This document shows, piece after piece, positions 1 to 28,590 of a DNA stretch of 28,590 nt (the first letter of the stretch is position 1; each line of letters starts with the position of its first letter). The notes under the pieces were generated by a model. The model had not been told where the DNA came from and searched no databases. It saw only the letters and a list, made by a program, of their open reading frames with translations. Both the position numbers and the translations under genes were made by a program. Source of the stretch: Herpetosiphon gulosus (GTDB lineage Bacteria; Chloroflexota; Chloroflexia; Chloroflexales; Herpetosiphonaceae). The stretch is taken from contig NZ_BAABRU010000004.1 of assembly GCF_039545135.1 (NCBI RefSeq), positions 386,427 through 415,016 on the forward strand. The letters run 5' to 3'.

Positions 1-351
1 GCAGTTGGTGGCATTCCTCGCCCAATTCAGGCTGAGCATAAAGTGCTTTATCACAGTGCGGCGGTGCTTTCGGCCAACTATGCCATTATGTTGGCGGCAC
101 GGGCGGTCGATTTACTGCAACTTTGCGGTTGGTCAGGCCAAGAAGCATTGCAAGCACTTGTGCCTTTATTACGCGATAACGTTGAAAATTTGGCTCGCGT
201 CGGCTTGCCCCAAGCATTAACTGGCCCATTGGCCCGTGGCGATTATGGCACGGTCGAGCGCCATCTCCAAGCCTTGGATGCCAATGCCCCTGATATTGCC
301 AGTTTGTATCGCGCCTGCATCGAGGCAACTCAACCGTTATTAAGAACATAG
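1..351 (+). CDS. C-terminal part of a Rossmann-like/DUF2520 domain protein (PanG-type putative ketopantoate reductase); 5'-partial, the ORF is open to the window edge
   Basis: Frame 1 is open from nt 1 and contains 'HSAAVLSANY...ALTGPLARGDYGTVERHL...LYRA', which matches the conserved core of DUF2520. It sits immediately upstream of panB on the same strand. Stop is TAG at 349-351. Confidence 0.6.
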   Translation, partial: AVGGIPRPIQAEHKVLYHSAAVLSANYAIMLAARAVDLLQLCGWSGQEALQALVPLLRDNVENLARVGLPQALTGPLARGDYGTVERHLQALDANAPDIASLYRACIEATQPLLRT

Positions 352-408
352 ATCAAAGAACATAGAACATAGCTGTCATGGTTTATCGCATGCACAACGG
401 CCAGCATG

Positions 409-513
409 CCCTCACCCCCTAGCCCCCTCTCCCGCACGCGAGGCGAGGGGGGATTCGCTCCGGCAGTGCTCCCCTCGCCCGCCGTCGTGGGAGAGGGGTT
501 GGGGGTGAGGGAA
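409..513. repeat. GC-rich nested palindromic intergenic element (family copy A)
   Basis: 'CCCTCACCCCCTAGCCCCCTCTCCC' (409-433) is the near-perfect reverse complement of 'GGGAGAGGGGTTGGGGGTGAGGG' (488-510). An inner arm pair 'GCGAGGCGAGGGG' / 'CCCCTCGCCCGCC' lies between them. A near-identical copy is at 21896-22000. Confidence 0.8.
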
Positions 514-564
514 AGCAATCTATTTTCGATATTTCAACATATTCAACCAAGCAAAGGAGCTACC

Positions 565-1431
565 ATGCGTACACAATTGAGCGATATTCAACGGATGAAA
601 GATCGGGACGAACGCTTGGTGATGGTCACAGCCTATGATTACACCAGCGCCCAACTGATCGATCGTACCGATATTCCGTTAATTTTGGTTGGCGATTCGC
701 TGGGGATGGTGATTCAGGGTAATAGTTCAACCGTGCCTGTAACCATCGATGAAATGGTTTATCACACCAAAGCCGTGATGCGTGGCAGCAGTAAAGCGCT
801 GGTGGTTGGCGATTTGCCTTTTTTGAGCTACACCAGCCCTGAACATGCCATCCAAAATGCTGGCAAGTTGATGCAAATTGGTGGTTGTGGTGCGGTCAAG
901 CTCGAAGGTGGCGTGAACATGGCTCCAACCGTGCGCCGCTTGGTCGATTTGGGCATTCCAGTGATGGGCCACTTGGGCTTTACCCCGCAATCAGTTAATC
1001 AAATTGGTATGCGGGTGCAGGGCAAAACCGTGGCCCATGCCCGCCAGTTGCTTGACGATGCCTTGGCACTTGAAGCCGCTGGAGCCTTCGCGATTGTCTT
1101 GGAGTTAATTCCAGCAGCCTTGGCCAAGGCGATCACGGCTCGCTTGCATATTCCCACAATTGGAATTGGAGCGGGGGTTGGTTGCGATGGCGAAGTGCAA
1201 GTTTGGCACGATATTTTGGGCTTGTATAGCGATCATCTGCCGCGCCACACCAAGCGCTATGCCGATTTGGGCAGCACAATTGAGCAAGCGCTTAATCAAT
1301 ATGCCCACGAAGTCCGCGAACGCAGTTTCCCAACTGCCGCTAATAGCAGCGTGATCGATGCCAATACCTTGGCTGAAGCGCTGGGCGAACAAACGGTTAG
1401 TGTTGGGGCAAGCGCCAAAGTCGCCGTCTAA
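565..1431 (+). CDS. panB: 3-methyl-2-oxobutanoate hydroxymethyltransferase (ketopantoate hydroxymethyltransferase)
   Basis: '[49 protein letters not shown]...' is the PanB fold. SD AAGGAG at 554-559 lies 5 nt before ATG 565. The longer ORF from 406 runs through the GC-rich repeat and was rejected as the start. Confidence 0.9.
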
Positions 1432-1444
1432 ATAAACATTAAAT

Positions 1445-1478
1445 CAAATGTCCGCTGGGATTAATCAGCGGACATTTG
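1445..1478. terminator. Bidirectional rho-independent terminator between convergent panB and the HAD gene
   Basis: Perfect hairpin 'CAAATGTCCGCTG'-GGATTAAT-'CAGCGGACATTTG'. It has A-rich flank 'AATAAACATTAAAT' on the left and T-rich 'TTATTTAATT' on the right. Confidence 0.8.
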
Positions 1479-1482
1479 TTAT

Positions 1483-2259
1483 TTAATTGAATAATTCAGC
1501 GACTGATTCAATAATCGCGGTTGGGCGATAGGGATAGCGCTCGGCATCAATGCGCGTCATCATACCCGAAAGCACCAAGGCCGTGCGCATACCCGCCTCG
1601 GTTCCGCCGATAATGTCGGTATCCATGCGGTCGCCAATCATCATGGCTTCGGCAGCGTGTGATTCGATTGTGCGCAAAGCGGTACGCATCATCACTGGGT
1701 TGGGCTTGCCCACAAAATAGGCTTCGGCGTTGGTAGCGGCGCGAATTAAAGCCACAACTGCCCCACAGGCTGGTAAAATTCCACGCTCCGATGGCCCTGA
1801 AACATCAGGATTAGTACCAATCAAACGTGAGCCAGCGGCGACAAAGCGCACAGCTTGGGTGATGCGCTCAAAACTATACGAGGTCGTTTCACCAATCACT
1901 ACATAATCGGGGTCGTGCTCGGTCATGGTGTAGCCAACATCATAGAGCGCATTGGTCAAACCAGCCTCGCCAATCACAAAGGCCGTGCCATTGGGGCGTT
2001 GCGAATCGAGAAATTTGGCAGTAGCAAGGGCTGAAGTATAAATATCTTCAATTTCGAGCGGCAGCCCGATGCGGGCCAAACGAGCCTGTAAATCGCGGGG
2101 AGTATAAATTGAATTGTTGGTCAAAACTAAAAATTTACGCCCTGAAGCCCGTAACCGACCCAAAAACTCCGGTGCGCCAGGTATAATTTGTGCGCCGTGG
2201 ACTAAAACTCCATCCATATCACATAACACGGCGCGAACATCATCAAACTGATTCATCAC
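1483..2259 (-). CDS. HAD-superfamily subfamily IIA hydrolase (NagD-like sugar/nucleotide phosphatase)
   Basis: Motif I 'LCDMDGVL', motif 'LVLTNNS' and C-terminal 'GDRMDTDI' match HAD-IIA. SD GGGAGG lies 5-6 nt upstream of ATG at 2259. Confidence 0.8.
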   Translation of the reverse strand: MMNQFDDVRAVLCDMDGVLVHGAQIIPGAPEFLGRLRASGRKFLVLTNNSIYTPRDLQARLARIGLPLEIEDIYTSALATAKFLDSQRPNGTAFVIGEAGLTNALYDVGYTMTEHDPDYVVIGETTSYSFERITQAVRFVAAGSRLIGTNPDVSGPSERGILPACGAVVALIRAATNAEAYFVGKPNPVMMRTALRTIESHAAEAMMIGDRMDTDIIGGTEAGMRTALVLSGMMTRIDAERYPYRPTAIIESVAELFN

Positions 2260-2295
2260 AAGCCTCCCAAAACAAAGTGCGGGACGATAGGCCTA

Positions 2296-2372
2296 TTATA
2301 ATCCGAAAGGATGAGGGATGAGGGATGAATATCAAAAGGCAAAAGAGTAGGGGTCAGGGATCAGGGACTAGA
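2296..2372. repeat. Purine-rich intergenic repeat (family with 16862-17105 and 340-375)
   Basis: 'GATGAGGGATGAGGGATGA' and 'ATCAAAAGGCAAAAG' recur verbatim at 16862-16901. 'GGTCAGGGATCAGGGA' is related to the 'GATCAGGGA' / 'GGGGATCGG' motifs at 7738, 16970 and 17090. Confidence 0.7.
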
Positions 2373-2500
2373 GGTCAGGCATTACGCATAACGGGATAAT
2401 CACATCCATCTGTACAATCTGTGGCTAAAACGATAGCTTCATACACTTCGCGGTTGTAGCCCTTTGGCAGCATTGGGTTATTCAAGGATAGAATGTGCCG

Positions 2501-3226
2501 TCACAACGACGGCACATCTGGTTTAACCTGGGCTGCAATCAATAATTTGTTGGCACCTGTTGTGCCCAAACGGGTGCAACCATTGCTCAATAAGGCACGT
2601 GCCTGAGCTAGATCATGCACAAAATCAACTTTAATCCCCATGGCCGAATTGATCGTGCGACGAACATCGGCTACGAAATCGGCTGGCACGGTCACAAGAT
2701 CCAAATCGTGGGTAGCGGCTTGAGCACAGGCTCGCAGCAAGATTTGGTGATGATCGCAGGCAGTTAAGTTGAGTTTAAGCAATGGCTTGGGATCATATGA
2801 ACGTGGCAAGATTTCGCCGAGCCATGTTTCTAAGTGTTCCGCATCTCCAATGATCGGTTGAGGCACTATTAATTCAATTTCGGTAACTCCAAGCCGTAGC
2901 GCATGCTCAGCCTGTTCGCGATTGTCGGTCACAACCCCAACACGTAGCCCACTGCCAGCAGTCGCATCAACCCAGAGTTCAGCTTGCTCCAGTGGCACAA
3001 CCAAGCAGCCAATTCCGGCTTCGATCGCTTGTTGCGCTTGGCGTTGAAGCTGATCTAAACTTACTTGTTCGATAATGGTTTGATCAAGCAAGGCGGCCAA
3101 AGCACGGGGGGCATCGCTACGCGCGTTGGGCAAGCCCACCAGTTGAGCGCGTTCGCGCAGCGTGCGCAAGACCATTCGGCTAACCGTGGCTTCGACTGAA
3201 TGGCGAATTGTTGTCATCTCAATCAA
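2501..3226 (-). CDS. Hypothetical TIM-barrel-like protein, distantly DeoC/aldolase-like
   Basis: A 241-aa ORF with SD AAGGAG upstream of ATG 3226. Segments 'GCLVVP', 'LRVGVVTD', 'GVTEIELIV' and 'GIKVDF...GCTRLGTTGA' align loosely to DeoC blocks (cvNP / vctVigFP / GAdEiDmVi / vKASGG...RiGtSa). The 'FIKTSTG' lysine block is absent. Low certainty. Confidence 0.35.
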   Translation of the reverse strand: MIEMTTIRHSVEATVSRMVLRTLRERAQLVGLPNARSDAPRALAALLDQTIIEQVSLDQLQRQAQQAIEAGIGCLVVPLEQAELWVDATAGSGLRVGVVTDNREQAEHALRLGVTEIELIVPQPIIGDAEHLETWLGEILPRSYDPKPLLKLNLTACDHHQILLRACAQAATHDLDLVTVPADFVADVRRTINSAMGIKVDFVHDLAQARALLSNGCTRLGTTGANKLLIAAQVKPDVPSL

Positions 3227-3357
3227 CTCCTTTTAATCAAGCAATTGCACTAAGCACAAAAGCTTATGGTATTATCAGCGAAATGATCCGCGTTGTGGAT
3301 GACGATTTGATAACAACCAGTATGGGTCGATCTGCATTTCGACCCCAAGGATGAACT

Positions 3358-4344
3358 ATGCAAACCGAAGTGGAGCGTGTCACGGCAATGACGCACGAAC
3401 AACGTAACCCCATCAGCCCGCTCGACCTTGGCTGGGTCAATAGTATTCGCGTCAATCGCTCAGCGGTGGAGCGCCGCGTGAGTAGCTTGCCAAATCGGCG
3501 CACGGTTAAAAAAGATTGGCAGGCAGCTTGGCTGTTAAAAGCAATTAGCTGTATGGACTTAACCACCCTGTCAGGTGATGATACAGTTGGCACTGTCCAG
3601 CGTTTATGTTTAAAAGCCCGGCAACCAATTCGTGGCGATTTGGTCGATGCGCTCGGCATTCGCAGCCTCAACCTGACGGTTGGCGCTGTGTGTGTCTACC
3701 ATACCTTTGTTGCCACAGCAGTACAATCACTCCAAGGTACGGCCATTCCGGTTGCCGCAGTATCAACTGGCTTCCCCGCAGGGTTATCCCCCATGGAGTT
3801 ACGCCTGCGTGAGATCGAGGCTTCAGTTGCGGCGGGCGCTCGTGAAATCGATATTGTAATTTCACGCCATCTTGTGCTCAACGGCGATTGGCAAGGCCTA
3901 TACGAAGAAGTGCGGGCGTTTCGCGAAGCCTGCGGCGAAGCCCATATGAAAACAATTTTGGCTACAGGTGAACTCGGAACCTTGCGTAATATCGCACAGG
4001 CCAGCCTTGTTTGTATGTTGGCTGGCGCTGATTTTATTAAAACTTCGACTGGCAAAGAGCCAGTTAACGCCACCCTGCCAGTGTCGCTAGTAATGGTTCG
4101 GGCAATTCGCGATTACTATGAGCAAACTGGCTATAAAGTTGGCTTCAAGCCTGCTGGTGGCATCCGAACTGCTAAACAATCATTGGATTGGCTGGCGTTG
4201 ATCAAAGAAGAACTCGGCGATCAATGGCTACATCCACATCTGTTTCGCTATGGTGCGAGTGCCTTGCTAGGCGATATTGAACGTCAATTAGAGCATTATT
4301 TAACTGGCCAATATTCGTCGGCGATTCGCCATCCAATGGGGTAG
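3358..4344 (+). CDS. deoC: Deoxyribose-phosphate aldolase (long form)
   Basis: 'ISCMDLTTLSGDDT', 'GAREIDIVIS', 'GADFIKTSTGK' (Schiff-base Lys block) and 'VGFKPAGGIRT' are DERA hallmarks. SD AAGGA lies upstream of ATG 3358. Confidence 0.85.
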   Translation: MQTEVERVTAMTHEQRNPISPLDLGWVNSIRVNRSAVERRVSSLPNRRTVKKDWQAAWLLKAISCMDLTTLSGDDTVGTVQRLCLKARQPIRGDLVDALGIRSLNLTVGAVCVYHTFVATAVQSLQGTAIPVAAVSTGFPAGLSPMELRLREIEASVAAGAREIDIVISRHLVLNGDWQGLYEEVRAFREACGEAHMKTILATGELGTLRNIAQASLVCMLAGADFIKTSTGKEPVNATLPVSLVMVRAIRDYYEQTGYKVGFKPAGGIRTAKQSLDWLALIKEELGDQWLHPHLFRYGASALLGDIERQLEHYLTGQYSSAIRHPMG

Positions 4345-4348
4345 TGCA

Positions 4349-4714
4349 ATGAAACGTCTGGTTCGTGGGTTGCTGGCGAGTTTTATGGTATTGGTGGGCG
4401 TTTTACACTTTACCAATCCCAAGCCCTTCATCAAGATTGTACCACCTTCGTTGCCACGTCCGCGCAGCATGGTTTATCTCAGCGGCTTGTTTGAGATTTT
4501 GGGTGGGCTGGGTCTGTTGTTGCCAGGGGTTCGCCGTAAGGCTGGCTTAGGGTTGATGGCCTTATATTTGGCGGTTTTTCCGGCCAATATTCAAATGCTC
4601 AAGCAAAATCCACGGTTGTTTGGTAAACAACGCCCACTGCTGTTATGGTTGCGTTTGCCATTCCAACCTTTGTTGATCTGGTTGGCATGGTGGGTTTCGC
4701 GCGACGAAGCTTAG
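4349..4714 (+). CDS. DoxX-like family small membrane protein
   Basis: A 121-aa ORF with 3-4 hydrophobic spans. 'LAVFPANIQM' resembles the DoxX_2 signature. It starts 4 nt after the deoC stop and is probably co-transcribed. Confidence 0.55.
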   Translation: MKRLVRGLLASFMVLVGVLHFTNPKPFIKIVPPSLPRPRSMVYLSGLFEILGGLGLLLPGVRRKAGLGLMALYLAVFPANIQMLKQNPRLFGKQRPLLLWLRLPFQPLLIWLAWWVSRDEA

Positions 4715-4854
4715 TTACCCTGTCTCTAGCATTCCTAATTCAAGTATCGTTATTAAACCCGTCATCACCCATCCAATATGCTAAAAGCTCTAGCCTAGGA
4801 TGTTGTGCTGACGGGTTTTGGGTAATCGCGGCAATCCCAATAAGCTGAGGCAGT

Positions 4855-5391
4855 TTAGGTTTTACCTTTGGCTCCATCGTTGGGCATGGTCTTTTTGAAA
4901 AAGCTATTGGCCGCCGTGTGATAGATGATCACACCCTCAGGCTGCATAAAGCCAGCAACCATCCGACTACCATTCAGCCGCAAATCTTCTAAGCATGCAT
5001 CAATTTTGGCAGTATCAAAAATGCCATCGTAGAGCACCGGCACAACCTCGCAGCAAGCAGGGCGATTCGCATCATTCCAACGCGATGTATTGAACAAGGC
5101 AAAACGCCGTTCGTTCAGCCCATATTGACGCTTGCCAACACGGTGACCAAACCATTCGCCATGATGCGTACCAACCCCTAATTCAAGCAAGGCATTGTGG
5201 TTGGCGGCAACCCATGCTGCAAAGCCATAATTATCGTTCTCCACAGTCAGCCATTGACTACGACTGCCAGCCCGAATGTGGCCTTGTTCGTTAATTGCAA
5301 TACAGGCGTTTGTGCCGTCAATTTTCTCGGTCACAATCACTTGGCGCGAAAGCCGCGCAATTTTGGGAAACGCCACAAACTCATCACTCAT
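4855..5391 (-). CDS. RNA-ligase-like nucleotidyltransferase (KxDGxN motif I)
   Basis: 'FPKI...VTEKIDGTNACIAI' carries the covalent nucleotidyltransferase motif I (K-x-D-G-x-N) in the context typical of Rnl2-type RNA ligase domains. Size is 178 aa. SD GAGGTG lies upstream of ATG 5391. Confidence 0.5.
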   Translation of the reverse strand: MSDEFVAFPKIARLSRQVIVTEKIDGTNACIAINEQGHIRAGSRSQWLTVENDNYGFAAWVAANHNALLELGVGTHHGEWFGHRVGKRQYGLNERRFALFNTSRWNDANRPACCEVVPVLYDGIFDTAKIDACLEDLRLNGSRMVAGFMQPEGVIIYHTAANSFFKKTMPNDGAKGKT

Positions 5392-5482
5392 CGTTCACCT
5401 CATTTGCTGGGATGGTCAATTTAACATTGCCTAGCATAATCATAATTATTTGGGGCGTAATCAGTCGCAAGGAGTGGATTTT

Positions 5483-5533
5483 AACAAAAAGCCCCTCTCC
5501 CGCCGCAGTGGGAGAGGGGTTGGGGTGAGGGAA
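5483..5533 (-). terminator. htpG terminator formed by a half-copy of the GC-rich palindromic element
   Basis: Hairpin 'CCCCTCTCCC'-GCCGCAGT-'GGGAGAGGGG' (5492-5519) plus 'TTGGGGTGAGGGA'. On the - strand it is followed by the T-tract complementary to 'AACAAAAA' at 5483-5490. It lies 8-50 nt downstream of the htpG stop. Confidence 0.6.
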
Positions 5534-5540
5534 CCCAGAC

Positions 5541-7415
5541 TTATTGCTTTTTGGTTGCGGCAGCAATCAAGGCATGCACGCCGCTGATCAACTCGCTAGG
5601 GTTGGGATGTAAGCCTTCGCCCAACAAGGCTGTGCCATACAATTGTTGCACCGCAACGTTGAACAATTCGGCTTGATCTGGCTCGTCGAGCAGAGCTGCC
5701 AAGTTGTGCACGATCGCGTGGCGTGGGTTGAGTTCAAGAATCCGGCTTGGCACGCTATATTCTTGGCCCATCATGCGCCGAATGCGATCCATATCGCGGC
5801 CAAAATCATCGCTAGGCGCGGCCAAACGCACCGGGTTGCTACGCAGCAACTTTGAGCCACGCACTTCGCTGATTTGCTCGCCCAATAATTCTTTGATCCG
5901 GTCGCCAAGCTGACCGAGAGTAGCTGCTGAGAGCGAGCCTTCTAGCTCAACATCGTCGCCGGCAATATCGGCATCATCGACTGAGCGCAATTTTTTGCCT
6001 TGGAAATCGCGCAAGCTGGAAATGACAAAGCTATCGATCGTTTCATGCATCAATAGCACTTCGTAGCCGCGTTCGTTGAAATAATCGAGGTGCGGCGAAC
6101 GCCGAGCGGTTTCCACATTGTCGGCAATCACATAATAAATATCTTCTTGGCCTTCTTTCATACGCTCGACATACTCGCTAAGCTTGGTCAAGCCCTCGCC
6201 GTTAGTCGAGTGGAAGCGCAACAGTGGCTCGATTTGGCTGCGCGTGCCAGGATCGGTGACCAAGCCTTCTTTGAAATATGGCCCAAATTCGCGCCAAAAA
6301 TCAGCAAATTTTTCGGCATCATTTTCGGCCAAGGTTTCAATTTCTTTGGTAATTTTGTTGGTAATAATTTTGGCAATTTGGCGTAATGTGCCGCTGCTCT
6401 GCACGGTTTCGCGCGAGACATTCAACGGCAAATCTTCCGAATCGACCACACCTTGGACAAAGCGTAGATGCTTGGGCAACAATTCTTCGTTGCGCTCTTG
6501 AATGAGCACCTTGCGTGAATAAAGCTTCAAGCCTGGATCAGGAATTTGGCGCATCATGCCTTGCTCACGTTTGGAGGGCAAGAACAAAATTGCGTGCAAA
6601 TCGACCGGAGCATCGGTGCTAATGTGAACCGTGCTCAGTGGCTCATTGAAATCCATCGTAGTTTGGCGATAGAAATCATTATATTCTTCTTGGGTAACTT
6701 CGCGTGGCTGCTTGCGCCAAAGCGCCGTGCGTTGGTTGAGCACCTTCTTTTCGTCGCCCTCAGCCGAATAAATTGGGAAGGCCACAAAATTGGAGTGTTG
6801 GCGCACAATTTGGTCAAGCTTCCAGCGTTCGGCATATTCTTCGGCATCTTCTTTGAGCACGATTTCGATCGTCGTGCCACGTTCGCTGCGTTCGGCGGCT
6901 TCCAAGGTGTAGGTTGCTTCGCCGCACGATGTCCAGCGCCAAGCAGTTGCATCGGGCTGATACGACAACGAGGTGACCCGCACTTCATCGGCAGCCATAA
7001 ACACCGAGTAGAAGCCTACCCCAAATTGCCCAATAATTTCGCTGCTATTGGTTGGGTTGGCTTCGCCCAATTTTTGCAAAAAGGCCTTTGCGCCTGATTG
7101 CGCCACCGTGCCCAAATTCTTGATCATATCATCACGGGTCATGCCAATACCTGTATCGCTGATCCGAATGATCCGCGCATCTTTATCGGCTTCCAGCGTA
7201 ATCGCTAATTCAAGCTCAGGGTCGCGCACATCTTGGTTAGTGAGCATCTCAAATTGCACCCGATTCAAAGCATCGGAAGCATTCGAGATTAATTCGCGCA
7301 CAAAAATCTCGCGGTGGGTATACAGCGAGTGAATCAGAATATGCAAAACTTGTTGAATTTCAGCCTGGAATTGAAACTGTTCGCGCTCGTTGGCAACATC
7401 GTGTTGCTCAGCCAT
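5541..7415 (-). CDS. htpG: Molecular chaperone HtpG (Hsp90)
   Basis: N-terminus 'LISNASDAL' ATPase motif, 'ISDTGIGMT' and 'GQFGVGFYS' match bacterial HtpG. It is full length at 624 aa. SD AAGGAG lies upstream of ATG 7415. Confidence 0.95.
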   Translation of the reverse strand: MAEQHDVANEREQFQFQAEIQQVLHILIHSLYTHREIFVRELISNASDALNRVQFEMLTNQDVRDPELELAITLEADKDARIIRISDTGIGMTRDDMIKNLGTVAQSGAKAFLQKLGEANPTNSSEIIGQFGVGFYSVFMAADEVRVTSLSYQPDATAWRWTSCGEATYTLEAAERSERGTTIEIVLKEDAEEYAERWKLDQIVRQHSNFVAFPIYSAEGDEKKVLNQRTALWRKQPREVTQEEYNDFYRQTTMDFNEPLSTVHISTDAPVDLHAILFLPSKREQGMMRQIPDPGLKLYSRKVLIQERNEELLPKHLRFVQGVVDSEDLPLNVSRETVQSSGTLRQIAKIITNKITKEIETLAENDAEKFADFWREFGPYFKEGLVTDPGTRSQIEPLLRFHSTNGEGLTKLSEYVERMKEGQEDIYYVIADNVETARRSPHLDYFNERGYEVLLMHETIDSFVISSLRDFQGKKLRSVDDADIAGDDVELEGSLSAATLGQLGDRIKELLGEQISEVRGSKLLRSNPVRLAAPSDDFGRDMDRIRRMMGQEYSVPSRILELNPRHAIVHNLAALLDEPDQAELFNVAVQQLYGTALLGEGLHPNPSELISGVHALIAAATKKQ

Positions 7416-7658
7416 AGGTCTCTACTCCTTATAAAACACTTAATTGGGCTTAACTGCTAGTCCGATTGTAGCATAGCCCAGCCTGCTGCGAGAAGCTTGC
7501 TACGTTAGCGTTGTGTTGGAGATGCGCCCTAAGACCGAGGGCAGCCCAGTCAAAACTTGGTATAACTCAACTATTGTTTTGATTTGGAGGCGATTCATGC
7601 AAACACTATCAACGACTGCTGGCATCGTTTGGGTTGAGCAGCAGCAATTATAAATATT

Positions 7659-7748
7659 CCCCCTCTCCCATAAAGCGAAAATTGAGAAAATCACCTAACC
7701 AAACTCCCTTCTTCCTCAGTGGTAGGAAAAGGGTTGGGGATCAGGGAA
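7659..7748. repeat. Degenerate copy of the GC-rich palindromic element
   Basis: 'CCCCCTCTCCCA' ... 'AGGAAAAGGGTTGGGGATCAGGGAA' shares the CCCTCTCCC and GGGTTGGGG...GAGGGA arms of the family. The centre is diverged. Confidence 0.45.
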
Positions 7749-7795
7749 ATATGCGCTGCGGCTCAGCCAGTTGGGCTGAATCTTTCTAGCAGGAG

Positions 7796-9007
7796 TTGCA
7801 TGTGCAACCGCAAGCGCGTTTTAGCTATTTGGTTTTATCATTTGGAACTCGGCTGATCTTAAGTTGTATTTTTACTGCCTCGATGCTCTATCGGATTCAA
7901 GTGCTCCAGCTCGATCCATTACAACTAGTGCTAGTTGGCACAATGCTTGAGGCCGCCGCCTTTGCCTTGGAAATTCCCACTGGAGTAATCGCTGATGTCT
8001 ATAGTCGGCGTTTGTCGGTCGTGTTGGGAGTAGCCTTTTTGGGCTTAGGAGCGCTCAGCGAGGTTTGGCTGGGCAGTTTTGTTGGTAGTTTGTTGGCGCA
8101 AGTTATTTGGGCCTTGGGCTATACCCTCATGAGCGGCGCGACCGAAGCTTGGATCACCGATGAGCTCGGAGTTGAAGCGGTTGAAGCGTTGTTTCTCAAG
8201 GCCGCCCAACTCAACAGCATCGCCAGCCTATTTGGCATCGGGCTGGGGGTGGTGTTGGCAAATCTTGGCTTGGTATGGCCGATAGTCAGCGGTGGTATAG
8301 CCTTGGTTGGTTTAGCTATCACTATACGTTGGTTCATGCCAGAAACCCAGTTTAGCCCTGCGCCAGCTGCTGAACGCCAAAGTTGGGGCCGCTTTGGCGC
8401 AACCTTCAGCAATGGTTGGCAAGCGGTACGGGGGCAACCAGTATTATTGAGTCTCATGCTGATGAGTGCCATGGCCGGAGCAGCTTCCGAGGGCTACGAT
8501 CGGCTGTGGGAAGCGCATTTGCTCAACAATATTGGCCTACCAGCATGGCTTGATCTCCAGCCAGTTACCTGGTTTGGGGCGATTGCTGCCTTAGGAACTT
8601 TAGCTAGTTTGTTGGCGGTTAGTGTGATTAAACGCTTGGCCAGCAACACCACCGAGCGCAGTATTTGGCTATTGCGTTGGCAATATGGCTTGTTGGCAGT
8701 GGGCTTGATTGGCTTGGCGATCGCCCAACAATTTATCATAGCTTTATTTTGGATTATGCTGATTCGAATGCTGCGCCAAAGCATTCAACCGCTGTATAGT
8801 GCTTGGCTCAATCGGCTGATTGAAAGTCGCAGCCGTGCGACAATTATTTCGATCAATAGCCAAGCTGATGCCTTTGGCCAGATTTTGGGCGGCCCAATCA
8901 TTGGTTTAATCGCTAGTCGCATGGGACTCCCCGCAGCGTTTGTGGCAGCAAGTTGCTGTTTATGGCCAATGTTGGTGTTATTACGACGGAGGCAACTAAA
9001 CCGCTAA
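7796..9007 (+). CDS. MFS transporter
   Basis: About 12 predicted hydrophobic spans with the MFS loop motif 'ADVYSRRLSV' between TM2 and TM3. The track ORF starts at TTG 7796. GTG 7802 (AGGAG at 7791-7795, 6-nt spacer) is the more plausible start. Confidence 0.8.
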   Translation: MHVQPQARFSYLVLSFGTRLILSCIFTASMLYRIQVLQLDPLQLVLVGTMLEAAAFALEIPTGVIADVYSRRLSVVLGVAFLGLGALSEVWLGSFVGSLLAQVIWALGYTLMSGATEAWITDELGVEAVEALFLKAAQLNSIASLFGIGLGVVLANLGLVWPIVSGGIALVGLAITIRWFMPETQFSPAPAAERQSWGRFGATFSNGWQAVRGQPVLLSLMLMSAMAGAASEGYDRLWEAHLLNNIGLPAWLDLQPVTWFGAIAALGTLASLLAVSVIKRLASNTTERSIWLLRWQYGLLAVGLIGLAIAQQFIIALFWIMLIRMLRQSIQPLYSAWLNRLIESRSRATIISINSQADAFGQILGGPIIGLIASRMGLPAAFVAASCCLWPMLVLLRRRQLNR

Positions 9008-9034
9008 TAAATTAAAATTATTCGGCCTAAATCG

Positions 9035-9077
9035 ATCAGCCATGTGTGTAGTTCGCTGCACCATGGCTGATTTTTTT
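9035..9077 (+). terminator. Rho-independent terminator of the MFS gene
   Basis: Stem 'ATCAGCCATG' / 'CATGGCTGAT' (10 bp, 17-nt loop) followed by TTTTTTT, then 'AATTTTT'. Confidence 0.7.
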
Positions 9078-9222
9078 AATTTTTAGCGCCCACTAAAAAC
9101 CCAACAACTAAATAACAACTAAATAATTGTCGCATACGTGTCGCATGCCATTCACGGGATTGTCGCGCTGAGAAAGCGAAGCTGAGTTCAGTTCCAAATT
9201 GAACCAGCTTAGGAGGCTCCCA

Positions 9223-9681
9223 GTGTACAATTCATCAACGATTAGCCGCCGCATCGCTCTCGCCTTCGTTACCTTCGGCCTGATTTTTGCCAGTTTTGTT
9301 TACACTGCCCTCACAAGCAGCCAAATACCTCAATTTGATACACCAGCCGCCGCCAACACCGCTTGGCAATGGGGCGACATCGAAGGCATTACCGTCACCC
9401 AACAACTGCAAACTGCCCCACTCAACACCGCTTGGCAATGGGGCGACATCGAAGGCATTACCGTCACCCAGCAACTGCAAACCGCCCCGCTCAACACTGC
9501 TTGGCAATGGGGCGACATCGAAGGCATTACCGTCACCCAGCAACTGCAAACCGCCCCACTCAACACCGCTTGGCAATGGGGCGATATCGAAGGTATTACG
9601 GTCACCCAGCAACTACAAACCGCTCCACTCAACACCGCTTGGCAATGGGGCAACATCGAATCAAGCAAAGGGATGCTTTAG
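9223..9681 (+). CDS. Small secreted/membrane-anchored protein made of five tandem 23-aa repeats 'TAWQWGDIEGITVTQQLQTAPLN'
   Basis: AGGAGG at 9211-9216 lies 6 nt before GTG 9223. The track's TTG 9199 is in the same frame. The N-terminus 'ISRRIALAFVTFGLIFASFVYTALTSS' is a signal/anchor. It is followed by 4.4 copies of a 69-bp unit. Confidence 0.6.
   Translation: MYNSSTISRRIALAFVTFGLIFASFVYTALTSSQIPQFDTPAAANTAWQWGDIEGITVTQQLQTAPLNTAWQWGDIEGITVTQQLQTAPLNTAWQWGDIEGITVTQQLQTAPLNTAWQWGDIEGITVTQQLQTAPLNTAWQWGNIESSKGML
9355..9661 (+). repeat. 69-bp near-perfect tandem repeat (about 4.4 copies), in-frame inside the CDS
   Basis: The unit 'AACACCGCTTGGCAATGGGGCGACATCGAAGGCATTACCGTCACCCA(A/G)CAACTGCAAAC(T/C)GCCCC(A/G)CTC' differs only at a few synonymous positions between copies. 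Confidence 0.9.
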
Positions 9682-9700
9682 TTGAAGAGGAGAACGCGGC

Positions 9701-10333
9701 ATGGATACAACAACCTTTCCTGAATTTTGGCACTCCATCCCGCGTGACATTGCCGCTTTGATGCCAAACTCACCTGAATTAGCCTATGATGCCCATTTGA
9801 TCTTAAATTCGATCGCTCGCCATTCACATGAACTGTATCAACATTCGCTGCGGGTTGGCCACATGGCTTGGCATATGAGCCATAGCCTCGGCTTACCAAC
9901 CTATGAACGACAACAAATTTGGTTGGCAGCCCTGTTGCATGATTGTGGCAAAACCCGCATGCCGCGCAGTCTATTGTTCCGGCCAGCAGCAAACAGCCCA
10001 GTTTGGGAAGTTGCGCTCTATCAACAGCATGTCAACGAAGGCATTGAGGTATTACGCGCTTATCCCACCCTGCACTTGCTAATTCCCTTAGTGGCTGAGC
10101 ATCACGAACGGATCGACGGCACAGGCTTTCCACGTGGCAGCAAATACCCTGCCCGTAGCGCCCAAATTGTGGCGTTGGCCAATACGCTCGACCATTTGCG
10201 CACCCAACCAAACAGCCTTAGCCCCAATCTGCAAGGCTTAATCGATCAAGCAATTGATCAAGATTGGGATTCAGCAGTGGCCGCGACGGCGCTTAGTGCT
10301 TGGCAGCAAACGAAACTGGCTGAGGTTGGATAA
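9701..10333 (+). CDS. Stand-alone HD-GYP-like domain protein (variant 'GFP' instead of 'GYP')
   Basis: The HD metal motif 'ALLHDCGK' and 'EHHERIDGTGFPRG' correspond to the HD-GYP signature HHExxDGxGYP. It is 210 aa with no receiver or sensor domain. ATG at 9701. Confidence 0.7.
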   Translation: MDTTTFPEFWHSIPRDIAALMPNSPELAYDAHLILNSIARHSHELYQHSLRVGHMAWHMSHSLGLPTYERQQIWLAALLHDCGKTRMPRSLLFRPAANSPVWEVALYQQHVNEGIEVLRAYPTLHLLIPLVAEHHERIDGTGFPRGSKYPARSAQIVALANTLDHLRTQPNSLSPNLQGLIDQAIDQDWDSAVAATALSAWQQTKLAEVG

Positions 10334-11141
10334 TTGTCTCTTGCCACTCGGCGGCTTGTTGTCGCAAGCGACTCCGCACCAAGGCCAAGGCATCAGCCGA
10401 TTGATCTGCCGCAATCCAGCATCGCCCTAAACGTTGGGCCACCGCCGCCGTCGTGCCTGAACCACAACAAAGATCGGCTACCAGATCGCCCGAATTGCTT
10501 GCTGCGAGAATAATTCGCTCCAGCAAGCGTTCGGGCTTTTGGGTAGGGTAGCCCAAACGCTCGGCAGCCATGGGGTTGAGCATCGGAATATCCCAAACAT
10601 CATCGACGGGAGTGCCATCGGGATGCGGCAAATAACGCTTGCCAGCCGCCGAACGAATGCCTGCCTTGGCAAAACCACTACTGGCTTTATATGGTTGGCG
10701 CATCGCTTGCAAATTAAACGTCCAATGCTGCGGATGTTTGCTATACCACAAAATCGTATCGTGTTTATGCGAAAAGCTGCGCCGCGCTCGCCCGCCGCCG
10801 GTGTAATGCCAAATAATTTCGTTGCGAAAACACTCAAAGCCCCAAGTATGATCGAGCAACACTTTGGCATAATGCACCGCCCGCCGATCAAGGTGCAAAA
10901 ATAATGAGCCATGCTCAGCGACAATTTGGCGAGCAGCCAGCAAACGTTGCTCAAGCCAGGCCAAATATTCAGTTAAGCCACCTTGCCAGCGATCATCAAA
11001 AGCTCCAGCGCTATCGGCAAACACCCGACCAGCAGCAAACGGCGGATCAAGATACAACAGATCGATCGATTGGGGCGCGATTGAGCCGATAACATCGAAC
11101 ATTTCGCCTTGAATAAGCTGATTTGGTTGCTGCGAATTCAC
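10293..11141 (-). CDS. Beta-class N6-adenine/N4-cytosine DNA methyltransferase (N6_N4_Mtase family)
   Basis: Motif IV 'LDPPFAAG' lies near the N-terminus and AdoMet motif I 'DLCCGSGTTAAVA' near the C-terminus. This is the beta-class order IV...I. GTG start at 11141. The 3' end overlaps the convergent HD-GYP gene by about 41 nt. Confidence 0.85.
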   Translation of the reverse strand: MNSQQPNQLIQGEMFDVIGSIAPQSIDLLYLDPPFAAGRVFADSAGAFDDRWQGGLTEYLAWLEQRLLAARQIVAEHGSLFLHLDRRAVHYAKVLLDHTWGFECFRNEIIWHYTGGGRARRSFSHKHDTILWYSKHPQHWTFNLQAMRQPYKASSGFAKAGIRSAAGKRYLPHPDGTPVDDVWDIPMLNPMAAERLGYPTQKPERLLERIILAASNSGDLVADLCCGSGTTAAVAQRLGRCWIAADQSADALALVRSRLRQQAAEWQETIIQPQPVSFAAKH

Positions 11142-11157
11142 GCCTAGCCCTTCTAAA

Positions 11158-11922
11158 CTATGCTAATGATTGAATCAACAAATTGGCCAAGCGTTCGCGA
11201 CTGGTCGTTTCAAGTTGATAGAGATCTTGCTCAATATTGGTTTGGGTCATCAGCAAGCCATGGTGGCCTGCCTGCAATAAACTATATTCACGGCTCAACA
11301 CCTGCTGGCCTTGATACAGCACTGCATTGAAAATCGTGGTGGTATGCGGCTGGCTCAGCAGTTCGATCAAGCGGATGGCTGCTTCAGCGGAAACACCTGA
11401 ATTGCCCAAAGCTTGCAGGGCTGCTTGCTCCTCGCTTTGTTCAACTAAGCTACGGGCTTCGGCCAAAACATTGCTTTGAATATGGAAGCGCAAACTTAAC
11501 TCCGCACTTCCCGCATAGCCACACCAATCGAGGCTGTAATTTGCTAGCTGCTCCAACGAACCAAAGGCCTGCAAGCGCTGCATATCAGAATTGAGCAGCT
11601 CGTGGAAAACCACCGAATCGGCGTGTTTATGCCCAAATGCCTGCAACACCGACCCATTCCCTTGCACATGATGGATGATCAAACTGCGTTGGGGGTAAGC
11701 ACAGGTTGCGACCAAAGCCAGCGGGTCGCGGGCGATCATCAACATGCCATCTTGATCAGATTGAGCAAGCTGGCGTTGGCGTAATGCAGCTTCGCCAAGC
11801 TGGATTAATTGAGCATGCTCAGCAGGATTTTGAGCTGGGGCAACTCCCATAATGCTTGCTGCACTAACCACAGCACAAATTGTCACAATTTCAGCGCGGC
11901 TTAACTCAACCACTGTGTGCAT
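11158..11922 (-). CDS. Hypothetical protein, co-transcribed upstream of the methyltransferase
   Basis: A long ORF with no recognisable motifs. GGAGG lies 5 nt upstream of ATG 11922. The track start, TTG 11934, is in frame. Its stop is 16 nt before the MTase start. Confidence 0.5.
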   Translation of the reverse strand: MHTVVELSRAEIVTICAVVSAASIMGVAPAQNPAEHAQLIQLGEAALRQRQLAQSDQDGMLMIARDPLALVATCAYPQRSLIIHHVQGNGSVLQAFGHKHADSVVFHELLNSDMQRLQAFGSLEQLANYSLDWCGYAGSAELSLRFHIQSNVLAEARSLVEQSEEQAALQALGNSGVSAEAAIRLIELLSQPHTTTIFNAVLYQGQQVLSREYSLLQAGHHGLLMTQTNIEQDLYQLETTSRERLANLLIQSLA

Positions 11923-12031
11923 ACCAACCTCCAACGATCAATAAAGCTCACTCCATTGTAACGGCAAAATGGCTACGGCCATGCTAAAATGCGCTGAGCA
12001 TGCGACTCAACTAATACAAGGAGATGGTTTG

Positions 12032-12799
12032 ATGCAATTGACAATTTTGGGCTGTGGTGGCTCGATGGGCGTGCCAATGTTGGCCTGCAACTGCGCAGTC
12101 TGCACATCAACTGAGCCACGCAACCAGCGAACCCGCACCGCTGCCTTGATTCAAAGCCCAACCACAACAATGTTGATCGATCCTGGCCCAGATTTGCGGA
12201 TTCAAGGCTTGCGCCATAATTTACAGCAGCTTGATGCAGTTTTAGTAACCCATCCACATCAAGACCATATTGGCGGCATCGACGATTTGCGGCCATTTAC
12301 CTTGCATACCCAACGGATCTTGCCGCTGTATGCCAATCAATTTACCCTTGATCGGATTCGCTACCAATATGATTATGCCTTTGCTAGCGGCGAATCGGCT
12401 TCAACTCGCCCGAGCTTGGGCTTAAATTTGCTTGATGGCTCAGCATTGCAGATTGGCGATGTGTCGATTATTCCCTTGCCGATTGAGCATGGCGATTGGC
12501 AGATTTTGGGCTTTCGGATTGGCGATTTGGCCTATATGACTGATGTGAGCCATATTCCCGAGCCAACCTTTGAGCTGTTGCATGGCGTAAAGAGCCTGAT
12601 TATCGGGGCATTGCGCCACGAGCCACACCCCTTGCATTTTACAGTGGAGCAAGCACTTGCGGCAGTTGCACGAATTCAGCCTGAGCAGGCATTTTTTGTG
12701 CATATGAGCCATAGCCTTGATTACACCACTGAGCATGCCACGCTGCCCAGCCATGTGCAACTCGCCTATGATGGCTTGGTGTTGTCAATTGGAGAATGA
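12032..12799 (+). CDS. MBL-fold metallo-hydrolase (PhnP/YhfI-like)
   Basis: 'LTILGCGGSMGVP', 'LIDPGPD' and 'VLVTHPHQDHIGGIDDL' carry the metallo-beta-lactamase HxHxDH motif. AAGGAGA lies 7 nt before ATG 12032. The track ORF from 11969 is in the same frame. Confidence 0.75.
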   Translation: MQLTILGCGGSMGVPMLACNCAVCTSTEPRNQRTRTAALIQSPTTTMLIDPGPDLRIQGLRHNLQQLDAVLVTHPHQDHIGGIDDLRPFTLHTQRILPLYANQFTLDRIRYQYDYAFASGESASTRPSLGLNLLDGSALQIGDVSIIPLPIEHGDWQILGFRIGDLAYMTDVSHIPEPTFELLHGVKSLIIGALRHEPHPLHFTVEQALAAVARIQPEQAFFVHMSHSLDYTTEHATLPSHVQLAYDGLVLSIGE

Positions 12800-12881
12800 G
12801 ACTTTTTGATCACGAAATGAGACTTTTGCTCAGCGTCGCGATGCTATGCTACAGCCATCGGAATCAAGAAGGAGTGTAGCA

Positions 12882-14237
12882 ATGCAACGACAAACTCGCC
12901 AACTTTGGCGCTCGACGCTGAGCCTGTTAGGAACGATTGGATTAATCGCTAGTAGTTTTTCAATCACCACCAGTTCAACTTCGGCCCAAACCAGCAGTAG
13001 TGCCCAACCATGTTTGAGTGGTGATCCATTCCAACTGGCCGCGCTCAAAACCAAGCTTAGCCAAGCTAATCCACCCAGCGGCGTTCAACGAGTCAATCGC
13101 ACCTTGACGGTCGAATTTATTACCACTGGGGTGCTAACCGACGAAGCCCCAACCTTGCCAGTGTTGCCAGCAGAAGTTGGCGATGATGAGCCATACGAAC
13201 GTGATCCTGTTCCTGCTTCAACTGCCACCTTCCGCGTGTTCAACACCCTAACCTTGAACGAATTTCGGGTGGTGATGCAAGCGAGCACGGTCGGCACAAT
13301 TCGCGATTGCTACGAGCGCAACGATTTGCTCAATGGCAAAATACCCACCGATTACATTGGCGATATTGATGCCCCGCCACCACCGCAACGTAGCAAGCAA
13401 ACCGAAGTGTTCACGCCATTTGGTTGGAGCAATGCCGATGATAACCGTGAATTAAAAACCAACCATACCCAATTTCCATTACGCACAATCAGCCAATTTT
13501 CGCGGGTGAGCGGCAACCAAGATTCCAACTGTACTGGCACCTTTGTTGGGCCACGTCACTTAATTACGGCGGCACATTGTATCAATCGTGAAGCAACGAA
13601 TGTTTGGTTTACCACCAAAGTCACGCCTGCTCGCAATGGCACGGGTACTGGCTCAGCGCCCTATGGCTCAAGTGTAATCATGCCTGATCCAGAACCACCA
13701 GTCGAATCATGGTATTGGACCTTTGAGGAATGGCGCAACCCGAACCAAAGCAATCGTACTCGTTGGGACATTGGAATGATCGTCGTGCCTAATCGTTTGG
13801 GTGATACCACTTCATGGATGGGCGTTGCTCCACGCACAGCAACCTATTTGAAGAATACAACCAGCTATAATCGTGGCTACCCCAACTGTAATGGCGATGG
13901 AGCGACTCGTGGCAATGCTCCAGCTGGCTGTCAAGTAGCGCGAATGTATGGTGATCCCGGCAATTGTGGCGCACGCTGGTTCAAGAATTTAGATGGTGCT
14001 GGTTGGTCGATGCGCTACGATGTCAAATGTGATGCTAGCGCTGGCCATAGTGGCAGCCCAGTTTATCATTACGAATACAGCGCTCATCACGGCAAAGATA
14101 TTCCAGTTGTGTCAGCAGTGATTATCACCGAAGAATGTTTCACCTGTTCAAATCTGAATTCATATGTCAATACGGTGCGCCGCGTAACGCCTTCAGTCAT
14201 CGACAACTACGTCGCCTTACGCGAAATCTTCAACTAG
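12882..14237 (+). CDS. Secreted trypsin-like (S1/PA clan) serine protease with an N-terminal propeptide
   Basis: Signal peptide 'MQRQTRQLWRSTLSLLGTIGLIASSFSITTSSTSAQ'. Catalytic His is in 'LITAAHCI', Asp in 'RWDIGMIVV' and Ser in 'GHSGSPVY'. AAGGAG lies 7 nt before ATG 12882. Confidence 0.8.
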   Translation: MQRQTRQLWRSTLSLLGTIGLIASSFSITTSSTSAQTSSSAQPCLSGDPFQLAALKTKLSQANPPSGVQRVNRTLTVEFITTGVLTDEAPTLPVLPAEVGDDEPYERDPVPASTATFRVFNTLTLNEFRVVMQASTVGTIRDCYERNDLLNGKIPTDYIGDIDAPPPPQRSKQTEVFTPFGWSNADDNRELKTNHTQFPLRTISQFSRVSGNQDSNCTGTFVGPRHLITAAHCINREATNVWFTTKVTPARNGTGTGSAPYGSSVIMPDPEPPVESWYWTFEEWRNPNQSNRTRWDIGMIVVPNRLGDTTSWMGVAPRTATYLKNTTSYNRGYPNCNGDGATRGNAPAGCQVARMYGDPGNCGARWFKNLDGAGWSMRYDVKCDASAGHSGSPVYHYEYSAHHGKDIPVVSAVIITEECFTCSNLNSYVNTVRRVTPSVIDNYVALREIFN

Positions 14238-14260
14238 CACACTCAACCATCCACAACAAA

Positions 14261-14287
14261 GCCCGCTGCAACTCGTGCAGCGGGCTG
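14261..14287. terminator. Bidirectional hairpin terminator between the protease gene (+) and the small ORF (-)
   Basis: Perfect 11-bp stem 'AGCCCGCTGCA'-ACTCG-'TGCAGCGGGCT'. It lies about 25 nt after the protease stop and about 7 nt after the - strand ORF stop. Confidence 0.65.
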
Positions 14288-14293
14288 TTGGCA

Positions 14294-14485
14294 TTATTGG
14301 CGACCTTCTTTTTTGCGCTGACGATGATATTTCGCCATTGCCCGACCCCATTCTTTAGCCTTTTGTTGGCGCGGATTGGGCGGTGGGCGATCATCATTTT
14401 TGCGTTCGCGGCGCTCAGCTATTTCTTCAGTTTCTTGGTCTTCCAACCACTCTTCATTCAAATAATCGCGTGTTTGGCCTTTCAT
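14294..14485 (-). CDS. Small highly charged hypothetical protein (63 aa, acidic N-half and basic C-half)
   Basis: 'MKGQTRDYLNEEWLEDQETEEIAERRERKNDDRPPPNPRQQKAKEWGRAMAKYHRQRKKEGRQ'. GAGGAG lies about 9 nt upstream of the ATG. A terminator hairpin follows immediately downstream. Confidence 0.35.
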   Translation of the reverse strand: MKGQTRDYLNEEWLEDQETEEIAERRERKNDDRPPPNPRQQKAKEWGRAMAKYHRQRKKEGRQ

Positions 14486-14751
14486 GGCGACAGCGTACTC
14501 CTCAATAGAAATTGATTCCGCAACGACGAGCGCTACGGGGAGCCTGCCCCAGGGCCGATGTTAAATTAGGCTATCGTGCCCCAGCTACTTATAGCTCCCC
14601 ATTTGAGAACACAATTACAGCAGCCATATGCACCCTCCTTGATTTCAAAATGTCATCTGGTCGATAGTGTAAATAGCATACCAATTTTTTGGCTCCATCG
14701 CAAGACTGAGTTTTAGTCAAAAAGGTGTTAACTTGCCTACCCTAATTAACC

Positions 14752-14788
14752 AAAAAACCACCCCTATGACCTAGCATAGAGGTGGTTT
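14752..14788 (-). terminator. dnaK rho-independent terminator
   Basis: On the - strand the hairpin 'CCACCTCTATG'-CTAGGT-'CATAGGGGTGG' (one mismatch) is followed by TTTTTTGG. It lies about 20 nt downstream of the dnaK stop. Confidence 0.75.
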
Positions 14789-14806
14789 GAGCCAAGCGAG
14801 CACGGT

Positions 14807-16687
14807 TTATTCGACGGTGAACTCACCATCAACTACACCATCATCAGCGGACTTAGCGTTGGCAGGTGCGCCCGCAGCAGCAGCTTGGTCGCTGTACTGA
14901 GCTTCGCCAATGCTCATCAAGGTTTGTTGCAAGGTAGCCATTGCAGCTTGAATCCCAGCATCATCCTCGGCGGCAATCTTCGAGCGCAAGTCGGCAATTT
15001 GAGCTTCGGCTTGGCTCTTGACACTTGGGTCAACCTTATCGCCTAAGTCGTTGAGCGTTTTTTCGGCTTGATAGGCAATATTATCAGCTTGGTTTTTCAG
15101 CTCAATCTTGGCACGGCGAGCTTGGTCGGCTGAAGCATTCGATTCAGCATCACGCACCATCTTTTGCACATCGTCTTTGCTCAGGTTGGTGCTAGCAGTA
15201 ATCGTGATCTTTTGCTCTTTGTTGGTGGCCTTATCTTTGGCCGAAACGTTGATAATGCCATTGGCATCGATATCAAAAGTCACTTCGATTTGCGGCACAC
15301 CACGTGGTGCAGGCGTAATTCCTTGCAATTGGAAGCGAGCCAAAGTCATGTTATCGCCAGCCATCTCGCGTTCGCCCTGCAAAACGTGAATATCAACCGC
15401 AGTTTGGCCATCAGCCGCCGTGCTAAATACTTCCGATTTGCGGGTTGGGATGGTGGTGTTGCGATCAATCAACTTGGTCATAATCCCACCAAGGGTTTCA
15501 ACGCCCAACGACAATGGCGTTACGTCGAGCAAGAGCACATCTTTAACTTCGCCGCCCAACACACCAGCTTGGATGGCTGCGCCAATTGCCACGACTTCAT
15601 CAGGGTTCACACCCTTGTGTGGATCTTTGCCCGTCAGTTTGCGTACCAATTCTTGCACCACTGGCATCCGAGTTGAACCACCGACCAAGACCACTTCATC
15701 AATTTGGGTGGCCTTCAAGCCAGCATCCTTGAGCGCTTGAGTGAATGGCCCTTTGAGCCGTTCGGTCAAATCGGCGGTCAATTGCTCGAACTTCGAACGG
15801 GTCAAGTTGGTGACCAAGTGCTTGGGTCCGCTAGCATCTGCCGTGATAAAGGGCAAGTTGATTTCGGTTTCCATGGTCGTCGAGAGTTCCATCTTGGCTT
15901 TTTCAGCAGCTTCTTTCAAGCGTTGCAAGGCTTGCTTGTCGCTGGTAAGGTCAATACCTTGATCTTTTTTATACTCGTCAATCAACCACTTCACAATCCG
16001 ATGGTCATAGTCATCGCCGCCAAGGTGGGTATCGCCATTGGTGGCCTTGACCTGAATCACGCCATCGCCAACTTCGAGCACTGAAACGTCGAATGTACCA
16101 CCACCAAGGTCGAAGACCAAAATCGTTTCATCGTTCTTTTTATCAAGACCATAGGCCAAAGCGGCAGCAGTTGGCTCGTTGATAATCCGCAGCACTTCCA
16201 AACCTGCAATTTGGCCAGCATCTTTGGTTGCTTGGCGTTGGGCATCGTTGAAATAGGCTGGAACGGTAATCACCGCTTGGCGTACAGGCTCGCCCAAATA
16301 TTGTTCAGCATCGTTTTTGAGCTTTTGCAAGGTCATAGCTGAAATTTCTTGAGGAGTGTAATCTTTGCCAGTGCGTGGAACCCGCACCCGAGCATCGCCA
16401 CGTGGGCCATTGACAATTTCGTATGGAACGGTGCTACGTTCTTGATTTGCTTTATCAAACTCCAAGCCCATAAAGCGCTTGATTGAGAAAATGGTATTTT
16501 CAGGGTTGACAGTTGCTTGCCGCTTGGCAGTTTGCCCAACCAATCGTTCGCCGTTTTTCGAGAAGGCCACAACTGATGGTGTGGTGCGACCACCTTCAAC
16601 GTTTGCAATAACCGCTGGATCGCCACCTTCCATAACAGCGACTACCGAGTTGGTTGTCCCCAAGTCGATCCCTACAATCTTTGCCAT
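14807..16687 (-). CDS. dnaK: Molecular chaperone DnaK (Hsp70)
   Basis: '[18 protein letters not shown]', '[10 protein letters not shown]', '[13 protein letters not shown]' and the C-terminal lid match DnaK. It is full length at 626 aa. Confidence 0.97.
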
Positions 16688-16861
16688 AGCGGTTAATCCT
16701 CCAAAAAATGTGTTTATTGATATGTCTAATTGGTTTGTATTGTTATTGGAACAGGCGTTGCATCGCTGCCCGACCTGTGTATGGAGTATAGCCGATCATC
16801 CACTAGAACAATATAGATGGAGTGTTAGTTTTGTGTAAGAGATGATTAACAAGGAGTAAAT

Positions 16862-17105
16862 CAAAAGGCAAAAGGCAGAAATCAAAAAGATGAGGGATGA
16901 AGTTGAGAACATAGAACATAGAGCAAAGAACATAGTCATTGGAGATCGGTTGCTGGAGATTGGGGATCGGTATTTAACGCAGAGGCGCAGAGAGTTAAGC
17001 ATGAGGGCTGAACGCAAAAGGCCGAAGTCAAAAATCAAAGAACAGAGAGCCTAGAACATAGAACATAGGCATTGAAGATTGGTTGCTGGGGGTTGGGGAT
17101 CGGAG
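16862..17105. repeat. Imperfect tandem duplication of a purine-rich element carrying (A)GAACATAG units (dnaK upstream region)
   Basis: Copy 1 runs about 16862-16990: 'ATCAAAAGGCAAAAG...GATGAGGGATGA...GAGAACATAGAACATAGAGCAAAGAACATAG...GGAGATCGGTTGCTGGAGATTGGGGATCGG'. Copy 2 runs about 17011-17105: '...TCAAAAATCAAAGAACAGAGAGCCTAGAACATAGAACATAGG...GAAGATTGGTTGCTGGGGGTTGGGGATCGG'. Related pieces occur at 340-375 and 2296-2372. Confidence 0.75.
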
Positions 17106-17200
17106 CTGAATCATTGGTAATGGTCAATGGGTTTGACTAGGATAATTGGTGGAATTCGTGCAATTTGTGACTAAAAACTTAACTTTGTGCCCTTCGTGGA

Positions 17201-17242
17201 TCAAAATGGGGATCAGTCGCCTGACCCCCGATCCCTGATCCC
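17201..17242 (-). terminator. Putative terminator of the histidine kinase gene
   Basis: On the - strand 'GGGATCAG'-18 nt-'CTGATCCC' is followed by the T-tract complementary to 'TCAAAAT' at 17201-17207. Confidence 0.4.
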
Positions 17243-17255
17243 TCGCCCCTCGGCA

Positions 17256-19334
17256 CTAATTACGTGCTTTCAAGGCCGAAACACTATTGACTGTGCGTTG
17301 CAAATCGCTGAGCGTAAAGGGTTTTTGCAAGAAGCCCGCCAAACCATCATTCAATAGTGGGTCGAGCATCGAATCGACGCTATAGCCGCTCATCAAAACG
17401 ATTGGCACATCGCCGCGAATGGCTCGCAAGCCATGGGCGGTATCGATGCCATTAAATTGGGGCATGGTCAAATCAAGCAACACCAATTGATATTCATGGG
17501 CATGTTCACGAAAGACTTTGATCGCACTCTCACCATCACTAAATCCTTGAACAGTTAGGCCTAAACGTTGCAGCATGCGTTCAGTAACCGTGCGAACTGC
17601 TGGTTCATCGTCGATCAGCATAACGACATTATGCACTGAATGAACGTCCTCGTTCGGCGCTGCGGGGGTTGGCTGCAAGATCGAATGTGGTGGTAATAAC
17701 ACAGTGACCTCCGTTCCCATTTGCGGTTGGCTCCACACGGCAATTGACCCATGATGCGCTCGTACCATACCCAAAACAGCGGCTAAACCAAGGCCGCGTC
17801 CCGTAAACTTGGTACTAAAATAGGGATCAAACATCAGCCGTTGGGTGCGAGCATCCATACCAACACCGTTATCCCGAATACTTAGGGTAAGATAGCTGCC
17901 AGGCGCAAGTTTGGGTAAGCCAGTAGCGGTATGCGGAGCTTGGGTGTAGGTTTGGAGCTTGCTGGTAATCTGAATTGCTCCATAGCGATGCTCGATCGCC
18001 TCAACACTATTTTTGAAGATACTCAAGATCATTTGGCGGATTTGATTAACATCGCCTTTGAGTAGCCCTAATTGGTCGTCAAGCTCATAGGTTATGCTAG
18101 TCGTTGGATGGGCCTGCTCACTAAGCGTCGTGGTTAGCTCACGCAATTGCTCATTCAGATCGACCGTACTACTGACAAAAAGGCTGCCTCCGGTATAGGC
18201 GACAATCTGCTGGGTTAGCTCGGTTGCCCGAATTGCGAGCTTTTCGATCTCTTGTAGTTGTTGATAAATTGGGTGGGTCGGAATGAGATCGAGCAAACCA
18301 AGGCTAACATTGCCACGAATGCCCATCAAAATATTGTTGAAATCGTGGGCGATGCCTCCGGCGAGCAGGCCAAGACTTTTGCGTTTTTCGCGTTCGTTGG
18401 CAAGTTGTTGGGCAGCTTCACGTTGTTGGATGGCCGTATGATCGCGAATTACTATCTGTACCGCTGTATTACCAGCAAAAGTTATGGGAATAATGGTCAA
18501 CCTTAGGGGGATTTCTGGCGTTTTGGTTGTATCATATTGCAATTCATGGCTCAGCGCTTGGTTGGTGGTAATCGCTTGATCAAACAATTTTTGAATGCTA
18601 TTCGATGTTTGTTCGAGCAAGCCTGCGAGATCGCTCCCAAGCAATTGATGGCGATTTTCAAAGCCCAACAATTCAATCCCAATTGCATTAATATAGACAA
18701 TTCGGCCAGCCTGTTGCACCACAATCCCATCAGGCATGGCATCGAGCATGGCCCGATAATGTTGATCGATCAGGCTATTTGGTCGCCAAAGCGCTGCTTG
18801 AGCAATTGCCTTGCTAAGTTGTTGGCAAACATTCGCCAGAATTTCCGCATCAGCTTGATTCAAGGTATCAACAATACTCTCGATCATCAATACCCCCAGC
18901 AATTGTTGCTCAGCCAAGAGTGGAATGCAGATCGAGGATTGGATGTGGGGATGGCTACGAATAAAATCGGGGTCTTGATCAACATAGGCAATCAAATAGG
19001 CTTGTTTGGTGCGGGCGCAGCGCCCAACAATGCCCTGTTGAAAGCTCAGTTGCTCGGGGTTATGCCCAAAGCCATGTTGGCATTGCAGTTGCAAAATATC
19101 GGTGTGGGCAGCGTAAATGCTAATTAAGCTATTGGCAAAACTTGCAGCAATCGCCGTAACGATTTGGCGATACAGCATATCTAAGGGCAAGTTTTGGCGC
19201 AGAATTGATTGAGTCTGTTCGAGCAAGCCACCACGATCAGACTGGGGCTGAACAGCTTCGGCGGCATATTCATGGCGAGCAAGACTAGCATGCTGGGCAA
19301 CGGTGGGCTGTTCGCTGGCGTGGTGTGGGTCCAT
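17256..19334 (-). CDS. Hybrid sensor histidine kinase / response regulator (GAF-GAF-PAS-HisKA-HATPase_c-REC)
   Basis: The N-terminal half is GAF-like. PAS segment 'LDAMPDGIVVQQAGRIVYINAIGIELLG'. H-box 'GGIAHDFNNIL'. ATPase segment 'IRDNGVGMD...GRGLGLAAV'. C-terminal receiver 'VMLIDDEPAVR...LVLLDLTMP...IVLMSGY'. GGGAGG lies upstream of ATG 19334. Confidence 0.9.
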   Translation of the reverse strand: MDPHHASEQPTVAQHASLARHEYAAEAVQPQSDRGGLLEQTQSILRQNLPLDMLYRQIVTAIAASFANSLISIYAAHTDILQLQCQHGFGHNPEQLSFQQGIVGRCARTKQAYLIAYVDQDPDFIRSHPHIQSSICIPLLAEQQLLGVLMIESIVDTLNQADAEILANVCQQLSKAIAQAALWRPNSLIDQHYRAMLDAMPDGIVVQQAGRIVYINAIGIELLGFENRHQLLGSDLAGLLEQTSNSIQKLFDQAITTNQALSHELQYDTTKTPEIPLRLTIIPITFAGNTAVQIVIRDHTAIQQREAAQQLANEREKRKSLGLLAGGIAHDFNNILMGIRGNVSLGLLDLIPTHPIYQQLQEIEKLAIRATELTQQIVAYTGGSLFVSSTVDLNEQLRELTTTLSEQAHPTTSITYELDDQLGLLKGDVNQIRQMILSIFKNSVEAIEHRYGAIQITSKLQTYTQAPHTATGLPKLAPGSYLTLSIRDNGVGMDARTQRLMFDPYFSTKFTGRGLGLAAVLGMVRAHHGSIAVWSQPQMGTEVTVLLPPHSILQPTPAAPNEDVHSVHNVVMLIDDEPAVRTVTERMLQRLGLTVQGFSDGESAIKVFREHAHEYQLVLLDLTMPQFNGIDTAHGLRAIRGDVPIVLMSGYSVDSMLDPLLNDGLAGFLQKPFTLSDLQRTVNSVSALKARN

Positions 19335-19417
19335 ACGTCCTCCCTAGATCAGGATGGGACACAACGACAGAGTATAGTGGCTCGTTTCCTAGCAGTCTAT
19401 AGTTCTTTTAGTGAGTC

Positions 19418-20626
19418 TTACCCATGACTTATTTCGCCCCACGCTTGTTGCAAGCGCTCAGTAATTGCCTGCCAATCATAGTTGGCGGCCACAAAACGAC
19501 GAGCAGCCATCGCTAAGCCTTGAGCAAATTGGCGTTCGCGCAGCAGTTTGAGGGTGGCTTGGGCAAATTCAGCGGGAGTATCGGCCAGCAAACAATGTTG
19601 GTTTGGCACTAAACCTGTGACCCCGTCAGCGCCCATTGTGGTTGAGACCAGCGGGGTTTCGGTGGCTAAAGCTTCGAGTAATTTGAGCCGCACGCCGCCG
19701 CCCATGCGCATGGGCAAGACGAACACTGCTGCCTTATTGAAATAGGGCTGCACGCTGGGTACATTCGGGATAATTTCAATCACGCCAGGCTGGGCTAATT
19801 GCAAAACCGCTGGAGTTGGCGCACGCCCAACAATCATCAACTTCGTCTCAGGTCGTTCAGCCCGAATTAATGGCAACACTTCTTGAATAAACCAGCGCAA
19901 GGCATCGATATTCGGGCGAAAATCCAAACTGCCAGTAAAAAGCAGCGTATTTGGATCGTACTCACGCGGCATGCTTGGGCTGAATTGCTGGCTATCAACG
20001 CCATTTGGCACAACATGCAGTGTTTTTTTAACCCCAATTTTTTGCAGCATGGCTCGATCTTCGGGCGAAACCACGTAAATTTGATCAAGCTGATTACAAA
20101 CTAAGCGCTCGTAGCGAGCCAATTTGCGCCATTGAATCGCCGAATAGAGCGCGGCATGCCAACGTTTCTGCTGTTGGCGGTCGGTTTGGGCGGCCCGCTG
20201 TTGCAGCACATATTCAGCATTCCATTGATCAAGCGTTGCCGGAATACCCCAACGCTGCGCTTGCAAGGCATACTGCGCCATCTCGATGCTTTCAGCTTGC
20301 ACCAAATCAAAACGATTGGTATTGAGCAAACTGGCCAAGGCCGAACGAAACATCTCCGAAGGCGCACGCAAGACCATATCGGGCAGCGGCGAGGTTAGGG
20401 TTGTCCAAGTGCGTTGGGCCAAATTACGGCGCGGTGCAGGAATTAACGTTAAATGGCAATAGCGATTGAGTGGTTGGGCAGCGGCGCTAACAATATGGCT
20501 CGGCGAGAGGCTTAAACACCATAATTCATGTTGGCGACTTAGCTCACGCAGCAATTGAAACATGCGTTGCGTGCCGCCGCTGTTGGCCGGATAGGCTGGG
20601 TATGGTGTGAGAAACAGAATTCGCAT
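19418..20626 (-). CDS. Glycosyltransferase family 4 (GT-B, Glycos_transf_1)
   Basis: N-terminus 'MRILFLTPYPAYPANSGGTQR' and C-terminal 'EALATETPLVSTTMGADG' match the GT4 EX7E region. It starts 4 nt after the upstream lipoprotein gene's stop. Confidence 0.8.
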   Translation of the reverse strand: MRILFLTPYPAYPANSGGTQRMFQLLRELSRQHELWCLSLSPSHIVSAAAQPLNRYCHLTLIPAPRRNLAQRTWTTLTSPLPDMVLRAPSEMFRSALASLLNTNRFDLVQAESIEMAQYALQAQRWGIPATLDQWNAEYVLQQRAAQTDRQQQKRWHAALYSAIQWRKLARYERLVCNQLDQIYVVSPEDRAMLQKIGVKKTLHVVPNGVDSQQFSPSMPREYDPNTLLFTGSLDFRPNIDALRWFIQEVLPLIRAERPETKLMIVGRAPTPAVLQLAQPGVIEIIPNVPSVQPYFNKAAVFVLPMRMGGGVRLKLLEALATETPLVSTTMGADGVTGLVPNQHCLLADTPAEFAQATLKLLRERQFAQGLAMAARRFVAANYDWQAITERLQQAWGEISHG

Positions 20627-20629
20627 CGG

Positions 20630-21049
20630 TCAATCAGGGGTATTGCACAAGAAGAATTGAGCATCACGCCCAGCGTGGTAGGCATAGCGCACGCCAGCAA
20701 CTTCGAGCACTACCCGAAAACCTGGGGTGAGCACCGCCCGCCCGATGCCGCCATTATCGGCGCAACCTAAATTGCTGGCAGGCCAGGTCAGGGCTTCATC
20801 GATCAGCACATTAATTTGCTCGGCTGGGGTCGCAAATTGAGCCTGATGCAAACTGATCACGGTTTGGGCATTGCTGGATGAGGGCTGGCTGGCCATAGTT
20901 GGTTCCTGCGTCAGCGTTGGGACAATTGGGCTAGTGGTTGGCAACGGTTGCGCAACAGCGCCACAGCTGATCAACAGCCATGGGCTTACAAGCAGAGCAA
21001 TGGTACAATTGAGCCGCTGTCGCCAACGACGAGAGCACGTAGTTTTCAT
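20630..21049 (-). CDS. Putative lipoprotein (hypothetical)
   Basis: 'MKTTCSRRWRQRLNCTIALLVSPWLLISCGAV' has a positively charged n-region, a hydrophobic core and the lipobox L-I-S-C. No convincing SD is present. Its start lies 20 nt from the divergent IMPase start. Confidence 0.45.
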   Translation of the reverse strand: MKTTCSRRWRQRLNCTIALLVSPWLLISCGAVAQPLPTTSPIVPTLTQEPTMASQPSSSNAQTVISLHQAQFATPAEQINVLIDEALTWPASNLGCADNGGIGRAVLTPGFRVVLEVAGVRYAYHAGRDAQFFLCNTPD

Positions 21050-21068
21050 AGCCCAAAGGATACCACAA

Positions 21069-21833
21069 ATGCGAAGTCATGCGATTGCCATTGCCAAAGC
21101 CGCAGGCCAAATTCTGCGCGATGGATTACGCAATGAGCGTCAGATTCAACATAAAAGTGCCGCGATCGATCTGGTTACCAATATCGATTTAGCTAGCGAA
21201 AAATTAATTGTCAGCCAACTACGCGAACAGTTTCCTGATCATCGAATTGTTGCCGAAGAATCGGGCGATGATGGTCGTACCGCTGAATATTGTTGGGTAA
21301 TCGATCCGCTTGATGGCACGACCAATTATGCCCATGGATTCCCATTCTTCGCGGTTTCAATCGCCTTATTGCACAACAATCAGCCGACAATTGGCGTGGT
21401 CTATGATCCATGGCGCGATGAATGTTTTGTGGGCGAGCGCGGGGTTGGCGCTTGGCTCAACGATCAACCATTACATGTCACCAACACCGACACGGTTGAT
21501 GCCGCCTTGCTCAGCACGGGCTTTCCCTACACAATTCGCAGCAATCCCGATAACAACATCGCTGAATTTACGCGGATTGTAGTCAAAGCCCAAGCAATTC
21601 GCCGTGGCGGAGCCGCCGCCTTGGATATTTGTTATGTGGCAGCTGGTCGTAGCGAAGGCCACTGGGAGTTAGGCCTCAAGCCTTGGGATACCGCTGCCGC
21701 CGCCGTGGTTTTGGCCGAGGCTGGTGGCAAACTCAGCACCTGGACTGGCGCAGATTGGAATCCATGGATTGATCGCTTGGTAGCAACTAACGGTGCTGTG
21801 CATGCTGAACTGGTCGAATTATTACAAGCCTAA
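21069..21833 (+). CDS. Inositol monophosphatase family protein (SuhB/ImpA-like)
   Basis: 'VAEESGDDG', 'WVIDPLDGTTNYAHG' (DPIDGT) and 'GGAAALDICYVAAGRSEG' are IMPase motifs. ATG 21069 is in frame with the longer track ORF from 20871. The 5' extension was rejected because it overlaps the divergent gene. Confidence 0.85.
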   Translation: MRSHAIAIAKAAGQILRDGLRNERQIQHKSAAIDLVTNIDLASEKLIVSQLREQFPDHRIVAEESGDDGRTAEYCWVIDPLDGTTNYAHGFPFFAVSIALLHNNQPTIGVVYDPWRDECFVGERGVGAWLNDQPLHVTNTDTVDAALLSTGFPYTIRSNPDNNIAEFTRIVVKAQAIRRGGAAALDICYVAAGRSEGHWELGLKPWDTAAAAVVLAEAGGKLSTWTGADWNPWIDRLVATNGAVHAELVELLQA

Positions 21834-21851
21834 TTCCATTTTTTAGCCTAG

Positions 21852-21885
21852 AAAGCTCTTGCCAGATTGCAAGAGCTTTTTTGTT
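21852..21885 (+). terminator. Rho-independent terminator of the IMPase gene
   Basis: 'AAAGCTCTTGC'-CAGAT-'GCAAGAGCTTT' followed by TTTGTTGTGTTGCTTT. Confidence 0.8.
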
Positions 21886-21895
21886 GTGTTGCTTT

Positions 21896-22000
21896 CCCTC
21901 ACCCCCTAGCCCCCTCTCCCGCCCAGCAGGCGAGGGGGAATTCCTCCATCATGAACCATGGAACGCCCCACGCCCGCCGCAGTGGGAGAGGGGTGAGGGG
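21896..22000. repeat. GC-rich nested palindromic element (family copy D)
   Basis: 'CCCTCACCCCCTAGCCCCCTCTCCCGC' is identical over 27 nt to 409-435. 'GCGAGGGGGAATTCCTCC' parallels copy A. It ends '...CGCCCGCCGCAGTGGGAGAGGGGTGAGGGG'. Confidence 0.8.
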
Positions 22001-22398
22001 ACACCATGAACTGCCAACCTTATAAACCATTACAACGAGCAATAACAATCACGTTATTTTAGCATTCTAGCAACAACATATTGGAAAAAATTTCAGAACC
22101 CGTACAAGCCACTAATTGCACTTTAGGGGGTGCAGGGGGATGAAAACCCCTTGCGTTCCCCGCCTTGAGGCGGGGCGGAGGGGTGGTGATCATTATAAAT
22201 CCCAAATATTCATAGGCACGAGGCGTTAGCAACCATATTCAACTTTGATTCAAGGAGCATGACAATGATACTAATGCCCTGGATAACTACCCAATTTTAT
22301 TAATCACAGGTAAAAAATTAGGGCTAATGGGCTATGGTCAATTTGGGCTAGGGCTGCGATAGTACCCCTGCATCATTGTTGCCTATTTTGGAGTGTGT

Positions 22399-23409
22399 AT
22401 GCAGGTTGTTCAGTATTGGCTACGGACTAAACGGCGCTGGTTCATTGTCAGTGCCCTGATTTTTTGTTTAGTTGGCTCAGTGGCAGGCCAAGAACCTCAG
22501 GCCTTGGCTGGCGGCAGCATGAATTATCTGCCAGCGGTTATGTTTAATGCCGATTTAGATATTCATAATCGCCAATCGGTAGTGAACTTTTATCAAAATT
22601 ATTATCTCACCTCGATGGCGGTCGATATTGGTTGGACGGGCAACGCCAGCACATGCACGCCTGGCACAACCACCCAAGCGTTCCGCGATACGGTTTTAGC
22701 CCGAATTAATTATTTTCGGCGCATGGCTGGCATGGGCACAGTAACGTTTGATACAGCTTTGAATGCCAAGGCTCAGCAAGCGGCCTTGATGATGAGCCGC
22801 AACCGCACGCTCAATCATTATCCGCCCAGCAATTGGCTGTGTTATACCGCCGAAGGCAACGAGGCTGCTGGCAAATCAAATTTAGCGGCTGGAGTAACCG
22901 CCAATGGCACTGGCGCGATTGGCTTATATATGTCCGATGACAACACGCCCAGCGTTGGGCATCGACGTTGGTTGCTGTATCCGCCGACGCTCAAAATGGG
23001 CACAGGCGATGTCAAAGCCCAAACAGGCACGCTCGATGCTAATAGTTTGTGGGTGGTTGGCAATACTGGCCCACGCCCTGCCACCCGCACCGAATATATT
23101 GCTTGGCCACCAGCGGGCTTCGTGCCTTTTATGAATGCCTACAAACGTTGGTCGTTTAGTTTGCCCAGCGCCAATTTTGCCAATGCCGTAGTGACAATGC
23201 AAAAGAGTGGTCAGCCGCAAGCACTGACAATCGTCTCGCGCAGCGGCGGGATTGCCGATAATACCATTGTTTGGGATGTTACAGGCTATGTTACATGGCC
23301 AGCGCCTGCCAGCGATATCACCTATACTGTGAATGTGAGTAATGTGGTCCAGAATGGCCAAACCCGCTCGTTCAGCTATCAGGTCACCGTGATTGACCCA
23401 AGTCGTTAG
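22399..23409 (+). CDS. Secreted CAP/SCP/YkwD-like domain protein with C-terminal beta-rich extension (paralog 1)
   Basis: Signal peptide 'MQVVQYWLRTKRRWFIVSALIFCLVGSVAG'. 'INYFRRMAGMGTV...LNAKAQQAALMMSRN...LNH' and 'GHRRWLLYP' resemble the YkwD/CAP core. GGAG lies 6 nt before ATG 22399. Confidence 0.55.
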   Translation: MQVVQYWLRTKRRWFIVSALIFCLVGSVAGQEPQALAGGSMNYLPAVMFNADLDIHNRQSVVNFYQNYYLTSMAVDIGWTGNASTCTPGTTTQAFRDTVLARINYFRRMAGMGTVTFDTALNAKAQQAALMMSRNRTLNHYPPSNWLCYTAEGNEAAGKSNLAAGVTANGTGAIGLYMSDDNTPSVGHRRWLLYPPTLKMGTGDVKAQTGTLDANSLWVVGNTGPRPATRTEYIAWPPAGFVPFMNAYKRWSFSLPSANFANAVVTMQKSGQPQALTIVSRSGGIADNTIVWDVTGYVTWPAPASDITYTVNVSNVVQNGQTRSFSYQVTVIDPSR

Positions 23410-23484
23410 GGCGGATGGGCTATAGCCAAATCGTCAATTTTTTGTCAAAATTCATTAACTAATTCATTACACTGGAGGCATGGT

Positions 23485-24513
23485 ATGCAGGTGGCATCTA
23501 CTTGGCGGCGCAGCCGCTGGATGAGTTTGGTTGTAACAAGTTTGCTGGTATTTAGTTTGGTGGCCCCACTTGCAGCCCAAGAACCCCAAGCTATTGCTGG
23601 CGGCAGCATGAATTATCTACCAGCCGTTATGTCAAACCCTGAGCTTGATATCAATAACCGCCAATCGGTGGTCAATTTCTATACCAATTTCTACTTACCA
23701 AGCGAAGGCGTGGCCGATGGCTGGACTGGCAGCCAAGCCAGTTGTAACGCTGGCACAACCAGCCAAGCCTATCGCGATGCAATTCTGTTGCGAGTTAATT
23801 ATTTCCGTAAAATGGCGGGCATGGCCGCAGTAACCCTCAACGAGAGCTACAATAGCCAAGCCCAACAAGCAGCCTTGATGATGAGCCGCAACAATAGTCT
23901 CAGCCATAGCCCACCAACGTCATGGGCTTGCTACACCGCCGCAGGTAGAACCGCCGCTGGCAAATCGAATTTATACTTAGGAGCAGTTGGCCCAGGTGCA
24001 ATCACTGGCTATATGCGCGATCCAGGCACAGGCAATGGGGCAGTTGGTCACCGCCGCTGGATTCTTTACCCGCAAAATAAATCGATTGGCACTGGCGATG
24101 TGCCCAGCCGCAGTGGCTATGCTGGCTCAAATGCCCTCTATGTGATTACCAGTGATTTTGGCACAGCCCGACCTGCCACCCGCACCGAATATGTACCTTG
24201 GCCGCCCGAAGGTTTTGTGCCCTATCAAGTCGTTTTTGGGCGTTGGTCATTCTCATTGCATAATGGCAATGTAACCAATGCAACTATTACCATGCGCCAA
24301 GGGAGCACCAATATTCCAGTTACCAAAGAAACTGTTACCAACGGCTATGGCGAAAATACAGTGGTTTGGATTCCGCAGGGCTATAGCAATGGTTCAACCT
24401 GGAATCAACCCAGCGCCGATACCACCTACACCATCACGATTGGCAATGTTGTGGTCAATTCGCAAACCCGCTCCTTCACCTATAATGTAACTGTGATTAA
24501 TCCAAACCAATAG
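23485..24513 (+). CDS. Secreted CAP/SCP/YkwD-like domain protein (paralog 2; by eye roughly half of residues identical to paralog 1)
   Basis: Shared blocks with paralog 1 are 'QEPQAIAGGSMNYLPAVM', 'RQSVVNFY', 'NYFRKMAGM', 'AQQAALMMSRN', 'GHRRWILYP' and 'RPATRTEYVPWPPEGFVP'. GGAGG lies 6 nt before ATG 23485. Confidence 0.55.
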   Translation: MQVASTWRRSRWMSLVVTSLLVFSLVAPLAAQEPQAIAGGSMNYLPAVMSNPELDINNRQSVVNFYTNFYLPSEGVADGWTGSQASCNAGTTSQAYRDAILLRVNYFRKMAGMAAVTLNESYNSQAQQAALMMSRNNSLSHSPPTSWACYTAAGRTAAGKSNLYLGAVGPGAITGYMRDPGTGNGAVGHRRWILYPQNKSIGTGDVPSRSGYAGSNALYVITSDFGTARPATRTEYVPWPPEGFVPYQVVFGRWSFSLHNGNVTNATITMRQGSTNIPVTKETVTNGYGENTVVWIPQGYSNGSTWNQPSADTTYTITIGNVVVNSQTRSFTYNVTVINPNQ

Positions 24514-24594
24514 CCGCTTTCCAAATAAAATCCTCAATTCAGACCGACAGTAGCCACGAGTTGCTGTCGGTCGTGATCTGTGCTGGAGGTGTGT

Positions 24595-25704
24595 GTGGCT
24601 CCCAAAATTGCTTTTATTCGTAAGGGGCGCTGGCCATTGGCGAATGTGCGAACCGCCGAAGCGCTACGTGCCCAATTTCCCGAATATGAACTACGCGAGA
24701 TCGATTTAATTCCCATCATTCGACGCAAGCCTGCACTGGTTGCATTAAATGGCTGGTGGACATTACGTCAATATGCTGGCGACTTGGCGATGCGGCGGCG
24801 CGGCCCCAAAGATGCCTTTTTGATTACCAGCTATATTTTCCATGCTGTCAAGCATTTAGTAGCCGATTTGCTGCGCGATGACGAGTATTTGTTCAGCTTT
24901 CAGATGCAATCGTTGTTTGATGTCAGCGTGCCAAACATTCCTAATTTTGTGTATACCGACCATACCTTGTTGGCAAACCGTCAATATCCAGGCTTTAATC
25001 CAAGCTCGCTCTATCACCCTGAATGGATGAAGTTAGAGCCAAGCATTTATCAAAATGCCAAATTAGTCTTTACACGTTCAAATCATGTTTCGCGCTCATT
25101 GATCGAAGATTACCATTGTGATCCGGCCAAAGTGCGCTGTGTTTATGCTGGCAGCAATGCTCCGGTCATCAGCGAAGCGCCTGATCCAGCGCGTTATGCC
25201 AGCCAAAATATTGTCTATGTTGGGATAGATTGGGAGCGCAAAGGCGGCCCTGAATTGCTACAAGCCTTCGCCCAAGTGCGGGCAGTTTATCCCAATGCCA
25301 CTTTGACGATCATCGGAGCAACGCCGCAAACCAACCAACCTGGGGTTGAGGTCATCGGGCGGATTCCGGTTGAACAATTGCCGCAATATTATCAACGAGC
25401 AGCCGTCTTTTGCATGCCCACCAAACTTGAGCCATTTGGCATCGTTACGATTGAGGCCATGAATTATTGGCTGCCTGTGGTTTCGACCAACCTTGGAGCC
25501 ATGCCCGACTTTATCGAGCATGATCGTAACGGCTATTTGGTCGAGCCAGGCACAGTTGATCAGCTAGCAACTGCTTTGATCAAATTGGTCGGTGATCCTG
25601 AGCGCTGTCGGCGATTTGGGGCACGCAGTGTCGAAATTGCGGCACGTTATCGCTGGGAAGCGGTTGGATCAGCCATGCGCGAGGCGATTCAAAGTTGTAT
25701 CTAA
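24595..25704 (+). CDS. Glycosyltransferase family 4
   Basis: 'VGIDWERKGGPELL' and 'EPFGIVTIEAMNYWLPVVSTNLGAMPDFIEHDRNGYLVEPG' match the Glycos_transf_1 EX7E region. The likely start is GTG 24595, 5 nt after GGAGG at 24585-24589. The track ORF from 24580 is in the same frame. Confidence 0.75.
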   Translation: MAPKIAFIRKGRWPLANVRTAEALRAQFPEYELREIDLIPIIRRKPALVALNGWWTLRQYAGDLAMRRRGPKDAFLITSYIFHAVKHLVADLLRDDEYLFSFQMQSLFDVSVPNIPNFVYTDHTLLANRQYPGFNPSSLYHPEWMKLEPSIYQNAKLVFTRSNHVSRSLIEDYHCDPAKVRCVYAGSNAPVISEAPDPARYASQNIVYVGIDWERKGGPELLQAFAQVRAVYPNATLTIIGATPQTNQPGVEVIGRIPVEQLPQYYQRAAVFCMPTKLEPFGIVTIEAMNYWLPVVSTNLGAMPDFIEHDRNGYLVEPGTVDQLATALIKLVGDPERCRRFGARSVEIAARYRWEAVGSAMREAIQSCI

Positions 25705-25710
25705 TTTGGT

Positions 25711-25745
25711 ATACCGCTAATTTTTAATTAGCGGTATATTTATTC
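25711..25745. terminator. Palindromic hairpin at the GC/AT composition boundary; likely bidirectional terminator
   Basis: 'ATACCGCTAATT'-TT-'AATTAGCGGTAT' is followed by 'ATTTATTCTAATT'. It lies 6 nt after the GT4 stop and immediately before the stop of the - strand island gene. Confidence 0.6.
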
Positions 25746-26618
25746 TAATTCGTAAGAGAGTATTTCAAAATAAATAAATGATAGCCAATTAAGAAAGTTC
25801 TCATTAACTATTCCAAAAAATTCATTAGGATCAACTATTGATCCTGAATCAAAACTCTCATTTTTCCCTGTTAAAAAATGAAAATATTTATTCCTAATAT
25901 TAATAATCATTTTAATAATATGTCTATTAGTTGTTTTTATTTGAGAGTAAGGGGTTTTAGAATACACATTAGCCTCTAATACTTTTTCTATAGTTTTATA
26001 ATAAATTTCACCCCACGAAGGATGTTGAGATAATATATTAAAATCTACTGTAACATCTAGATTTGTGTCTTCTGTAATATCTTTCATAAAATTATCAAAT
26101 ATAGTTAGTTCTTTTTTATCCTTTGCAAAAAAAATTTGTAGTTTTTCAAAGGTTCCTTCAAAATTCTTAGTTCTAGATGCCCACATTAACGGAAGACAAT
26201 AAGATATTCTTTCTAAAATTCTATAGATATGAACAAATGATGATACATGGTTATTTATTGATTTTTGATAAAAATAATGACAAAATTCAAAAAATATCTC
26301 TCTATGAAACATAAAATTCTTTGAACGACTTCTCATTACGGCTTTATCAAATTCTATAATTGTGAATGGATTAATAGAATTTTCAATAATATTCCATGAA
26401 AATCTTTCATTTTTCTTAAAAGGTAAAATGAAATAATTATTCCTTTGTTTTAATATCTTATTAGAGAATTCACATTTAATATCCAAAAATCCAGATAGCA
26501 ATCTAACATTTAATGCCTTATATATAATATTAGATGATATTTGTAACGTAAAAGGTAGTTTATTAGAAATTCTTGGCGTTAGCATTTCTATTGGTGTAAA
26601 TCTTAATTGAATAGACAT
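25740..26618 (-). CDS. Hypothetical protein, partner of the DUF262-like protein (possible HEPN-like or DUF1524-like effector; unassigned)
   Basis: A 292-aa ORF encoded in very low-GC DNA. Its ATG 26618 follows a GAGG SD that overlaps the stop of the upstream gene (8-nt gap). It contains 'IINIRNKYFHF' (R-N-x3-H) and 'SQHPSWGE'. No family is confidently recognisable. Confidence 0.55.
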   Translation of the reverse strand: MSIQLRFTPIEMLTPRISNKLPFTLQISSNIIYKALNVRLLSGFLDIKCEFSNKILKQRNNYFILPFKKNERFSWNIIENSINPFTIIEFDKAVMRSRSKNFMFHREIFFEFCHYFYQKSINNHVSSFVHIYRILERISYCLPLMWASRTKNFEGTFEKLQIFFAKDKKELTIFDNFMKDITEDTNLDVTVDFNILSQHPSWGEIYYKTIEKVLEANVYSKTPYSQIKTTNRHIIKMIINIRNKYFHFLTGKNESFDSGSIVDPNEFFGIVNENFLNWLSFIYFEILSYELE

Positions 26619-26626
26619 TTAAAACC

Positions 26627-27649
26627 TCATTCCATTTCATTTAATAGTGATAGCATTTCTATCTCTTCTTTATTGATAAAATTATTAAAATTACTAATAA
26701 AATAATCAACAGACTTCCTTCTTTGAGAACTTAATCTTATTTTTGATGTATCAAATCCAGAAAACGTTTTCTCAAATTCCTTAACGGTTTGAGAAAAATC
26801 ATTAGGATCAATATTTATTAAGTATTGAAAATTCCTTCTTATCCCGACACAGAATCCTATTAGATTATTAAGATTCTTAAACCATTCCATATTATACTCA
26901 TTATCTACAACCATTTTATATATCAATTTAGTAATTTCATTAAACTCTAAATCATCACTTGTTATATCAGAATTTATTATCTTATCAGTTATTAATTCAT
27001 TCATTTTACTTTCTATTATTTTCTGATTTTCAATATTAGTGGAAGCACTTAAAAATGCAATATATGCATTAATAATATCTGATTTATTAAAAGATTCCTT
27101 TAAATTAGATTTATCTTTTTCGTTTTTTAGCGATAGAGAAAGGTTATCAAAATTATATATATTACCCATCAGTATTTCTATTTGATGTCTAACTGTCATT
27201 GGTCTTTGGCCATTATTTAGTGTAATCATTCTATAGAGTAAATTATCCATCGATTCACAAATTATAATATTAAGAAATATTCTTTTATTTCTATTTACTT
27301 TTTCATTATCTTTAATTCTATCAAGTGTATTTAATCTTTGTATACCATCAAGAATAAAAGCGTTATGTATCTCTCTATTTACATATTCCTCTATTTGGTT
27401 ATCGTTGTAATTATTTATAATGTCAATTTTATCAATAAATGCAATTGTTAGTGGAGGCATAATGCACCCATCAATTATATCCTTTTCTAATCTTTTATAA
27501 AATCTAGCTGATTGTAATTTTCTTTGTATATCCAATTTGTTTATCAATTCAATTAAGTTATCTATAGCAAAACTATAATTTGTAGAACCTGTTATGAATT
27601 TCCCTTTAATTACATCATCATAATCAATAGAAGAAATTTTGATTGACAT
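26627..27649 (-). CDS. DUF262 / ParB-like (GmrS-N-terminal-type, 'DGQQR') domain protein
   Basis: A 340-aa protein. 'KLDIQRKLQSARFYKRLEKDIIDGCIMPPLTIAFI' matches the (P)xYQR...DI..G.PI..I block. 'AFILDGIQRLNTL' matches (I/L)DGQQRLTT. 'YRMITLNNGQRPMTVRHQIE' matches F..lN.G..L...E. GAGGTG lies 5 nt before ATG 27649. Confidence 0.65.
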   Translation of the reverse strand: MSIKISSIDYDDVIKGKFITGSTNYSFAIDNLIELINKLDIQRKLQSARFYKRLEKDIIDGCIMPPLTIAFIDKIDIINNYNDNQIEEYVNREIHNAFILDGIQRLNTLDRIKDNEKVNRNKRIFLNIIICESMDNLLYRMITLNNGQRPMTVRHQIEILMGNIYNFDNLSLSLKNEKDKSNLKESFNKSDIINAYIAFLSASTNIENQKIIESKMNELITDKIINSDITSDDLEFNEITKLIYKMVVDNEYNMEWFKNLNNLIGFCVGIRRNFQYLINIDPNDFSQTVKEFEKTFSGFDTSKIRLSSQRRKSVDYFISNFNNFINKEEIEMLSLLNEME

Positions 27650-27685
27650 AAATTCACCTCATAGTATTTATCTGAATACTTAAAT

Positions 27686-27714
27686 ACTATACACTAGAAT
27701 TTTTATATGTCTAC
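27686..27714 (-). promoter_or_regulatory. Candidate sigma70-like promoter for the island operon
   Basis: On the - strand, TAGACA (-35, complement of 27709-27714) is followed by a 17-nt spacer and TATAGT (-10, complement of 27686-27691). This is about 35 nt upstream of the DUF262 gene's SD. Confidence 0.3.
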
Positions 27715-27744
27715 AGGTTAATTATGTAAATTACGGAGTAAAGG

Positions 27745-28590
27745 CTTAAGATTGTATACTTACGCCTGATGTGAGTTAGGCATCGTTGATGACCGTAAAG
27801 GTAAGCACATCGATCCCAAATCGTGCCCGCAACACCGCTTTCACGACCAAATGCGTCACCTTGCTGGCAATGCGGGTTACCAAGCCTTCCACGGTTTTGG
27901 CCAACAAGCGCTCACTATTGCGTCCGGTATTTTGCAGTTCATGAAACGTCCCTTCGATCCGTTCACGGATCGACCCCAGCAGGGCATCAAATGGAGCGGG
28001 ATTCCGCCGTTGGTTCTGGCGTTTGGCCGTCCAGATGCGATTCTTGGTTGTGGCGCGAACATCGTGTTGCCACCGTTCACCCAGAAACCCTTTATCCGCC
28101 CACACGTCGGCATTGCTGATCTGGTCCAAAATTTCGTCCGCAGCGGCCCGCTCATCGGTATGGGCTGGGACGAGGTCATAGGCCACCGGAATGCCATCGA
28201 GGGTCGTGAGCATGACGAGTTTATACCCAAAATAATGCAGTTTGCGACTGACACAATAGCCATAGCTCGCGCTTCCGGCGAAATCGCTGCGGGTTTTCGG
28301 GCGCGTATAGCCCATCACGGGAATCGGTTTGGTATCAAGGATGACCTGTGGGCAGTCCACCATGGCCCATGACGTGAGCCATGAGCGGCGTAAGGGTTCG
28401 AGCAGACCACACAGGCGGCGGGCATGGCGATTGAATTGGCTTTGGTGGGGCAGGGTTGGAAACAGATCACCATGGGTTGCCCGCAGAAAGCCTAAGAAGC
28501 CGCGTTCGCTGGGAAAGGGGACGAGATCCATCGCCAACAGGATGGTCAGCACCTCGCTTGGCGCGAGGGCTGGCGCAGGCCCTGGGGAAG
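27745..28590 (-). mobile_element. IS982-family (IS5 superfamily) insertion sequence, 3' end and most of the transposase; truncated by the window edge
   Basis: Composition returns to about 55% GC at about 27745. The transposase ORF is at 27776-28590 and remains open to the window end. It contains 'ILDTKPIPV', 'SASYGYCVSRKLHYFGYKLVMLTTLDGIPVAYDLVPAHTDER' and 'WADKGFLG', which match the IS982 DDE blocks (IDSFPIP / GY.A.K..YFYG.KxH / DKGY). The terminal inverted repeat cannot be defined without the other end. Confidence 0.7.
27776..28590 (-). CDS. IS982-family DDE transposase (5' end beyond the window, or GTG start at 28552)
   Basis: See the mobile_element entry. The frame remains open upstream of the GTG at 28552 to the window end. 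Confidence 0.7.
   Translation of the reverse strand, partial: SPGPAPALAPSEVLTILLAMDLVPFPSERGFLGFLRATHGDLFPTLPHQSQFNRHARRLCGLLEPLRRSWLTSWAMVDCPQVILDTKPIPVMGYTRPKTRSDFAGSASYGYCVSRKLHYFGYKLVMLTTLDGIPVAYDLVPAHTDERAAADEILDQISNADVWADKGFLGERWQHDVRATTKNRIWTAKRQNQRRNPAPFDALLGSIRERIEGTFHELQNTGRNSERLLAKTVEGLVTRIASKVTHLVVKAVLRARFGIDVLTFTVINDA

Follow-up and report, generated by a model that had tools for sequence, protein, structure and literature searches.

What is the role of a small protein composed of head-to-tail copies of a single 23-residue unit and encoded directly ahead of a gene for an HD-GYP-type protein? The question is raised by a locus of Herpetosiphon gulosus lying within the 28,590-nucleotide stretch of contig NZ_BAABRU010000004.1 that was analyzed here (the window; coordinates refer to its forward strand unless stated otherwise). 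The gene, which we call pep, occupies 9223–9681 (GTG start 9223, TAG stop 9681) and specifies 152 amino acids. Its ribosome-binding site, AGGAGG (9211–9216), lies 6 nt before the GTG and is kept in all Herpetosiphon loci.

A repeat gene under selection at the protein level

Tandem Repeats Finder places the array at 9354–9660 (period 69, 4.4 copies, 94% matches, score 544), which confirms the near-identical 69-bp/23-aa repeats described in an initial, sequence-only reading of this DNA; no second array scoring above 48 was found in the window. The protein consists of MYNSSTISRR, a 20-residue hydrophobic stretch, four copies of NTAWQWGDIEGITVTQQLQTAPL encoded by the full 69-bp units (9355–9630), and a terminal variant, NTAWQWGNIESSKGML, which together with the stop codon takes up 9631–9681. 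The unit had originally been written as TAWQWGDIEGITVTQQLQTAPLN; it is the same unit as NTAWQWGDIEGITVTQQLQTAPL, with the register off by one residue. The D-to-N change of the terminal unit is present in every Herpetosiphon orthologue.

The four full units are identical as protein and differ at nine nucleotide sites, every one of them third-position and synonymous, just as had been claimed. A random single-base change in the unit has only a 23% chance of being synonymous, so that nine out of nine would arise by chance with a probability of about 2e-6. Among 25 units from eight genomes, T2, W4, Q5, W6, G7, D8, I9, E10, I12, T13, T15, L18, Q19 and P22 are invariant, and nine of these 14 positions show synonymous codon variation. 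It had also been proposed that the array arose by very recent expansion or gene conversion. This is wrong, because dS between the full units in the window is 0.14–0.66 (dN = 0), as against 0.30–0.41 for the genes flanking pep when the window is compared with H. aurantiacus DSM 785, and because orthologous units are still recognizable from species to species; in other species the units differ from one another at 9–16 of 69 nt. The identity of the unit proteins is owed to purifying selection, not to youth, and pep is a real small gene selected at the protein level across its units. A role of the array as a set of DNA-level binding sites was rejected in view of the strictly synonymous variation, which points to selection on the protein. 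In the aurantiacus clade units 1–3 alone look younger.

Gene order, operon and promoter

The HD-GYP-like gene noted 19 nt beyond the pep stop codon does start at 9701 (9701–10333, 210 aa, motif HHERIDGTGFP), and it has its own ribosome-binding site, GAGGAG (9688–9693), within the 19-nt spacer (9682–9700). Its product, HD, matches Pfam HD_5 [66 bits, E 4e-18, cut-off 27.2] and HD [50.8, cut-off 22], and the HD-GYP phosphodiesterases of the PDB 4mcw, 5z7c, 4r8z and 3tm8 [E 8e-13 to 2e-7]. In the Herpetosiphon proteins every metal-ligand position aligned with 4mcw is present and GYP reads GFP. The corresponding region reads HQE...DGEGYP in relative L021, and relative L001 is missing the third His, the HH pair and DGxGYP. 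The gene evolves with a dN/dS of 0.10–0.18. HD is thus a putative phosphodiesterase of the HD-GYP type. It has significant sequence matches to PmGH (4mcw), PA4781 (4r8z), V-cGAP3 (5z7c) and Bd1817 (3tm8), and the set H...HD...K...H...HHE...DGxG(F/Y)P can be traced in Herpetosiphon. Unlike these it stands alone at 210 aa, without REC or other sensor domain, has GFP for GYP, and belongs to an isolated lineage in one branch of which the active site is degenerate. Its homologues were limited to orthologues and generic HD-GYPs, the nearest outside ones being 34–37% identical, and no wider family of the “HD plus small ORF” kind was found among them.

Orthologues of pep, which include Haur_0320, are confined to three lineages of the Herpetosiphonaceae; the gene is otherwise an orphan of Herpetosiphon. 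In all three lineages the order is MFS transporter, pep, HD-GYP and convergent methyltransferase. The transporter gene (7796–9007; Pfam MFS_1, NCBIfam TetA(P)-like) is the left neighbor in the Herpetosiphon genomes, in L002 (48% identity) and in L021. It forms a separate transcription unit closed by an intrinsic terminator at 9035–9078, with the stem ATCAGCCATG...CATGGCTGAT followed by seven T. This terminator is kept in all Herpetosiphon loci with changes in the loop only; the automatic terminator scan passed over it because its loop exceeds 8 nt. On the right, a gene for an N6/N4 DNA methyltransferase (Pfam N6_N4_Mtase; 10293–11141, reverse strand) overlaps the 3′ end of the HD gene by 41 nt, is 67–71% identical in the other lineages, and occurs without pep and HD in L017, L018, L019, L022 and L023. 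The sister lineage L017 is missing both pep and HD, and transporter and methyltransferase stay around a 1032-nt non-coding gap in which no remnant of either gene was found. The distribution of the pep-HD module is thus restricted and patchy.

That pep and HD might be co-transcribed had been suggested from their spacing, and the comparison lends this considerable support. The spacer measures 19 nt in the window, 17 nt in L001 and 26 nt in L021, so that it stays short while HD falls to 30% identity; neither inspection nor the automatic scan revealed a terminator in the 19-nt spacer; and the two genes are jointly absent from one sister lineage. A two-gene operon with pep as its first gene is strongly implied by this arrangement. 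Two other relationships of HD to its neighbors were considered and rejected. As a restriction partner of the methyltransferase it would be expected among nucleases, whereas it matches HD-GYPs (its Cas3 likeness amounts to the short HD motif), and the methyltransferase is widespread without it. A role for pep as attenuator of the HD gene, or as its Trp-codon leader peptide, was likewise dropped; the signal-like sequence and the non-Trp residues are conserved as protein, and the ORF is much too long.

It had further been suggested that pep is a surface or periplasmic sensor-like partner of HD. On such a model pep would control HD physically, and one variant would have a re-imported peptide bound by HD as its cytoplasmic receptor. 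The conserved operon linkage, with joint gain or loss of the two genes, would agree with such a partnership, and the loss of several metal-ligand and GYP residues from L001 HD is compatible with binding rather than catalysis. The topology makes this unlikely, however: the repeats are predicted to be extracellular, leaving only some ten pep residues in the cytoplasm, and HD is without a membrane segment or known peptide-binding domain. The neighbor of pep holds HD_5/HD domains only and no TPR domains, unlike the RRNPP receptors. Furthermore, HD has diverged down to 30% identity against an invariant peptide core, the opposite of what one would expect of a tightly co-adapted pair. We regard physical control of HD by pep as very unlikely.

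Herpetosiphon is a predator, and as the MFS gene adjoins pep in all three lineages one might suppose that pep is a secreted effector or antimicrobial, with its Trp-rich peptides directed at prey or competitors and the pump serving in export or self-protection. A core that does not vary would also be easier to reconcile with a conserved target than with a private pheromone. The peptides, however, are acidic and have no cationic or amphipathic character, the pump gene lies in its own transcription unit behind a strong terminator and persists without pep in L017, an immunity gene is absent, and the linked partner is a signalling enzyme rather than one of a toxin type. An effector role is, on this evidence, unlikely.

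The region ahead of pep contains four head-to-tail 11-bp direct repeats (9128–9171), TGTCGCAtacg TGTCGCAtgcc ATTCACGggat TGTCGCGctga, and Herpetosiphon, L001 and L021 all have such an array, 94–97 nt ahead of the start codon. In 15 of 16 pep-carrying loci the exact double heptamer is present a single time, always upstream of pep, and the sixteenth (L014) has it with one mismatch; it was found in none of seven loci without pep. Within the window this heptamer pair gives the sole match without mismatches, and the array is absent elsewhere in about 150 kb. The promoter has no recognizable -35 element, and 7–8 nt downstream of the fourth repeat stand TTATAG (L021) or AATATG (L001). Heptamer direct repeats at 11-bp spacing near the -10 region are the layout of promoters served by winged-helix proteins (OmpR/PhoB/SARP); the pho boxes of PhoB/PhoP and the SARP repeats likewise have the 11-bp period and four copies at the place of the -35 element, although TGTCGCA is not a described box. 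We therefore designate the repeats a putative site for a winged-helix activator of this type; no gene for a DNA-binding regulator was found near pep. In the Chloroflexota the pstS promoter of L012 also carries four 11-bp repeats, of another sequence (CTTAAT).

Between the array and the start codon a possible stem-loop (9179–9210; -16.2 kcal/mol, z -2.0, which is moderate evidence) ends right at the ribosome-binding site. Its counterpart in L001 has -14.8 kcal/mol and z -2.45, and the stem varies in sequence among the window, DSM 785 and L001 with its pairing preserved.

Distribution and core of the repeat

The unit W-Q-W-G-D-I-E-G had been said to match no recognized repeat family, and this has held up. 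Pfam and NCBIfam contain no relatives of pep, including the Curlin repeat profile and, at E <= 0.01, CW_binding_1, the roughly 20-aa aromatic choline- or cell-wall-binding repeat. A PDB sequence search gave designed repeat proteins only and no passing stretch; PADLOC and PHROGs returned nothing for pep, and Rfam had no match in the window. In an exhaustive HMMER search of 1.84 billion representatives all 27 matches, the Herpetosiphon orthologue excepted, were spurious: they were eukaryotic repeat proteins with a periodic match to the QLxxQTAP spacer, and translated CRISPR arrays (e.g., FQFQWGAIEG). A scan of metagenomes added one Herpetosiphon locus and nothing else. Literature searches with the locus tags and with Herpetosiphon plus HD-GYP gave nothing relevant, and no paper naming the pep locus was found.

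A genome scan for two in-frame WQWGD motifs found one locus per genome. Its sole match beyond Herpetosiphon, in Sphaerobacter (L012), was rejected as it is out of frame inside a PstS lipoprotein gene. The scan bears on the possibility that pep is a multi-core RiPP precursor, in which case enzymes whose genes lie elsewhere in the genome would cross-link the W-Q-W cores or modify them in another way, as in the classes of darobactin and streptide. Darobactin has a cross-linked W-x-W core, which the W-Q-W of pep resembles, and conserved cores repeated between variable spacers do recall multi-core RiPP precursors. Against this, no maturase is linked to the scanned loci; neither the 28.6-kb window nor the contigs of the relatives hold a radical-SAM, YcaO, ATP-grasp, P450, lanthionine synthetase or peptidase gene; and the N-terminus of pep looks like a hydrophobic secretion signal rather than a typical leader. 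We think a RiPP precursor very unlikely.

As the sequence-only reading had anticipated, copy number is variable, ranging from two to five WQWG motifs across the lineages (the terminal one counted). There are five in the window, four in each of the six Herpetosiphon genome representatives, four or three in the second lineage, and two in the third; two short metagenome contigs have three, which, being short-read, could reflect repeat collapse. The unit itself is 23 aa long in Herpetosiphon and 14 aa in the two other lineages (TAWQWGDVEAAPRM, VAWQWGDVEAAPPM), whose proteins of 64–89 aa have two to four units. Through these shifts in unit size and number of copies AWQWGD(I/V)E persists as an unaltered core in all three lineages, over which HD falls to 30–31% identity, the MFS transporter to 48% and the methyltransferase to about 70%.

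Predicted export and fold, and a possible peptide product

The resemblance of the pep N-terminus to a secretion signal or anchor, pointed out earlier, finds support in its hydrophobic stretch and in an AlphaFold helix at residues 5–31. The predicted export signal covers aa 1–33 (9223–9321) and reads MYNSSTISRR, the 20-residue hydrophobic core IALAFVTFGLIFASFVYTAL, and TSS, with a candidate signal-peptidase site at TSS|Q. More classical signals are seen in the relatives, ...IIASA|AAF in L001 and ...VATLG|NS in L021, where the signal-type helix has a pLDDT of 70–85. In each of the three lineages a signal-like n-region, an h-region and a small-residue site can be made out by eye, and the models predict a helix. 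Judged by these features pep is a predicted Sec-type exported protein, and its signal peptide may be cleaved. The 20-residue segment of Herpetosiphon could, by its length, instead be an uncleaved anchor, which counts against a released peptide.

For the 23-aa form AlphaFold proposes, at low confidence (units at pLDDT 55–65, mean pLDDT 53, pTM 0.46), one strand pair per unit, TAWQWG and ITVTQQ joined by a turn. Foldseek found no fold match to this model at E <= 0.001; the best, non-significant matches were beta-solenoids (CsgA, bactofilin, FapC and ice-binding proteins; for CsgA E 0.16, TM 0.12). The 14-aa forms are predicted to be disordered; beyond the signal-type helix their models show no secondary structure, at a pLDDT of about 38. 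The beta-solenoid or Trp ladder that had been put forward for structure prediction is therefore hinted at in the 23-aa form and has no counterpart in the 14-aa forms. Because the latter are predicted to be disordered while the core stays constant, the functional unit would be a short linear motif rather than a folded repeat domain, and the selected object is thus probably the motif, not the fold.

One might nonetheless suppose that pep works intact outside the cytoplasm, whether its N-terminal helix stays uncleaved and anchors it in the membrane or the entire protein is secreted, and that HD is simply co-regulated. The 23-aa unit would then be a beta-hairpin or beta-arch with W4/W6 and T13/T15 on one face, and the resulting Trp ladder might serve in multivalent binding to cell wall, sheath or prey polysaccharide, or the protein as a small fibre subunit. 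The predicted strand pair in each unit agrees with this, as do the strand-like I-T-x-T alternation of the invariant spacer residues, which would pair with the W-x-W strand, a hydrophobic segment long enough for a transmembrane anchor, and the beta-solenoids among the fold matches, non-significant as these are. The low model confidence and the lack of a significant fold match argue against it, as does the second strand, which is missing in the 14-aa units of two lineages. In one of these lineages two units give 28 aa in total, and a solenoid is impossible. The free variation in copy number and the absence of a match to Curlin, CW_binding or any other repeat family do not favor it either. The functional-amyloid subunits CsgA (curli) and FapC resemble pep in being small and Sec-exported, as pep is predicted to be, with three to five imperfect repeats of about 20–23 aa, variable in number and rich in Q, T, N, G and aromatics. 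Pep differs in lacking a Curlin_rpt match, the S-x5-Q-x-G-x-G-N consensus and nucleator or secretion partner genes, and its 14-aa, two-copy relatives are unable to form a curli-type fold. An intact protein of this kind is a serious, if rather doubtful, alternative; should it be correct, pep would be an unremarkable surface protein, specific to its lineage and modest in interest.

Our tentative preference is for pep as an exported multi-copy pro-peptide, signal-like and co-expressed with an HD-GYP enzyme. The protein would be a Sec-type exported pre-pro-protein whose sole conserved payload is (T/V)AWQWGD(I/V)E followed by an ..AP.. spacer, in two to five tandem copies. Switching on the putative activator would lead to export of the repeat protein and removal of its signal peptide, and one or more Trp-rich acidic peptides would then be released, possibly by cleavage between units. 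HD, made concurrently, would lower c-di-GMP, and the peptide might act extracellularly as an autoinducer-like signal. The number of copies would determine how much peptide each round of translation yields, in the manner of Phr pre-peptides that repeat their autoinducer or of the alpha-factor precursor of yeast. In favor of this reading are selection on each unit, a motif rather than a domain being conserved, a core which outlasts its neighbors, signal-type N-termini, the tight linkage to HD, promoter repeats specific to pep, and the precedent of exported bacterial pre-peptides in which the mature signal is repeated in identical or diverged form (PMC5199041).

Several observations weigh against the pro-peptide. 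No linked processing protease, peptide exporter, receptor kinase or Opp-type importer was found in any lineage, and a conserved dibasic or other known cleavage site between units is absent. Peptide pheromones usually diversify fast, whereas the pep core is invariant across genera, which weakens the case. The 13-aa spacer of Herpetosiphon is conserved too (I12, T13, T15, L18, Q19, P22), and its beta-strand-like alternation would suit a hairpin fold no less than a linker.

The closest analogs are the Bacillus Rap-Phr pre-peptides, which like pep are small, with an N-terminal secretion signal, predicted in the case of pep, and tandem short putative mature peptides that are identical or slightly diverged and whose copy number varies among close relatives, and are adjoined by a gene for a cytoplasmic signalling protein (PMC5199041). 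In pep the partner is an HD-GYP protein rather than a TPR Rap phosphatase, and pep is first in the operon. Its core is 8–9 aa and invariant across genera, whereas Phr is a fast-diversifying penta- or hexapeptide; pep is from the Chloroflexota, and there is no sequence similarity. The yeast alpha-factor precursor MFalpha1 has a signal sequence and four copies of WHWLQLKPGQPMY separated by spacers, which Kex2 and Ste13 cut at KR-EA. It has in common with pep the tandem Trp-x-Trp peptides with spacers and, on the reading preferred here, the signal and copy number as dosage; it is eukaryotic and Kex2/Ste13-processed, however, and pep has no KR-EA sites and no homology to it.

If pep does give rise to exported peptides, they would be a private extracellular signal in filamentous gliding Chloroflexota, tied through a second messenger to the control of gliding, aggregation, predation or similar behaviors; to our knowledge nothing similar is known in this phylum. 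A bolder version, which we consider unlikely, is a complete cell-cell signalling module in which a multi-copy Trp-rich pheromone precursor is auto-induced through a TGTCGCA-bound winged-helix regulator and, being co-transcribed with HD, hard-wired to c-di-GMP turnover, with HD perhaps the intracellular peptide receptor. The Chloroflexota would thereby gain their first described case of peptide quorum sensing, and an HD-GYP protein would for the first time be tied directly to a peptide signal. Peptides of the form AWQWGD(I/V)E are in any event a very specific experimental reagent. Even without a function the locus is a natural experiment, in which an eight-residue motif has been frozen and unit length, copy number and partner enzyme have changed.

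The repeat gene and the age of its units

The pep open reading frame runs on the forward strand from GTG 9223 to TAG 9681, codes for 152 aa and contains the tandem array noted in the sequence-only reading. Tandem Repeats Finder confirmed this array (9354..9660, period 69, 4.4 copies, 94% matches) with a score of 544, approximately 10 times that of every other array in the window. GTG 9223 is the best start, having an AGGAGG site 6 nt upstream, and the orthologues open with M(Y/N)NSS...RR. Four full units share the protein sequence NTAWQWGDIEGITVTQQLQTAPL, while the fifth is a terminal variant, NTAWQWGNIESSKGML. All nine variable nucleotide sites in the full units are third-position and synonymous; with only 23% of random single-base changes being synonymous, the chance of this pattern is about 2e-6, so the frame is translated and under purifying selection. 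The first 43 codons (9223–9351) show an unusually low interspecies dS of 0.07–0.31, against 0.30–1.3 in neighbouring genes, and this small sample suggests constraint on the 5' region of the mRNA.

The proposal that the units arose by very recent expansion or gene conversion is not supported. Unit-to-unit dS in the window is 0.14–0.22 among units 1–3 and 0.52–0.66 against unit 4, and 25 full units from eight Herpetosiphon genomes have 14 invariant residues with codon variation at nine of the 14. Outside the aurantiacus clade most units within one gene differ at 9–16 of 69 nt; the exceptions, at 4–8 nt, are the MFD MAG and one pair of geysericola units. Since orthologous units can moreover be paired across several species (giganteus and NSE202, for instance, have five differences in unit 1), the units are old and individually maintained in most of these species, their protein identity stemming from selection rather than recent duplication. 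The closest relative of the window is H. aurantiacus DSM 785 (neighbouring proteins 92–99% identical, dS 0.30–0.41), where the pep orthologue is annotated as hypothetical protein Haur_0320. Among units 1–3, the extra one alone postdates the split from this strain. The suggested variability in copy number is supported, with two to five WQWG motifs across lineages; a caveat is that the forms made of two full units and the terminal variant (2+1) are known from short-read contigs, 504–2760 nt long, in which collapse is possible.

Distribution and genetic neighbourhood of the module

The impression that the repeat belongs to no known family was borne out: Pfam, NCBIfam, PHROG, PADLOC and PDB gave no family match for pep, and when 1.84 billion representative proteins were searched exhaustively with HMMER, only artefacts came back. 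Two entries of the protein representative library, P0032 and P0044, consist of repeated FQFQWGAIEG / FNSSEVRLK / ISIPVRCDWR with variable spacers; they were rejected as proteins, being three-frame translations of CRISPR arrays miscalled as genes. Two in-frame WQWGD motifs were found, among 185,579 species genomes, in six Herpetosiphon genomes at one locus each; a seventh match was out of frame and a false positive.

Two more lineages, both from metagenomes, have much smaller pep proteins. The first (the P0004 cluster, loci L001–L008) came from the protein search, and the second (locus L021) was reached by using the conserved neighbouring DNA methyltransferase as an anchor. The L001 protein (89 aa) consists of MTTFSRIRRIILIGSLLSIIASAAAFGGGTHNT followed by four copies of (T/V)AWQWGDVEAAPR(M/L/A), that of L008 (75 aa) is the same except that it has three units, and that of L021 (64 aa) is MNAFTTLRRLLVVLVLLIVLMVATLGNSGGSRQS followed by VAWQWGDVEAAPPM and VAWQWGDVEAAPRATA. 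The unit is 23 aa long in Herpetosiphon versus 14 aa elsewhere; the core AWQWGD(I/V)E and the AP two residues ahead of the next unit are identical throughout. Between Herpetosiphon and the other lineages the HD partner (9701..10333, forward strand) is 30–31% identical and the upstream MFS transporter 48%. The convergent methyltransferase (10293..11141, reverse strand), a solitary gene in many Herpetosiphonaceae, is much better conserved (67–71%) than the HD gene, which it overlaps at the 3' end by 41 nt in the window (10293–10333), 24 nt in L001 and 4 nt in L021.

The suspected co-transcription of pep and HD is strongly supported by comparative evidence: the spacer is 19 nt in the window, 17 nt in L001 and 26 nt in L021 and lacks a terminator, and in L017, a Herpetosiphonaceae genome with a 69% identical methyltransferase, the MFS gene is separated from the methyltransferase by 1032 nt of non-coding DNA in which no trace of pep or HD is left. 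Pep and HD are present or absent together. HD has its own ribosome-binding site. The two genes make up a previously undescribed module confined to Herpetosiphonaceae. Short repeats in tandem behind a signal peptide are a familiar architecture; what is new is the motif, its linkage to HD-GYP and the promoter repeats.

By homology (HD_5 at 4e-18, PDB 4mcw at 8e-13) the 210-aa HD protein is a genuine member of the HD-GYP family. In Herpetosiphon its H, HD, K, H, HHE and DGTGFP motifs are all intact and dN/dS is 0.10–0.18. The L021 protein keeps DGEGYP and has HQ instead of HH, and in the L001 protein the third His, the HH pair and the GYP loop are all gone; phosphodiesterase catalysis may therefore be dispensable in some lineages. 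The HD protein has neither a sensor domain nor a membrane segment. A direct relationship of pep with this protein, as the sensor partner proposed earlier or through a receptor role, is improbable; the sensor arrangement is topologically awkward.

Between the strong MFS terminator (9035–9078) and pep lie four 11-bp direct repeats, TGTCGCAtacg TGTCGCAtgcc ATTCACGggat TGTCGCGctga (9128–9171), 94–97 nt before the start codon, and both further lineages have the same array equally far from it (L001, TGTCGCATGAG TGTCGCATGGT GTTCGCGGCGC TGTCGTGAGCC; L021, TGTCGCAcaat TGTCGCActgg TCTCGCAcgca TGTCGCAtcgc, then TTATAG). The exact double heptamer is present as a single copy in 15 of 16 pep-bearing loci, each time upstream of pep (L014 has one mismatch); it is missing from all seven pep-less loci and has a single occurrence in the window. 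Heptamers spaced one helical turn apart in place of a -35 element are the hallmark of activators of the OmpR/PhoB/SARP type. There is moderate evidence for a conserved 5'-UTR hairpin (9179–9210), which abuts the ribosome-binding site and whose predicted pairing is kept between lineages despite sequence change.

Predicted export and possible function

On inspection of the sequences, the N-termini of all three lineages read as secretion signals, with an n-region, an h-region and small residues, and candidate cleavage positions (at the hyphen) are ASA-A in L001, TLG-N in L021 and TSS-Q in Herpetosiphon. Alternatively, the 20-residue h-region of the Herpetosiphon protein could serve as an anchor. 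AlphaFold gave the 152-aa protein a helix at residues 5–31 and one strand pair per unit (pLDDT 55–65, pTM 0.46), and Foldseek found no significant match; for the 89-aa relative the helix at the N-terminus is predicted with confidence (pLDDT 70–85) and the repeat region is modelled as coil (pLDDT approximately 38). Because the L021 tail, with two units in 28 residues, cannot form a repeat fold, what selection preserves is a short linear motif, predicted to be displayed or released outside the cell.

Our best-supported, though tentative, reading is that pep is an exported pre-pro-peptide which would deliver two to five copies of a Trp-rich acidic motif, and that a winged-helix activator would induce it together with the HD-GYP enzyme. 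Phr pre-peptides with repeated autoinducers offer a precedent (PMC5199041); pep would act like these, and like the alpha-factor precursor, yet is a member of neither family. Against this stand the lack of recognisable cleavage sites in pep, the lack of a linked protease, receptor or transporter, a core conserved to a degree unusual for a pheromone, and a spacer which in Herpetosiphon is conserved and strand-like. The main rival, possible but doubtful, is an intact multivalent binding protein, anchored or secreted, whose 23-aa form would carry a Trp ladder. A role as a peptide for predation or antimicrobial action is unlikely, and a RiPP precursor whose maturases are encoded elsewhere in the genome is the least probable of all. 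The interest of the module is moderate, and would be high only if a signalling function were demonstrated.

Other features of the region and its relatives

Four 11-bp repeats (CTTAATAgccg CTTAATCgatc CCGCACGgccg GCTAACCtccg) at 2096–2140 of L012, a Sphaerobacter MAG locus, occupy the promoter of a gene for a PstS lipoprotein, with a PhoR-like kinase upstream, and look like a Chloroflexota pho-box array; the layout is like that of the pep promoter but the heptamer is different. Intergenic AGAACAT arrays of about four copies each (343–372, 16906–16935 and 17039–17068) are found in front of panB and in the interval from dnaK to a hybrid histidine kinase, and L001 and L005 carry CCTCTTT / CCTACTT arrays upstream of the pep promoter; all may be short tandem repeat elements that are dispersed in this family.

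A 258-aa ORF (11158–11934, reverse strand) immediately upstream of the methyltransferase has no family match, EspG being sub-threshold only (E 0.009); it is 78–95% conserved in all five Herpetosiphon loci extending far enough and is absent from the other lineages. In L018, a Herpetosiphonaceae relative (ENA contig_2 of ERZ25070581), some 15 tandem small genes of 33–49 aa (5167..7935) have the leader MKKLTIRKAETLKTTAAFYAGSCG in common and hypervariable Gly/Pro/Cys-rich tails, and a Peptidase_M50 gene comes after them. The arrangement resembles an array of several bacteriocin or RiPP precursors; their leader is only weakly similar to the CLI_3235 bacteriocin-precursor family (E 0.06, below cut-off). 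Lastly, a low-GC block at 25740–28552 of the window (24–31% versus approximately 50% elsewhere), in which two reverse-strand ORFs with no Pfam match (25740..26618 and 26627..27649) adjoin a DDE transposase (27776..28552, reverse strand), was probably acquired horizontally.

Follow-up and report, generated by a model that had tools for sequence, protein, structure and literature searches.

A block of about 2 kb in Herpetosiphon gulosus DNA, at ~24% G+C within surroundings of ~51% G+C, carries a coupled gene pair that we read, with a probability of roughly 70%, as a horizontally acquired Dazbog-family defence cassette, of a short form that lies outside the current model of the second Dazbog protein, DzbB. 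The block stands towards the end of the window, by which we mean the whole stretch of 28,590 nucleotides that was analysed. Dazbog is a two-gene anti-phage system, composed of DzbA, which has a DUF262 domain, and DzbB, and has been verified in B. mycoides GOE9 and B. cereus FORC_013 (Millman et al. 2022). The 340-aa product of the first gene (protein A) is clearly homologous to DzbA, and the 292-aa product of the second (protein B) is the obligate partner of this short form of A.

A foreign islet with a coupled gene pair

We examined the composition of the islet and the sequence signals at its edges. In 300-nt windows, G+C content stayed at 0.22-0.26 throughout from ~25750 to 27700 and was 0.48-0.57 on both sides; the two-gene module as a unit has a value of 0.237 and the remainder of the window 0.507. 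At the low-coordinate end we found a perfect hairpin with 13-nt arms, likely to be a bidirectional terminator. It separates gene B, which stops at 25740, from a GT4 glycosyltransferase gene that runs towards it and stops at 25704. The high-coordinate edge is abutted by an IS982-family transposase gene (156 bits against NCBIfam NF033520, with a cut-off of 130, E=1.2e-45; Pfam DDE_Tnp_1 also matched), the far end of this IS lying past the end of the window (28590). The first-pass annotation, made from the sequence alone, had described the abrupt drop in G+C, the hairpin and the neighbouring IS982-like transposase, all of which we recovered. We detected no second IS982 copy and no tRNA within the window; the borders of the islet are marked by neither direct repeats nor attachment-like sites, and no Rfam RNA was detected within or around it. 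The defence-island setting that had also been suggested did not hold, as the genes of the window are for the most part housekeeping genes and the locus lies outside any dense defence island. We conclude that the islet is a foreign, horizontally acquired, self-contained two-gene cassette of defence type, in keeping with the original proposal of such a cassette with a first protein of DUF262/ParB lineage. For this genome it is an ordinary element, a small mobile defence cassette beside an IS element.

Direct reading of the junction between the two genes (Table 1) confirmed the translational coupling noted earlier: the TGA stop of gene A (26629-26627) is overlapped by GAGG (26628-26625), 6 nt before the ATG of gene B (26618-26616). 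For the sigma70-like promoter that the pair was said to possess, the site itself is present upstream of gene A, but such sites are no more frequent than chance, with 20 found by scanning and 17.9 ± 4.1 expected in shuffles. It is therefore a plausible promoter, at chance level in AT-rich DNA and with no statistical support. A pseudogene or decaying remnant was rejected, since neither open reading frame is truncated and all residues invariant in the families are retained.

Table 1 Features of the islet and its immediate context (strand. where none applies)
Feature	Coordinates	Strand	Basis
Low-G+C (~24%) islet with two-gene cassette	25745..27745	.	Composition profile
Perfect hairpin, 13-bp arms (25710-25722 and 25726-25738)	25710..25738	.	
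Gene B, 292 aa, partner	25740..26618	-	ORF call
Coupling junction A/B	26616..26629	-	Direct reading of sequence
Gene A, 340 aa, short-form DzbA-like	26627..27649	-	ORF call and homology
Shine-Dalgarno-like GAGGTG, 5 nt 5' of gene A ATG	27655..27660	-	Direct reading
Promoter-like TAGACA-16-TATAGT upstream of gene A	27686..27713	-	10/12 match
IS982-family transposase gene (context, outside the system)	27776..28552	-	NCBIfam NF033520

Related loci show the same arrangement. By tblastn, ~78 of 80 sampled loci have a B homologue immediately after the A homologue, and the gap almost always lies between -44 and +14 nt. Short A was accompanied by short B in 75 of 76 loci, and long DzbA by long DzbB in 65 of 67. 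The module is lower in G+C than its flanks in all 72 related loci compared. Its 136 immediate neighbours are spread over 133 Pfam families, and a conserved third gene is absent. The commonest neighbours include restriction-modification (R-M) genes, which adjoin several loci, together with integrases, HNH, TIR and KAP NTPases. The cassette is also found on plasmids beside HsdR and IS5, on prophages and on 10 IMG/VR viral contigs, and its taxonomic distribution is patchy, covering at least 8 phyla. Its low G+C, varied neighbours, patchy phyla and presence on plasmids and viral contigs are the marks of mobile defence DNA.

Protein A and the DzbA family

We compared protein A with DzbA by three methods. 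The PADLOC DzbA model PDLC03835 matched A with E=6.3e-40 and 135.7 bits, residues 3-310 aligning with model positions 2-310 of 393. Alignment by hhalign with canonical B. cereus DzbA, which itself scores 5e-120 with the DzbA model, extended over the full length (probability 99.4%, E=9e-22), and BLASTP against the experimentally verified DzbA of B. mycoides GOE9 gave 31% over 178 aa (E=1e-21). We conclude that A is a clear DzbA homologue. The first-pass annotation knew of no named system of this composition, a view that the match to DzbA overturns, Dazbog being such a system. Scanning genomes with A alone gave no match, whereas a scan based on an alignment succeeded; more than 1,500 DzbA-like proteins were detected at E≤1e-3.

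The DUF262 sequence blocks recognized at the outset are all present in A and invariant across 31 family members (Q42-R43, D101-G102-x-Q104-R105, N145-N146-G147-Q148 and H155-Q156-x-E158). Checking the assignment by HMM gave a divided result: the Pfam model PF03235 did not match the 340-aa protein itself even at E≤1, whereas 25 of 31 A homologues (~50% identity) matched it at E≤0.01, the best at 1.6e-6, and several homologues carry a precomputed PF03235 annotation. Because A has no PF03235 match of its own, its DUF262 assignment rests on these close homologues and on the DzbA model. Foldseek comparison of an AF2 model of A (pLDDT 81) with the PDB placed BrxU first, with Noc, KorB, ParB-CTP, SspE and Srx also at the top, the best E being 0.12 with a probability of 0.75; the A-family profile retrieved no PDB sequence at E≤1, not even BrxU or SspE. 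The structure model suggests a ParB/Srx-like DUF262 N-terminal domain of NTPase type followed by a helical C-terminal domain.

The partner protein and its HEPN-like motif

Direct Pfam, NCBIfam and PADLOC scans of the 292-aa protein B gave no match. B was not matched at E≤1 by the PADLOC DzbB model PDLC03836, which scored 3.8e-48 with canonical B. cereus DzbB as a positive control and reached one of 73 B-family members, at E=2.6e-4. B is nonetheless not an orphan: a word-indexed search gave only 3 homologues, a picture overturned by tblastn on A loci and by an exhaustive HMM search, which yielded at least 370 clusters at 50% identity. Rather than being of no recognizable family, as first described, B belongs to a conserved family coupled to this subtype of DzbA.

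Mean column identity in the B family is ~29%, and two motifs stand out, F128-x3-Y132-R133-x2-E136 and R242-N243-K-Y-F-H247. The latter has the form of the HEPN-type Rx4-6H motif; across 50-73 sequences, N243 and H247 never vary and at least 90% of members have R242. The near-invariance of these three residues, in a motif kept also in long DzbB, would be typical of a catalytic centre. A confident structure model of B gave weak matches to HEPN-RNase folds, and a Foldseek search of B against the PDB found nothing; the model suggests a helical HEPN-like domain preceded by a small alpha/beta part at the N terminus. A few B-family members gave sub-threshold HEPN matches (Ribonuc_2-5A, 3.7e-4; HEPN_Apea, 0.069; Csm6 HEPN, 0.11; Csx1/Csm6/Cas13-ApeA, 1e-3 to 9e-3; IRE1, E about 1). 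Such sub-threshold HMM matches occur in both partner families, short B and long DzbB, and no described HEPN family had a significant profile match among B-family members. Against PDB sequences, the B-family profile found only PycTIR (E=0.027, N-terminal part) and Dally-like and IRE1 (E≥0.04, C-terminal part).

HEPN families are known from operons with ParB proteins, and the HEPN_MAE_28990 family from operons with ParB and methylase genes (Anantharaman et al. 2013). HEPN_MAE_28990 was rejected as the identity of DzbB, as it was absent from a Pfam scan of 9 long DzbB proteins and one short partner at E≤1. Neither A nor B matched DUF1524 (PF07510) or any nuclease family at E≤1, and nuclease matches were absent from the 25 commonest Pfam families of 73 B-family members (scan at E≤0.5), in line with the earlier statement that a fused or adjacent DUF1524 nuclease is missing here.

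We looked for a link between B and DzbB by several routes. BLASTP of B against verified DzbB was not significant. Neither hmmsearch nor hhalign, the latter run with 3- and 59-sequence DzbB alignments at full length and with C-terminal halves, gave a significant link; for the short partner family against 59 long DzbB proteins, hhalign probability was 2-8% with E of 0.0045-0.02. Two motifs are nevertheless shared: FxxLY[RQ]xxE is present in 67 of 70 short and 53 of 65 long partners, and [IV]RNxxxH in 69 of 70 and 64 of 65, respectively. They occur in the same order, separated by 118 residues in the short family and 95 in the long, and verified DzbB proteins carry both. Because the profile-profile comparison is not significant, convergence could account for the shared motifs, and common ancestry of the partners is unproven.

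Proposed mechanism, alternatives and known systems

Canonical Dazbog protects against phages, turns toxic on expression of the SPR phage C5-methylase and has an abortive-infection phenotype, with collapse or arrest of the culture at high MOI; phage escape maps to the DNA methylase (10.1101/2022.08.27.505566). Deletion of dzbB could not be transformed and was listed with deletions of the antitoxins psyrA, shosA and rmrA (10.1101/2022.05.11.491447). For the short form, we infer defence function, trigger, RNase activity and the identity of the toxin from this analogy. Gene A would supply a DzbA-type ParB/DUF262 protein and the coupled gene B a helical partner with a putative HEPN-type RNxxxH centre, the two forming a resting complex. 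The DUF262 domain of A, through NTP binding or hydrolysis in the DGxQR pocket, would read a feature of the invading DNA; for canonical Dazbog, the likeliest such feature is cytosine methylation from a phage methyltransferase. The ensuing switch would set free a toxic activity and so halt the infected cell by abortive infection; the HEPN-like centre of B may contribute to this activity as an RNase. B probably also restrains A at rest, because the dzbB deletion of canonical Dazbog could not be transformed. The reported toxicity of that deletion also argues that DzbA, rather than the HEPN-like partner, may be the toxin, which counters a scheme in which a sensor activates an RNase. In its details, this mechanism is a tentative proposal.

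As a short form of Dazbog, the cassette would represent a large sister subtype of a validated system, given the numbers of DzbA-like proteins and partner clusters. Annotation that demands both Dazbog genes would probably miss short-form systems, because the PADLOC DzbB model is blind to the partner. FxxLY[RQ]xxE and RNxxxH are the only motifs common to short and long partners, which makes them the likeliest functional residues. They suggest that the partner is a HEPN-type RNase, a hypothesis that covers the whole Dazbog family.

The B family might have no relation to DzbB, a DzbA-like sensor having independently recruited another effector by module swapping, with convergent motifs. The low hhalign probability fits this idea, as do N-terminal parts that differ in length and predicted content and partner HMMs that each give ~0 bits with members of the other family, against cross-matches of ~90-105 bits between the two A families. 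Yet in both families the C-terminal half holds the two motifs in an identical order and with similar spacing, a relaxed-threshold profile alignment is co-linear over both motifs, and gene position and coupling are identical. We consider an unrelated partner unlikely. Somewhat doubtful, too, is the broader possibility that the short form is a separate system, a DzbA-type NTPase whose partner was exchanged for an unrelated or anciently related HEPN-like RNase. If so, the DzbA scaffold would be a general sensor of modified DNA or other nucleic acid driving different effectors, the short form might answer a trigger other than cytosine methylation, and this would be the first sign that HEPN RNases make up both Dazbog partner families. 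In the literature searched, no paper states that partners were exchanged or that both are HEPN proteins.

Two further explanations concern what the proteins do. The pair could be a toxin-antitoxin addiction module, with A as a toxin acting by NTP-dependent DNA binding, nicking or NTP consumption and B as the neutralizing antitoxin; RNxxxH would then be regulatory or structural, defence a by-product of the release of A, and RNA cleavage absent. The behaviour of the dzbB deletion and its grouping with antitoxins favour this, as do the tight gene coupling, the mobile, AT-rich nature of the cassette and the treatment of ParB-fold domains as DNases in comparative analyses (PMC3710099). However, the conservation of R242, N243 and H247, extending to long DzbB, looks like that of a catalytic centre, a toxin-first order and similar protein sizes are unusual for classical type II pairs, and canonical Dazbog does protect against phages; we hold an addiction module to be quite unlikely. 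We regard as improbable a modification-dependent, type IV-like restriction system without abortive infection, in which A recognizes modified phage DNA, A alone or with B cuts or blocks it, and B is a DNA nuclease or nickase. A shares the DUF262 pocket motifs of GmrSD-type enzymes and has BrxU as its best fold match, escape from canonical Dazbog maps to a methylase, and R-M genes stand beside several loci. But neither protein has a DUF1524/His-Me, PD-(D/E)xK, HNH or other DNase signature, the high-MOI collapse or arrest and methylase toxicity of canonical Dazbog amount to an abortive-infection phenotype, and the fold and motif of B suggest HEPN, whose known examples act on RNA.

Among known systems, HEPN RNase modules of defence and toxin-antitoxin systems include Csm6/Csx1, AbiV, the AbiA C-terminal domain, HEPN-MNT toxins and RNase L/Ire1 KEN. 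B differs from these in reaching significance with no HEPN profile, in its additional conserved E111, FxxxYRxxE, P143 and E170, and in its N-terminal alpha/beta part, which the matched structures do not have. With GmrSD, BrxU and SspE the cassette has in common the QR, DGxQR and NxGQ motifs and, as it appears, the ParB/Srx-like DUF262 module. In those enzymes DUF262 is fused to a DUF1524 His-Me nuclease, whereas the effector here appears to be HEPN-like. The split GmrSD-like type IV restriction system that the first-pass annotation had considered was rejected, since a His-Me/DUF1524 or other DNase domain was found in neither protein at E≤1. PD-T4-2, another named system, for which DUF262 and HEPN (PF18735) domains are both given (PMC10952713; Vassallo et al. 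2022), similarly has a DUF262 protein and a HEPN-type domain without DUF1524. A and B, however, matched no PADLOC PD-T4-2 model at E≤1, DzbA being the sole PADLOC match of A at that threshold, and B did not match PF18735; the relation is one of architectural analogy, not membership.

From canonical Dazbog, the short form differs in the size of A (~340 aa against ~394 aa for DzbA, with only ~31% identity to verified DzbA over the core) and of the partner (~295 aa against ~360-390 aa for DzbB, with a different N-terminal part), in a partner invisible to the DzbB HMM and to profile-profile comparison, and in that short and long forms hardly mix partners. What they share is the compact operon of just two conserved genes, in which a helical partner directly follows the DUF262 protein, full-length homology between A and DzbA, FxxLY[RQ]xxE and RNxxxH in the same order in the partners, and the character of a mobile cassette of patchy taxonomy, often near R-M genes. 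We therefore class the short form as a subtype of the known Dazbog system, not as a new kind of system.

The AT-rich cassette and its setting

The first-pass annotation had described an abrupt fall in G+C with a hairpin at its edge and an adjoining IS982 transposase, and all three were recovered. The composition profile gave 0.22–0.26 G+C per 300-nt window between about 25750 and 27700 against 0.48–0.57 on both sides, a real and sharp drop, and the two-gene module has 0.237 G+C compared with 0.507 in the remainder of the window. Direct reading of the strand bore out the proposed coupling of the two genes: GAGGTG lies 5 nt ahead of the ATG of A (the DUF262-type protein), and the TGA stop of A (26629–26627) overlaps a GAGG (26628–26625) placed 6 nt ahead of the ATG of its partner B, so that A and B are arranged for coupled translation. 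A sigma70-like promoter site is present as had been claimed, but such matches are no commoner than in shuffled AT-rich sequence (20 observed, 17.9 expected). Searches for a tRNA, an Rfam RNA or flanking direct repeats that might mark the islet found none. The databases contain identical proteins from Herpetosiphon gulosus. The 3′ parts of the two genes have a 34-nt stretch in common (coding DPNEFF... and DPNDFS...), which is probably a chance similarity in AT-rich DNA.

Coordinates of the cassette and of other features in the window
Feature	Position	Strand	Details
A, ORF	27649..26627	-	340 aa
B, ORF	26618..25740	-	292 aa
Perfect hairpin	25710-25738		13-bp arms; between B and convergent GT4 glycosyltransferase gene
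IS982-family transposase ORF	27776-28552	-	NF033520, 156 bits (cut-off 130)
Promoter-like site	27713-27686	-	10/12 match
34-nt similarity	25801-25834 and 26778-26811		79% identical
69-nt-period repeat array	9285-9698		in ORF 9199-9681 (+)
N6/N4 DNA methyltransferase	10293-11934	-	PF01555, E=6e-48; beside 258-aa ORF 11158-11934
CAP-domain genes	22393-23409 and 23485-24513		PF00188
53-nt G+C-rich repeat	404-456 and 21891-21943		87% identical

In each of the 72 related loci that had sufficient flanking sequence, the G+C of the module was below that of its surroundings (mean 0.33 versus 0.455). The 136 nearest neighbours were spread across 133 Pfam families, leaving no third gene conserved. The commonest neighbours were phage integrases, HTH regulators, HNH, HpaII and EcoRV endonucleases, C5 methylases, IstB, KAP NTPases and TIR, with housekeeping genes mixed in. 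An L. plantarum plasmid carries the cassette beside HsdR and an IS5 element, ten IMG/VR viral contigs contain it, and its hosts belong to many phyla, among them Bacteroidota, Pseudomonadota, Bacillota, Acidobacteriota, Cyanobacteria, Verrucomicrobiota and Chloroflexota. The closest relative (locus L167, 3154–4826; A 74% and B 62% identical) adjoins aconitase and HMGL-like genes and has 0.25 G+C within DNA of about 0.55 G+C, indicating that the same AT-rich cassette has landed at different chromosomal sites. A and B are not a core gene pair; conserved core status outside defence islands was an outcome that the first-pass annotation had named as refuting its reading.

The description as a defence islet holds in part: the cassette is mobile and AT-rich, but the window itself is no defence island, containing DnaK, a hybrid histidine kinase, glycosyltransferases, two CAP-domain proteins and one N6/N4 DNA methylase 15 kb away. 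This methyltransferase and the adjacent 258-aa ORF, which had no Pfam match, may form a small type II restriction–modification pair. The CAP-domain proteins are secreted tandem paralogues whose genes have DNA stretches 76–81% identical. Most of another ORF is filled by a 138-nt unit present in five overlapping register copies spaced 69 nt (23 codons) apart, 65–96% identical to the reference copy, so that this ORF encodes a repeat-containing protein of unknown kind; and a 53-nt repeat with internal CCCTC...GAGGG symmetry may be a REP-like intergenic element.

A and B compared with DzbA and DzbB

We compared the pair with Dazbog, a two-gene anti-phage system (DzbA and DzbB), using a canonical reference pair from a B. 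cereus plasmid (PADLOC DzbA 5e-120, DzbB 3.8e-48) and the experimentally verified sequences in the supplement of Millman et al. A matched the PADLOC DzbA model over nearly its whole length (E=6.3e-40) and was 31% identical across the core to verified B. mycoides DzbA (E=1e-21); the A family aligned with canonical DzbA from end to end (hhalign 99.4%, E=9e-22). At E≤1e-3 the search returned over 1,500 relatives of A, the best 120 being mostly 46–56% identical and about 340 aa long. The earlier assignment of A to DUF262 rests on its relatives: A itself had no Pfam or NCBIfam match, but 25 of 31 relatives matched PF03235 (GmrSD_N, that is, DUF262; best E=1.6e-6), and the pocket residues QR, DGxQR, NNGQ and HQxE are invariant across the family. 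The AF2 prediction for A (pLDDT 81) had as its top PDB matches BrxU, Noc, KorB, CTP-bound ParB and SspE, the fold family that would be expected, none being significant (best E=0.12). A sequence search of the PDB detected no solved structure for the A family.

B had no match in Pfam, NCBIfam or PADLOC, including the PADLOC DzbB model, and a word-indexed search returned only three relatives, an artefact of divergence. That B is a near-orphan was ruled out by tblastn, in which about 78 of the 80 genome loci retrieved with A had a B homologue directly downstream of that of A, and by an exhaustive profile search, in which at least 370 representative clusters passed E≤1e-3, nearly all consisting of stand-alone proteins of 280–310 aa. 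The partner once described as of no recognisable family therefore belongs to an A-coupled one. In alignments of 50–73 sequences (about 29% mean column identity), G43, E111, F128, Y132, R133, E136, Y140, P143, E170, N243 and H247 were invariant in one or both and R242 nearly so; the conserved residues include two motifs, FxxxYRxxE and RNxxxH. A confident AF2 model (pLDDT 90.2, pTM 0.89) predicts a helical domain preceded by a small alpha/beta part at the N terminus; Foldseek against the PDB gave no match to this model, and a search by sequence found no solved structure for the family. A few B-family members had sub-threshold HEPN-family matches (Ribonuc_2-5A 3.7e-4, HEPN_Apea, Csm6 HEPN, Csx1 and Cas13-ApeA), and the C-terminal profile matched the IRE1 RNase domain across the RNxxxH region at only E~1. 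Consistent in direction and weak in each single test, these matches suggest that the helical domain is HEPN-like. PycTIR (8jsk) aligned with the full-length family profile at residues 29–119, in the alpha/beta part, at a non-significant E=0.027.

The DzbB model matched only one of 73 B relatives (2.6e-4). Against a long-form DzbB alignment built from 80 metagenome loci carrying canonical DzbA, the short partner gave non-significant profile–profile scores (probability 2–8%, E 0.0045–0.02), and the two motifs were the only segments that aligned; at a relaxed threshold the alignment was co-linear across both. FxxLY[RQ]xxE is present in 67/70 short partners and 53/65 long DzbB proteins, and RNxxxH in 69/70 and 64/65; the two are 118 residues apart in the short form and 95 in the long, and verified DzbB sequences contain ...FYMLYQVIE... 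and ...IRNLYVH.... Long DzbB proteins also have weak HEPN matches (HEPN_Apea 0.0017, HepT-like 0.0078, RiboL-PSP-HEPN 0.073). The low profile–profile probability, and scores of about 0 bits between the B families, would fit an independent recruit unrelated to DzbB; we consider this less likely than not. The co-linear motifs common to short and long partners, together with the weak HEPN matches, point to a relationship in which B may be a very remote DzbB homologue. Pairing is strict (short A has a short B beside it in 75/76 loci, and long A a long one in 65/67), and the A families cross-match at about 90–105 bits whereas the B families do not. We conclude, with a probability of about 0.7, that A and B together represent a Dazbog-like system of a distinct, short-form subtype.

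Possible mode of action

What is known of the Dazbog mechanism is an outline, and comes from the long form alone. It protects B. subtilis, phage SPR escape mutants lose a C5 cytosine methylase, expression of that methylase sickens Dazbog-carrying cells and high-MOI infection leads to arrest; on this basis, abortive infection with methylated DNA as the trigger was proposed (10.1101/2022.08.27.505566). We tentatively infer, by analogy, that the short form follows the same logic: A would be an NTP-driven ParB/DUF262 switch reading a feature of invading DNA, B a HEPN-type RNase-like partner, each holding the other inactive in a complex from which the trigger would release a toxic activity. A long-form dzbB deletion could not be transformed (10.1101/2022.05.11.491447), which suggests that the DUF262 protein itself may be the toxic part. 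For this reason we retain a TA-like module, which the same deletion result favours and which we nonetheless judge unlikely, and a direct-restriction system, which is less probable again.

On plasmids of B. cereus (L083, 1–1407) and Moritella (L086, 420–3866), canonical Dazbog loci directly adjoin pairs of C5 cytosine methyltransferase and restriction endonuclease, and neighbours of the short-form loci (L003–L080) include two HpaII endonuclease and two C5 methylase matches. The reported trigger is phage C5 methylation at CCGG, which makes the presence of Dazbog beside C5 methylases curious and prompts one to ask how self-methylation can be tolerated.

Comparison with known systems

The first-pass annotation knew of no named system with this composition; given the DzbA match, the closest is Dazbog. 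By the PADLOC models A classifies as DzbA, whereas B does not classify as DzbB. PD-T4-2, which combines DUF262 with HEPN (PMC10952713), is an architectural analogue, but its models match neither A nor B, and our literature search found no paper linking Dazbog to HEPN. GmrSD, BrxU and SspE have only the DUF262 module in common with the cassette. The cassette is not a new category of system, and its short form is useful both for annotation and for framing the mechanism of Dazbog.

Follow-up and report, generated by a model that had tools for sequence, protein, structure and literature searches.

The window, i.e. the whole 28,590-nucleotide stretch of Herpetosiphon gulosus DNA that was analysed, contains a sharply bounded AT-rich island which holds only a two-gene cassette: a gene for a DzbA-like ParB/DUF262-type protein and, downstream of it, a gene for a 292-aa partner in the DzbB position (Table 1). 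The cassette has a GC content of 24%, compared with 51% for the flanks and the genome, and in all 12 partner-family loci in which this was measured the cassette lay 7–27 percentage points below its flanks. These data show a foreign base composition, and the cassette was probably horizontally acquired; no direct or inverted repeats were found flanking the island. It is placed between the gene for a GT4 glycosyltransferase and that for an IS4-type DDE transposase. The transposase gene (IS4/IS5-type; 27776–28552, minus strand; Pfam DDE_Tnp_1, 2.5e-16) lies approximately 125 bp upstream of the cassette and has a host-like GC content of approximately 55%. This IS is single-copy within the window, and it may be the sign of an insertion hotspot and not the element that brought in the AT-rich cassette. 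The glycosyltransferase gene (24580–25704, plus strand) converges on the cassette, with which it shares a hairpin, and its sub-threshold Pfam match to 'GT4-conflict' (1.3e-4, 21.5 bits against a cutoff of 26) probably reflects a general GT4 similarity. The window also holds tandem paralogues of 338 and 342 aa (22393–23409 and 23485–24513, both plus strand), which are of secreted type with signal-peptide-like N-termini and carry CAP/SCP (cysteine-rich secretory protein family) domains (Pfam CAP, 5e-14 and 1e-16), and its remainder consists of housekeeping genes.

Table 1. Features of the two-gene cassette and its borders (positions in the window)
Feature	Position	Strand	Basis
AT-rich foreign island, ~2.05 kb, ~24% GC, only the two-gene cassette	25705..27760	.	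composition profiles
15-pair hairpin between the convergent glycosyltransferase and partner genes	25708..25740	.	terminator scan
Partner gene (292 aa, HEPN domain), in the DzbB slot	25740..26618	-	ORF
HEPN domain, residues 101-292	25743..26318	-	predicted structure
R242-N243-K-Y-F-H247, Rx4H predicted RNase active-site motif, end of helix-3	25878..25895	-	translation, conservation
SQHPSWGE, earlier candidate His-Me segment, in variable HEPN insert	26007..26030	-	translation; not conserved
F128-V-H-I-Y132-R133-I-L-E136, helix-2 motif; E136 is the candidate second active-site acidic residue	26211..26237	-	translation, conservation
N-terminal alpha/beta domain, residues 1-100	26319..26618	-	model secondary structure, conservation
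8-bp intergenic gap	26619..26626	-	sequence
Gene for the 340-aa DzbA-like ParB/DUF262-type protein, first in operon	26627..27649	-	PADLOC DzbA
DGIQR, ParB/DUF262 nucleotide-hydrolysis signature (DGQQR-type)	27335..27349	-	translation
Sigma-70-like promoter candidates ahead of the operon	27686..27730	-	sequence, scanner

The first gene product had been named a DUF262 protein in the preliminary description, and this assignment held only indirectly: residues 3–310 matched PADLOC DzbA (6.3e-40, model positions 2–310 of 393) and the protein has the DGIQR signature, but no Pfam model, GmrSD_N included, matched it at E≤1. The nucleotide-hydrolysis role of the DGxQR motif is taken from the literature on GmrSD-like proteins, and its D, G, Q and R were invariant in seven DzbA-type proteins; LDGxQR and LYRM..LN.GQ..M..R.Q.E are common to the DzbA-like protein and canonical DzbA. 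The GAGG ribosome-binding site of the partner gene overlaps the stop codon of the DzbA-like gene, which suggests that the two genes are translationally coupled. Upstream of the operon are two promoter-like sites, TTTACA-17-TATAAA at 27730–27702 and TAGACA-16-TATAGT at 27713–27686, with a GAGGTG ribosome-binding site between them and the ATG of the DzbA-like gene; as such sites are no commoner here than in shuffled sequence, we regard them as candidates only. At the other end, the hairpin is likely to be a bidirectional terminator, the terminator scan having found four sites where 0.5 would be expected.

To place this arrangement in a wider setting, six-frame ORFs of all fetched loci, which included Pyrinomonadaceae, Paceibacteria and unclassified-bacterium MAGs, Lactiplantibacillus plantarum plasmids, metagenome contigs and six IMG/VR viral contigs, were scored with local HMMs. 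In each of the 16 loci with upstream sequence, the gene immediately preceding the partner-family gene was DzbA-like, and in the loci surveyed the partner-family gene never co-occurred with a canonical DzbB. The pairing of the partner with a DzbA-like ParB/DUF262 protein, encoded by near-contiguous genes on the same strand, is thus obligatory. One of the viral contigs (IMG/VR UViG_3300022658_000266; locus L015, 1858–2722) has its partner-family gene split into three overlapping frames after an intact DzbA-like gene; this break could be a pseudogene or an assembly error, and could represent a natural case of DzbA without its partner, relevant to the question of toxicity considered below. As regards neighbours, the annotated plasmid loci of both this lineage and the canonical one adjoin R-M genes, the L. 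plantarum cassette (L006) having an IS5 transposase on one side and a type I R-M system (HsdR/HsdM) on the other, and two MAG loci (L003 and L005) have neighbours that look unrelated to defence.

Translation located the 292-aa reading frame together with both of the segments to which attention had been drawn previously, RNKYFH and SQHPSWGE. The earlier remark that the protein belongs to no assignable family was borne out, as it had no match in Pfam, NCBIfam, PADLOC, PHROGs or PDB sequences. A motif of this kind in a single sequence is weak evidence, since RNxxxH occurred in 2.8% of shuffles of the protein and some form of Rx4-6H in 61%, and it is conservation that lifts it above chance. Word-indexed homologue searches returned only two relatives of the partner and three to four of DzbB, and a metagenome scan with six sequences gave only four loci. 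In an exhaustive HMMER profile search of 1.84 billion representatives, 370 clusters passed a cutoff of E≤1e-3 and 149 passed E≤1e-30, with lengths of 280–310 aa for nearly all clusters. The sister lineage formed by the partner protein is therefore large, with at least 370 clusters at 50% identity, and it is present in Chloroflexota, Acidobacteriota, Patescibacteria (CPR), Lactobacillaceae plasmids and viral contigs.

Conservation was counted in 140 aligned members, whose median pairwise identity is 26%. R242 was present in 140/140, N243 in 137/140 and H247 in 139/140, so that the motif, whose conservation among homologues had been named beforehand as a check, is nearly invariant in the family. 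Besides R242, the residues R133, E136 and P143 are invariant, and G43, E111, F128, Y132, E170, F177, N243, F246, H247 and F268 are at least 90% conserved. In the N-terminal domain R39, L41 and G43 are conserved, and the domain is variable or replaced in distant members. The L. plantarum member (336 aa; plasmid NZ_CP035024, L006, 6095–7105) aligns with the partner from residue ~94 only and combines the same HEPN domain (hhalign, 99.8%) with a different and longer N-terminal region, indicating that the N-terminal domain is modular in this family.

An AF2 model of the partner built from the 140-sequence alignment reached a pLDDT of 94.8 and a pTM of 0.92; with a three-sequence alignment as input the model was unusable (pLDDT 39). 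The C-terminal part of the model consists of helix-1 (residues 102–120), helix-2 (124–149), an alpha/beta insert (150–230), helix-3 (231–246), a loop and helix-4 (264–291), with R242 and N243 in the last turn of helix-3 and H247 as the first residue of the loop. According to a survey of HEPN proteins (PMC3710099), the arginine of the motif is usually followed by N, D or H, and helix-2 contains a conserved acidic residue. In the partner, R242 is followed by N, an insert of 80 residues separates helices 2 and 3, and helix-2 contains the invariant E136, although this residue lies outside the Ex3[K/R] context that is the typical form of the HEPN acidic motif. When the model was compared with a library of 48,164 chains, genuine HEPN chains were enriched among the top matches far beyond chance. 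These matches comprised the HepT toxins 8xdj, 5yep and 7ae2, AbiA, Csm6 (8jbc, 6tug and 4rgp), Csx1, AF0298, YutE, TTHA0636, the HEPN domain of sacsin and 4nqf, with LsoA and RnlA lower in the list.

HEPN families are mutually very divergent (PMC3710099), and no curated HEPN Pfam model scored above threshold for the partner or its 140 homologues. Sub-threshold matches were to HEPN_Apea (five members, 0.0055), Ribonuc_2-5A (three, 0.0035) and Csm6 HEPN (two, 0.043), and a Pfam scan of consensus sequences of the family gave Abi_C as the best HEPN match (E 1.3). HEPN_MAE_28990 and HEPN_RiboL-PSP gave no Pfam match for the partner and were not among the 25 most-matched families of its 140 homologues. 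Weak PADLOC matches among family members were to Csx1/Csm6 (best 8e-5), Cas13a, Cas13-ApeA and DzbB (2e-4). Foldseek with the partner model found nothing below E=1 in the PDB and nothing at E≤0.001 in BFVD (best 0.13). The sole nuclease matched in the PDB by the family profile was the KEN domain of IRE1 (E 0.41, 59 residues), in a sub-threshold alignment that places LRNRYFHF of the family on LRNKYHHF of IRE1. The HEPN reading of RNKYFH put forward in the preliminary description is upheld by the near-invariance of R, N and H, by the HEPN-like helical topology of the AF2 model and by the HEPN fold matches, and the C-terminal domain, as modelled, shows a HEPN fold with an intact R-N-x3-H site.

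The pairing with a DzbA-like protein invites comparison with Dazbog, an experimentally validated anti-phage system composed of DzbA and DzbB (Millman et al. 2022; PADLOC PDLC03835/PDLC03836), of which the preliminary description had not seen that the pair is a variant. Dazbog defence requires its DUF262 gene, and the canonical Bacillus systems behave as abortive-infection systems that are toxic once a phage cytosine methylase is expressed. PADLOC DzbB did not match the partner or five close homologues at E≤1 and was matched weakly by only 2 of the 140 family members (best 2e-4), compared with scores of 1e-38 to 1e-74 for canonical DzbB proteins, and by this model-based criterion the partner is not a DzbB. 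The canonical systems on three plasmids, from Bacillus cereus, Moritella and Pseudomonas, scored 1e-106 to 1e-150 for DzbA and 1e-48 to 1e-74 for DzbB. Two of these lie directly beside a cytosine-5 methyltransferase and a restriction endonuclease (Moritella marina plasmid, L008, 2292–6362; B. cereus plasmid, L007, 181–7291), the restriction pairs being of the MvaI/BcnI and NgoPII types. Dazbog is reportedly triggered by phage cytosine methylase, yet it is found here beside cytosine-5 methyltransferases, which implies that the resident methylation pattern must be tolerated. On the third plasmid, from Pseudomonas sp. DY-1 (L009, 5065–6252), the canonical DzbB has a long (Ala-Pro)n low-complexity tail, and its surroundings include filamentous-phage-like genes (major capsid protein, TspB-related) and a RelE/ParE toxin–antitoxin pair.

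Profile comparison by hhalign of the partner family with one, three and six DzbB sequences gave probabilities of 1.9–3.7% (P about 0.01–0.03); the hhalign score was reached by 0 of 150 column shuffles and by 12 of 150 block shuffles. Two-way HMM searches between the partner family and DzbB gave about 5 to 12 bits at most, and DzbB and DzbA profiles found nothing meaningful among PDB sequences. In the C-terminal half of DzbB, nine residues (F231, Y235, E239, E275, L282, F306, Y325, R328 and H333) are invariant among six diverse canonical proteins, and seven of the nine fall on conserved partner-family positions in the hhalign alignment. They form three motifs in the same order and with identical internal spacing: F-x3-Y-x3-E (F128, Y132 and E136 of the partner with F231, Y235 and E239 of DzbB), E-x6-[FL] (E170 and F177 with E275 and L282) and R-x4-H (R242 and H247 with R328 and H333). 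In addition, N243 aligns with N329, a position occupied by N in all but one of the six DzbB proteins, and canonical DzbB gave sub-threshold matches to HEPN_RiboL-PSP (0.073) and HepT-like models around its Rx4H. We infer that the partner and DzbB are both HEPN proteins in the same operon slot. The motifs alone suggest, short of statistical significance in the profile tests, that the two are probably remote homologues in their C-terminal domains.

Given these observations, we think it rather probable that the two genes form a compact, Dazbog-like anti-phage cassette obtained by horizontal transfer, and that the partner, its second subunit, is a HEPN RNase which cuts RNA and not DNA; the prediction of RNA cleavage follows from its HEPN domain. 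According to this scheme, the DzbA-like NTPase would sense the DNA of the phage, perhaps in a modified form as has been suggested for Dazbog, and would activate or otherwise control the RNase. The HEPN domain would act as a metal-independent endoribonuclease, probably as a dimer like other HEPN RNases, and the resulting RNA cleavage would lead to growth arrest or abortive infection, making the partner the presumptive effector of the pair.

The main rival inverts this logic, with the DzbA-like protein as the toxic effector, an NTPase or nuclease acting on DNA, which the HEPN partner restrains or regulates, either through protein–protein inhibition or by cleaving the transcript of its own operon, until infection releases DzbA. 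In the Dazbog discovery preprint the dzbB deletion was not transformable, 'possibly due to toxicity', and was listed with the psyrA, shosA and rmrA deletions, i.e. grouped with deletions of known antitoxins. DzbA may therefore be harmful alone, which fits an antitoxin-like partner and not a sole toxic effector; the intact DGxQR of the DzbA-like protein, the description of ParB-fold domains as nucleases in comparative analyses (PMC3710099) and the tight translational coupling, which resembles that of toxin–antitoxin pairs, point the same way. However, the remark on toxicity is the authors' speculation about canonical DzbB and not about the partner family, the HEPN protein is the toxin in known HEPN-containing pairs (HEPN–MNT), and the nearly absolute retention of R-N-x3-H and E136 in 140 diverse members argues for catalytic use rather than a mere scaffold. 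On balance we consider the inverted arrangement unlikely. We would call decidedly unlikely the proposal that the HEPN RNase governs a toxic ParB/DUF262 NTPase catalytically, in an 'antitoxin-like' manner, with the same HEPN core in DzbB and in the short lineage; such a governor would work by cleavage of the operon mRNA or would be switched by the nucleotide state of DzbA and, if it exists, Dazbog-type systems use HEPN in a way opposite to every characterised HEPN toxin.

Two further rivals were weighed. The C-terminal bundle might be only superficially HEPN-like, its R, N, H and E serving in ligand or nucleotide binding or in contact with DzbA, or the cassette might be a toxin–antitoxin addiction module with no anti-phage role. 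Some HEPN domains are indeed non-catalytic binding domains (PMC3710099), the HEPN assignment of the partner is not made at the HMM level, and the cassette occurs beside an IS and in viral contigs. Against this, Rx4-6H is lost in nucleotidyltransferase-fused HEPN domains, which are the potentially substrate-binding ones, and in part of the MtlR family (PMC3710099) but is invariant here, the enrichment of HEPN chains in the fold comparison is far beyond chance, and the DzbA-like protein belongs to an experimentally validated defence system; we consider this pair of possibilities quite improbable. The preliminary description had also suggested that SQHPSW and NIRNKYF form a degenerate DUF1524 His-Me finger, which would make the partner a DNase and the module a split GmrSD, i.e. 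a type IV restriction system cutting modified DNA. DUF1524 is a common partner or fusion domain of DUF262 proteins (review), and the motif resemblance had been noted by eye. In the family, however, H199 of SQHPSW is replaced in most of the 140 members (D 31, N 27, E 18 and S 14 in this column), the model places SQHPSW in the variable HEPN insert and NIRNKYF inside helix-3, no His-Me or HNH domain was found among the fold or HMM matches of the partner, and reviews describe Dazbog as being without DUF1524. We therefore reject the His-Me reading of the partner and regard a split GmrSD as extremely improbable.

With respect to previous work, no paper in the literature that we searched linked DzbB or Dazbog to HEPN, and the sources searched gave no annotated domain for the second Dazbog protein. 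A general association of HEPN and ParB genes in operons had been pointed out in 2013 (PMC3710099). The present lineage is short and Dazbog-like, and its partner family, unrecognised by the PADLOC, Pfam, NCBIfam and PHROGs models tested, is now assignable to HEPN. As the partner is unmatched by PADLOC DzbB, a detector needing both DzbA and DzbB would be expected to miss the lineage. The pairing of a DzbA-like protein with a modelled HEPN protein, together with the same collinear motifs in DzbB, leads to a hypothesis open to test, namely that RNA is the target of Dazbog-type systems, which would contrast with the DNA-cutting DUF262–DUF1524 restriction enzymes, and a shared HEPN core, if true, would be the first mechanistic handle on Dazbog. 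Since the theme of HEPN beside ParB has been known since 2013, the finding should be useful rather than startling to the specialist.

The cassette was compared with several known systems. With Dazbog it shares a co-oriented two-gene operon in the order A then B, a first gene that is a clear DzbA homologue (6e-40), and a mobile, low-GC character with annotated plasmid loci beside R-M genes (one of the partner lineage and two canonical). It differs in that the partner is ~100 aa shorter than canonical DzbB (292 compared with 386–453 aa) with an unrelated N-terminal region, and in that the DzbA-like protein is shorter than canonical DzbA (340 compared with ~400 aa), has 22–23% identity to it and is without an internal insert. 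The likeness to GmrSD, BrxU and SspE lies in the DUF262/ParB-type NTPase module with DGxQR, the presumed sensor of DNA modification, whereas the cassette has a HEPN partner in place of their DUF1524 His-Me nuclease. HEPN-encoding genes beside ParB-fold genes, often with DNA methylase or R-M genes, are likewise seen for MAE_28990 and RiboL-PSP-HEPN (Anantharaman et al. 2013). Compared with the HEPN RNases of the HepT/MNT, Abi2/AbiD/AbiF, Csm6/Csx1 and IRE1/RNase L KEN groups, the modelled partner has the same four-helix core, interrupted by an insert after helix-2, and R-N-x3-H at the end of helix-3, in a string nearly identical to LRNKYHHF of IRE1. Its helix-2 also carries a conserved acidic residue, E136, as a candidate counterpart of the HEPN one. 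It is set apart from these RNases by its distinct N-terminal domain, by the length of its 80-aa alpha/beta insert and by its neighbour, which is a ParB/DUF262 protein and not an MNT, CARF or kinase.
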